48,386 bases of DNA from a virus (taxonomy: Duplodnaviria; Caudoviricetes). The notes beneath the pieces are model-generated. The model ran no database searches. It had not been told where the DNA came from and was given only the letters and a program-made list of their open reading frames with translations. Location: positions 1 to 48,386 of the IMG/VR virus record IMGVR_UViG_3300032305_002231. The stretch is one strand, 5' to 3'. How positions within the stretch are numbered: position 1 is the first letter of the stretch; every line of letters starts with the position of its first letter. Shown here one piece after another: positions 1-48,386 of the stretch. The translations under genes were made by a program, and so were the position numbers.

Positions 1-231
1 ATCAGAATGAGTAATAGGACTGTTAATGTTTTCAGAAACTTCTCTTAGTCCATGAGAAACAATATTAGCTTTTTCATATTGCTCATAAATCATTGTCTTA
101 CCATTGACCCATTTCTGATATCTAACAAAGCCACCATGATCAACAAAAATATATTCTCCAAAAGGAAATTTGTCAACAACAATTTTACCCATTAGAATAT
201 ACTTGACAAAATATTCATACTTCTTTTCCAC
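1..231 (-). CDS. hypothetical protein, runs off the window start
   Basis: GTG at 231 with GGGAG upstream; open frame VEKKYEYFVKYILMG... to base 1; collinear with neighbouring minus-strand ORFs. Confidence 0.5.
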   Translation of the reverse strand, partial: MEKKYEYFVKYILMGKIVVDKFPFGEYIFVDHGGFVRYQKWVNGKTMIYEQYEKANIVSHGLREVSENINSPITHSD

Positions 232-235
232 AACA

Positions 236-451
236 TTATCTCCCAAGCTTAAGATTCTTCAAAGCCTTCTTAAGATCATCGCGCAAATTCTGTGCAATGT
301 AAAGTGTATAACTGTTATACTTGTTCTTCAAAAGCACATCAAATCTTTGTTCAATCTTCCTGTTGATAACTTCAATATCAGTCAACACTGCGTCAATAGT
401 TTCTGTTTCATGTGTTCTTACAACTGGAGTATTCGTAATATCATTAAGCAT
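236..451 (-). CDS. small hypothetical protein
   Basis: ORF track 236..502; likely start MLNDITN at 451 after AAGGA; tightly packed. Confidence 0.55.
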   Translation of the reverse strand: MLNDITNTPVVRTHETETIDAVLTDIEVINRKIEQRFDVLLKNKYNSYTLYIAQNLRDDLKKALKNLKLGR

Positions 452-695
452 TATAAAAAATCCTTCCCATAGAGTAACTATATTCAACTGGCACAGTACC
501 AATATTATTCAACATGGCAATAAAGTCAACAACTTTTTGTTGCGCTCTATAAAGTGCAAATGCTGGTGTAGAATATGCTCCAGCATTATCACCCATTACA
601 AAAACATTGTCAATTAACATATCATAACCACACTCATATTTTTCTTCTTTCATATCCGTAAAAATATAAAAACGAAATTCAACTTTCTTAGTCAT
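444..695 (-). CDS. small hypothetical protein
   Basis: 83 aa ORF, GGAG RBS upstream, overlaps next gene. Confidence 0.6.
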   Translation of the reverse strand: MTKKVEFRFYIFTDMKEEKYECGYDMLIDNVFVMGDNAGAYSTPAFALYRAQQKVVDFIAMLNNIGTVPVEYSYSMGRIFYNA

Positions 696-709
696 TTTTT
701 AGTAACTCC

Positions 710-1168
710 TCACCATGACGACTGATAGAACAATGCTACATTATATGCGCGGCCATTGTCAAGCACCTTGAGTGCATTTTCCAAAACTTTCTTGGTATGC
801 TCAATATCGCCCCAATAATATTCATCAAGTTCAGTTGAGCCAAAAAAGAAACCAGAAGTTGGTGGAAGAAGTGTAGCAGCCAATTCACGATTATTAAGTG
901 CAGCATTAACAACACTCAACAATTCTACAACATGGTGACGTTCAACAAAAGCCTTCTGGCATTCATCAATACCATCCTGCACATTCTTCACAAACCAGTT
1001 GTGAATTGCGTTAGCCTTTCTCCAATAACCAAGTGTAATGTCTACACAAATACCATCAACAGTGTCTTTTTCAATAAAAGGAAAAACATCCACAACAGAA
1101 TCCATAACCTTCTGGTTATCATAGCTGTTGAGATTAATCTTTGCAGAAAAATACATATCCAAACCCAT
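710..1168 (-). CDS. conserved phage hypothetical protein (MGLDMY...YWRKANAIHNWF...YQSSW type)
   Basis: Recognisable widespread phage protein motifs; AAGGAG RBS upstream. Confidence 0.75.
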   Translation of the reverse strand: MGLDMYFSAKINLNSYDNQKVMDSVVDVFPFIEKDTVDGICVDITLGYWRKANAIHNWFVKNVQDGIDECQKAFVERHHVVELLSVVNAALNNRELAATLLPPTSGFFFGSTELDEYYWGDIEHTKKVLENALKVLDNGRAYNVALFYQSSW

Positions 1169-1218
1169 AATCAAAACTCCTTTTGTTAATGTTCAAGTAA
1201 GATAGACTATTTTTTGTG

Positions 1219-1416
1219 TTAAGTCAAGTTGGCTGTATGTTTATAATATTTAATGTTGCTGTAAGGAATAAAGGTGTTAATAACATTTCTTTGTTCACGA
1301 TTAATTTGTCTTATCCAAACACCGTCTTTATCAAAATTTATATCATCATCATTATCATAATATAAACAAGGTTCCATGTCAACACTAATTGAATTAATTA
1401 AATGTATTTCAATCAT
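1219..1416 (-). CDS. small hypothetical protein
   Basis: ORF track 1219..1443; probable start MIEIHL after GAGGA. Confidence 0.5.
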   Translation of the reverse strand: MIEIHLINSISVDMEPCLYYDNDDDINFDKDGVWIRQINREQRNVINTFIPYSNIKYYKHTANLT

Positions 1417-1669
1417 CAAAATGTTCCTCTTTGTTATGCACAACCCAATTCATATAAGCATCAAAAAATTGCTTGTATGACTCTGGTATTTGATTATGAC
1501 TATAATCTGCCATCACATATGCACCATAATCAGAAGGCTCATCAGAAAACCTTCTGATAAACGTGGTCCAATTTTCATTCTTATGATACCAGTAATCTAC
1601 AAACTTGTCAACTTCTTTATCAAGAAAAGTACCAATAAAAACACATGCATTGCAATCATGTTTATACAT
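1409..1669 (-). CDS. hypothetical protein (HDCxxC...DYWY...SDEPSDY)
   Basis: 86 aa ORF, start overlaps upstream stop, GGAG RBS. Confidence 0.65.
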   Translation of the reverse strand: MYKHDCNACVFIGTFLDKEVDKFVDYWYHKNENWTTFIRRFSDEPSDYGAYVMADYSHNQIPESYKQFFDAYMNWVVHNKEEHFDD

Positions 1670-1905
1670 TATTGAAACTCCGTATCAATATATTCAATAA
1701 GCCTGTCAATACTTAACATCAAAGCACCTTCAATATTCATTGCTCTAAGAAACTTAAGATGCACTTCTGCATCTGAATAGTCAATAAAAATTTGAGTGTC
1801 ACCAATAAATTTCTTGGTTACAAAATTGTTCCACTTATCCAGAAACAGTATTTCATTCTTATCATTAACTTTTGTAATGATGTGCAAGCTAAAAAGTTTT
1901 GGCAT
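1669..1905 (-). CDS. small hypothetical protein
   Basis: 78 aa ORF in packed early operon, GAGGA RBS. Confidence 0.6.
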   Translation of the reverse strand: MPKLFSLHIITKVNDKNEILFLDKWNNFVTKKFIGDTQIFIDYSDAEVHLKFLRAMNIEGALMLSIDRLIEYIDTEFQ

Positions 1906-2100
1906 TTACTTGTTCCTCAATCGCAAAATCAAATTTCTGTTGTATTCATTATACTCAACAATCCAATTTTTGCAAGAAGATTCTTTAGTTGACCTAAAAA
2001 GAATATCGTTGTTATTACGGATAACAACATATTCATCACCAATCTTTTCCAGAGCGACCATTTGTTTCAATCTCCATTTGATGCAATCATTATAGCACAC
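1906..2100 (-). CDS. small hypothetical protein (true start probably MVALEK)
   Basis: ORF track; GGAG precedes the internal ATG. Confidence 0.5.
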   Translation of the reverse strand: MCYNDCIKWRLKQMVALEKIGDEYVVIRNNNDILFRSTKESSCKNWIVEYNEYNRNLILRLRNK

Positions 2101-2116
2101 TCTTTTGTAATGTCAA
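2089..2116 (-). promoter_or_regulatory. sigma70-type early promoter
   Basis: TTGACA-N16-TATAAT on the minus strand, heading the leftward small-ORF operon. Confidence 0.7.
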
Positions 2117-2212
2117 ATCCTTTTTTATTAAAAAGATTTAATAAATCTCTTCTTGACTCTCATAAGAATGTGGAGTAATATGTTTGAGTAATTTGATGAA
2201 AGGATATTTCAA

Positions 2213-2416
2213 ATGTCTAGCAAATTTTTTCTTGGTGACATTGTTAATTTTAAGAATGGTAAAACACTTGTTGAGGGAAAAGTTATTGACCTTGAATGGT
2301 TTCCCTTGACAAAGGTATTTGTTTATACTATTGAAGCAAAGAACAACACACAATACCGTGTTGGTCAACCTGCTGTTAAGATGGTTCCTTTTAATAAGAG
2401 GAAAGAACAATGGTAA
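2213..2416 (+). CDS. small hypothetical protein (SH3/KOW-like)
   Basis: KFFLGDIVNF...GKVID pattern; AAGGA RBS. Confidence 0.55.
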   Translation: MSSKFFLGDIVNFKNGKTLVEGKVIDLEWFPLTKVFVYTIEAKNNTQYRVGQPAVKMVPFNKRKEQW

Positions 2417-2520
2417 AACATTAAAAGTTTTTAATAAAAAAGTTCTTGCATTAAAAAGTGTCTTAGCTTATAGTCTTAAAACGTTGGGAATGATCCCAAC
2501 ACAAAAAAGGAGTTTTTCAA

Positions 2521-3387
2521 ATGCCAAAGGGTGTTCCTTCTGCTGGTTTCCGCGTTCGTAAGGGTCGTGACACTTCCATGTTCTATGGTGAAAACAAGTC
2601 ACCAATCCAGACTGTGGAAAACAATGAGTCTGATGAACAGATTGCTGATCGTCTTAATGACGTTTTTGATATTCTTAAGCTTATGACTGAAGCAACTTCT
2701 AACGGTTCTGCAAAGGCTGTTATTGTTTCTGGTGCTCCCGGTCTTGGTAAGTCTTTTACTGTGGAAGAAGTTCTTAAGCCTCTTGGTGACACTGTTGGTT
2801 TTGTCAAGGGTTTTGTGCGTCCCACTGGTCTTTACAAGGCACTTCATGAATACCAGCATCCCGGTAACGTGCTTGTGTTTGATGATTGTGACTCTGCTTT
2901 TGGTGACGAAACGTCTCTTAACCTTCTGAAGGCTGCTTGTGACACTCTTGACACACGCAAGATTTCTTATGGTGCAGAAACTAACATGGAAGATGCTGAC
3001 GGTAACAAGCTGCCACGTTCTTTTGAGTTCAATGGTGCAATTATTTTCATCACCAACCTTGACTTTGAACAAATGATTGCATCTGGTTCTAAGCTTTCTC
3101 CTCACCTTGAGGCACTTATGTCACGTTCTCACTACATTAATCTTGGCATGAAGACTAAGCGTGACTATCTGGTGCGTATTAAGCAGGTCATTTCTCTTGG
3201 TATGTTGCGTAAGCGCAACATCTCTGAGGAAGGTGAAAAGGAAATTATGGATTGGGTCTTTGAAAATGTGGAAAAGTTCCGTGAACTGTCTCTGCGTATG
3301 GTAATCAAGGCTTCTGATTTGTATAAGAGCAACAACTCTGAGTGGAAGCGTATCGCTTCTGCAACACTCTTCAGGGCTGGTAGGTAA
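2521..3387 (+). CDS. AAA+ family P-loop ATPase
   Basis: Walker A GAPGLGKS, Walker B VLVFDDCD, IIFITN sensor, ALMSR finger; AAGGAG RBS. Confidence 0.85.
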   Translation: MPKGVPSAGFRVRKGRDTSMFYGENKSPIQTVENNESDEQIADRLNDVFDILKLMTEATSNGSAKAVIVSGAPGLGKSFTVEEVLKPLGDTVGFVKGFVRPTGLYKALHEYQHPGNVLVFDDCDSAFGDETSLNLLKAACDTLDTRKISYGAETNMEDADGNKLPRSFEFNGAIIFITNLDFEQMIASGSKLSPHLEALMSRSHYINLGMKTKRDYLVRIKQVISLGMLRKRNISEEGEKEIMDWVFENVEKFRELSLRMVIKASDLYKSNNSEWKRIASATLFRAGR

Positions 3388-3398
3388 TAAGAAAAGTA

Positions 3399-3431
3399 TT
3401 GACACTAGATCAGAAATGGTCTAGTGTCTTT
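3399..3431 (+). terminator. hairpin terminator superimposed on a sigma70-like promoter
   Basis: GACACTAGATCA-GAAA-TGGTCTAGTGTC then TTT; TTGACA-N17-TAGTGT in the same bases. Confidence 0.5.
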
Positions 3432-3450
3432 ACATAAGAAAGAGGATGTA

Positions 3451-3783
3451 ATGAAGAAAGATATTAAAGACAAATGGATAAAAGCATTACGTTCAGGTAA
3501 TTATGAACAAGGTAAAAGTAGTTTAAGAAGTTTGGATAATAAGTTCTGTTGTCTTGGTGTTCTTTGTGATATCATAGACAACAAGAAATGGGAAACATTT
3601 GAAAAAACAAACTCAGCAAAAGCTTCTTATCCCTATACTTATAATGGTTATAGTGGTATTTTAAGCTATAAAATGACAACAGAATTAAAAATGAAAGATG
3701 ATGAACAACAAAAATTAATTGATATGAATGATACTGGTAAAAGCTTTGCAGAGATTGCAGATTGGATTGAGGGAAATCTATGA
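3451..3783 (+). CDS. conserved phage hypothetical protein (KWIKALRSG..EQG...CCLGVLC)
   Basis: Recognisable motif set; GAGGA RBS before ATG 3451. Confidence 0.75.
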   Translation: MKKDIKDKWIKALRSGNYEQGKSSLRSLDNKFCCLGVLCDIIDNKKWETFEKTNSAKASYPYTYNGYSGILSYKMTTELKMKDDEQQKLIDMNDTGKSFAEIADWIEGNL

Positions 3784-3959
3784 AAGAAATTAATAAAATT
3801 TCATTTGACATTATAGAGAAATACGCTATGATGATTGCACTAGGAAATAACGGTGGTGGTTGGTCAACACATTATAATGAAGACCAAAAAAACCACTGGA
3901 GAAATTTGGTAACAAATCTTTGTTCTGATATTTTAAAGGAGTCTAAAAAAAATGGTTGA
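3780..3959 (+). CDS. 59 aa hypothetical protein (GNNGGGWSTHY), not in ORF track
   Basis: ATG overlaps the upstream stop (ATGA); the stop overlaps the next start region. Confidence 0.55.
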   Translation: MKEINKISFDIIEKYAMMIALGNNGGGWSTHYNEDQKNHWRNLVTNLCSDILKESKKNG

Positions 3960-4329
3960 CAAGGTTATTCGTGATGGTAGAGTTGCTGTAGTTTATTCTC
4001 ACGGTTATGGATCAGGATGGTCTACTTGGTGTAGTGCTTCCAAGGAAATTATTGAACGTCTTATGTTTGATCCAGAACTGGTTGCGCTTGTGGAAAAGTT
4101 TGAATCTCTTACAGAAGAAAATAATTATCTCGTTGTTGATGAAATTGAAAAGTGGGTTAATGCTCATTTTAACAAGCTTGACAACGGTAATGATCATGTG
4201 TATTGTGGTTCCAATATTGGTGATTTGACCATTGAATGGGTTCCTGTAGGCACTCAGTTTAAAATTTCTGAGTATGATGGCTCAGAGAGTGTTCATTTTT
4301 ACAATCCTGAATCTTGGTATATTGCTTAA
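3952..4329 (+). CDS. conserved phage hypothetical protein (VAVVYSHGYGSGWSTW...EYDGSE)
   Basis: Recognisable motif set; AAGGAG RBS. Confidence 0.75.
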   Translation: MVDKVIRDGRVAVVYSHGYGSGWSTWCSASKEIIERLMFDPELVALVEKFESLTEENNYLVVDEIEKWVNAHFNKLDNGNDHVYCGSNIGDLTIEWVPVGTQFKISEYDGSESVHFYNPESWYIA

Positions 4330-4340
4330 AGAAATAAAGT

Positions 4341-4379
4341 GCCCACATATTCCAATTGGTAGAGAAACGAGACTGAAAG
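4341..4379 (+). pseudogene. 5' half of a tRNA gene, truncated in the anticodon loop
   Basis: GCCCACA-TA-TTCCAATTGGTAGAGAA-A-CGAGA-CTGAAAG mirrors the 5' half of the tRNA at 5021; no 3' half follows. Confidence 0.6.
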
Positions 4380-4384
4380 ATAAA

Positions 4385-4424
4385 AATCCATAAATAGTTT
4401 CTAAAAGGAGACTGTTTATGGATT
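4385..4424 (+). promoter_or_regulatory. late-promoter-containing hairpin occluding the RBS and start codon of the HNH gene
   Basis: 18-bp stem AATCCATAAATAGTTTCT / GGAGACTGTTTATGGATT (3 G-U pairs), 4-nt loop; CATAAATA in the 5' arm. Confidence 0.75.
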
Positions 4425-5068
4425 GTCAATATGGTTGCAATAATAAATCAAATTTCATTTTAAAAAATGGAAAAAACTGTTGTTCTGATACTTATAATAA
4501 GTGTCCAAATTTAAGAAGAAAAAATTCTGAAAAACTTAAACTTGCTTATAAAGAGGGAAGAAAAAACAATAATCATTGGAATAAAGAAACCAGAGGATGG
4601 AGAAAAGGTAAAAATTCTTTTTCAGATAAAAGAATATGTGGAAACAAAAACCTATTTACAGAAAACTCCAATTCAACAACAGGAACAATAAAAAAAATAT
4701 TAATTAAAGAAAAGTTAAAAAAATATGAATGTATTATTTGTAAGAATAATGGTAGTTGGAATGAAAAAGAATTGATGTTAGAATTGGATCATATTAATGG
4801 AAAAAGAAAAGATAATAGATTAGAAAATTTAAGGTTTTTGTGTCCTAACTGCCATAGTCAAACATCAACATTTAAAGGTAGAAACATTAACAAAAATAAA
4901 AAGATTGAAGATTCTGTATTCATAGAAGCATTAAAAAGAGAAAAAAACATTAGACAAGCTTTAATTTCACTTGACTTAGACCCAAAAGGTGGTAATTATA
5001 AGAGAGGAAAAAGACTTTTAGCGTATGTATCCCAACTGGTAGAGGAAATTGGCTCAAACCCAACATAG
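4418..5068 (+). CDS. HNH homing endonuclease
   Basis: ECIIC...LELDHING...DNRLENLRFLCPNCHSQT; its 3' end runs into the tRNA-Leu gene. Confidence 0.9.
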   Translation: MDCQYGCNNKSNFILKNGKNCCSDTYNKCPNLRRKNSEKLKLAYKEGRKNNNHWNKETRGWRKGKNSFSDKRICGNKNLFTENSNSTTGTIKKILIKEKLKKYECIICKNNGSWNEKELMLELDHINGKRKDNRLENLRFLCPNCHSQTSTFKGRNINKNKKIEDSVFIEALKREKNIRQALISLDLDPKGGNYKRGKRLLAYVSQLVEEIGSNPT

Positions 5069-5097
5069 TGAAGGTTCAAATCCTTTCATACGCACCA
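5021..5097 (+). tRNA. tRNA-Leu(CAA) with short variable loop
   Basis: Acceptor GCGTATG/CATACGC, anticodon arm (A)TTGG-CTCAAAC-CCAA(C), T arm GAAGG-TTCAAAT-CCTTT, encoded ACCA. Confidence 0.85.
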
Positions 5098-5108
5098 AAA
5101 ACATATTA

Positions 5109-5191
5109 GCCCATGTGGTGGAATTGGTAGACACATCAGCATTCCGAGTGCATTGATTATTTTACAGGTTCAAATCTGACTGTGGGCACCA
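5109..5191 (+). pseudogene. degenerate/chimeric tRNA-like gene (possible anticodon CCG)
   Basis: GCCCATG/TGTGGGC acceptor with 2 G-U pairs, GGAATTGGTAGAC D-loop, GTTCAAATC, ACCA; T-stem ACAGG/CTGAC mismatched. Confidence 0.6.
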
Positions 5192-5215
5192 AAACTTTTT
5201 ATAAGGAGTTAAAAA

Positions 5216-5650
5216 ATGAAAGCATTAAGTAAACTTAATCCTGAAAACAATCAAGAAGTGTTTGACTTTGTTATTGAAAAGCTTTATCGTCAAGGTAAGC
5301 AGTCAAAAAACTTTAATGATGAAGGTGGAAGTCAATGCGTTTATCGTTCAGATGATGGTTCCAAGTGTGCAGTGGGTCATTTGATTCCATATGATTTATA
5401 CACGTCAAGGATAGAATCAATTGGTGCTTATACTCTAGCTAATATGGATACAGAAAACAAGAAACTTAAAAAGATTTCTGATTACATAAAGAAATTTAAT
5501 ACTGATTTGCTTGTTAGGTTACAAACTCTTCATGATATTGATTTTAAAAACATACCAGATTTTTTAGCAGCCGCAGAAACCATTTCTTTTCCAGTTAATA
5601 AAGATATAGTACACAAGCTTAGGATTGAATATAATGACAGAAAATTATAA
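5216..5650 (+). CDS. conserved phage hypothetical protein (QGKQS..C.YR..G.KCA.GH..LQ.LHD); paralog of 19184..19621
   Basis: Shared motifs with the second copy; AAGGAG RBS. Confidence 0.75.
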   Translation: MKALSKLNPENNQEVFDFVIEKLYRQGKQSKNFNDEGGSQCVYRSDDGSKCAVGHLIPYDLYTSRIESIGAYTLANMDTENKKLKKISDYIKKFNTDLLVRLQTLHDIDFKNIPDFLAAAETISFPVNKDIVHKLRIEYNDRKL

Positions 5651-5849
5651 AATATTACATACAAAAATTAGAAAAGAAAAAGAATTACAACCAATTTTTG
5701 AAGAACACGAATTATTGTTTCCATATATTGGAGAAAGAATTATTAATATTGAAGATGAAAAAAATTTAAAACTTGCGATTAGAGATTTTGGTGTTGATAT
5801 AGATACAAAAGAACGACTTTATTCCGTTGAATTAAGAATTTATAGTTGA
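5634..5849 (+). CDS. small hypothetical protein
   Basis: ORF track 5625..5849; ATG at 5634 overlaps the upstream gene end. Confidence 0.5.
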   Translation: MTENYKILHTKIRKEKELQPIFEEHELLFPYIGERIINIEDEKNLKLAIRDFGVDIDTKERLYSVELRIYS

Positions 5850-8800
5850 ATATATTCAATCGCAGAAAGGTTAGCTGTATCAGAAGAGGTAACACCAACA
5901 ATAGAGTTGACGGTAGAATTGGCAACAAAGAAACCGTTAACTATTTGTGCTTCCAAAGTATTGATTACATTTAATGTTGCAAAAGATTCATTGTTAACTG
6001 CAATAGAAGATATGTTAGAGTAAGTGTTTGAAGTCAATCCAACAAGTGTTTGAACATTTGAGAATTCACCAGAGATTTGGTACAAAGTAACAGATGTTGT
6101 ATTAGATGTAACAACTGTTGCATAATTGTTTGTAAGACTCATGATTTTGTTAACCACTGCATTGGCAGTAGAAGATGAACCAAACAGTGTAACATTGTTT
6201 GCAAAGGTTCCAAAGGAATTTGTGATGGTAATAGATGAAGAATTTTTAGAGATAATAGTACCAATGGCAGTATTGACAAAGACAATATTTTCTGTAACAG
6301 GATTTCTCTTGTACTGATAAACAATTTCACCATTAGAAAATGTATTAACAATACTTCTTAAATATAAAATAGTTTTTTCCACATAAACATTTTCACCTGC
6401 TGTAAATGTGTTATTGGAATAAGAAGTTAGAGTTGCTGCACAATTAGAAGTTTGTCCTGTCAAGGTTGTGGAGTTTGCAAAGGTTCCTGTATTTAATCTT
6501 ATTTCTACTGTTGACAGATTGGCATTTAAAACTGTACCATTGGCAGTTTGTGAACCAATAGTTCCCTGATAAATATTTTCCCCAACAGAAAATGACTGTG
6601 TTGTATTTGCACCAGATGTTACTGTTGCAATTTTCATTTTAATTTTTGGTAAGTGTGCAACAACATATTTTGTTGGTCCAAAGACGTTTGCAGAGGAATT
6701 AAATACTGCTGTTGAATTGACCACATAAACGTTTGTGACAGAGGAATTAGCTGTTACTGCTGCCACGTATCCAAAAGCTGAATTGGTGCTTGCATTGGGC
6801 TGCTGAATGGTTTGTCCCACAATGAAATTGACATTGGTAGCATTAATCTGTATAAGAGTTTTCATAGGTGTTCTTATGGTTGCAAATCCAATGTTGGCTG
6901 TACCATTAGTCTGATAAATCACTTCACCATTTGTAAATACTTGTGCATTAGATGTTTGTGCAACTGTCAAGAAAAGATTTGCTGTTGCGATATTAGAAGT
7001 ATAAGAAACCGCATTGACATATGAATTTGTTACTGAATCATGAATGACTGCACCAAAAGGTTTTGTTCCTGATAGGTGAAGAACTTTTTTGAGAACGTCA
7101 ACATATTTTTCAAAAGGTAACGCAGATTTAACTTGATATGAAAACTCTTGATAAAAGTCACCATCCTGTAGTTTCTTATCAGAAGATAAAAAGCTTTTTG
7201 TGGATTTAAAGTAACCTTCTGATTGACCTTGATTAAGAAGAGTTAATTGTACAGAACCTGAACGTGAATTATCAGTTGAAGTGAATGTTGCAATTTCATC
7301 ATCAACATAACCAAATCCAGAATCAAGAATTGAAACTTCTGTTATGTTACCATTAGATGTTGTAACATTTGCTGTAATGTTGGCATTCAAGCCTGATTGT
7401 GGTGGATCACGTGGAGCAACACCAACAACTGTAGAAGTTGCACCAGAAGTCATACCCACAAGATTAGCACCTGTTGGAGAAAAGTCAAGGGTAGAAATTC
7501 TTTTTAAAAGAAGCGTAGAAGTGTTGGTTTGTGCTTGCACAATAGCTTTTGCATTGGCATAATAATTGGTTGTGTTCACTGCAGAAATGTTAGCTGTTGC
7601 TGTAGAAGTCAACCCTGTTATAACTGCTGTTGAGTTTGTAACAAAGGCACCAGACACAGAAAAGATAACAAGATTGCCCACATTGGCTGTTACAGTTTGT
7701 GCTTGCAAAATGCCTGTAGCTATGTTAGCAGTACCATTTGACTGATAGACATATTCTCCGGGTTGCCATGTGTTAGCAGAATTATTAACAGAAAGTGTTG
7801 TTGAATTAGCAAAAGTTACAATCTGTTCAACAACTTCATTTTGTGTATAATCTCTTGAAATATTTGAAATGGTTGCAGTGTAATATAATTTGTACAGTCC
7901 TTTATAATATTTTTCATGAAAAACTACAAAAGGTGCAAGTGAATAAGAATTTCCGGGATTAATGTTTGTTAACGCAGCAATAACCCCAACATTCATAGGT
8001 GTATAATTCAGAGCATCAAAAATTCTTGAGTTGATATTTGCTGATGGTGTCTTGGCAAATCCATAACCATTGGATGCAACATTTGAATTTGAACCATTAA
8101 GAACAATAGTAAGAAACGGAATTAAACCTGAATTATTAGCACCAATCAAATCATCATTCAAGTAAATTGTTTCAGTATACACAAGATTTGTAAAAGAAAC
8201 ATTGGCAGATGTACCATTAGCCATGTTGGTAACGTTAGCAAATGTATTTGAAGACGTTCCATAAACATATGCATTTGATCCAGTATAGAACGTATTACCA
8301 ACATTTACAATACCAATTGACTGTGTGAAAGATACAACATTGGCTGTTGAATTAGACACAGAACCTGTAACAGTGTTTGGAGAAAACAGAACACCTTTAA
8401 AGTTTGTTAAGAATAAAGTTGTTGTGCTTGAATTTGATGTAAAAGATGTTATAGTACCGTTTCCTGTTGATTGGTAAACAGATTCACCTACAACAAATGG
8501 AGAAGAAACAGAATTAACAACAACAAATGTATTTGTTCCAATAGCAATTACATTAGCTGCTGCTGTTTTGTCTGTATAAGTTCCAGTGGTAGCTGTTACA
8601 ACATTTCCTTGTTTTGAGAATGCTGCTGTATAGTTAAGATTTGACACTGCACCATTGGACAATCTTCCAACCATAGCAAGAAGTGAACCTGCTGTTGAAT
8701 TTGTCGCAGTTGTTGATATAATTGTACCAGTACCAGCTACAGAGTTGTTAGCAAAATATTTTTCAATAATGTTGCCGTTTGAAAATGTACCACCAGAAAG

Positions 8801-9745
8801 AGTATTATATGTAATGTTTGCTAAAGGCTGGTAAATCTTTTCAAACTGTGTAAAAGTGTTAGAAATAGTCGTATTTGTAACAGAAACATTTGCTAAAGTA
8901 AAGACTGAATTTGAAATTAAAACTTCTGCATTAACTGTGTATCCCCAACCACCTTCCACAAGTTCAAATGCTACTTGACCTGTTGCATTTACTGTGCTTG
9001 TAACAGTAGCTTTACCCTGTAAACCATTATTAGATGTTAAAAGAATAGTATCCCCAATAGAAAATCCAGAAGAACCATCAATAACTTCTGCAGTTGTCAA
9101 TGATCCTTTTACAACTGGTGCGTTAGTTAAATCATCGTCAATAGATAGAGTTTCATTTAAAAGGAAATTACCAGTTATAGCAGAAATATAAAAAATGTCA
9201 ATGAATTTTCCATTAATTCTTCTTCTCACTAACCTGTCAATAAAGGCTGTTGCACCAGAACCAAGACCTGTGACAGTTTTGCCAAGGTAATCAAGATTTC
9301 TGTCTGAATGAGTTACTTCTAGGTATTTTGGTTTAACCCATTCTGCATTGGAAAGCTTAAAAATATCTTCTCCGGGAAGATATACATCTGCATTAACACC
9401 ATAAATCAAACGGAAAAACAAGTCAACTGCCCTTGGAGTTCCCTTTGATCTGTAAAAGTCAAGAGAATTTTTGATGAACAATCTTTTATTTGTTGCAGTA
9501 GTAAATTGTATGTTATTAAGATATTTGTTTTTGAAAAACAGAAGAAATGCTTCTGGTGTGGTATCAACATCACGATATGACATAAGTGATCTAGCCATGT
9601 TGAGTGGATTATTTTCCAACTCTAACCATGCATAATAAGCCTTGACAAAATCAATAAAAGTTCCCCCAAACTCTTTATAGACATTGGGGAAAAGTGATGG
9701 TATCAGGTTTTCTACGTGATTTTCATAGTCGTAAATGTTTGACAT
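5840..9745 (-). CDS. gp7: baseplate wedge protein gp7-like, expanded with repeated beta-rich domains
   Basis: N-term FP...FIDFVKAYYAWLE, FYRSKGT...LFFRLIYG; LQDGDFYQEFSYQVKS...VLHLSGTKPFG; lies downstream of gp6. Confidence 0.8.
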   Translation of the reverse strand: MSNIYDYENHVENLIPSLFPNVYKEFGGTFIDFVKAYYAWLELENNPLNMARSLMSYRDVDTTPEAFLLFFKNKYLNNIQFTTATNKRLFIKNSLDFYRSKGTPRAVDLFFRLIYGVNADVYLPGEDIFKLSNAEWVKPKYLEVTHSDRNLDYLGKTVTGLGSGATAFIDRLVRRRINGKFIDIFYISAITGNFLLNETLSIDDDLTNAPVVKGSLTTAEVIDGSSGFSIGDTILLTSNNGLQGKATVTSTVNATGQVAFELVEGGWGYTVNAEVLISNSVFTLANVSVTNTTISNTFTQFEKIYQPLANITYNTLSGGTFSNGNIIEKYFANNSVAGTGTIISTTATNSTAGSLLAMVGRLSNGAVSNLNYTAAFSKQGNVVTATTGTYTDKTAAANVIAIGTNTFVVVNSVSSPFVVGESVYQSTGNGTITSFTSNSSTTTLFLTNFKGVLFSPNTVTGSVSNSTANVVSFTQSIGIVNVGNTFYTGSNAYVYGTSSNTFANVTNMANGTSANVSFTNLVYTETIYLNDDLIGANNSGLIPFLTIVLNGSNSNVASNGYGFAKTPSANINSRIFDALNYTPMNVGVIAALTNINPGNSYSLAPFVVFHEKYYKGLYKLYYTATISNISRDYTQNEVVEQIVTFANSTTLSVNNSANTWQPGEYVYQSNGTANIATGILQAQTVTANVGNLVIFSVSGAFVTNSTAVITGLTSTATANISAVNTTNYYANAKAIVQAQTNTSTLLLKRISTLDFSPTGANLVGMTSGATSTVVGVAPRDPPQSGLNANITANVTTSNGNITEVSILDSGFGYVDDEIATFTSTDNSRSGSVQLTLLNQGQSEGYFKSTKSFLSSDKKLQDGDFYQEFSYQVKSALPFEKYVDVLKKVLHLSGTKPFGAVIHDSVTNSYVNAVSYTSNIATANLFLTVAQTSNAQVFTNGEVIYQTNGTANIGFATIRTPMKTLIQINATNVNFIVGQTIQQPNASTNSAFGYVAAVTANSSVTNVYVVNSTAVFNSSANVFGPTKYVVAHLPKIKMKIATVTSGANTTQSFSVGENIYQGTIGSQTANGTVLNANLSTVEIRLNTGTFANSTTLTGQTSNCAATLTSYSNNTFTAGENVYVEKTILYLRSIVNTFSNGEIVYQYKRNPVTENIVFVNTAIGTIISKNSSSITITNSFGTFANNVTLFGSSSTANAVVNKIMSLTNNYATVVTSNTTSVTLYQISGEFSNVQTLVGLTSNTYSNISSIAVNNESFATLNVINTLEAQIVNGFFVANSTVNSIVGVTSSDTANLSAIEYIQL

Positions 9746-9786
9746 TCATTATCTTTTCAGTTACATTATAAACTATTTAGTCTGTA

Positions 9787-11832
9787 TTAATCACCTTGAT
9801 AGTTCCAATTTGAAGGTGTTCTTCTTGAAGGTGAAGAATGATGTAAATCATAAAGTTTTCTTCCTTCTTCTTGATGATGACCAGATTTATGATAAAAATA
9901 ATTTAACACTTCAAGTTGTCTTTTAGTATATTTAAAATGTCTATCACCTGTTGGATTATATTTCTTTTCTGCTTCTGTCCATTTTCTGTAGTAATCAGTT
10001 GCTAAATCTGCATGTTTTTGAATTTGATCCCTTGCAGTCATTCTTGAACGTGCAATATCACGTCTATTTTCTACATCGTCTGGATGACCATCATCATAAT
10101 CATAACTTTCTTCTAATTTTCTTCTGTTACGATTTCTTACTTTTTCTCTGCGTTTTTCAATAGCACCTGAAATTGCCATAGAACCTAAAGTTAAACCAGC
10201 AGCACCTAAACCACCAATAGCACCAATTGTCAATGGAGTAAAAACAGGATCAAATTCATTTAAAATTTCTTCTTCCATAGTCTGTCTAAAACGCATAGCA
10301 TGTCTTGGTTTAAGACCATCACTTCCACCAACAAGTTTATCAATATCGCTTGTTTGACCTGTATAACCTGCTACTCTTTCAAGACCACCTTTACCTTCAC
10401 CACCAGTAATTCTTACAGGCCATGCAGAATACATAATACCTTTACCTTCACCGGGAAGATTTTTAAGAACATCACCATGTCTTACTTTACTTCTTTTTCC
10501 ATCTGGTAGTGTTGCAGTCTGTGTGTAATCATAAACTGATCTATCATCATTGCTGATAACATCACCAGCAGAAGTATAACCATATGTTGGAATTTTTCCA
10601 AAGTTATGTGATGTAATTCTGCCTCTACCAGAATCTCTTCTGGTTCCAGAAGTTCTTGATTCTTCCAAATCTAAACCTAAAGTATCCTGTGCATAAACTT
10701 TTGCATAGGATTCATAAAGATTTGACACCTTTGGAATTTTGGTGTAGGATTCATCAAATTGAATAGTTTTACCTGTTCTTCTTTTATATTCATCATGAAA
10801 ACCGTCTCTCATAACACGATTTTTACCAGCATCACTATGTGCTCTACCACCATAAGTAAGATGTGCAGGTGTTATTTTTGGGTTTTTTGTTTTTTCGTGA
10901 TATTCTCTTGCTTTTCCTTCAAGTTCATCTGTTTTATGATTTAAAATATATGATCGTGCTGACATTCCAACAGATTCATTCATTGGCAAATTGAGTTCTC
11001 TTGCACGGGCTTCTGCACCAGCATTCATGTGGTGTCTTTGTTTTTCTTTATCATTTGCATTAACAGCCTTTATCCATTCTTTATGATGCCATCCTGAAGA
11101 ATATGGTTCTGGTTTTGGATTTGGATTGTAATATTCTTCTAATTTTTTACCTTCCATTAAAGATTCTTTTATATAAGTTGTAACAGGAACAGTTTGAACA
11201 ATATTTCCGTGTGGATCATTTTTCAATGCAAGTTTAATCACTGTTCTAAAAGATTTTTTGCCTTTATTGGTGTCTCTAACATTGTGCATTGCAAACATAT
11301 CAATAATTTTATGTGTATTTTTATATGGTTCTAATTGTCTTTGAATGTTTGCTTCATGTGCAGGAAAGTCTGGATGTTCAGGATAATATTCATTTAATCT
11401 TCCCACTCCACGTCTGTCTGCAACATTAACACGTTCACCTGATCTATGCATATCATTAACCATATCTTGTCTTGATTTATGTCCGGGTTGTCTTCTGTTT
11501 CTTGCTTGACCAGCATCATAAGCAGCAGTTTCTGCATCATAACGATCTTGTATTTCTTTTAAAGATTCTTCCATAATACCATATCTTCTACCATTTTCAA
11601 TATTTCTTTTGCCTGTTTCAATTGCATCATCAATATTATTTGTTTCATATTCACCAACTGGTCTACCATTATGCCATGAATGTACAATATATTCTGGTCT
11701 AATTCTTTCTGCACGATCTATTTTTCTAACAGTGAATTTATGTCCACCATCATAATGTGTTTTTAAGATTGGACCCATATTTTCATATCTGGTGTGCTGG
11801 ATAGTAGGCCAAGATTTTGTCATTTCATTCAA
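9787..11832 (-). CDS. putative capsid-internal polyprotein (681 aa)
   Basis: His/Lys/Arg-rich; about 13 [LIMF]-x-E motifs separating 40-130 aa segments; AATAAATA late-promoter-like site at 11854-11861. Confidence 0.6.
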   Translation of the reverse strand: MNEMTKSWPTIQHTRYENMGPILKTHYDGGHKFTVRKIDRAERIRPEYIVHSWHNGRPVGEYETNNIDDAIETGKRNIENGRRYGIMEESLKEIQDRYDAETAAYDAGQARNRRQPGHKSRQDMVNDMHRSGERVNVADRRGVGRLNEYYPEHPDFPAHEANIQRQLEPYKNTHKIIDMFAMHNVRDTNKGKKSFRTVIKLALKNDPHGNIVQTVPVTTYIKESLMEGKKLEEYYNPNPKPEPYSSGWHHKEWIKAVNANDKEKQRHHMNAGAEARARELNLPMNESVGMSARSYILNHKTDELEGKAREYHEKTKNPKITPAHLTYGGRAHSDAGKNRVMRDGFHDEYKRRTGKTIQFDESYTKIPKVSNLYESYAKVYAQDTLGLDLEESRTSGTRRDSGRGRITSHNFGKIPTYGYTSAGDVISNDDRSVYDYTQTATLPDGKRSKVRHGDVLKNLPGEGKGIMYSAWPVRITGGEGKGGLERVAGYTGQTSDIDKLVGGSDGLKPRHAMRFRQTMEEEILNEFDPVFTPLTIGAIGGLGAAGLTLGSMAISGAIEKRREKVRNRNRRKLEESYDYDDGHPDDVENRRDIARSRMTARDQIQKHADLATDYYRKWTEAEKKYNPTGDRHFKYTKRQLEVLNYFYHKSGHHQEEGRKLYDLHHSSPSRRTPSNWNYQGD

Positions 11833-11859
11833 TCCTTTTTTATGTTATTGTTGTATTTA

Positions 11860-14184
11860 TTATTTCTTGAAAGGTATTTTGTTATCTGGTACATCTAACC
11901 TGATATCATCATCTGATGCTGGAGGAAGTGCCCAATCTGCTTTATCTCTACCATAACCTTTTTTTCTTAACAACATTCTTAAGATTTTTCCTCTATTTTC
12001 ATCTTCCTCTTCATGAATAGTGCTCCACTTATGATCGTAAATAGGATCACCAAAATGATTATCTTTAAAATTATTACCTTTCCACCTTAAATTTTGTGGA
12101 GATACTTGACTTCCTCTAGGAGCAACTGGTGCGGGTGCAATTTTAGTTACATATGTTGTGGTTGGTGAGTTTGCTCTTGTTGCAGCAATGGAAGCATAGT
12201 TTTTAGCATCTTCTGCGTCTTTTCTCAAGGCTTCAATTTCTTTATGTGTTCTTGCTCTTTCTTGTGAAGCTTTTTTTTCTGCATCACCAAAAACTGCATC
12301 TTTTGTAAGTTTACTTACAACAGCATTTCCTATCCAACCAGCAGCAGTTGCTAAACCAGCAGCACCTAAAGTCATTAAATCAATTTCTTGCAATTCTTCT
12401 GGAGGTGGATTAGAATTTCTACCACCAATATATGCTCTCCAGTATTGAATTGCATTCATTTTGTGTTGTGCTGCAGAAAAGAAATCTCTTGAATTCACTG
12501 CTCTTTTATAACGCAAAACATGTTCTCTGAAAACCCCTAAATGATAATCTTTTGAGGATTCCGTTACATTTTGTTTTGTGTTGATGTTTCTCATTGCCAT
12601 AGTCATAGCATTTTTGGCATCATGAATATTATTATAAACTCTTACCATAGGTTCCTTGACACCATTACGTTTTAATGTAAAGGTAAATTGTTTATGTCCT
12701 GTTTTTTGAATATGGTAAACATCACCATTTTCTGCATGAACATAATTTTCATTCAAATCAACACCCAAAACATCTTTTGCATAGATATCTGCATAGGCTT
12801 CATAAAGACTTTTTACACCATACTCTGTGTTTTCTGCAATATAACGTTCTCCATGATGCTTTCCAAGAAGTGGCATAGATAAAGTTCTGTGCATTTTGCC
12901 TTGACCTGTAACTTTACCGTTGACTTTTACAACTGTTGCAACAGGCTGACCTGCAAAATAAGAATGTATTGAAACTTTTCCTTTTCCATGATCATGTTTT
13001 ACATGAATGGTTCTGCCACCTGTTGCATGTTTACCAAAGGTTTTGCTTGATGCATCAATAGCATGTCTTTCTGCTTCTGGAAAACTATTATAATTACCAA
13101 TTTTCATTCCGTTATCCAAAACTTCTACGTTTTCATTTAGTTCTTTTTCTTTAGAGTATAGATGTTTTGTATCTTCTAAATATTTTTCATAATGTTTAAT
13201 TGTATCTTCTCTCTTTTTTGGTGATAAAACTTTATATTTTTTAATTTTGTATGTAAGATTCATACCTGATGCTTTTGAATGCACAGTAAATTGTGATTTA
13301 TCTTTATTGTCCATAAATTCTTTTCCAAGAGGACTATCAAAAGATACTCTTCCTCTTGAAAAATCTGCATGTGTAGGAATGGTCAAAGTAAATTTACGAT
13401 GTTCACCTTGATCATCTATTAAATGAATTTGATGATCATGTGGATATGCCATATGTTCATATTTCATCTGTTCAACAGTTTTTTGAAGATTGTCAAGATA
13501 TTTTTGTTGTTCTTTTTCATATTCTTCATTTAAACCAATAGCTGCACCTAAATGTCCAAGCAATGTGGTTTTTCTATGTGCTTCATTTCTATGAAACTTG
13601 GCCCAAAGAAGTTGTTTATGTGCAGCTACAGAATCTACACCATTTTTAAACCAATGTTTAGCACCACCATCATGTTCTTTTGCTTGAGCGAGATGTTGTT
13701 TTCTTGTCCAAGAAGCATGTTCTGTTCTTGCTTTTTTAATGGTAGCATCAGATAATTCTGCAGGACCACTTTTGTATTCTGACATTTTATTTTTCTTTCC
13801 TTCTGAATCGTATAGTGTGTATATTGGATCATTTACTGAAATTGGAAATGGGTTTAAAGGACCACTAGGTGTAAAAGGTTGAAATTGAACTTTCCACTCT
13901 TCCAATTTTTTATTTCTTGCTCTTTCACCTCTTACATCATATACTACACCTCTTTTTTTTCCTTCAATCATTTCCTGATGCCATCCAATCAATTTTCCAT
14001 ATCTTCCTAGCAATGAGGCTCTTGCTTTTTCATTTTCACCAGAATTAATAGTATTTTTTAAATTAGTGATAATTCTTTCGTGATCTGATATTTTAGCATT
14101 GGCATATGAGGACTGCATAATAGCCTTCATATGTTCCCAATTTTCACCACGTTTCATAAAGATTTTTCTTTTATTATCATCCAT
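11860..14184 (-). CDS. putative capsid-internal polyprotein (774 aa) with a GreA/Rnk C-terminal-like module
   Basis: Repeated LNE/LEE/IAE/LQE motifs; ADFSRGRVSFDSPLGK; shares linker and hydrophobic modules with 9787..11832. Confidence 0.6.
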   Translation of the reverse strand: MDDNKRKIFMKRGENWEHMKAIMQSSYANAKISDHERIITNLKNTINSGENEKARASLLGRYGKLIGWHQEMIEGKKRGVVYDVRGERARNKKLEEWKVQFQPFTPSGPLNPFPISVNDPIYTLYDSEGKKNKMSEYKSGPAELSDATIKKARTEHASWTRKQHLAQAKEHDGGAKHWFKNGVDSVAAHKQLLWAKFHRNEAHRKTTLLGHLGAAIGLNEEYEKEQQKYLDNLQKTVEQMKYEHMAYPHDHQIHLIDDQGEHRKFTLTIPTHADFSRGRVSFDSPLGKEFMDNKDKSQFTVHSKASGMNLTYKIKKYKVLSPKKREDTIKHYEKYLEDTKHLYSKEKELNENVEVLDNGMKIGNYNSFPEAERHAIDASSKTFGKHATGGRTIHVKHDHGKGKVSIHSYFAGQPVATVVKVNGKVTGQGKMHRTLSMPLLGKHHGERYIAENTEYGVKSLYEAYADIYAKDVLGVDLNENYVHAENGDVYHIQKTGHKQFTFTLKRNGVKEPMVRVYNNIHDAKNAMTMAMRNINTKQNVTESSKDYHLGVFREHVLRYKRAVNSRDFFSAAQHKMNAIQYWRAYIGGRNSNPPPEELQEIDLMTLGAAGLATAAGWIGNAVVSKLTKDAVFGDAEKKASQERARTHKEIEALRKDAEDAKNYASIAATRANSPTTTYVTKIAPAPVAPRGSQVSPQNLRWKGNNFKDNHFGDPIYDHKWSTIHEEEDENRGKILRMLLRKKGYGRDKADWALPPASDDDIRLDVPDNKIPFKK

Positions 14185-14187
14185 TTT

Positions 14188-15942
14188 TTATAACCTGATT
14201 GGATTAACTGTAATGTTGACATTGTTGGTATCAATTGTTAAGATAACATTCTGAATAGATGAAATATCTTTTGATTTTGAAATTGCAAAAATCTGTAAAT
14301 AATCATTACCTGTAGTCAAAAGATCAACTAAAAGATTTGTAAGGTAAATCTGACCTGTTTCATAGTTAACTGTACCAACAGGATAAAGAATTGCATTGGA
14401 TGTGGAAACAAGATTAATTACACCGTTTTCATCATCCATTAATTTCACAGACTGATTCTGATAAATGAAAACATCAGAAGAAATTGTTGTATCAATACTT
14501 GTAGATAGTTCTTGACTAAACGAAAAATTCCAGTTCTGTCCTAATCCCAAAGTTGGAACAATTCTTTTGATCATTTTTAAATCTGTGGAGTTAGAAACAA
14601 TAGAAGAATCTGCCAAGTCAATAACTCTTACCAACTGTGAATAACGTAAAGTTTTCTTGAAACCGTCAATGGCAGTTGTGTTATAATTACTGATCTGATT
14701 GAATACCAGAGTTTCAATATAAGAAGGATCAACAGATGTAGCATTGAAGTTATAATTAACTGTTGCATCAACACCAACATAAAGGTAATCTGCTGCATTA
14801 AAGATTGGTGTTATGGATAAAGGTGATCTTGGTGCAAGAAAGTCATAAAACTGTTTTTGCTTTGATTCTGGAAGACCTGTAATACCATCAAGTGCAACTG
14901 TAATGGAAACTTTACCGTATTGTGGTGGATCAAGTGTTTCTCCACCTACTGCAGAAACGTCAAGAATTTCTGGAAACTCTTCAAGCAAAAGAATTTCATA
15001 ATCATCTGCTGTAACACATCTTTCCTGTGTTGTAAAGTGTCTTGGCGCATTAAATCTTATTGACTCTGTGGATTCTGCATAGGCACCACCAGAAGAATTT
15101 TGATTGATAGTAACAATTACATTTGAATGACCATCAATAGAACCATCAACAGAAAATATTGAAATGTTGTTTGGTGCATCACCAGTTGAAATTCTATAAG
15201 TTGCAACAACAACACCTCCATCTTTTGGTCTTCTACCATTAACATTGTCTCCAAAGATTAATTCGTATTTACCATTAAAAGCACCTTGAATAAAAAATAC
15301 TTGTGAATTGGCAGTAAGATCAAAAAGAGAATAAGTCTGTTGATAAGAATATGCTCTTGAACCACCATCTTCTACAACAGTAACAGAAACAGAAGATGTG
15401 TCAATATCAGGATTGGAAAGAATAAATTTCTGTGCAGTGTTTGAAGAGTCAACAATAAATTGATCTGAGTTTAAAAGACCTTCATAGATATCAACATTCT
15501 CTGCAGAAATTACGTTTGTATTTGAAACAGCAATAGTAGCAGTGTTGGTTGAGAATGTAAAGGTGTTTGATCCAATTCTTCCAGTGAAAGTTGTGTACTG
15601 TGGAATAACAACACCTTTGGAACCATCATTTGTTGTAATTGTAATGTTGACATTTGCTCTTGAAGAAAGATTTGATCTTGGAGTATAGTTTAATTCTTTT
15701 GCATGGGAAATAATTGAATCTCTCATAAGTGCGCTGTCTAAAAAAAGTTCCGATGCGAGCATGTTGAGATAAAAAGCGTTATGGAACGTGTTATAACTTA
15801 AAATATCAAGCAAAACTGACATATTTGAACCATCAAAATCATAGTCACGAAAGGCATCCTGTGATTGAAGATATGTTTTTAGTGAATTTCTCAATGTGGC
15901 AAAATCTAAAGCCACCACTGATATTGATGTATTATTTGTCAT
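14188..15942 (-). CDS. gp6: baseplate wedge subunit gp6
   Basis: LDFATLRNSLKTYL..F.DYDFDGSNMSVLLDILSYNT; ESIRFNAPR.F.TQ.R.VTA.DY; PPQYGKV. Confidence 0.95.
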   Translation of the reverse strand: MTNNTSISVVALDFATLRNSLKTYLQSQDAFRDYDFDGSNMSVLLDILSYNTFHNAFYLNMLASELFLDSALMRDSIISHAKELNYTPRSNLSSRANVNITITTNDGSKGVVIPQYTTFTGRIGSNTFTFSTNTATIAVSNTNVISAENVDIYEGLLNSDQFIVDSSNTAQKFILSNPDIDTSSVSVTVVEDGGSRAYSYQQTYSLFDLTANSQVFFIQGAFNGKYELIFGDNVNGRRPKDGGVVVATYRISTGDAPNNISIFSVDGSIDGHSNVIVTINQNSSGGAYAESTESIRFNAPRHFTTQERCVTADDYEILLLEEFPEILDVSAVGGETLDPPQYGKVSITVALDGITGLPESKQKQFYDFLAPRSPLSITPIFNAADYLYVGVDATVNYNFNATSVDPSYIETLVFNQISNYNTTAIDGFKKTLRYSQLVRVIDLADSSIVSNSTDLKMIKRIVPTLGLGQNWNFSFSQELSTSIDTTISSDVFIYQNQSVKLMDDENGVINLVSTSNAILYPVGTVNYETGQIYLTNLLVDLLTTGNDYLQIFAISKSKDISSIQNVILTIDTNNVNITVNPIRL

Positions 15943-15963
15943 GTAACCAAAAACCCTTAGTAG

Positions 15964-16035
15964 TATAAATAATATTGGTCGCGGTATTGCAAGTACCCAC
16001 CAAACCTAGCATCTTTCAAGGAGAAACCAGCTAAT
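15964..16035 (+). promoter_or_regulatory. T4-type late promoter plus structured leader of the GIY-YIG gene
   Basis: TATAAATA 15964-15971; hairpin TTGGT-CGC-GGTAT-TGCAA-GTACC-C-ACCAA; TAGC/GCTA stem enclosing AAGGAG. Confidence 0.65.
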
Positions 16036-16794
16036 ATGAATATTTATACGATATATAAAGCCACAAATACCATTAATGGTAAAGTCTATGTTGGTTTTGA
16101 TTCCAAATGGCCCAAAAGACAAAAAGAACACACAACTCTGTTCATGCACTATAATACTGTTTTTTCAAAAGCAATAGAAAAATATGGTGCAGAAGCGTTT
16201 TCTTGGGAAATAATTTATCAATCTAAAGAAAAAGAACACACTTTGAGTGAAATGGAAACTTTTTTCATTAAAAAATTTAACAGTCATATAGACAATAAAA
16301 TGGGGTATAATATGACTTATGGAGGAGAAGGCTCATTAGGTTGTAAACGTTCAGAAGATCAAAAAAAGAAAATGTCTGAAAAACATAAAAATAGAGTATT
16401 TTCTGAGGAGTGGAAAAGAAAAATTTCTGAATCAAAAAAAGGCCAAAAATCTTGGAATAAAGACAAAAAAATTGGTCCTATGTCAGAAGATCAAAAACAT
16501 AAAATATCTAAAGCATTGGTTGGAAATCAATATGCTAAAGGGATGACCCATTCTGAAGAAACTAAACTGAAAATGTCGCAATCAAATAAAGGCAAAAACA
16601 AAGGCAAGAAAAGAACAGCAGAACAACGCAAAATTATTAGTGAATCTAAAAAAGGAAATATTCCTTGGAATAAAGGTGTCACACATTCCAAGGAAACCAG
16701 TAAAAAAATATCAGAAGCAAACAAATCATATAATATCAACAAATTACAAAACAAAACAATAGATTGTGTCTACCTACCTATTATCTTCCTTTAA
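16036..16794 (+). CDS. free-standing GIY-YIG homing endonuclease with NUMOD3 repeats
   Basis: TIYKATNTINGKVYVG, GYNMTYGGEG, repeated HSEETK.KMS / PWNKG; antisense to flanking baseplate genes. Confidence 0.9.
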   Translation: MNIYTIYKATNTINGKVYVGFDSKWPKRQKEHTTLFMHYNTVFSKAIEKYGAEAFSWEIIYQSKEKEHTLSEMETFFIKKFNSHIDNKMGYNMTYGGEGSLGCKRSEDQKKKMSEKHKNRVFSEEWKRKISESKKGQKSWNKDKKIGPMSEDQKHKISKALVGNQYAKGMTHSEETKLKMSQSNKGKNKGKKRTAEQRKIISESKKGNIPWNKGVTHSKETSKKISEANKSYNINKLQNKTIDCVYLPIIFL

Positions 16795-18203
16795 TATTTT
16801 TTTGGTCTTGGAACATAAGGTGCCAATTCAGGACCATACATTTTTAAAATAGTTTCTTCATATCTTTTTTCTTTATCACTCTGTAAATCTTTTTTGATTT
16901 GTGATCCTGTTCTTCTTTTTCTGTTAGGATCACGACCATATGGTGTTGTTCTGACAACATAAGCACCAGATGCAGGATTATCAGAATCGTTATCAGGATA
17001 TTTTGTAAAGGTATAATAACCTTTATTTGTTCTTGATTCTTTCAATTTTTTTGGTACTCTTATCATTGCAACTTTTGATGGTCTTGCATCATAGTCCAAA
17101 ATATCTGGATCATAATCTTCTGGATCATCTGTTCTCATTGGTGGATATTTTTTTGCAACAACTATATCATGTGGACCAACCACTCTTCTTTTATATTGAG
17201 GCCATTTTGATCCATATAACTTATGAACTGCTGTTTTTGAATATGGTTTATCGTAATCATCAAAACCTTCTGCATCTTTTGGATGATGCCCCTGAACTCT
17301 TAATCCTTTTTTAGTATCCATAGGAGAACTGTTTCTATATTCTCTATTATACCACAAATCCTTTTTGTTTTCATTCAAATTATGTCTGAGATATTCAATA
17401 GGTTTGAATCTATTATAAGGACTATTTGTTGAACTTTCACCACTGTCTCTTTTAACTATTATTCTGTGTTCATCTGGATTATATTCTGTTTCAAATGCTA
17501 CACGATTATTTGTTTGTAAATGTTTCCATTCTGATACATATCTTTCGCCATGATATTCATGTTGACTAAACAAATGCACATAACCTTTTCTTTTTAAAAA
17601 TTTATGAACTTTATCAAAATGTTGCATATGTCTTTCTTTTACACGATAATCATCTTCTTCATTTTCAACTTCTTCACTCAAATATTCATTAACATCTTCA
17701 CGTATTGTTTCGTTTTGATGATGTGCTTTATGCCATCTTTCCAACACTTTATTCATATCTTCTGCAGAATTGACCATTTCATGTGTTTCGCCCATATCAC
17801 CCTTATAATGAATATGAATTCTGTGTCCTTTATAACCGCTAGACCTATTACCACCATACATTAAAGAAGAGGCATCTTTACGTGTTTTTGATGAATATTC
17901 TATTTCACGACCAGATGCTGGATAAACATTAACGTAACCAGTTACTGGTCTTGCTTGTTTATCAACATAATGCTTACCGTTTAACATGGTATGGGATTTT
18001 TCTTTTGGTGAATGACCAATGTAAGAAAGTTTTCCTTGATCACCATTATCTTCTGATTTACTATATCCATGTTTTTTCAAAAAATGTTCAAAAGTGTTGT
18101 AAATATGTGCTTCTTCACTTTTACTAACAGGATCATATTTACCTTCACTCAGTTCCAGAACATTCCAAAATCTTTTCTTAATGTTTGATTTAAATCTATA
18201 CAT
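16791..18203 (-). CDS. putative capsid-internal polyprotein (470 aa)
   Basis: His/Lys-rich; LSE, IRE, VNE, LSE, LNE, LKE motifs; two similar (H)xFLKxxGY segments; directly follows gp25. Confidence 0.55.
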   Translation of the reverse strand: MYRFKSNIKKRFWNVLELSEGKYDPVSKSEEAHIYNTFEHFLKKHGYSKSEDNGDQGKLSYIGHSPKEKSHTMLNGKHYVDKQARPVTGYVNVYPASGREIEYSSKTRKDASSLMYGGNRSSGYKGHRIHIHYKGDMGETHEMVNSAEDMNKVLERWHKAHHQNETIREDVNEYLSEEVENEEDDYRVKERHMQHFDKVHKFLKRKGYVHLFSQHEYHGERYVSEWKHLQTNNRVAFETEYNPDEHRIIVKRDSGESSTNSPYNRFKPIEYLRHNLNENKKDLWYNREYRNSSPMDTKKGLRVQGHHPKDAEGFDDYDKPYSKTAVHKLYGSKWPQYKRRVVGPHDIVVAKKYPPMRTDDPEDYDPDILDYDARPSKVAMIRVPKKLKESRTNKGYYTFTKYPDNDSDNPASGAYVVRTTPYGRDPNRKRRTGSQIKKDLQSDKEKRYEETILKMYGPELAPYVPRPKKY

Positions 18204-18205
18204 TT

Positions 18206-18625
18206 TTACCTTGCTCTATCAATTGAAATTTGTAAAAATTGGGTGTCTGGAATATTTAGTATTTCAAAAATAAGGTTTACTGTGACTGCATTTTGATCCT
18301 GATGCCCCAAAACCTCTATCTCTCTTACAACAACTCTTGGTTCATAGTTTTCTATGGTGCTTTTGATTGCATCCTTAATAGCAATCAAGGCTTCTGAAGT
18401 CATGTTTTCAAATAGAAGTGCTCTTATCCCTGCACCAATGTTTGGCCTAAACAATCTTTCATACTTATCTGTCATGACAAGGTTTTTAATTGACCTTTTA
18501 ACAGCATTTACATTGGTAAACGTGAAAATCTGCTTGGTATCAGGATGAATGTCCAAGTTCATTGTGAAATCTGAATATCTTGGTTTTTCATTCTTTTTTA
18601 CAGGAAACTGTGATCTAGGAGCCAT
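18206..18625 (-). CDS. gp25: baseplate wedge/sheath initiator gp25
   Basis: YSDF..AVKRSIKNLV.T..ERLFRP.IG..LLFE..IENYEPRV; AATAAATA upstream at 18652-18659. Confidence 0.95.
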   Translation of the reverse strand: MAPRSQFPVKKNEKPRYSDFTMNLDIHPDTKQIFTFTNVNAVKRSIKNLVMTDKYERLFRPNIGAGIRALLFENMTSEALIAIKDAIKSTIENYEPRVVVREIEVLGHQDQNAVTVNLIFEILNIPDTQFLQISIDRAR

Positions 18626-18715
18626 TTTTGACCTTTTTAAACAATATTATCTATTTATTAGACACTTGACTAATGAAGGATTTATGATAAATTATAAAAA
18701 ACAGGAGGATTAACA

Positions 18716-19027
18716 ATGGACTCATACACTCAAAAACGTTATGAAAAAGATATTGCTTATACTTTAAAAAGTAAATTTGACAATTATGATGAAATTGTTG
18801 AAGCAGTTTCTGATTTTATTTCATCTGCTTTTGATGATGGATATGATGAAGGTAACGAGAATGGTTATGAAGAAGGTTATGATGAAGGAGCATCTTCCAA
18901 GAAACATGCAACAGAATTGACTGAAAAACAAGAGAATTACATTTTCAGGGAACTTGATAATATTGTTGTAGATACAGACTTGACATTCAAGATCATGGAT
19001 ATTATAAAGGAAGGACTGCAAAAGTGA
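18716..19027 (+). CDS. acidic hypothetical protein with GY(D/E)EG repeats
   Basis: AGGAGG RBS; TTGACT-N16-TAAATT upstream. Confidence 0.65.
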   Translation: MDSYTQKRYEKDIAYTLKSKFDNYDEIVEAVSDFISSAFDDGYDEGNENGYEEGYDEGASSKKHATELTEKQENYIFRELDNIVVDTDLTFKIMDIIKEGLQK

Positions 19028-19183
19028 AATATGAAGACACACTGAATATTGAAGATAAACCCATTCAAATAACCACAATGAATATGATAACCATTATGGT
19101 TTTAGGGTTTTTTCCTTGGGTTATTGGTATGTTCACTATTTTTGATTATTTTTTTAGATGGAATACTTGAAAGGAGTAACAGA

Positions 19184-19621
19184 ATGAATAAAGAACGTAT
19201 GGATGAACTGTTTCTTAAAGCTTGTAAAGGTATTATTAAGCAGGGAAAACAGTCAACAAATGGTAATGGAACTTGTATGTACAGAGGTGAAGGTAAACTG
19301 AAGTGTGCTATTGGACACATGATTCCTGATAAAATGTACACAAATGACATGGAATTTAATAATTTTTCAAAGCTTTGTAACGCTGATTATTTTTGGGTAA
19401 ATGATGATTTTGCCAAGCATTTTGGTTATGATTCTCAAAAAGAAATGGAAAAATATGTATACAAAAATGCAAGTAGTGGACATGTTTTTGGTGCTCTTCA
19501 AAACATTCATGATGAAATTCCTTGTGATGAAAATTATGTAAAAGAGTTTAAACGTAATGCAGCAGCACTTGCACGTAGATTTAGGCTTAAAGAATCTGCT
19601 GAGTATCTTAAGAGCGTATAA
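19184..19621 (+). CDS. conserved phage hypothetical protein; paralog of 5216..5650
   Basis: QGKQS...CMYRG...KCAIGHMIP...LQNIHD; AAGGAG RBS before ATG 19184. Confidence 0.75.
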   Translation: MNKERMDELFLKACKGIIKQGKQSTNGNGTCMYRGEGKLKCAIGHMIPDKMYTNDMEFNNFSKLCNADYFWVNDDFAKHFGYDSQKEMEKYVYKNASSGHVFGALQNIHDEIPCDENYVKEFKRNAAALARRFRLKESAEYLKSV

Positions 19622-19624
19622 ATA
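19617..19624 (+). promoter_or_regulatory. T4-type late promoter
   Basis: TATAAATA about 25 nt upstream of the GIY-YIG gene. Confidence 0.65.
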
Positions 19625-19648
19625 TGTGGTCTTGAACAGAGGTGGTTA

Positions 19649-20275
19649 GTGGATAAAAAAACGGTTTTTGTTTATTGTTGGACTGATATGAAAACTGATA
19701 TGATATATGTTGGTAGACATAGAGGTACTTTTGATGATGGATATGTTACTAGTTCAAAACATTTCAATAAAGAATATAAACAAAGACCGTTTGATTTTTC
19801 AAGGCAAATTATTGCTGAAGGAACATGGGACGATATTCTAATATTAGAAAGAAAAATATTAGAAACCGTTAATGCTGCAGCAAATACAATTTATTACAAC
19901 AAACATAATGCTGGATGGAATTTTTATAGTAGAGGTGCAGTAACAGAAGAACATAGAAAAAAACTTTCTATTGCGAACAAAGGAAAAACAAGCAATAGAA
20001 AAGGAATAATTGTTTCAGAAGAAACAAAAAAAAGAATAAGTCTTGCTAAAAAAGGTAAACAGGTTCCTTGGAACAAAGGCATAAAAACTGGAATAACTAA
20101 ACATATCAAAAGATTGACGTGGGTAATAATTACACCTGATAAAAAAGTAATAATAACAAAAAATATTAAAGAATTTGCTTTTGATAACAATTTAACGTAT
20201 AGTGCCATATCACAATCCAAAAAATATAAAAATGGCTGTAAAGGATATTTTGCAGGAGCCATTCGTGAAAATTAA
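19649..20275 (+). CDS. GIY-YIG (Seg-like) homing endonuclease with NUMOD3
   Basis: FVYCWTD...IYVG.H.G..DDGY.TSS, YYNKHN, TEEHRKKLS, PWNKG. Confidence 0.8.
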   Translation: MDKKTVFVYCWTDMKTDMIYVGRHRGTFDDGYVTSSKHFNKEYKQRPFDFSRQIIAEGTWDDILILERKILETVNAAANTIYYNKHNAGWNFYSRGAVTEEHRKKLSIANKGKTSNRKGIIVSEETKKRISLAKKGKQVPWNKGIKTGITKHIKRLTWVIITPDKKVIITKNIKEFAFDNNLTYSAISQSKKYKNGCKGYFAGAIREN

Positions 20276-20786
20276 ATTGGGAGTAGAAGACTATCATAAA
20301 ATGCAAATAACAAATTATTCTTGTGGTGCTGCATGTGCTGCTATAATAATGCGTTTTTATGGATATGTTGGTAACGAAAAAAAACTAATAAAAAGATTAA
20401 ATGCTGACCCTAAATCCGGTATTGAACCAGAAACAATTGTTAAATTTTTTAGAGACAAAAAATTTAAATTAAAACAAATTTATGAAGCAGATTTAGAAGA
20501 TGTTCAAAAATATATTGATAATGGGTGGGTTATTATAGTAGCATATCAAGATCATGCATTCAAACCAACAGAAATAGACTATGCTTCATCTTTAGATAAC
20601 GGACATTACGCTATAATAAACGGTTATGATAACGATAAAATTTGGTTTGTTGACCCTTCCTCAAAAAAACCAAACAAATCTTTAAGAAAAGAAGATTTTC
20701 TACAAAGATGGAGAGATATAACAACAGATTTTAAAATCTATCATAGATGGATGTGTGCCATTGGTCCCAGAAGAAAAAAAACATGA
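20202..20786 (+). CDS. C39-family cysteine peptidase-like protein (probable start GTG near 20265)
   Basis: Q..NYSCGAAC, GHYAII.GYD, VDP catalytic pattern. Confidence 0.8.
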   Translation: MPYHNPKNIKMAVKDILQEPFVKIKLGVEDYHKMQITNYSCGAACAAIIMRFYGYVGNEKKLIKRLNADPKSGIEPETIVKFFRDKKFKLKQIYEADLEDVQKYIDNGWVIIVAYQDHAFKPTEIDYASSLDNGHYAIINGYDNDKIWFVDPSSKKPNKSLRKEDFLQRWRDITTDFKIYHRWMCAIGPRRKKT

Positions 20787-21019
20787 TAGAGCAATTTTTA
20801 ATGGTTTTTTTCATTTACATTATCATAGATATAGCTTATGCTCTCTACACTAAATCAGTGGCTGAAGATAAGGTTTTATCTGCATCTCTGTGGGCAGCTA
20901 TAATACCTGTCTTGACTGCCTATCTGGTTTTACAATATATTGATAATGCTTCTCTGTTTATTCCAATGATGCTTGGTGCTTTTGTTGGAACTTACATAGC
21001 CTTAAAGTGGTTTAGATAG
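20747..21019 (+). CDS. small membrane protein (probable start MIEQF)
   Basis: Three hydrophobic segments ending GAFVGTY. Confidence 0.65.
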   Translation: MDVCHWSQKKKNMIEQFLMVFFIYIIIDIAYALYTKSVAEDKVLSASLWAAIIPVLTAYLVLQYIDNASLFIPMMLGAFVGTYIALKWFR

Positions 21020-21030
21020 GAGATTTTATT

Positions 21031-21300
21031 ATGAGAGAGAACATGACATATAAGTTTGCTGTAACGGATGTTGAACTTGCCAGTATTGATTGGAATGATG
21101 AAAACTGTGTCCTTTATACAACAGAATATGAACCAGATGATGCAGCACATACTTTTTTTGAAGAATTTGGTGACAAAAATATACACCATAACAGGATTTA
21201 TTACGTTAAGAACCTTGACAAGAATGAAGTTTACAAGATTACAATCAAAGCAGAAAAGTCTGTTGTTTGGTTGACAGATAAAATAATCAAGCTGGAATAG
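21031..21300 (+). CDS. hypothetical protein
   Basis: 89 aa, AGGAG RBS; weak similarity to 22118..22414. Confidence 0.6.
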   Translation: MRENMTYKFAVTDVELASIDWNDENCVLYTTEYEPDDAAHTFFEEFGDKNIHHNRIYYVKNLDKNEVYKITIKAEKSVVWLTDKIIKLE

Positions 21301-21301
21301 C

Positions 21302-21329
21302 TTGACAAAGGAATAAAATAGGATATACT
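21302..21329 (+). promoter_or_regulatory. sigma70-type early promoter
   Basis: TTGACA-N16-TATACT. Confidence 0.7.
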
Positions 21330-21360
21330 TAAAATGTCAAAAAGGAAAGGAACTTCTAAA

Positions 21361-21474
21361 ATGACTGCCAAGAAAAACCCTATTGCCAAAGCTGTTACAC
21401 GTATCATGCCTAAGATTGTTCGTTCAAGAAAGGCATACACACGTAAAGCCAAACACAAAAACAAAGAGGATTGA
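21361..21474 (+). CDS. 37 aa basic micro-protein, ArfA-like; not in ORF track
   Basis: MTAKKNPIAKAVTRIMPKIVRSRKAYTRKAKHKNKED; own promoter and AAGGA RBS. Confidence 0.6.
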   Translation: MTAKKNPIAKAVTRIMPKIVRSRKAYTRKAKHKNKED

Positions 21475-21478
21475 TATT

Positions 21479-21655
21479 ATGGAATTATTTCTACAAGTGT
21501 ATGCTACAGTATATCTGTGCATAGCTTATGCTGTTCTTATTTTCACCTTTACTCTGTGGAGTGAAGGACATATTTCTTTTAGAAACGTGTTTCTTTATGC
21601 AGCAGGTTGGCCTCTTTATATTGTATGGGCATATCTAAACAGGAGAGTGTATTGA
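21479..21655 (+). CDS. small membrane protein
   Basis: GAGGA RBS then MELFLQ...; two hydrophobic segments, WP motif. Confidence 0.55.
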   Translation: MELFLQVYATVYLCIAYAVLIFTFTLWSEGHISFRNVFLYAAGWPLYIVWAYLNRRVY

Positions 21656-21758
21656 TAGCTTTATATATTGACTTCTTTGTATCAATCATGGCATTCTCTT
21701 TTTGGAGTACATTTGTTTGTATTTTGTGGTGGAAGATTATTGAGAAGGAATTTTTTAA

Positions 21759-22055
21759 ATGAGTGATCAATTCAGTCAAGATTTTGAATTGTTTTGGATA
21801 TTTTATTTTATAATGGAATTTTTTATTATGTTTATAACTATATTGTTTTATGATCCACATTCAAGAGTAGATGTTGACACTAAAACATATTTAAGATGGT
21901 TTATTGCTTGGCCTGTTCTGGTTCCTTTGTGGACTTTATTTTGGACTTTTGTTTTGTTTGAATGGCTTTTGTCTGAAAAAGAACCATTTGAATCAAGATT
22001 ATTTTTTCTTCTAGAAGATAAACCTACCCAACAAAAACAGAAGAAGAACCAGTAG
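21759..22055 (+). CDS. small membrane protein
   Basis: Two hydrophobic segments, AWP motif, AAGGA RBS. Confidence 0.55.
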   Translation: MSDQFSQDFELFWIFYFIMEFFIMFITILFYDPHSRVDVDTKTYLRWFIAWPVLVPLWTLFWTFVLFEWLLSEKEPFESRLFFLLEDKPTQQKQKKNQ

Positions 22056-22117
22056 TTTCATATAAACATATTGTCCGTTATTATTGTAATGTGGTTGATT
22101 TCAAAGGATATTAAATA

Positions 22118-22414
22118 ATGTCAACATTTCTCTGTCTTACACCAAACAAATTCTTTGGAATGGACTTTCTTTCAAATCCAAAAAATCAATGGGAGGATGC
22201 TACACCAATTAATGTCAATGGTAATTGGAAAAACACACATGCCTTTCAAATACAAAAGGCAGCTAAAAGATTTATTGAACAATGTAATGATTTTGATTAT
22301 GAAGAAGGCGATATCATTGAGGTGTATGTGAAAGCGCCTGATGATACTGTTTTTAAAGTCAAATGTACTGCAATAGCAACAATTGATTTTATAAGTGTGT
22401 TGGAGAGAATTTAA
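22118..22414 (+). CDS. hypothetical protein
   Basis: 98 aa, AAGGA RBS. Confidence 0.6.
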   Translation: MSTFLCLTPNKFFGMDFLSNPKNQWEDATPINVNGNWKNTHAFQIQKAAKRFIEQCNDFDYEEGDIIEVYVKAPDDTVFKVKCTAIATIDFISVLERI

Positions 22415-22681
22415 TTAATCTCCAACAAACACTGAACTTGATCCAGTTGTGGCGTGTAGGCAATTTGCTCTATCACCAGCCCTACTTATGGCAATACCTT
22501 CAGCAAACACTGTAGAAGATGCTTCTGCCATTGTAGGATTTGCATGTGGTCCAATACCATGAGGTTCTATTTGAGCACCTAGACATGTTACATTAAAACC
22601 ATCAGCATAAACTGTTGGGGCTTTAGCTTCTGTAACTAAACCCCCAACTATATCGTAATTCACTCTGGAAATACCGGGCAT
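22415..22681 (-). CDS. gp5.4: PAAR-domain spike tip protein gp5.4
   Basis: PH...PH, SSTVFAEG.A.SRAGD..C.H...GSSSVFVGD. Confidence 0.9.
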   Translation of the reverse strand: MPGISRVNYDIVGGLVTEAKAPTVYADGFNVTCLGAQIEPHGIGPHANPTMAEASSTVFAEGIAISRAGDRANCLHATTGSSSVFVGD

Positions 22682-22695
22682 TATTTTTCAAGTCT

Positions 22696-24648
22696 TTATA
22701 ATGATGAAAATCTTCTTCTTTGGCGGTTAATTCTATCTAAATTATGAGATGCCTGATTGGCCTTTGTATTATGAACTATTTCATTATATTTAGAACTTTC
22801 ATAATTTTCATTATGTTTATTCCAATCTTCTCTATTAGTAGCTTTATCTCTTTGAGATTTATGGAATTTGGCATCAGTATTATGTTTAGTGGCTAATGCT
22901 CTATTTGTTTGGTAATTGTTTGATTGAACTTCATAATTGTCACTATCTTCATCATATCCTTCAGTCAACCAATGATCATCAATCATTAAATCTTTACCAG
23001 TTTTGTTTTTATAAGCTTTAATATGATGATCCCTCAATTCAAAATCACCCTCTTCATCAGCCATTTTTGCAATACGGACATGATCATCAAGAGATACTTC
23101 TGACCTTCTTTCAGTCAATCCCTGATAACCTTTAGCTGTTCTAGTCAACTTACCCATAAACTGTTCCATATCTGCAGGAGAAGCATTAGAAATTGATGAA
23201 CCTGACATGTTGTGGGTAGCACTAATAATCTTGGTTCCACCTGTACCAGTTCTTCCTAGAGCAAAGTCAATCTTATGATCTGGATTTTCTTTGTGTTGAA
23301 ATGTACCTATAAGTGTTCCTGTTGATTTAAAAGGAACTGCTTTTGCACCAGTTAACCATTGTGTTTTTTGTCCAAGTCTTGTTAGATTTTGACCACCAAT
23401 TCTTCTACCATGTGAGCCTTTAATATGCAAATCCCATTTGTTTGAACCTGCTTCTCTAAACCTGTTTAAAGTGTGTGCAAAGGCTGCTTCAGTCTCATGT
23501 GAATCAGTGTCATATGTACCAAAAGAATCTGGTTCATGAGTCTTTAAAGCATCTTTAATTCTGTCTGTGAAACCTTCTTCAATACCAAGATTGTTGTAAG
23601 AATTCTGTTTTGAAATGAACTTAGAATAACCTGACATTAGATTGTCTGGAAAAACTCTTTTAGTGTTTTCAACAAGATTGTAGGATTCTTTAATATTTTT
23701 TCTAGAAAAATCTAAAGTTTCACCAGTAACTTGTTTATATTTTTCATGATTTCTATTTCTTAATATTTTTCGTTTTTCTGCTTCATATGTGTTGCCTGAA
23801 GACTGTGCTTTTAACATTTTACTATGATTATCTTGTGCTGAAGTTGCATATAAATGTGCAGCAGAATCCATAATTCCAAATCTTCCTTCATTCAAGGATT
23901 CAGCTAATCCTCTGTAATGTAGAATTGTTGATGCATCATTTATTTGGTCAAGATATTTGGCTTCTTTTTCTGTATTACCCATGCCTCTCATATTTTTTGC
24001 TGCTTCTCCTGCATCTTTAATAATATAACGCAGTTCTGCATCTGATTTTTGATGGTATGGATGACCTTCAAGTGGCATTCTGGCCTCACCAAGCCAACTT
24101 CTTTTCTTTGGCATAATTATATTTTTTTTGCCATTATGATGAACTTCTACAGAATGATTAGGATTATCATCAGCTATTTTCTGAAGTCTTGAATGCATAT
24201 CCATCCAAGAAGAATAATTCTCGTTTCCATGTTTGTCAATAACATCTCCTACATGAGAATCTGCAACAACAACTCCTGTTTTTTTATCTCTAAGAGTTAC
24301 TCTAAAAGCTTCTGTGATGTTTGTCATGTTTGTCTCTCTAAGCCATCTGTTTTTGGGTGTATTGAATTTGGGAAAATCTGAAGGAAGTTCATCTTTAATA
24401 TAATCTGAATAAAACCAATGGATATGTTTAGCTAATGATTTTGGGGTTTCTCCAAGACCAATACCACCACCATGATAATTGTCCATATGTTTAAAAGGAA
24501 CAAAATGTCTTCTAGAAGCTTGAGTCAAAACATGATTAAAATGTTCATCTGTCCAACCATATTTTGTTCTTAGAACATCATCAACCTGATGTTGTGGATG
24601 TATATATTTTTTTGATTTACCACCAAAAATTTCGTTTATGTTTGCCAT
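22696..24648 (-). CDS. putative capsid-internal polyprotein (650 aa) between gp5 and gp5.4
   Basis: INE, LRE, ITE, LGE, LAE, LNE, IKE, LVE, IEE, LTE, LTE motifs delimiting His-rich modules. Confidence 0.6.
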   Translation of the reverse strand: MANINEIFGGKSKKYIHPQHQVDDVLRTKYGWTDEHFNHVLTQASRRHFVPFKHMDNYHGGGIGLGETPKSLAKHIHWFYSDYIKDELPSDFPKFNTPKNRWLRETNMTNITEAFRVTLRDKKTGVVVADSHVGDVIDKHGNENYSSWMDMHSRLQKIADDNPNHSVEVHHNGKKNIIMPKKRSWLGEARMPLEGHPYHQKSDAELRYIIKDAGEAAKNMRGMGNTEKEAKYLDQINDASTILHYRGLAESLNEGRFGIMDSAAHLYATSAQDNHSKMLKAQSSGNTYEAEKRKILRNRNHEKYKQVTGETLDFSRKNIKESYNLVENTKRVFPDNLMSGYSKFISKQNSYNNLGIEEGFTDRIKDALKTHEPDSFGTYDTDSHETEAAFAHTLNRFREAGSNKWDLHIKGSHGRRIGGQNLTRLGQKTQWLTGAKAVPFKSTGTLIGTFQHKENPDHKIDFALGRTGTGGTKIISATHNMSGSSISNASPADMEQFMGKLTRTAKGYQGLTERRSEVSLDDHVRIAKMADEEGDFELRDHHIKAYKNKTGKDLMIDDHWLTEGYDEDSDNYEVQSNNYQTNRALATKHNTDAKFHKSQRDKATNREDWNKHNENYESSKYNEIVHNTKANQASHNLDRINRQRRRFSSL

Positions 24649-24659
24649 AGCTTCTTCTC

Positions 24660-25547
24660 TTAATTTAAATCAATTCTAGATGCTGATAGTTTGATTTTAT
24701 CTGCTGCTTCTATATTTATAGAACTTTCACTTTTTATAGTAATATCTCCATCTGACTCAACAGTAGTGGACCCCATAGTATAAACATAAGTGTTTCCTGC
24801 AACAGCATTTATAGTCAAATCTCCACCAATATTGGCAGTCAAAGTACCAACAACTTCAATTGCTGCATTACCTCCAACAGCAATACCTGCAGAACCCACA
24901 ACAACTATTGTGAGGTTTCCACCACAATGAAGAATACCATCACCAACAGTAATGATATAAGAATCATCTACTGCTTTTATAACCAATCTTCCATCTTGAT
25001 TTATCTCAACATAAGTCCCCTTCTTGTGCCATGCAAGAAGTCTTTCTGCACCGGGAGAATCATCAACTTCCAAAATATGCCCTTTACCACCTTCTGATTC
25101 TGTGGTAAGAACTTTATTGTATGGATACTTGGCTTTAAAAGCCATATTTGGCTCAACATCTTCTACATATTCATTTTTAAGATTGTCAATACCTCTTGCT
25201 CTTTGGGCAACATCATGAGCATCTTTATCATCAACTCTTGGAATACCAGCAAAAGTACCAAGGATGATTGGAATTTGGCCTTCTTCATCATCAGCAAAGA
25301 AACCCATGACTGTTGAACCAACAACAATACCTGTTGGTGATACACCAATTTCACCAAAAGCTGCAGAAGAAACTGGTTGAACAGGAGTTGCCCAAGGTAA
25401 CATGTCTGTTGGCAGTTTTGCTTTATCTTCTGTATGGAGATTAAAACATCTTATACGAAATCTTCCTAGCTGTAAAGGATCATCTCTATCCTCTACTCTA
25501 GCAAAAAACCAATTGAAGTTTTTTTTACCTGCTTGTTTTACTGTCAT
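24660..25547 (-). CDS. gp5: baseplate central spike gp5 (OB-fold + beta-helix, no lysozyme domain)
   Basis: WF.ARVEDRDDPLQLGR.R.RC, LPWA, V.GFFAD...Q.P.ILG, YPYNKV..TE..GH..EVDD.PG.ER, V.G repeats. Confidence 0.92.
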   Translation of the reverse strand: MTVKQAGKKNFNWFFARVEDRDDPLQLGRFRIRCFNLHTEDKAKLPTDMLPWATPVQPVSSAAFGEIGVSPTGIVVGSTVMGFFADDEEGQIPIILGTFAGIPRVDDKDAHDVAQRARGIDNLKNEYVEDVEPNMAFKAKYPYNKVLTTESEGGKGHILEVDDSPGAERLLAWHKKGTYVEINQDGRLVIKAVDDSYIITVGDGILHCGGNLTIVVVGSAGIAVGGNAAIEVVGTLTANIGGDLTINAVAGNTYVYTMGSTTVESDGDITIKSESSINIEAADKIKLSASRIDLN

Positions 25548-26251
25548 TATTTAAAATCTAACCCACTACCTTTTGATATTTTGAAACCATGTTTGTGTAA
25601 ATCTCTTGCATGTACAGGGAAATAGTATTCTCTGAAAGTTTGACCTTCACCTGTTTTTCTTTTTTCTTTATCAGCATTAAATTTTGGAAGTCCAAATTTT
25701 GGTTTGTTTATATCTCTTATAACCCAATTGTTATTATCATGTTTTGCTGCAGCATAAGCTGCTTCTTTACTCATCCATCTCCATGCCTGTGGAATTCTTT
25801 TTTTGCCTGTTCTTATATCATGATGAATTACAAACCAATTTCCTGACCAATGACCATCTCCGGGAAAAGATTGTGGACCTTTGCTTCCATCACTCAATTC
25901 ATGTAAGTTTAATTGTGTTAAAGATGTTTCTCTACCTTGATGGAAATATCTGTTTTGACCTACATGTTGATATCCAGAACCACCATTTCTAAAATGAACC
26001 AATTGATGATGCATAACTTTAAAAATATGATTTGGATTTTTAGCGGAATGTTGTTGTGCAAGATGAAGCCAATGAAAAGGATCACCATAACCTTCTTGTA
26101 CTTTAGTTTCGCTATAATTTCTATCAATGGCAGTTATTCTATGAAAGAATGGGTGTCCATGACCACCACCACCTTTTCTATCATTATAAAGTTCATCAAG
26201 AGTTTCTTCTGATTTAGACATTTCTTCCAAAATTTTTGAAAACAACTTCAT
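25547..26251 (-). CDS. putative internal head protein with a capsid-targeting-like N-terminus
   Basis: ATG 26251 overlaps the upstream TGA; begins MKLFSKILEE; further LDE, LHE motifs; His-rich. Confidence 0.55.
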   Translation of the reverse strand: MKLFSKILEEMSKSEETLDELYNDRKGGGGHGHPFFHRITAIDRNYSETKVQEGYGDPFHWLHLAQQHSAKNPNHIFKVMHHQLVHFRNGGSGYQHVGQNRYFHQGRETSLTQLNLHELSDGSKGPQSFPGDGHWSGNWFVIHHDIRTGKKRIPQAWRWMSKEAAYAAAKHDNNNWVIRDINKPKFGLPKFNADKEKRKTGEGQTFREYYFPVHARDLHKHGFKISKGSGLDFK

Positions 26252-27501
26252 TGCTTGTAAATTCCTCTGACTGCAGTTAAAATACACAAATATTTAGGTC
26301 TACCATCTGAGAACTGAATATGATGGTTCATTCTAGTCACCACGTAGTTGCCATTTTGTAAAGGTTCTGGTTGTACATTGGTCTTGGTTGTACCGTCTGT
26401 TTTTGGCATTTTAAGTGTTAAAACATCTCCAATAGTCATACTGGAATCACCATGAATCTGCATGTCAATGGAACCATTCAACTGAATTGAAGAGAATGCA
26501 ATCTTTTTCATGAGATTATCATTCAAATATGTGTCTGGATTTGCTGAATTGGATATGTTATAGTAATAGTTTGCTACGTCTTTTCCATACTTGGAAATGG
26601 TATCTGTACCAAAGGGTGATACTGCACCATTTTCTTCTGCATTTTTGAATTCAGGAAAGTCTTTGATGGTATATTTTTTCTCTTTGAATTCTTTTCTGAG
26701 AATGTCAAACGTCTGATGTACTCCATTCAAAGCACCTAGAGACAAAGAAGATAACATGTTAAACTGTCTACCAACATTATAAGAAAGTATTTGTCTAAAC
26801 CCTTGTGGATTTTGATTTTCATTATTTAAAATTACGTGTCTGGTAAAGATTTTATCTCCAATCTTTCCTTTATTTTGATCCATGATTCCTTCAAGAGTAT
26901 TAAAGTTAAATCCATACTTGTTTTCAAAAAAGAAATATGTTGATGATGTGTATTTCTGTGACACTGCACGTTTTCTCAAAAAATCTATTGCAGCAAAGGC
27001 ATTCTTTCTGGTAAAGGTTATGTTTTGAATACCTTTGGAAGGCTCATAAAAGAATTTCTTTTTTGTTTTGATTGTGTCTTGCAAAATGTCCTTTACAATC
27101 ACATCAATAGTTTCTTTGTAACCCTTTTCAACATTGTGAATAGCGTCTTCAAAAGCTTCTTCTGAACAACAGGAAACTCTATAGCCCAACATTGATTGAT
27201 TGTCTGTTGCTGAACCTACTTCTATTTCAAAAGTTTTGAATTTTGCTTTGTACTTATCTCTACCGGGAGTTTCAAATTCCAGTTCTACAGTTTCTTCACC
27301 AATGATTGGAAATGTTCTAAGTAGACCAATAGCATCATGAATTTCAAGAGTAAGAAAAAGATAAGGTGTAAGAATATCTTCATACAAAAATAATTCAACA
27401 ACTTGTGGTGTTATGTCTCTTGTTTTGCCATTGGATGTTATGGTAAGTTTGTTTACCAGCACATCACCTAATTGGTAACTGTTGCCTTTTTGATCAGCCA
27501 T
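26248..27501 (-). CDS. baseplate hub protein (gp27-like tail protein)
   Basis: LYEDI..P.L...I.DA.GL...PI.GEE, FFFEN..GFNF, GD.....GD, GNY.VT...H; located between gp53 and gp5. Confidence 0.75.
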   Translation of the reverse strand: MADQKGNSYQLGDVLVNKLTITSNGKTRDITPQVVELFLYEDILTPYLFLTLEIHDAIGLLRTFPIIGEETVELEFETPGRDKYKAKFKTFEIEVGSATDNQSMLGYRVSCCSEEAFEDAIHNVEKGYKETIDVIVKDILQDTIKTKKKFFYEPSKGIQNITFTRKNAFAAIDFLRKRAVSQKYTSSTYFFFENKYGFNFNTLEGIMDQNKGKIGDKIFTRHVILNNENQNPQGFRQILSYNVGRQFNMLSSLSLGALNGVHQTFDILRKEFKEKKYTIKDFPEFKNAEENGAVSPFGTDTISKYGKDVANYYYNISNSANPDTYLNDNLMKKIAFSSIQLNGSIDMQIHGDSSMTIGDVLTLKMPKTDGTTKTNVQPEPLQNGNYVVTRMNHHIQFSDGRPKYLCILTAVRGIYKQ

Positions 27502-28343
27502 TATCTAAGTGCTTCTCCTAATTTTTCTTCAAGAAATGGAACATATTCTGGCTTGACTAACTTGATAAAAGATTTTTTTTCATTTTCTTCCTGTTCAACA
27601 TCATAAGCATAAACAGGTGAATAGTAAACCATTTGATCTGTTGAAATAACATTTTGTGTTGACAAGGATGATGTTACTGTTGCAACAGCACCTGAGTTTG
27701 CTCCAGTGATTGTTGAAGAGTTTGAAAATGATCCAACAATGTGTTTGAGAACAAGAGTAGAAGAATTTGAGAAAGCTACCTGTGAACCATTTGAACCTTG
27801 ATTGGCATATTCTCCTGATGTAAAGGCAACAGAAGAATTAGAAAGTGTTATTGACATGGTAAGAATCTGATTGGTGTTCTTTACTTGATCAACATCTTTT
27901 CTCTTATAATCTATGATGTTTGTACCAACAACTCTTGGCTTCCAAAAAGCTTTTAAAGAAGATGTTAAAGCTTCATAACCAGAAGCATCCAATCTTGTTT
28001 CATCACCATACCAATTATTTCTGTAGTACATTATTCGTCTCATTGAATTTTCAATAGTACCATGCTTGTCTTTTATCATTTCTTCAAAATCGTCTTCTGA
28101 AAGAACCCAATCATAAAAAGGATCAATGATATCATTGAAGAGATAAAGTATCCACACATATTCTGACTTGCCATAAAGATCATGGGCAACTTTATCTGGT
28201 CTATGTCCCTGTGGTACTTTATACTGATAAAAAAGCTGATGATTTTCTTTGAATATTTGTCTTATGTAAGGTCTTGCCATGATATTGGTTGCAGCAAAGC
28301 CTTCATAATTCAAAATAGGAAAGTTTAGAAAATAATGTTCCAT
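27501..28343 (-). CDS. gp53: baseplate wedge protein gp53
   Basis: YF.NFP...Y, RPD.VA..LYG....W.L...N.I.DP..DW, Y..E...NE.K..IKL. Confidence 0.9.
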   Translation of the reverse strand: MEHYFLNFPILNYEGFAATNIMARPYIRQIFKENHQLFYQYKVPQGHRPDKVAHDLYGKSEYVWILYLFNDIIDPFYDWVLSEDDFEEMIKDKHGTIENSMRRIMYYRNNWYGDETRLDASGYEALTSSLKAFWKPRVVGTNIIDYKRKDVDQVKNTNQILTMSITLSNSSVAFTSGEYANQGSNGSQVAFSNSSTLVLKHIVGSFSNSSTITGANSGAVATVTSSLSTQNVISTDQMVYYSPVYAYDVEQEENEKKSFIKLVKPEYVPFLEEKLGEALR

Positions 28344-29713
28344 TATTTAAATCCCCAAATATCTTCAACATTATCTCCACCAGTAATATTTAAAACATTA
28401 GCCAAGTCCCATGTATCCAATTTATCAGTTTCATTGGAACTTTTACCTACATCGTCTGATGTATAAAGTTCTATTTCTTGTAGAGACATTTGAAGAAAAT
28501 ATACTGTTGGTAAACCAGTTTGATTGAAAAATGAAAGCTGACCTGAACCTGAATGATTAATATTTAAAGATGTAATTACACAACGTTTAAAATTGTAAAG
28601 TTTATCTTCTTTAGGATGAAATTTAATATTGACAACTTTTGGATATTCTAAAAAAGCACCCTGCATTGGTTTTGGTAAAGCAGTTTTTCTAAAAATATTA
28701 AGAATTTTTAAAACTGTTTGTGATTCGTCTGGTGTTTTTGGAGCAAAGAACCATGAAAAACTGTGTTGTCTTAACATTGGACCGTTAAACGCAACAGTTG
28801 TATATGGGTTGACTGTTCTACCAGCAAAGTTGGTAAGAAGATTATATTCACTTGTACCCATTCTTCCTGTTGCATATAAGCCAAGAACACCTGCACCTGC
28901 AATTGCTGCTACCTTTTCATTGTCTGGAGCATTTCTTGCAGATTCTAAAGCAGCAGCAGAACCTTTTGTAAGATCGTCCCATGCTTTTTGTAAAGGATTG
29001 ACTGATCCATCTGAAACATTTTCTATTGTTTTTGCAATTTCATTAGCTATTGCTCTGATAGGACCGGGAGAATATGCTGACCAATTCAATTGATAAGATT
29101 CATTTAAATCTTTTGGCATTGGAAGAAACACAGAATATTCTGGTCTATAAGATGCTGCTTGTGTAACTTTTCCTTTTTCATATGCAGCAATTGAAAACTG
29201 AATTTTTGGAAAATTATCACCTAAATCAGAAGGAAACGTTACCCCCGCAGTTGTTGTTTCAATTTCCCAATCAAATCTTGGTGTCAAAGGAAATTTATTT
29301 GATCCTGCAGTTCCTACTGATGTAGAAACACCTGCTATAGCTGAAGATAGACCACCTAGAGCCTCAACATTGATACCTAAAGCTGCTGCTGCACCTACCA
29401 CTCCCTGAACCTGTCCTACAACGTTCTGTGCAGTTCCTATGGCAGAATTGATGAAATCACCCAATCCATTAATGCCTGAAAGGTTTGGCATTCCTTGATT
29501 TGAAAACGTTTCAACAACATTTTGAATTGTTGAAATACCTGTTGGCAAAGAGCCTAGCAATTTCTGTAGAGATGCAATATTAGGAACTTTCATTCCATTT
29601 GGTCCTGTTAACCCATTAACTGTATCAACAGTTTTTGCAACGTCTGCTGCAGTTTGCATTATTTTAGTTTGCAAATCTTGTATTGCTGGAACCAAACCAA
29701 TGTTTGTGGTCAT
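28343..29713 (-). CDS. gp48: baseplate tail tube cap gp48 with an N-terminal extension
   Basis: FP.DL, LPMP, NP....F.GP.LR.HSF.W.F.PK...ES, CVITS...N, L.LQEIE. Confidence 0.85.
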   Translation of the reverse strand: MTTNIGLVPAIQDLQTKIMQTAADVAKTVDTVNGLTGPNGMKVPNIASLQKLLGSLPTGISTIQNVVETFSNQGMPNLSGINGLGDFINSAIGTAQNVVGQVQGVVGAAAALGINVEALGGLSSAIAGVSTSVGTAGSNKFPLTPRFDWEIETTTAGVTFPSDLGDNFPKIQFSIAAYEKGKVTQAASYRPEYSVFLPMPKDLNESYQLNWSAYSPGPIRAIANEIAKTIENVSDGSVNPLQKAWDDLTKGSAAALESARNAPDNEKVAAIAGAGVLGLYATGRMGTSEYNLLTNFAGRTVNPYTTVAFNGPMLRQHSFSWFFAPKTPDESQTVLKILNIFRKTALPKPMQGAFLEYPKVVNIKFHPKEDKLYNFKRCVITSLNINHSGSGQLSFFNQTGLPTVYFLQMSLQEIELYTSDDVGKSSNETDKLDTWDLANVLNITGGDNVEDIWGFK

Positions 29714-29725
29714 TTGTGTCTTGCC

Positions 29726-29754
29726 TATAAATAATCAGTAATATATTATTTATT
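29726..29754. promoter_or_regulatory. overlapping late promoters for divergent gp4 and gp48 transcription
   Basis: TATAAATA (+) 29726-29733; AATAAATA (-) 29747-29754. Confidence 0.65.
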
Positions 29755-29767
29755 AGCAAGGAATAAG

Positions 29768-30205
29768 ATGAAAGGTAAATTTAAACCAAAGAACCCACAT
29801 AAATATCGTGGTGATCCAACAAACGTAGTTTGGAGAAGCAGATGGGAACTTAAAGTTTTCTCTGATTTGGACCTTTCTGATAAAGTGGAAAAGTGGTCTT
29901 CAGAAGAAATAATAATACCCTATGTTGATCCATTTTCTGGTAAAACAAGAAGATATTTTCCTGATGTATGGGTCAAATATAAGGATGGTACACAAGAATT
30001 AATAGAAATAAAACCAAAATATCAAACTTTACCTCCACCCATTCAAAAAAACACAATTTCAAAGAAATATATAAAGGAAGTAATCACTTGGGGTAATAAT
30101 TCAGCTAAATGGGATGCTGCTATTGAATACTGTAAGAAAAAAGGTTATAAGTGGAAGATTCTGACTGAAGAACAATTGTTTCCAAATAAAGGAAAGAAGA
30201 AATAA
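29768..30205 (+). CDS. gp4: head completion nuclease gp4 (TnsA-like)
   Basis: GKFKPKNP.KY.GDP...RS.WE, WSSEE..IPY, RYFPD, EIKP, N.AKW.AA. Confidence 0.95.
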   Translation: MKGKFKPKNPHKYRGDPTNVVWRSRWELKVFSDLDLSDKVEKWSSEEIIIPYVDPFSGKTRRYFPDVWVKYKDGTQELIEIKPKYQTLPPPIQKNTISKKYIKEVITWGNNSAKWDAAIEYCKKKGYKWKILTEEQLFPNKGKKK

Positions 30206-30819
30206 TGGCTGTAGGAACGTTTGAAAGCATATTTGAAAAAGCTGCTAGAGAAGGAATTTCTCTAAAAGTAAGAGAAGCCAAGGAATGGTACAGAAGAGAA
30301 GCTGCTAGGTCTACAAGAGATGCTACAAAACTTATCAAAGAAGATACTGACAGACTTCAAAATAAATTCAACAGATATTCTGTTGGTAGAATGTATCTTT
30401 TTTACTATGATGCCAAACATAAAAACGATAAAAAGAAATTGCCCTATTGGGACAGATTTCCCTTGATTTTTCCAATTGAATCATATTCAGATGGATTTTT
30501 GGGAATCAATTTTCATTACTTGCCACCACAGCAAAGAGCACGTTTACTTGATGCCCTTGATACCTTGGTTAACAACAAAAAATTTGATGATACCACAAAA
30601 TTAAGAGTTTCATATCAAATTTTGAAAAGTGCTTCACAAATGAGACTATTTAAACCTTGTGTCAAGAGATATCTTTTCACTCAGGTAAGGTCTAAATATA
30701 TGTACATTGCTCCTAATGAATGGCCTATGGCTATCTTTTTGCCAGTTGCCAAGTGGCAGAATGGAGTTACTGCTGAACAGGTTTATAAAGATTCAATGAG
30801 TAAAGTAAGACAATTATAA
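30205..30819 (+). CDS. gp2: DNA end protector protein gp2
   Basis: GRMY.F.YDAKHK...LPYWDRFPL, GF.GINFHYL, PC.KRYL, W..AIFLP. Confidence 0.95.
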   Translation: MAVGTFESIFEKAAREGISLKVREAKEWYRREAARSTRDATKLIKEDTDRLQNKFNRYSVGRMYLFYYDAKHKNDKKKLPYWDRFPLIFPIESYSDGFLGINFHYLPPQQRARLLDALDTLVNNKKFDDTTKLRVSYQILKSASQMRLFKPCVKRYLFTQVRSKYMYIAPNEWPMAIFLPVAKWQNGVTAEQVYKDSMSKVRQL

Positions 30820-30835
30820 CTAGGAAAAACTATTA

Positions 30836-31714
30836 ATGCCAGATATTCTTCAAAATGATGGAACATTTGTAAGAACAGAAACACAAAGAGAAGAAGGTGT
30901 TGGTAAAAGACCACCTAAAGCAAAATATGCTACATTTAATGTGGCAGATTTTCGTTCTAAAATTGATTCTCTTGGTGGTGTTGGTAGAACCACACTTTTC
31001 AGAGTTGAAATTGCTATTCCAAGTGATGTTCAACTTGATACAGACAACAAAATTGATTCAGGTACTTTAACCTTTCTGGTTGCATCTGTAAACTTTCCCG
31101 GTATCAGAATAACCACACATCCTGTTCAAAGATATGGTATTGGTCCACAAGAAGATATGCCTACTGGTTTCGTTACAGGACAAGTCTCCATGAACATTCT
31201 TGGAGATGCGGAAGGAAACGTTCTTAAGTTTTTTAGAGCATGGACAAGAGGTGTAGCAGAATATCAATCTGCTGTTGGCAACACTTTATCAAATAAAGTT
31301 GTTCCAAGCATGAAACCTTTTCATGTCAATTATAAAAAGAACATAGAAACACAAGTTTCAATTGCTCTTTATGATTTAGCAGGAAATCAGGTTTATAAAA
31401 CAACTTTAACAAAAGCATTTCCTGTTGACGTTTCTGCCATGTATTATTCTTGGGCAAACATTGACCAAATCACATACATACCTGTAACCTTTTCATATTT
31501 TGATATGGCTTTTGAATCCAATGGTGGATTTGTTAGAGGTGAACAGGCAGAAGTAGAAACTCTTTCTGTCATGGAAAGAATTTATTCTGGTGGTGCTGCT
31601 TTTCAGGCTATAAATAATTATGGAAGTTCAGTAAACAGTGTTACTGGAATTGTTAATGCAATTAATAATGCAGTTTCTGGTATAAAGCAACTAGGAAGTG
31701 TATTTGGTATTTAA
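30836..31714 (+). CDS. gp54: baseplate tail tube initiator gp54-like (tail-tube fold)
   Basis: FRVEI, SVNFPG, FFRAW, Y...I...I.LYD, L.KAFP, VTFSY; synteny gp2-gp54-gp26. Confidence 0.75.
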   Translation: MPDILQNDGTFVRTETQREEGVGKRPPKAKYATFNVADFRSKIDSLGGVGRTTLFRVEIAIPSDVQLDTDNKIDSGTLTFLVASVNFPGIRITTHPVQRYGIGPQEDMPTGFVTGQVSMNILGDAEGNVLKFFRAWTRGVAEYQSAVGNTLSNKVVPSMKPFHVNYKKNIETQVSIALYDLAGNQVYKTTLTKAFPVDVSAMYYSWANIDQITYIPVTFSYFDMAFESNGGFVRGEQAEVETLSVMERIYSGGAAFQAINNYGSSVNSVTGIVNAINNAVSGIKQLGSVFGI

Positions 31715-31723
31715 GGAGAAATT

Positions 31724-32437
31724 ATGTCATTACCTAAAATTGAATATCCTACTTTTGAGTTGACCATCCCATCTACAAAAAAGAAAGTAAAGCACAGACC
31801 TTATTTTGTCAAGGAAGAAAAAATTCTTCTTATGGCTCAACAAACAGGCAACATCAATGAAATAATTTCTGCAATGAAACAGGTTATCAACAACTGTATT
31901 GTTACAGAAGATTTTAATGTCAATTCTTTAATGATTTTTGATGTTGAATATATCTTTTTAAGGTTACGTGCTGTTTCTGTGAACAACATTATCACACTAA
32001 CATATAAAGATAATGAAGACCAGAAAAATTACACAGTTTCTTTGAATCTGGATGATGTTGATGTTAAATTTGATCCAGATCATACAAACAAAATTCAACT
32101 ATCAGAAACCATGAATCTTTATCTTAGATATCCCGGCATGGAACTATCAGATAAAGTTGTAAATGCTCCAGATACTGCTACATCATTTTTTGAGTTAGTC
32201 AAGTCTTGTTTGGATAAATTAACAGTTTCTGAAGAAGACATGTACATTTTCTCTGAAATGTCTGATGCAGAAAAAGAAGATTTTCTTAATACTTTAACAC
32301 CTTCTGCGTTTAATAAAATCAAGACGTTCTTTGAAACCATGCCAAAACTGTCTCATACCATCAGATATACCAACTCTTTGGGACATGAACAAGAAATTGT
32401 TCTTGAGACGTTAAATGATTTTTTTACGTTAGTTTAA
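31724..32437 (+). CDS. gp26: baseplate hub assembly protein gp26
   Basis: MSLPKI..P..EL..PST...V..RP..VKEEKILLMA, D.EYIFL.LR, FFETMPKL, ends L.DFF. Confidence 0.92.
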   Translation: MSLPKIEYPTFELTIPSTKKKVKHRPYFVKEEKILLMAQQTGNINEIISAMKQVINNCIVTEDFNVNSLMIFDVEYIFLRLRAVSVNNIITLTYKDNEDQKNYTVSLNLDDVDVKFDPDHTNKIQLSETMNLYLRYPGMELSDKVVNAPDTATSFFELVKSCLDKLTVSEEDMYIFSEMSDAEKEDFLNTLTPSAFNKIKTFFETMPKLSHTIRYTNSLGHEQEIVLETLNDFFTLV

Positions 32438-32598
32438 GCCACAACACATTATCCAATTATTACTTTCTAGTTTTTTCATTAGTTCAACATCATAAATATT
32501 CATTATATGATGTTGAACATATGTTCCCCTTTGAACGTGATCTATTTACTGATTTAATCAAAGACTTTATGGAAAAACAGAAAGAAAATGCCAATTAA
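32419..32598 (+). CDS. gp51: gp51-like hub assembly protein, start-less ORF in the -1 frame of gp26
   Basis: LSHNTLSNYY...FSLVQHHKYSLYDVEHMFPFERDLF; no ATG/GTG/TTG before the conserved region; T7 run at 32419-32425. Confidence 0.8.
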   Translation, partial: FFYVSLSHNTLSNYYFLVFSLVQHHKYSLYDVEHMFPFERDLFTDLIKDFMEKQKENAN

Positions 32599-35371
32599 TA
32601 CACCAGATAATATTTCTACATCAACCAATTCAGGACCACAACAAGGTTCTGGTACTGGTGGCATTACACATATAACAGGTGAAGGTGCCTTTAATTTTTC
32701 TGGTGGTGATAATACAATGCCCAATTCTTCATCAACATCTTTCAAGGATTTGATTGATATTGGTTTTAGAAAAACCCTAGAAAGCATAGGGTTTATGAGA
32801 GTAGTTGTTGAAAGAATTGAACAAAAACAAAACATTACTATTGATTATATCAAAGAAGCTTTAGCTGGCAACAAAGTAATTCATGAAAAAATTGATGATT
32901 TGCGTAAAACTCTTTCTAAAATGGAAGATGATAAACGCAAGTCAACAATGTCAGAAGACTTGAAAAGAAGAGAAGATGAATTAGAAAAACTGACAAAACC
33001 TTCTCTTGTTTCTGGTAGAGAAGGTTTTGATGGTTCATCTGATTCTGATGGAAAATCTTCATCAAGTTTTTGGTATTTGGCTTTACCTATTGCTGCAGGA
33101 ATTATGGGTCAAGTTTTTCATTTGGCTCCACAAATCAGAGGGTTTCTAGAATTTATTAAAGGAACTGAAAAACTTATTGGTGGTTTGGCTGGTGCTTCTG
33201 CATCTGGTATTGGTGCAGGAACTGCTGCTGCTGCAAAATTTTCAAGTATTTTTAATGCTGGTAAAGCAGGATTAATGTCAACTGTTACTAATTTTGCTTC
33301 TGGTTTGGCAAGAGCAAGTATGCAAAATGTTTTGAAATGGTTGAATAAATTAAAATTTGCAGCACGTTCTGTTATTGTTTTGGATGCTTTGTTTACAATT
33401 GTTTTTGCACAAGCCACTGCAGATGATCCACAAGGTGTTGAAAATTCTTTTGCAAGAGCATTAGGTAAAATTGTTGGTGGTACTGGTGGTGCTTGGATTT
33501 TGGGTAGCTTGATGGGTATTGCTATGTCATGGATACCTTTTGCTGGTCCTGTTGCAGCCATTGCTGGTGCTATTCTTGGTGGTTATTATGGAACTATTGT
33601 TGGTGAAGATGTAGGTAGAGCAATGTATAAATGGTTTGCTTCTGACCTAAAAGATTTTTCTGGGTTTTATGCTATTTGGAGAAGAATTGAAAACGATTTA
33701 ACATCTGCTGTAGATTATATCATTCCTTCTTCTGGAAGTTCTTCTTCAAAAGATGGTTCAAAACCTTCTGGTGGAAGTGGTGCTGGTTGGGATAGAGATG
33801 CACAGAAAAAAAGAGATGAAGAACTTAAAAGAAATATGGATGCTGCTACAGGTAAACCTTCTGTAGGTGGAACACCAACACCTTCTACTGGTGGTGTAGC
33901 TGGTGGAGGAGGTGGAGGTGGAGGTAATGGAAAATCAGGTGGCAGTTCTTGGAAACCAGATAATGCAGAAGTAGAAGCTGCAGAAAGATATTATGCTGAC
34001 AATACTGGTGGTGATCTTGCATTGGCAAGAACTATGGCAGAAATTGAAAGTGGTCATAATCCAGAAGCAGGATATTGGAAAAAAGATAAAGACGGAAATA
34101 GAGTTGCCGCTCCAGAAGGAACAGGATATAAAGGTCTTTTCCAAACTAGAAGAACAAGACATAGCCCAATGGATGGTGCAAAAGATGCTGTAGCATCAAC
34201 AAATAGAAACAGAGAATATTTTAAAAGACATATGGGTAGATACCCAACTCCTGCAGAAATTTATCTATTGCATCAACAAGGAATTGCTGGTGGCACTGCA
34301 TATATGCAAGCATATTATAATGATCCAAATATGCGAGCCGTAGAAGGTATGGCTAAATGGATGGTTAAAGGTGGTCATAATAAAAATTGGACAGTAGAAA
34401 TGTCTATAACAAACCTTAAAGGAAATATGTGGGGGGCGTTAGCAGGAAAAAACCATTTAACAATTACTGTAAAAGAATTTGTAGATTTGTTTGTTGCAGA
34501 TTTCAATAGAAGATATGAAAAATACAAAAAACAAGAAACTGGTGGTGATGCTCAAAAACCAAAAACAGGAGCACCAGTTTCAGCAGGTATGACACCAGTA
34601 TCATATTCACCTTCAGATTATTCTGGTGGAGGTAGAGGTGGTGGAGGGTCAAGTAAATCTAGATATGAAGGAACAGATGTAGACACTTCTGGTTACTCAA
34701 ATGTGCCATCATATGGTGATGGTGGTAAAAATACATATGCAGAAGGAACACGTTATGATAAAACACTAGACAAGAATCATCCTGCTTTAGATATTCTTGT
34801 TTCTCAAATGTATAAAAAAGGACACATTCCTTCAGGTTCTGTTGTATCTTTCAATGATAAGCATCATGCAAAAAAAGGTGAAACAAACGTACATCGTCAA
34901 GGGTTAGGTGTTGATATTTCACAAGCTGGTGGTTCACAACAAACAAGAAACGCACTAATAGGAGCAATTAAATCTTGTGGTTTAGAATATAATGTTAATA
35001 TTGCTGCAGAAGATCATACTTTTGCTGCAGGTACAGGTTCAACTGGTCAACATGTTCATGCATACTTTAGATCAAGACAAGATGCAGATACCTTTCTTAC
35101 CAATTGGTTAAAGAAAAACGGTGTAAAAGGAAAATCACCAAAACTATCTGGTTCTTCACCAGAAATTATTGCGGGCAATCCTTCTTCTGGTGCTTCTCTT
35201 ATGGCTTATGGTATGGGAAGTCAACAGCCAAAAGTTGTTCAGGTAACACAACCTGTTATTGTTCAGGGAGGTGGTTCTTCTGGTGGTGGTAGAAAAGGTG
35301 GTGGAACATCTGGTGCCATACCATCCTCTTTCAGACCATCCAACAGAGATATTTTAAACGCTTATACATAA
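32588..35371 (+). CDS. tape-measure/hub-like protein with lytic transglycosylase-like and M15-like peptidase domains
   Basis: Coiled-coil and Gly/Ala hydrophobic N-half; AEIESG.NP...YKGLFQ...YLLHQQG; H..G.GVDI...HVH; follows gp26/gp51. Confidence 0.75.
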   Translation: MPINTPDNISTSTNSGPQQGSGTGGITHITGEGAFNFSGGDNTMPNSSSTSFKDLIDIGFRKTLESIGFMRVVVERIEQKQNITIDYIKEALAGNKVIHEKIDDLRKTLSKMEDDKRKSTMSEDLKRREDELEKLTKPSLVSGREGFDGSSDSDGKSSSSFWYLALPIAAGIMGQVFHLAPQIRGFLEFIKGTEKLIGGLAGASASGIGAGTAAAAKFSSIFNAGKAGLMSTVTNFASGLARASMQNVLKWLNKLKFAARSVIVLDALFTIVFAQATADDPQGVENSFARALGKIVGGTGGAWILGSLMGIAMSWIPFAGPVAAIAGAILGGYYGTIVGEDVGRAMYKWFASDLKDFSGFYAIWRRIENDLTSAVDYIIPSSGSSSSKDGSKPSGGSGAGWDRDAQKKRDEELKRNMDAATGKPSVGGTPTPSTGGVAGGGGGGGGNGKSGGSSWKPDNAEVEAAERYYADNTGGDLALARTMAEIESGHNPEAGYWKKDKDGNRVAAPEGTGYKGLFQTRRTRHSPMDGAKDAVASTNRNREYFKRHMGRYPTPAEIYLLHQQGIAGGTAYMQAYYNDPNMRAVEGMAKWMVKGGHNKNWTVEMSITNLKGNMWGALAGKNHLTITVKEFVDLFVADFNRRYEKYKKQETGGDAQKPKTGAPVSAGMTPVSYSPSDYSGGGRGGGGSSKSRYEGTDVDTSGYSNVPSYGDGGKNTYAEGTRYDKTLDKNHPALDILVSQMYKKGHIPSGSVVSFNDKHHAKKGETNVHRQGLGVDISQAGGSQQTRNALIGAIKSCGLEYNVNIAAEDHTFAAGTGSTGQHVHAYFRSRQDADTFLTNWLKKNGVKGKSPKLSGSSPEIIAGNPSSGASLMAYGMGSQQPKVVQVTQPVIVQGGGSSGGGRKGGGTSGAIPSSFRPSNRDILNAYT

Positions 35372-35697
35372 GTTGTTCTTTTAATCCATCCTTTACGACC
35401 AAGAGTTATTGTAATAGGAAAATCTCTTCTAGTATTAATTTCATCAACGAGTTGTGCCATTGCTTTTAGTTGTGTTGAACCAAAACCACGAACATATTCT
35501 TCTTTCTTCTTTGAAGAAGGATATGATACTGTAGCATACCATTTTTTATCTTTTTCAGCAGATGAATCATACTCAACAATCAATTCACATTCATTAATTT
35601 CACAATATTGTTCAAGATTGATTGGTTTTGGAATTATTTCAAAATCCGTTCCTGCATCATCATTTTTATAAAGAACTTTATACATTATCTTCTCCAA
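35362..35697 (-). CDS. hypothetical protein (probable start MYKVLY)
   Basis: 111 aa ORF; GGAGA RBS. Confidence 0.55.
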   Translation of the reverse strand: MEKIMYKVLYKNDDAGTDFEIIPKPINLEQYCEINECELIVEYDSSAEKDKKWYATVSYPSSKKKEEYVRGFGSTQLKAMAQLVDEINTRRDFPITITLGRKGWIKRTTYV

Positions 35698-35911
35698 TCA
35701 ACTGCACATCTGCTTCTGTTTCAATCCAAAGTTTGGCACCACACTTAAGAGGCTTATCAGGAGAATATATCATCTTGGATGGACCGTCAATATGAACTTC
35801 CATACAATATCTCACATTCTTTCCTTCTTGCACACGGCAAACTGGTTTGGTTGTACCATTCTTGGCATTTTGCTGAATGATATTTCTGTTAATGTGAATT
35901 ATCTTTTTCAT
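35678..35911 (-). CDS. conserved phage hypothetical protein
   Basis: IHIN...I..N.K...P..RV..G...Y...V.I.GPS...YSP..PL.CGA..WIET. Confidence 0.75.
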   Translation of the reverse strand: MKKIIHINRNIIQQNAKNGTTKPVCRVQEGKNVRYCMEVHIDGPSKMIYSPDKPLKCGAKLWIETEADVQLIGEDNV

Positions 35912-35930
35912 TTTTTATCTCCATAAAATT

Positions 35931-35967
35931 ACAAAGGGAGTATATTTCAACTCCCTTTGTTTGTCAA
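35931..35967 (-). terminator. terminator hairpin superimposed on a sigma70 promoter
   Basis: ACAAAGGGAGT/ACTCCCTTTGT stem after the DUF932 stop; TTGACA-N17-TATACT in the same bases. Confidence 0.6.
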
Positions 35968-35970
35968 CCT

Positions 35971-36942
35971 TTAAGCAGTAACAAGATCAGGTGATTTTTC
36001 TGCATACTCAATTGCAAGCTTCATGGCATCAATCTTGACCTGACGGTTCTTACCGTACCATGCAGAGGCAAGACGTGTGTTGTCAGAACGTCCAATCTGA
36101 TGGTCAATAAGATAGGTACAAGAGTTAAAAGCTTGCCACCATGAACCTTCTGCAAAGTTTGCTCCGGGTTGTGCTTCAAGAGCATTCAAAGCAGCATTGG
36201 CATTCTTGGAAGTCTTCTTTTCAGTCTTGGAATTGAGAATTGGAAACACCCTCTGGAAATATTCCACGATATCTTCCTTTTCTGCCTTCTTAGAACCAAT
36301 AAAAGACGCTGATTCCTTGTAGGTTCCAAGCTTTGACTTGGCAATACCAAGAAGTTCCTTGACCTGTGAAGAATCAAACTGCTTACGATGCGTTACCTTA
36401 ACAATGTTCTTGGACTTGTGATCCATAGCCATTGTGAAAGTGTTATGGCAAACAACACGTACAGGGTTAAATTGAACTGATGTTGAGAAACCATACTTAT
36501 GAATGTTGGAGAAAAGAAGGTAAGAATCCACCTTATCACCACCAAAAAGTTCAAAAGAGTCATTCACCTTGGCAAGAAAGAAAACAATCTGACCACCCTT
36601 AAGTGAACCTGCAGTTTCCATTGACATGGAACCTTCTTCAATAAACTGATTGAAGAATTCTGCTGCTTCTGAATTCTGAACTTCCTTCCAATCAGTAGGA
36701 ACTTCAGCAAGAATGGTATTATCGTCTTCACGTACAAGAAGACCATGATCCATCATAATACGCTTACCAGCAACTTCTGCATAAGCTGGAATCTTCTTAA
36801 CCTTCCAATCAAGGCTGGCAGCATTCAGCATCTGTTCAGGGGTAAGATCAGAAGGTACATGCTTCCCAAGACCATGCCATGTAGGAAGACCTGCATAAGC
36901 AAAAGAATGGGCACCGTTCTTAAATTCAATTTCATGTGACAT
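35971..36942 (-). CDS. DUF932/DUF945-family protein
   Basis: MSHE.E...WHGLG, LDW.V, VQN, ETAGSL.GG, YLL, P.RVVC.NT, W.A.N..T...DH; AAGGAG RBS. Confidence 0.85.
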   Translation of the reverse strand: MSHEIEFKNGAHSFAYAGLPTWHGLGKHVPSDLTPEQMLNAASLDWKVKKIPAYAEVAGKRIMMDHGLLVREDDNTILAEVPTDWKEVQNSEAAEFFNQFIEEGSMSMETAGSLKGGQIVFFLAKVNDSFELFGGDKVDSYLLFSNIHKYGFSTSVQFNPVRVVCHNTFTMAMDHKSKNIVKVTHRKQFDSSQVKELLGIAKSKLGTYKESASFIGSKKAEKEDIVEYFQRVFPILNSKTEKKTSKNANAALNALEAQPGANFAEGSWWQAFNSCTYLIDHQIGRSDNTRLASAWYGKNRQVKIDAMKLAIEYAEKSPDLVTA

Positions 36943-36983
36943 TTGTTTAACTCCTTTGTTTCGTTTCGTCATTTAGTGAAAAC

Positions 36984-37063
36984 AAGATAGTTGATTTAAA
37001 ATCTAAAGTCAATAAGTTTTTTAAAAATTTTTCCTTGACTTTTCATTTGCGTTCCTGTATACA
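36984..37063. promoter_or_regulatory. back-to-back sigma70-like promoters
   Basis: TTGACT-N17-TATCTT (-) 36984-37012; TTGACT-N17-TATACA (+) 37035-37063. Confidence 0.55.
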
Positions 37064-37092
37064 TAAATACATAAGTACCAAAAGGTTCAAAA

Positions 37093-37602
37093 ATGGCAAA
37101 TTTAAAAAAACTTTCAATAAGAAATGCCACAAAAATCCAAAAGGCTGCTATCAAAAATATTGCGCCTTGGGTAGTTGAACATCTTGTTGGTAAAAAATTG
37201 TCAAAAAATCTTGAAGTAACGATTAAAGTCATAAAAGGGTTAATGGAAACGGAAAAACTGGAAGGTACAACTTCTTGGGAAGATGATAACCATAAACCAC
37301 GTGAATTTACGATTGAAATTGATAAATCTCTTGAAATTGAAGATTTTATCATGACAATGTGTCATGAACTGGTTCATGTAAAACAGTATGCAACAGGAGA
37401 AATGAAAGACTTATTCAAGGGTCCACATAACCTTGTGTGGCGTGGAAACAAGATTAACACTCTTGTTAATAATGTTCCTTATTGGGAACAACCTTGGGAA
37501 ATTGAAGCCTTTGGAAGAGAACAAGGCTTATATGTTATGTGGAAGGAAGCAAATCACTTGAAAGATTGTGAAAGTTTTGAAAAATGTTTAAAGTTTCTTT
37601 AA
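37093..37602 (+). CDS. HExxH zinc metallopeptidase-like protein
   Basis: PREF.IEI, CHELVHVKQY, Y..QPWEIEA. Confidence 0.8.
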   Translation: MANLKKLSIRNATKIQKAAIKNIAPWVVEHLVGKKLSKNLEVTIKVIKGLMETEKLEGTTSWEDDNHKPREFTIEIDKSLEIEDFIMTMCHELVHVKQYATGEMKDLFKGPHNLVWRGNKINTLVNNVPYWEQPWEIEAFGREQGLYVMWKEANHLKDCESFEKCLKFL

Positions 37603-38233
37603 CATAATTCTTGGTTTCTTTCACAAAAACCTGTGCATTTTCCACACCATCTGTTCCAATAATAATAACAATTCTTGGAATAACAATCTTGTGAATTTCA
37701 TAGACCATTAGGGCATAACAAGTTACCTGATAAAAATACTTGTCAATCCATTCTTCTTTTTTATATTTCATGGATGTTTTAAAATCTACAACTGATGGTA
37801 CACCATCAAAGTGACAAAGAACGTCACATGTTCCTGCAGTTTTCATACGATCTGAGTAGACTTGAAATTCTGTATTGTTAACAATTTTTATATTTTTGTC
37901 AACCACCTTTTTAATTTTCATAAAGGGATCAAGCACTTCTGGTGGTAAGTTCTTTTCTTCTATCTCATCATTTTTCAGATATTTCATAAGATATTCTTCA
38001 CATACAGCATGTACGTGTGTGCCTCTGGCACCAGCAAATTTTAGAATTCTATCTGCTTCTTCATCTCCAACTCTTTCTCTCCAATCTATCAAAGCTTGTT
38101 TTGATAACATATGAGAAAGAACTGTAGTTACAGAATGGTATTCGTTTCCTTTAGGTGTCTTATAGAAACGAATACCATTAGGATGTGTAATTTGTTCTAG
38201 TTTTTCAAATTCATAAGGCTTGTGTATAAACAT
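37535..38233 (-). CDS. PD-(D/E)xK exonuclease
   Basis: RFY.TP.G..Y.SVTTVL, WR.RVG, RGT..H, AGT.D, DFKTS, Q...YA. Confidence 0.88.
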   Translation of the reverse strand: MFIHKPYEFEKLEQITHPNGIRFYKTPKGNEYHSVTTVLSHMLSKQALIDWRERVGDEEADRILKFAGARGTHVHAVCEEYLMKYLKNDEIEEKNLPPEVLDPFMKIKKVVDKNIKIVNNTEFQVYSDRMKTAGTCDVLCHFDGVPSVVDFKTSMKYKKEEWIDKYFYQVTCYALMVYEIHKIVIPRIVIIIGTDGVENAQVFVKETKNYVKETLNIFQNFHNLSSDLLPST

Positions 38234-38251
38234 AATATAAATCTTTCACGT

Positions 38252-38527
38252 TTACTTGTTAATATAATCTAGTATTTTGGAAACCATTCCTTTTTTAAGA
38301 ACTTCTCCAGTTTTTTTATGCACAATATCATCATGGTGATGATCAGATATTCCTGTATCATTGCCATTATGTCGTAAATGGTAATAACCATTCTCCACAT
38401 GAACAGAATGACCTGAACCATCTTCAGCATGATCACCTTTATTTTTCCATCCTAATGTACTTGCAATAGTACCAATAACACTTTTTCTATGTTGACTTTC
38501 AAATAAATTTGTTTTAAACTGATACAT
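38252..38527 (-). CDS. small His-rich protein, candidate internal head protein
   Basis: Starts MYQFKTNLFES; similar to the MYRFKSN N-terminus of 16791..18203. Confidence 0.55.
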   Translation of the reverse strand: MYQFKTNLFESQHRKSVIGTIASTLGWKNKGDHAEDGSGHSVHVENGYYHLRHNGNDTGISDHHHDDIVHKKTGEVLKKGMVSKILDYINK

Positions 38528-39289
38528 TTAATCCCTCAATAGTGGTATATTATTCTGGTTTTCTACTTTATTTCTTGCTATTATATATTCTTTCACTAGA
38601 CCAGACCTTACGATATCTTCAATTCCAAACTCTACCATAGAGAAAGAATTCATTTTCTTGAAGATTTTGACAAAAAGTCCAAATCCTGTTTTTTCTTTCT
38701 TCAAATCATTCTGTGACAAATCACCACACAGAACAATCTTTGATCCTTTACCAACTCTAGTCATTACAGAATGTAATTCTTCTTCTGTAAAGTTCTGTAT
38801 TTCATCCACAATAATGATTGTATTATCAAGAGTGATACCTCTTACATATGAGGTAGTCATGAATTCCACTATATGCTTATTTTTCAGGATTGTATAGGCA
38901 TCATCTCTATTATAAAGATTGCCCATGATTTGATGGTAAGGCTGTTCAAAGTATGATGATTTTTCTTTCATATTACCCGGCATAAATCCAAGATCACGGG
39001 ACGGAACTGCTGATCTAATAATCACTATTTTATTATGTTTTTGATTTTCGTAGATATCTTTTAGTGCCAAATATATTGACAGAAAGGTTTTACCTGTTCC
39101 TGCTGTTCCATAGAGAATTAGATTTTTTCCTTTATAATATTCTTCAAAGGCTTCACATTGTTTGTCTGTTAATGGTTGAATTTCTTTCAGAGAAAAATGA
39201 TCTTTCAAAGGTATGACATTATCTTTCCATGCAGTCTGGTGTCTTGCTTTTTTTGATGCTTTTCTTTCTTCTCTAGATTTTTTACTCAA
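38528..39289 (-). CDS. phoH: PhoH-like ATPase
   Basis: G.AGTGKTFL, IIRS.VP.RD.GF.PG, TS..RG.T, VDE.QN, TRVG, GD..Q.DL, DIVRSGLVK; TTG start after AAGGAG. Confidence 0.95.
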   Translation of the reverse strand: MSKKSREERKASKKARHQTAWKDNVIPLKDHFSLKEIQPLTDKQCEAFEEYYKGKNLILYGTAGTGKTFLSIYLALKDIYENQKHNKIVIIRSAVPSRDLGFMPGNMKEKSSYFEQPYHQIMGNLYNRDDAYTILKNKHIVEFMTTSYVRGITLDNTIIIVDEIQNFTEEELHSVMTRVGKGSKIVLCGDLSQNDLKKEKTGFGLFVKIFKKMNSFSMVEFGIEDIVRSGLVKEYIIARNKVENQNNIPLLRD

Positions 39290-39325
39290 AGAAATCTCCT
39301 TTGTATTAAATTGAAAAAACATAAT

Positions 39326-41044
39326 CTATTTCTTTTTTTTGTTCTCCTTATGGTTGTGGTACATGGTGTCTAATCCTGCTATACGATAATCTTTATTTCT
39401 ACCTTTGTTTTCCACAAAGCCATGACTTTTATAAAAGTCAACAAGTTGTTCGCTTTTTGTGGAGTTGTCCAAAGGTACAGCATTCAAAATAATTTTGACT
39501 TTATTTTTGTTGGAATATTTTTTGATATCTGATACCACGTTAGAAGCTATTCCTTGGTTTCTAAGTTCTTTTGGAACTATAAGTGTCTGAAGGTTTACAT
39601 GCCCTTCTGGTGTCCAATACATTTCCACATGAGCACCATGTTTGTCAATAAGATGTTGAGAAAATTCTTCTAAATCTTTTGTATGGTAAATTTCATCATT
39701 ATCGTCTTTGACACGTTCTTTAATAGTTACTTTTTGTAATCTACCAGAACCAGCACCACTACATCTATGACCACTACATTGTGTTATTTTCATGTCATCT
39801 GCAATATAACGAGCAACATGTCTAACAACTGCAGGACCAAGTTTCCCCATATCATTACCACCAACATTCATACGTGCTAATTCTGGATTTTTAAAATATT
39901 TTGTAGCATGAACATGAACAGGATGTTCCAAATTTGGATGAAAAATTTTATAAGAATGTTGTACCATATCATCATCAAAATGTACGTGTATTTTTTTTAT
40001 TTGAAGTCCTTCAACAGATTCTCTAATTTTAATTTTTACTGATGCTGGACTGTTTTTTCTTGATCCGCCCATTCTATTACCCATGAACGTTTCTACACCC
40101 AAATCTTTTTTCATAAATCTTGCAATTTTCCTTGCTTCCACCGTTCCAATTTTATTATAATCTTCATCATGATTACCAGCAATATTGATTAATGCTGAGT
40201 TGGGCCACTTTGCCATTTTGGTTGCAGTAATTCCTACAGGACGTTTTATATTTGGATGTCTCAATTCATAATCATGATCTTCCCACTCAGCACTTTTATC
40301 AGCACCAATTTTTATAAGAGTAGTTTTTCCAAACTTGTGTTCTTCAGCTTCTCTTAACATATCTATTGATTGCATTCTTCCCGGACCTGCGCCAGTTTCT
40401 CTTTTACCAACAAATTTAGTGATGCCAGTGACTTGTCTGATATGGTTCATTACGTGTCTAACAGCAGCAGGACCAAGTTTACCGGGATCATTGCCACCAA
40501 CTTCTATTTCACCTTCCCATTTTTTGTTTCTGTGTTGAATAGTATTCACATATATTCTTTTATGTCCAAGTTTTGGATGTTCCACAAAAAAGGTATGGAA
40601 AATTTGTTTACCAACATCAGTTTTTCCTTCATGATAAATTTCCAAACCTTCAACATTTGATTCTTTGATTGGTATAGATACTCTGGATGGTCCCTTTCCA
40701 GATTTAACTCTTGCACCAGTTGTTCTAAGACCAGAATAAACTTTTACACCAAGATCATTAGAAATTTGTCTTGCAATATGTCTAATATTTACAGTGCCAA
40801 CTTTATTGGCATCTTCTTTATTTCCAGATATGGTAATAGAGGCAGTACCGGGATATCTAGTATCTTTAGTTGCAATTATACCAACATTTCTTGGTAATGC
40901 AGGATGATATAATCTATAATGGTGGTCTTCCCATTCACTTGCTGGCATATTAGGACTTTTTTCAAATCGTCCTCTATCAACTTTCCCTTTAGTTAATTCT
41001 GCTTTTTGATTAGATTCTTCTAAACTAGAAGGTGTTGATGCCAT
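39326..41044 (-). CDS. polyprotein: four related ~100 aa repeats (ABAB) plus a C-terminal GNAT acetyltransferase domain
   Basis: Repeats share H.(Y/F)...HP, G...R..A, G.R..G; each ends in [IL]-x-E; GNAT motifs VPKELRNQGIAS and LVDFYKSHGF. Confidence 0.75.
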   Translation of the reverse strand: MASTPSSLEESNQKAELTKGKVDRGRFEKSPNMPASEWEDHHYRLYHPALPRNVGIIATKDTRYPGTASITISGNKEDANKVGTVNIRHIARQISNDLGVKVYSGLRTTGARVKSGKGPSRVSIPIKESNVEGLEIYHEGKTDVGKQIFHTFFVEHPKLGHKRIYVNTIQHRNKKWEGEIEVGGNDPGKLGPAAVRHVMNHIRQVTGITKFVGKRETGAGPGRMQSIDMLREAEEHKFGKTTLIKIGADKSAEWEDHDYELRHPNIKRPVGITATKMAKWPNSALINIAGNHDEDYNKIGTVEARKIARFMKKDLGVETFMGNRMGGSRKNSPASVKIKIRESVEGLQIKKIHVHFDDDMVQHSYKIFHPNLEHPVHVHATKYFKNPELARMNVGGNDMGKLGPAVVRHVARYIADDMKITQCSGHRCSGAGSGRLQKVTIKERVKDDNDEIYHTKDLEEFSQHLIDKHGAHVEMYWTPEGHVNLQTLIVPKELRNQGIASNVVSDIKKYSNKNKVKIILNAVPLDNSTKSEQLVDFYKSHGFVENKGRNKDYRIAGLDTMYHNHKENKKKK

Positions 41045-41273
41045 TTTTGTTTCTGTATGATTTGGTGTTTTTCTTGATGTTCTTTAACAAATCTCTGAAA
41101 CCAGCATCTGGTTTTTTTATGCCTAATCTTACAGAATCAAGGTTGGCTGGAGCGGATATATATTCCTGCTTAATATGAGGATTGTTTTGAAGATAGATTT
41201 CTTTTTCAGAAATAGACATCATGTCTTCAAAAGTTTCGTTAGTCTGTTCATTAAAAAAAGTGTAGAAAGGCAT
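41025..41273 (-). CDS. conserved T4-like hypothetical protein (MP.Y.F.N..T.E...MSISE...YL..NP)
   Basis: Recognisable motif set; TATAAATA upstream at 41300-41307. Confidence 0.75.
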   Translation of the reverse strand: MPFYTFFNEQTNETFEDMMSISEKEIYLQNNPHIKQEYISAPANLDSVRLGIKKPDAGFRDLLKNIKKNTKSYRNKNGINTF

Positions 41274-41299
41274 GTTTCATACTCACGTTGTCTTTCTAC

Positions 41300-41307
41300 T
41301 ATTTATA
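41300..41307 (-). promoter_or_regulatory. T4-type late promoter
   Basis: TATAAATA heading the run 41273, GNAT polyprotein, phoH. Confidence 0.65.
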
Positions 41308-41495
41308 AGATCACCTGTTCAAAAAGAGTAACTTGAAAATAAAATAAAATCCTGTAGCATTAGCTACCACAATAAAAGAAACAGTCAAAGCCATAAGAAA
41401 AACTATAATTGCTTCCAACATTTTTTTAACCTTTCATAAAGATATGGATAAGTATTTATACAAATATGAAAGTTTTATGAATTATTAAATAAAAT

Positions 41496-41876
41496 TTAAT
41501 CTTCTTCTGGATTTTGTAGGCAACTAGAACACGTCCATTCTGAAATTTCTGGTGAATTTTCTCCACCTTTATGATTTTCATGCTGAAAGAAATGTTCTGC
41601 CCCTTTGTAATCTTCTTCTGTTATGAAAACTTTACCACAACCAACACAAGAAACATAATCTTCTTCTTCCATTGTCCACCCTTCTTCAAATCCTTCATCT
41701 ATAGCATCTAAAATACTATCATCTTCAGGAATGAACGCTTCAATATTTTTTGTTTTCAAAGCTTTTTCAAGAAGTCTTTCATTTCTTCTTGCCATTTTCT
41801 CTTCATGAAGACGAAAGGAATCACCATCGTCTTCATCATATTCGTCCCTTACAAAAGAACGTTTAGTTTTACTCAT
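41496..41876 (-). CDS. acidic hypothetical protein with CxxC...CxxC
   Basis: Probable start MSKTKR at 41876; CVGC and CSSC. Confidence 0.6.
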   Translation of the reverse strand: MSKTKRSFVRDEYDEDDGDSFRLHEEKMARRNERLLEKALKTKNIEAFIPEDDSILDAIDEGFEEGWTMEEEDYVSCVGCGKVFITEEDYKGAEHFFQHENHKGGENSPEISEWTCSSCLQNPEED

Positions 41877-42378
41877 TCGCCTTCTTTGCCTTTCTCTTTG
41901 GTTGAACTTTTGCATCAACTGCCTTTTCTGATTCTGGTTTTTCAAATACCAGATTAGGAAATGCTTTGTTGATAATCTTAGGTGTAACATTAGTATAAAG
42001 ACTTGTCAAGTTTTTATCCTTAACAGCAACCAAAGTTCTTGAATCGTCTGGATCAATTGATTCCAGCAATTCAATAAAAAGCTTTTCTCTTTTAGAATTA
42101 GGCATAGGAGGAGGAGGAGGATTACCACCTTCCACAAACAAATAGAAGCGCCTTAGTTCAGTATAGAGTCTTCCCTGAACATCATTAGCTGCATCTGTAG
42201 ACTTGTATGGAGGAGCGCCTTCAGGCAGTAGCCACCTAACATTTGGGTCATGTGCAAGCTTGAGAAGGATTTTTAGAGTATCATTTTCATTGTTTTTAAG
42301 AATTTGAACTCTTTTGTCTTCTGTATCTGCTTTGTTTGCTTCAGAAAGAATTTCTGAAATACCTTTTTTCATTGACAT
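41869..42378 (-). CDS. conserved T4-like hypothetical protein
   Basis: I.EIL, W.LPEG.PPY, L..E.R..Y.F..GG, RE..FI..LE. Confidence 0.8.
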   Translation of the reverse strand: MSMKKGISEILSEANKADTEDKRVQILKNNENDTLKILLKLAHDPNVRWLLPEGAPPYKSTDAANDVQGRLYTELRRFYLFVEGGNPPPPPMPNSKREKLFIELLESIDPDDSRTLVAVKDKNLTSLYTNVTPKIINKAFPNLVFEKPESEKAVDAKVQPKRKAKKANE

Positions 42379-42381
42379 GTT

Positions 42382-42612
42382 TTATTCCTTTTTATTCGCT
42401 TCTTCTGATTTAGTTTTAAAACTTTCAAGAATAACATCATTTAATTCTTTAATATCACTGATCAAAACATCAACTTTATCACGATCATAATAAATATGAT
42501 CTTCCTGATCAGGTTCATTATTAATACTAACAGAAGTTGTTAAAATATAACCTGTCAAAACACCTTCTCTATCAGTAATATCAGTAACGCTGTAAGCACA
42601 ATTAAAAGTCAT
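42382..42612 (-). CDS. small hypothetical protein
   Basis: 76 aa, overlaps the rnh end, GGAG RBS. Confidence 0.55.
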   Translation of the reverse strand: MTFNCAYSVTDITDREGVLTGYILTTSVSINNEPDQEDHIYYDRDKVDVLISDIKELNDVILESFKTKSEEANKKE

Positions 42613-43459
42613 TTATGTTCTCCATCAAATCTCTAAGCTTGTTGTTCATAAAGTAATTGAAAATTTTTGATTTGTCCATACTATTATTCAGATATTGATG
42701 CATATATTCTGTATTAATATTTTCAACAATATCTTTAGGTATATAGTTAAAATCAATCAAAACCTTGTTTCTTTCAAAGTTTCTGACCATAACAGGATCA
42801 TCAAATTTGTCTTCTGTCAACCACACATCAAGCTTTTTCTGCATGATTGATTTTTGACGTTCACCAATAACAAGACAATTATCTGGTGAAAGAATGTTAG
42901 GAATACCATCACCTTTATCACCACGTATTATGTGTTCTTTGAGATGCTTTTTTACATCATCAATTTTTATGAAACCTTTATTTATAGGATCAAATTGTTC
43001 AATGTTTGGATCATCCAAAAGTTGATTGAAATCTTTATCTCTGGATAAAACCAAAACTTTTTGTTGATTGTTTGCTACTCTTCTTGAAAGAACAGCAATG
43101 ATATCATCAGCCTCTGCTTTATCAATGGTTATGACAAGATAAGGAAAGTTCTCTTGAATTTCGTTCTTAAGGGTGTTGACAGTTTTAAAGAACCAATCCC
43201 AATTAATATTGAAATCGTTTCTTTTTTCTTTACGATTTGCTTTATAATAAGGAAAAAAATCTTTTCTCCATGAGTTAGGAGAATCACAAGCAATAACTAG
43301 ATTTTGCCCATAGATAGGTCTAAATTTTTTATAGTTTGCTCTGATGGTGTTTAGAACTGAATGTTTCACCAAACCTTCTGTTAATTGAAGGTTTGGTGTT
43401 TCAACCATTTGTGATATAATAGTCGCATACGTTATCAAAGAATAATCAACAATAATCAT
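42602..43459 (-). CDS. rnh: T4-type RNase H (5'-3' exonuclease)
   Basis: MIIVD, VIACD..SWRK..FPYYKANR, EADDII, S.DKDF.QL, GDKGDGIPNILS, RN..LID. Confidence 0.95.
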   Translation of the reverse strand: MIIVDYSLITYATIISQMVETPNLQLTEGLVKHSVLNTIRANYKKFRPIYGQNLVIACDSPNSWRKDFFPYYKANRKEKRNDFNINWDWFFKTVNTLKNEIQENFPYLVITIDKAEADDIIAVLSRRVANNQQKVLVLSRDKDFNQLLDDPNIEQFDPINKGFIKIDDVKKHLKEHIIRGDKGDGIPNILSPDNCLVIGERQKSIMQKKLDVWLTEDKFDDPVMVRNFERNKVLIDFNYIPKDIVENINTEYMHQYLNNSMDKSKIFNYFMNNKLRDLMENINDF

Positions 43460-43468
43460 AATTAATCT

Positions 43469-43861
43469 TTATTCTCCATCTTCTACTTTTTCTTCATCTT
43501 CTTTAATAATAAAATTATCCAGTTTCAATCTAATTTCATTCTCTCCAACCTGTTCAAACATGTTTGATGAAACGTTATGCAAAGGATGTTCAAATTCAAA
43601 GGAACGAAATACACCAGATTTAATAGCTTCTGCAATAAGAGCAACGTCTTTCATGAATAGATCAGAATTTTTTTCTTTTACAGTAACGTTAAATTTACTA
43701 AAGTTACTGAAAAGAGAAGTGATCACGTCTTCAATAATGATATCTGCAGTTGCCTTTTTTGCTTCATTAATTATATCATACAATTCATCAAAATTCTGTA
43801 CAGGAGAAATTCTTTTTTCTTTAGGGAAAAATACCACATTATTTTTTTGTGTTGTTTCCAT
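43469..43861 (-). CDS. conserved hypothetical protein (NVV.FP...HPLH)
   Basis: Probable start METTQK at 43861; lies upstream of rnh. Confidence 0.65.
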   Translation of the reverse strand: METTQKNNVVFFPKEKRISPVQNFDELYDIINEAKKATADIIIEDVITSLFSNFSKFNVTVKEKNSDLFMKDVALIAEAIKSGVFRSFEFEHPLHNVSSNMFEQVGENEIRLKLDNFIIKEDEEKVEDGE

Positions 43862-43937
43862 TTTCTGCCTTTCTTTTGTAAGAGCACTCATAATGTAACA
43901 CGTTTTGTTAAATCGTTCAACACAAAAGTATTTATCT

Positions 43938-44924
43938 TTACTGGACCCTATAATGGAAAACCTTTTTCTCTTCCTCAATTTTAGTTGGTTCATCTTTTAA
44001 GGCTGTTAACAGCCCTTCCCACTGTTTTGCACGATATTCCCAATTATAAAAAATATCAGAATATGTTTTCATGGACTCAATTCTGGCTTGCAATTCAGCA
44101 TCCCAATAGTTTGCAATGGTCTGGTCAAGAATATTATAAAACAAACCAGCATGTTTATTTGGGTCTTCATGATACTGGTACATGTAAGTCCAATTAGCAC
44201 TTGTTTCATACAAAGCACCAAGATTAGAGTGTACTGGAAGGCATTTGGCAGACATGGCTTCCATAAGACACAGACAAGATGTTTCTAGCCATATGGAAGG
44301 ATATGCCATGATATGAATGTCTGGTAATTTTGATCTTAGTGTTTTATTATCAACAGAAGCATGGTAAGTGATGCTTGGATGTTCTTTACAAATATCAAAA
44401 AGATTTTCATAGGCTTTATCACGATCAGGCCAACCATAAAGTTGAAATGATGAAAACACATCAAGTTTAAGGTCTGGATACTTTTCCAGAAGCTTAAGAA
44501 AAACAGGAACGAGAATTTCCAATCCTCTATGAGGTGTAGACCAATATCCTAGTCTAATTTCATTCTTTGATTTTTCATGATTAGGAATAGGACGTATTGC
44601 ATTTTGCATAACAACACATCTTTCCCAAGGAATTTTATGATGGTTAATATACTGTTGCATTTGCCAATTAGACACAAAAACAATTTTATGAAAATTTCTC
44701 CAACCACCATTTTCCAAATGCTTGGATTCAGGGTCTTCTGGCAAATCATGACAATAAAGAATTCTTACTTTATTAGGGTTAAGTTCTCTAACCCTTGATG
44801 GAATAATTTGAAATTTGTCAAGAAGTTCTGGATCAAGAGTTGAATAAATTCTTTCCAACATTAATTCTGTACCACCCATAGCACGTACAGACAGTTCATT
44901 AGTTTCAATTTCTGCTTTTGTCAT
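43938..44924 (-). CDS. GT-B (family 4-like) glycosyltransferase
   Basis: GGTE, HD, VFVS.WQ, STP.RGL, YPS...ETSC...MEAM.A, GAL.ET. Confidence 0.88.
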   Translation of the reverse strand: MTKAEIETNELSVRAMGGTELMLERIYSTLDPELLDKFQIIPSRVRELNPNKVRILYCHDLPEDPESKHLENGGWRNFHKIVFVSNWQMQQYINHHKIPWERCVVMQNAIRPIPNHEKSKNEIRLGYWSTPHRGLEILVPVFLKLLEKYPDLKLDVFSSFQLYGWPDRDKAYENLFDICKEHPSITYHASVDNKTLRSKLPDIHIMAYPSIWLETSCLCLMEAMSAKCLPVHSNLGALYETSANWTYMYQYHEDPNKHAGLFYNILDQTIANYWDAELQARIESMKTYSDIFYNWEYRAKQWEGLLTALKDEPTKIEEEKKVFHYRVQ

Positions 44925-44939
44925 TTTTTATCCTTAAGA

Positions 44940-44987
44940 AAAAATTAAAAGAGGGAAGGTGCTAGAGTTGCACTGCTTCCCTCTTTT
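44940..44987 (-). terminator. intrinsic terminator
   Basis: AAAAGAGGGAAG...CTTCCCTCTTTT stem followed by a U-rich tract on the minus strand. Confidence 0.75.
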
Positions 44988-45001
44988 CCCCCCACCCCTT
45001 A

Positions 45002-45214
45002 TTAAGCAGATTTACGGGCGCGCATGTGATACTTAGAAACAACACCATTCTTTGTTTCCCTGCGTGTAGAAAGTACTGAATAACCAGCTTCACGTAGATC
45101 GTTAACAGTTGCTGAAGGATTAGCAATGTTATAACGTGACCTGATCTGTGAATTTGTCAGTTCATCACCACGCTGAAGTGCTTCAAGTAGACGATTCTGT
45201 TTAGTTGTAGCCAT
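45002..45214 (-). CDS. small winged-helix DNA-binding protein
   Basis: LL.AL..G..LT..QI...Y.I.NP.A.V..LR..GY; GGAG RBS; TTGACT-N17-TATATA upstream. Confidence 0.75.
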   Translation of the reverse strand: MATTKQNRLLEALQRGDELTNSQIRSRYNIANPSATVNDLREAGYSVLSTRRETKNGVVSKYHMRARKSA

Positions 45215-45275
45215 ATATGATATACTCCATGTTAAAGTTAAACAATCACCTTCAAAGTGATATTCTATATATACA

Positions 45276-46001
45276 TCACTCAGCCGCTTGAGTCAAGCCC
45301 TCATATGAAATATTTTTCGTTTTTACTTTAACATGTTCATATGTGTTATTTTGCAACATGTTGGTCTTTTCTGGAAGGTTCATAAGCTTAAAATCGGAAA
45401 ATAACCATTTTGTCTTATAAGAAACAATACCAGTAGTAACACAAGTAATTTCATCATTCATATCAGGTTCACGGAATGACAAATAATCATTGGCAAGACT
45501 ATAAAGGTCTTCTTTGTTAACTGAACATACAACAAAGTTAACACCTGCAACTTCAAGTGTTGTATAAACAGAACCAATTTCAAAAGCCATATGAGCAAGT
45601 TGTACTGCCTGATATGATGGTGTCATATCATCTCTAACAAAGAAATAAACATATTTTGCATGTTCAATTTCTTCACCAAAAAGGGAATCTCTAATCTCTG
45701 TTAAAATACGGAAAAACTGTTCTATTTCCCATTCATTTTCAAGACACTCTTCCATAACAGAAGGTTGAAGAGTGAACTGAGTTGCTTTCTTTAGCCCTGC
45801 ATATGGTGACATACCATTTTCAAGCTTAATTTTATTACTGATCTTGGTAAACATTGTTTCAAGAATGTTCAAAGCAATTTCAGTTTTACTTTCATTGGAT
45901 TTAGCAGTCATGGCTTTCATAATAGCCAGAGAAACGTAATCTTGTGCGGTGTCAAGATTGTTGTGTACTATATTTTTAAATTCTTTACGGAAATCTTTCA
46001 T
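45276..46001 (-). CDS. Pth2-like peptidyl-tRNA hydrolase domain protein with an N-terminal extension
   Basis: YVYFFVRDDM...QAVQLAH, FVVCSV, FREPDMN..ITC; AAGGAG RBS at 46009-46014. Confidence 0.7.
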   Translation of the reverse strand: MKDFRKEFKNIVHNNLDTAQDYVSLAIMKAMTAKSNESKTEIALNILETMFTKISNKIKLENGMSPYAGLKKATQFTLQPSVMEECLENEWEIEQFFRILTEIRDSLFGEEIEHAKYVYFFVRDDMTPSYQAVQLAHMAFEIGSVYTTLEVAGVNFVVCSVNKEDLYSLANDYLSFREPDMNDEITCVTTGIVSYKTKWLFSDFKLMNLPEKTNMLQNNTYEHVKVKTKNISYEGLTQAAE

Positions 46002-46025
46002 TTTATTACTCCTTTAAACAATAAT

Positions 46026-46082
46026 TTAAGTGTATTCTTTATTCAAAAGAATTTCAATAGGAGGACCACGGGCATTCTACAT
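46026..46082 (-). CDS. leader minigene M-amber-NARGPPIEILLNKEYT
   Basis: AAAGGT RBS, 6 nt, then ATG TAG AAT GCC CGT GGT CCT CCT ATT GAA ... ACT TAA. Confidence 0.6.
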
Positions 46083-46100
46083 ATTTTTACCTTTCAAACT

Positions 46101-46174
46101 TGGTGATTCTGGTAAGAATTGCACTTACATAAATGTATTTAGAGTACACCGCATTTCTGTTATGCTACAGAACC
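46101..46174 (-). tRNA. amber suppressor tRNA (anticodon CUA)
   Basis: GGTTCTG-TA-GCAT-AACAGAA-ATGC-G-GTGTA-CTCTAAA-TACAT-TTAT-GTAAG-TGCAATT-CTTAC-CAGAATC-A-CCA; all four stems pair. Confidence 0.85.
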
Positions 46175-46444
46175 AAAATATTCATTAAACAATTTAATAT
46201 CAGTATTTTCATATGTCAAAGCACAAGGCTGAATACAAGCATTACAAATATTTTTATTATTATCAAACCAACGACAATAAACACGTTCAATTTGAGTTGT
46301 TGGAACAGAAGTATTATATAACCATCCGGGAATTTCTTTTGTTCCATATTCAATATCTGAAATAGTCATGGCAGGACCACCACTCTTCAAATAAACAATA
46401 TCTCCTCTTTTAAAAGCATAGTTAATCATTGTGATATCCTGCAT
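46160..46444 (-). CDS. YodC/DUF2158-family protein
   Basis: FK.GD.V.LKSGGP.MT....C.WF; last codons overlap the tRNA 5' end. Confidence 0.8.
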   Translation of the reverse strand: MQDITMINYAFKRGDIVYLKSGGPAMTISDIEYGTKEIPGWLYNTSVPTTQIERVYCRWFDNNKNICNACIQPCALTYENTDIKLFNEYFGSVA

Positions 46445-46640
46445 TAATAATTTTTGTTGCTAAAGTTAAAGCTTTGTTACGTCTTTCTGCCCAATAAACA
46501 TTTTTTGGTAAATGAAAATCTTTACCAACTTCTTCCACATACAATTGTACTTGAAAAGCATGTGAATCAATAATTCTTGCCAAAGCTTCAATTTTTTTAT
46601 CTTTGACAATAAATCTATCATCATCGTGTGTAATATTCAT
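46422..46640 (-). CDS. small hypothetical protein
   Basis: ORF track 46422..46652; probable start MNITHD. Confidence 0.55.
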   Translation of the reverse strand: MNITHDDDRFIVKDKKIEALARIIDSHAFQVQLYVEEVGKDFHLPKNVYWAERRNKALTLATKIINAGYHND

Positions 46641-46642
46641 AT

Positions 46643-47008
46643 CTAATCCCATAAATTTCTAAAATATTTACCAAAAAGATCAAGTCCTTCTTGAATTTTG
46701 GCATGATATGCATCATATTCTTCTTTAGAATGTAGATAATCAGGTTCCTCTTCATTCCAATTAACAATTTGTCCAAAAGCCCAAATCATTTTATCTAGAA
46801 TTACTTGCCATTCCTCCAATGTGACATGTGAAGGATGACCATTAAGCATTTCTTTAAATTTAAGAAGAGATGGATGAATGACCAAAGAAAGAGTGTGGTC
46901 AAGATTCCACATATCATGTTCTTCAATTACAACAGAAAGTTCTCTTTTTTCTTCTTCAAGATTTGTATATTTGCCAATTTTAACTTCCATGATTAAGCTG
47001 CCTTCCAT
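46643..47008 (-). CDS. conserved phage hypothetical protein (D.W..D.TL..I.P.L...W..ILDKMIWAF...GL.LFGKY...LWD)
   Basis: Recognisable motif set. Confidence 0.75.
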   Translation of the reverse strand: MEGSLIMEVKIGKYTNLEEEKRELSVVIEEHDMWNLDHTLSLVIHPSLLKFKEMLNGHPSHVTLEEWQVILDKMIWAFGQIVNWNEEEPDYLHSKEEYDAYHAKIQEGLDLFGKYFRNLWD

Positions 47009-47196
47009 CCATCGTTTGCAAGTTCTTCTTCAAAAACACTCAAAGCCTTCTTGGCTAGAATAAGAGACTGAGAATTTTTACGTGACCCTTCAAACTGAAG
47101 GATACGTCCACCACCATACACGGTATCATAATAGATTTCAATAGTCTTTTCTGGAAATTTGGAATTATTGTATGTCTTTGGCTTCTTCATAAACAT
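46993..47196 (-). CDS. small hypothetical protein
   Basis: AAGGAG RBS, 67 aa. Confidence 0.6.
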   Translation of the reverse strand: MFMKKPKTYNNSKFPEKTIEIYYDTVYGGGRILQFEGSRKNSQSLILAKKALSVFEEELANDGWKAA

Positions 47197-47227
47197 TCTC
47201 CTTTTCCTTTAGTTTGAGGTGAAGATG

Positions 47228-47716
47228 TTATATACTATTAAAACCCTTGGATGCAATCCTTTTTATGAAGTTTGGTGTTTTTTTTGAAACCCATTTTGAA
47301 ACGTCATGTAACATGTTAGCTGTATCTGATTTGCTTCTTCTGGTACGTCCACCACCTGATCTAAAAGTGTGTCCTCTAAAAGGTCTAGGATTTGAAGATG
47401 AACCTAGAATTCTATTTACATGGGCTGTTGTGTTTGGTTCTGCAGAATATGTTGATTTTCTATCTACTTGAGTAAAACTTCCTAAACCTCTTACAGATTG
47501 TGTTTTTCTTTCAAAAGCGCCTCTTTGACTTGATCCAATTCTATCAGTTACAGAAGAATTTGGCATTGTTCTTCCAGTAGATGTAGTAGGACCACCTTTA
47601 TCAGACAAAGTTATTCTCATACCACCAGAATTAGGAGGAGCCTTAAAATGTTTCATAGCTTCCAAGAGTTGTCTTGGCTTCATGTTTTTAACGTATTCCA
47701 AAGATGGGGGAAGCAT
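47228..47716 (-). CDS. very basic Arg/Ser/Gly-rich protein, candidate internal head protein
   Basis: GAGGT RBS; ATAAATA upstream near 47750; LLE motif near the N-terminus. Confidence 0.55.
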   Translation of the reverse strand: MLPPSLEYVKNMKPRQLLEAMKHFKAPPNSGGMRITLSDKGGPTTSTGRTMPNSSVTDRIGSSQRGAFERKTQSVRGLGSFTQVDRKSTYSAEPNTTAHVNRILGSSSNPRPFRGHTFRSGGGRTRRSKSDTANMLHDVSKWVSKKTPNFIKRIASKGFNSI

Positions 47717-47754
47717 TTTATACCTCTATATGAATGGCATTCAAGTATATTTAT

Positions 47755-48282
47755 TTATGCTTTCAAATGTTTTTTGTGTATTTTACACTGAATCCATGTG
47801 TTATAAGACATTTTATCATAAAGAACGTTGTTGTTGAATTGATATTTTGCTTCAAAATAAGACAACTCACCTTTTGATTTACATAATTTTAAAATATGTC
47901 TGGTGAAATTATGTTTTCCATGTTTTTTTACGTCTTCAAGCAATTCAGCAGAGGAACCATAATATTCTTTCCAAGTAGATTCCTTTCGTATTTTTTTTCT
48001 TTTGCCTTTAACCTGTTTATAACCAGCTTTAGTAAACAGTTTCTTACCAATATAATACTTGCTATCAACTTTATTTTGAATTTCGTAAACGAAACCAACA
48101 ATTTCTTTATCTAAAAAGGAAACAGAATCAAAAGGCACATATTCAGGAGTAACAGAAGATAATTCACCATCAACAATATCTGCACTCAATGCTGTTGGGT
48201 GCAAATTATAAGGTATCATCCAAGGTTCAGATTTTTCATTCTTCTTCTGTGTCTTCTTCATGCTCATACTCCATAGCGTCAT
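47755..48282 (-). CDS. GIY-YIG (Seg-like) endonuclease, catalytic domain only; start uncertain
   Basis: GFVYEI.N.....YIGKK, ES.WK.YYGSS, G...F.R.IL..C..KG..SY.E..YQF, YN.WI. Confidence 0.8.
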   Translation of the reverse strand: MTLWSMSMKKTQKKNEKSEPWMIPYNLHPTALSADIVDGELSSVTPEYVPFDSVSFLDKEIVGFVYEIQNKVDSKYYIGKKLFTKAGYKQVKGKRKKIRKESTWKEYYGSSAELLEDVKKHGKHNFTRHILKLCKSKGELSYFEAKYQFNNNVLYDKMSYNTWIQCKIHKKHLKA

Positions 48283-48386
48283 TAGATTCTAAATCTATTC
48301 CACAAAATGGGCAGAAGCATGGAACACCATATATATCTTCATTACCGTCAGGCCACTTTATTTTAAACTCTGCTTCACAATTAAAG
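48236..48386 (-). CDS. partial Zn-ribbon protein with an acidic tail
   Basis: ...FNCEAEFKI...FCPFCG...EEDTEEE*; 5' end lies outside the window. Confidence 0.65.
   Translation of the reverse strand, partial: FNCEAEFKIKWPDGNEDIYGVPCFCPFCGIDLESNDAMEYEHEEDTEEE

Follow-up and report, generated by a model that had tools for sequence, protein, structure and literature searches.

The window analysed here is a 48,386-nt stretch of DNA from a virus of the class Caudoviricetes (IMG/VR record IMGVR_UViG_3300032305_002231), assembled as a single contig. Judged from its neighbour genes and from the tests of the genetic code given below, it belongs to a T4-like phage with a standard code. Its genes include an RNase H-type exonuclease, a GIY-YIG protein and a glycosyltransferase, and PhoH-like, baseplate-like and tail-like ORFs were read by eye from the ORF list. 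On the minus strand, a tRNA with a CUA anticodon, a leader minigene of the form ATG-TAG and a gene for a Pth2-like protein follow one another. This layout had been claimed in a first-pass annotation of the sequence and was confirmed. The locus comprises the following parts, some of them beyond that annotation:

46191..46219, minus strand: promoter-like TTGACA-17-TAAATT directly ahead of the tRNA, the best match in the region (10/12)
46101..46174, minus strand: amber suppressor-type tRNA, anticodon CUA (ARAGORN; Rfam RF00005)
46090..46094, minus strand: Shine-Dalgarno-like AAGGT of the leader (sequence)
46026..46082, minus strand: leader minigene M-amber-NARGPPIEILLNKEYT-stop (translation), with equivalents in 35 of 98 clusters of related loci
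46077..46079, minus strand: gate codon TAG, codon 2 of the leader, next base A (sequence; contigs from other runs keep the TAG)
46059..46070, minus strand: Arg-Gly-Pro-Pro codons, predicted pause or arrest site and hairpin foot (leader motif counts)
46008..46052, minus strand: predicted hairpin, 46052-46039 pairing with 46021-46008 (centroid structure)
46014-46009, minus strand: downstream ribosome-binding site AAGGAG, inside the 3' arm of the hairpin (centroid structure)
45666..46001, minus strand: N-terminal helical domain of the gated gene, about residues 1-112 (AlphaFold2 model)
45276..45665, minus strand: Pth2-fold domain (residues 113-207) with a low-confidence tail (VIA-align to 1wn2)

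The leader ATG at 46082, with AAGGT ahead of it, lies 18 nt behind the tRNA, and 24 nt separate the leader from a 241-aa ORF (46001-45276). The leader itself (46082-46026) translates as M, stop, NARGPPIEILLNKEYT, stop. A single transcript carrying the tRNA, the leader and the gene would start at the promoter-like site; the number of such sites is at chance level, despite the 10/12 match. Contigs from the sequencing runs of other studies cover the leader, and among the matches listed the ATG, TAG and RGPP codons are unchanged, so the TAG of the window is not an assembly error. The leader-region differences among these matches are an Ala-to-Val change, one synonymous change and one indel in the spacer. 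The pattern coding for R[GA]PP occurs once in the window against 0.33 expected, a count reached by 29 of 100 shuffles; taken alone it is at chance level, and its significance therefore rests on conservation across relatives.

The tRNA at 46174-46101 forms a full cloverleaf (Rfam RF00005, 57.3 bits, E = 6.9e-11) with a CU-CUA-AA anticodon loop, a short variable loop and an encoded CCA. The label "Pyl" given to it by ARAGORN reflects the anticodon only. The hallmarks of tRNA-Pyl are a short D-loop, a 6-bp anticodon stem and a 3-nt variable loop; the window tRNA is an ordinary cloverleaf with a 5-bp anticodon stem and a 4-nt variable loop, and this anatomy rules out a pyrrolysine system. No pyl genes were found among the neighbours scanned. 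The CU-CUA-AA loop is common to 85 of the 117 CUA tRNAs of related loci, about ten of which are ARAGORN "cta" calls with loops that are possibly Arg-UCU. The discriminator base varies among the 117 (A in 70, G in 21, U in 19 and C in 7), and it changes from A73 to G between close relatives among the matches listed on contigs of other studies. Comparison of the tRNA bodies gave no shared acceptor-stem or discriminator identity among the 117, and no common amino-acid identity was found. Since the loop is shared and the acceptor stem and discriminator are not, it is decoding that is kept and not the inserted residue.

Outside the gate, TAG is an ordinary stop in the window: the long genes have no internal TAG, and long-ORF coverage is identical under both codes, which rules out genome-wide TAG recoding (code 15). 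In a codon-usage test, 84 of 86 stretches (85 loci and the whole window) were free of any other internal gate codon; the same test gave 20, 8 and 3 on segments of the recoded phage Lak-B4, used as a positive control.

An AlphaFold2 model of the gated protein, built from 146 sequences, reached a pLDDT of 90.3. Residues 113-207 align with the Pth2 structure 1wn2 (VIA-align Z 11.3, rmsd 2.3 Å over 95 residues), followed by 2gax (Z 10.2), and the eight best rows of a Foldseek search are Pth2-family structures, none of them at E below 0.001. A profile of seven homologous domains matches Pth2 of M. jannaschii (E = 3e-9). The window protein itself did not match PF01981 in a Pfam search, and single-sequence searches with it gave no match in viral contigs or PDB sequences; three homologous domains pass PF01981 with 24.9-27.1 bits against the curated cut-off of 23. 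At E up to 0.001, the family comprises 1719 representatives.

The domain carries the motifs VR-D...QAVQ-AH and FREPD...T. All 99 cluster representatives have Q134 and H137; E178 is kept in 97, T186 in 95 and D180 in 94, and R123 and D125 are also kept in 94-97. Papers on Pth2 and PTRHD1 that were consulted for catalytic data supplied none. The catalytic triad of Pth2 consists of Lys, Asp and Thr. Relative to the M. jannaschii enzyme, the Lys of GKGK is replaced by Gln or Tyr (Y130 in the window), the Asp of DAG by Glu, and the Thr following that Asp is not kept in the family. With the canonical Lys and Asp replaced, hydrolase activity is not assured, and we describe the protein as Pth2 by fold, with a putative hydrolase function. 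It has in common with the Pth2 family (PF01981; 1wn2, 2zv3) the fold and the VR-D...Q..H motif, and differs from it, apart from the two substitutions, by the extra helical N-terminal domain. This domain (residues 1-112), searched within the full-length model, gave no structural match above Z 6; it is a separate upstream gene in some relatives. Partner genes vary and include the N-terminal domain, a YRHHHIAY family and HD domains, and near gated loci we observed tRNA clusters, permuted tmRNA, and HD-domain and TROVE proteins. These partners and neighbours point, by association only, to tRNA or ribosome rescue. A ribosome-rescue role for phage PTH2 genes has been proposed in a review of jumbo phages, which in the sections available to us makes no mention of a stop-codon gate on them (PMC7824862).

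To collect homologous loci, narrower alignments were used than that of the 146 sequences, which was too diverse for a locus search. A total of 195 loci (some contigs appear twice, and one collection is the best 80 of 329) were classified together with the window: 121 have a stop inside the Pth2-like gene (direct form), 59 have one in a leader and 16 have none; L175 and L187 were reassigned by eye from the class without a gate to the leader class. L033 and L100 were set aside for too little upstream DNA, and L167 for the lack of a recognisable start. Clustering at 70% identity of the Pth2-like domain gave 99 clusters, one of them uninformative. An early in-frame stop gates 91 of the 98 informative clusters. 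The direct gate accounts for 56 of them (TAG 52, TGA 3, TAA 1) and the leader gate for 35, namely 33 pure ones (TAG 31, TGA 2) and two mixed leader/none; the other seven are ungated.

In the direct form, an ATG is followed by one to nine codons, the stop and the Pth2-like domain (e.g., MT-stop, MK-stop, MKDT-stop or MKPFM-stop); the gate is codon 3 in 24 of the 56 clusters, and most members have no in-frame ATG between stop and domain. In the leader form, ATG...stop...xPP lies 47-110 nt ahead of the point where the fused gene or a partner gene begins. As a control, other ORFs from these loci were scored; the direct TAG pattern was present in 85 of 3330 (2.6%), that of the leader TAG in 16 of 1999 (0.8%). 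A hold-out set of 22 metagenome loci was fetched after the rules had been fixed, 16 of them less than 70% identical to any earlier locus; 20 were gated, one was borderline and one ungated. At L056/L141 a CUA tRNA is present, but the ATG...TAG is out of frame with the domain.

The residue before the gate is Thr in 24 of 84 clusters against 6 of 214 natural TAG stops, and the base after it is a purine in 74 of 84 against 113 of 214. Thr before a stop and a purine after it both favour read-through, and these comparisons indicate that the codon context of the gate is selected. A literature search on the Asp-Thr-stop context returned nothing useful.

The codon of the gate and the anticodon of the suppressor change together. 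A matching suppressor lies within the fetched locus in 69 of the 91 gated clusters, and no cluster has a mismatched suppressor only; in the remaining 22 it is missing from the fetched locus, and some of these were resolved by a genome-wide follow-up. Six of the seven ungated clusters are without any suppressor. The follow-up confirmed a CUA tRNA in XacN1, Xoo-sp13, RsoM2USA, RAS14, BF, GAP32, G004, G014, G018 and Kaldavass. ARAGORN did not confirm the CUA tRNA pattern matches in LR756511, G008, G009 and G015, and those in G002, G006, G031 and G035 are Arg tRNAs. The complete genome G003 has an MKDT-amber gate, but the tRNA clusters scanned there yielded no CUA tRNA. Gate and CUA tRNA are both absent from RaK2 and Hallingskeid, and Aeh1 and phiWae14 are ungated with no confirmed suppressor.

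TGA gates are accompanied by UCA tRNAs in five cases (L071, L093, L144, L176/177 and L046, the last from the genome-wide follow-up) and TAA gates by UUA tRNAs in three (L126, Lak-B4 and LR745208); three further TGA or TAA gates, from the hold-out set, lie on short contigs without tRNAs. These UCA and UUA suppressors aim at the commonest stops, UGA in GC-rich and UAA in AT-rich genomes. The starred branches of a 106-row tree, which has few columns and rough support, is midpoint-rooted for drawing and leaves out Aeh1, force at least five changes for TGA and at least four for TAA. Lak-B4 is TAG-recoded (coverage increases from 0.27 to 0.87 with TAG as sense) and also has a CUA tRNA; its leader, MKLQHW-TAA-VTCDRGP-TAA, stands directly behind a UUA tRNA. 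That a TAG-recoded phage gates with TAA and a separate UUA tRNA implies that the gate must stay a real stop. Conservation of the gate and of its matching suppressor, by which the first-pass annotation had proposed to check its reading, thus holds across very divergent phages.

Gated genes are also found in cultured phages: XacN1, RsoM2USA, BF, GAP32, ME3, Arash, Xoo-sp13, RAS14, Kaldavass and the cluster C mycobacteriophages. BF and RsoM2USA have no annotation for the gene, and in GAP32 and Arash its annotated start lies downstream. In XacN1, AGAGGA precedes ATG AAG TAG (M-K-amber), in frame with ORF364 and 7 codons ahead of its annotated start, and the CUA tRNAs lie ~200 kb from the gated gene; the RsoM2USA gate is ML-stop. 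In the parts of the respective papers available to us, the target genes of the two CUA tRNAs of XacN1 were not identifiable by its authors (PMC5852040), the CUA tRNA of RsoM2USA is noted with no specific target (PMC8504454), and the suppressor tRNA of a Klebsiella phage is left unexplained. Mycobacteriophage Cali has TTGACA...TACCGT followed by ATG TAG GTG, and Myrna has GTG TAG GTG; in both, a CUA tRNA lies just downstream, and in cluster C the GTG directly after the TAG is the annotated start. This arrangement suggests that the transcripts are leaderless and begin with the start codon that precedes the amber. The Cali stretch is common to 202 records at 95% or more, the TAG itself having been read in Cali.

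The leader search, which required an in-frame PP, yielded 47 distinct leaders. RGPP, which the first-pass annotation had placed at the core of the arrangement, did not keep that position: it is present in 19 of the 47 leaders, and 56 of the 91 gated clusters are direct forms with no leader at all. As most members are without RGPP, it was dropped as a defining element. Pro-Pro occurs in 43 leaders, one of RGPP, RAPP or RSPP in 24, Ser-Pro-stop in four and a Pro-stop end in 23 (one leader, L132, entered these motif counts, and the hairpin z-scores and accessibilities given next, with a wrong PP). In about a third of the leaders, a second amber follows the first.

In these leaders, folding predicts a long hairpin between the Pro codons and the next start, with its foot paired to the ribosome-binding site (RBS). 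A hairpin z-score below -2 was obtained for 40 of the 47 leaders (median -3.4) and for 8 of the 55 stretches that precede direct-form genes; the leader stems are of unrelated sequence. At least four base pairs join the Pro-codon region to the RBS window in 38 of 47 leaders. When a modelled ribosome was moved from the gate to the Pro codons, mean RBS accessibility rose from 0.45 to 0.59 (in the window from 0.42 to 0.67), with a gain above 0.1 in 28 of the 47 leaders and of 0.1 or less in 19. The window hairpin is among the weaker ones (z -1.4, and 0.22 for a longer stretch). According to these models, the leader is likely coupled to the downstream gene by an RBS-sequestering hairpin. Since the modelled ribosome at the Pro codons raises RBS accessibility, read-through is likely the on signal in both forms; the direct form would give this same signal because read-through is its only route to the protein. 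Conservation of Pro-Pro solely as an anti-SD sequence is unlikely as the only cause, since the third positions of the Pro codons vary (CCT, CCA, CCG, CCC).

Translational attenuation by leader peptides is known from ermC, cat, secM-secA and mifM-yidC2. Like these attenuators and the RAPP/RGPP arrest peptides, the gated loci have a short leader and a motif of R-x-P-P type, and their predicted RBS hairpin would likewise be opened by the ribosome; here, one or two stops bar the way to the motif. In further contrast to both, the gated leaders are often shorter than 10 residues and have no targeting domain, and half of them end in Pro-stop. In the available part of one study, RGPP is the strongest RAPP-type arrest core and EF-P-resistant in the peptides tested, and a RAPP-type motif is insufficient alone and needs an upstream segment (PMC12992588). 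In the window, only four residues precede RGPP, in a peptide of eight residues, which speaks against arrest; given the reported strength of the core, a ribosome pause there is plausible.

At the level of sequence and comparison, four things can be considered established: the gate, the tRNA anticodon that matches it, the use of the standard code outside it, and the conservation, between the Pro codons and the downstream RBS, of a stretch able to form a hairpin. The gate is strongly supported by comparison, and the on sign and the hairpin coupling are well-supported predictions of the models. The tRNA, amber, leader and hairpin probably constitute a switch, in which the Pth2-fold gene is likely on only when the suppressor beats the release factor. 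Termination at the amber would leave the hairpin closed and the gene off; after read-through, the ribosome would reach RGPP and, pausing there or running over the 5' arm, free the AAGGAG and turn the gene on. We regard this gate-and-hairpin mechanism as highly probable. A switch gated by read-through had been the central proposal of the first-pass annotation, and the conserved gate with its matching tRNA and the joint change of codon and anticodon support it.

What the switch senses is a more tentative matter. In prfB, the gene of RF2, an early in-frame UGA bypassed by a +1 frameshift provides autoregulation. The phage switch may likewise report failing termination or peptidyl-tRNA release, as the prfB in-frame stop reports a shortage of RF2, and its product could be a reserve enzyme for clearing tRNAs whose 3' ends are blocked. 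An output that is normally low and goes up once the suppressor outpaces the release factors fits the double ambers, the Pro-stop ends, the suppressors aimed at the commonest stops and the codon switch in Lak-B4. We regard release-factor sensing as a serious candidate for the purpose, at slightly short of an even chance.

The same parts could instead serve a weakly charged suppressor that is loaded only if normal tRNAs have been cut, blocked or stuck, and that reports damage to the tRNA pool. The suppressor bodies are heterogeneous and differ between close relatives too (A73 to G), as for non-cognate substrates, and the neighbouring tRNA clusters, permuted tmRNA, HD-domain and TROVE proteins would suit this role. 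The pre-gate peptides are very short, with codon 3 as the gate in so many direct forms, so that a ribosome can get to the gate with few other tRNAs. However, the anticodon loops look decoding-optimised, with CU-CUA-AA prevailing, and the selected codon context and the Pro-stop ends point to the termination step itself, which makes such a damage sensor unlikely, if still worth attention. A somewhat less likely purpose is to dampen leaks or to act as a timer: with tRNA and gene co-transcribed and both needed, there would be no leaky early expression of a harmful enzyme. Archaeal Pth2 is able to attack formyl-Met-tRNA. The suppressor tRNA lies in the fetched locus of most gated clusters (69 of 91), that of the window stands directly behind the promoter-like site, and the principle works in E. 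coli in a synthetic loop, as far as the available part of that report goes (PMC7969014). The XacN1 tRNAs ~200 kb from their gene speak against it, as does Lak-B4, where the TAG code switch could be the timer, yet a separate TAA/UUA pair is used; moreover, UCA and UUA suppressors hit the commonest stops and would need to stay weak.

Autoregulation, in which the Pth2-like protein deacylates the charged suppressor (or aminoacyl-tRNA generally), closes its own gate and holds its level constant, would explain why the active-site residues are non-canonical yet near-invariant, as fits a changed substrate, and why gate and tRNA were lost together in RaK2 and Hallingskeid. It leaves the partner genes unexplained, and RaK2, Hallingskeid, Aeh1 and phiWae14 retain the gene ungated, so that the enzyme is tolerated without feedback; we consider it improbable. 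The absence of any regulation, with the stops as pseudogene scars, assembly errors or traces of recoding and the genes dead or starting downstream, is very improbable. An alternative start after the stop exists at a few loci (XacN1, cluster C), and one complete genome (G003) has no detectable suppressor. Against this stand the position, context and codon-anticodon covariation of the gate across domains at 35-55% identity, the intact conserved domains and standard code elsewhere, and the lack of an in-frame ATG between stop and domain in most direct forms.

Close to the gate among known systems is prfB, with which it has in common an early in-frame stop that ties expression to competition with release factors; the prfB product is, and the gated product resembles, a peptidyl-tRNA-hydrolysing protein. 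The phage gate differs in using a dedicated suppressor tRNA and not a +1 frameshift, and in having a Pth2-fold product and not a release factor. A suppressor tRNA that reads a stop codon is likewise found in recoded phages (code 15 or 4; crAss-like, Lak), where, in the part of the report available, it is proposed to time gene expression (Borges et al., bioRxiv 10.1101/2021.08.26.457843). Recoded phages, however, carry the recoded codon in many late genes, whereas gated phages keep the standard code and use one codon in one gene or small operon; the residue inserted at the gate is not conserved, and the recoded Lak-B4 shifts its gate to a surviving stop. The synthetic suppressor-tRNA feed-forward loop also combines a suppressor with nonsense codons as an AND gate, but, as described in the same partly available report (PMC7969014), it is engineered, whereas the phage gate is natural and evolutionarily conserved.

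No description of the stop gate and suppressor pair was found by a search of open-licence papers and bioRxiv full text. This is a widespread, probable translational switch on a private stop-codon/suppressor pair, undescribed as far as the literature search reaches; what is new comprises the direct form, the joint change of codon and anticodon, the move to TAA in Lak-B4 and the examples among cultured phages. As a tentative overall reading, large phages of Proteobacteria, Actinobacteria and Bacteroidota may repeatedly have built a termination sensor from such a pair: when release factors are weakened by host defence or stress, reading through a single tuned stop (or, in some cases, two stops one after the other, with amplification by an arrest leader) would yield a non-canonical Pth2 enzyme and its partner, which would rescue tRNAs or ribosomes.

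The suppressor tRNAs of standard-code phages gain a concrete, testable target, a gap stated in print for XacN1 in the part of that paper available (PMC5852040), and with ~200 records of cluster C mycobacteriophages sharing the stretch, the switch can be tested in M. smegmatis. It would show nonsense suppression put to regulatory use in nature, is a candidate for what preceded the recoding of phage genomes, and would direct attention to a stress or host defence that acts on termination or tRNA recycling. If true, the reading would add a class to the known genetic switches, account for the majority of suppressor tRNAs in phages with a standard code, hint at an undescribed anti-phage attack on termination, and provide an intermediate from which phages could begin to recode whole genomes.

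The same gate, an early in-frame stop codon before or in the Pth2-like gene, was found with three unrelated partner modules, exemplified by the loci L150, L099 and L015.

Partner modules found under the gate
L150:9577-10002 and relatives: YRHHHIAY family, which has no Pfam match (16 clusters)
L099:4702-5103: the N-terminal domain of the window's gated gene, here as a free-standing gene
L015:1994-2830: HD-like domain, either fused to the Pth2-like domain or located 3' of it

The loci L056 and L141 carry an out-of-frame version: at about 9965-10000 of L141, ATG AAG CCC ATC TCC CTA GTC TAG is read in a different frame from that of the Pth2-like domain; the domain frame itself has a TAG 3' of a CCC run, and a CUA tRNA lies 313 nt upstream. 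Either the assembly contains an indel at this point, or the gate exists here in a variant that involves a frameshift.

All six matches in prokaryote genomes (L190-L195) came from metagenome-assembled bins. Two of them are located on 425-kb contigs, and one is as long as a viral contig; these sequences are probably phage DNA binned as cellular.

A permuted tmRNA was located upstream of the Pth2-like gene at the ungated loci L002, L008, L098 and L240, from which a suppressor tRNA is absent; several gated loci are likewise flanked by tmRNA.

Elsewhere in the window, a 572-aa GNAT-ending ORF (39326-41044, minus strand) terminates in TAG, followed in the same frame by the ATT ATG of a PhoH-like gene (38528-39322, minus strand). 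The suppressor tRNA could yield a fusion of the two products, the simpler reading being a plain stop. An ORF at 4418-5097, HNH-like by eye, ends within the tRNA-Leu gene (5021-5097). Several long ORFs among the structural genes carry repeated short motifs.

Long ORFs of the window with repeated LxE or 'EE' type motifs
9787-14184
16791-18203
22696-24648
39326-41044

The complete genome of the gated phage G003 and the 479-kb phage G018 contain tRNA-like elements with apparently swapped arms (loci L221 and L223), in which an anticodon-type hairpin apparently comes first and a D-loop-type hairpin second. These elements had low Rfam scores, and ARAGORN gave no call for them.

tRNA-like elements with apparently swapped arms
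G003:C1:164972-165051 and 165405-165493
G018:C1:207661-207739

Two CUA-called tRNAs each were present in L110, L114, L158, L160, L183 and the cultured gated phage XacN1. G018 possesses both a CUA and a UCA tRNA (G018:C1:157728 and 233369), and may harbor a second gated gene.
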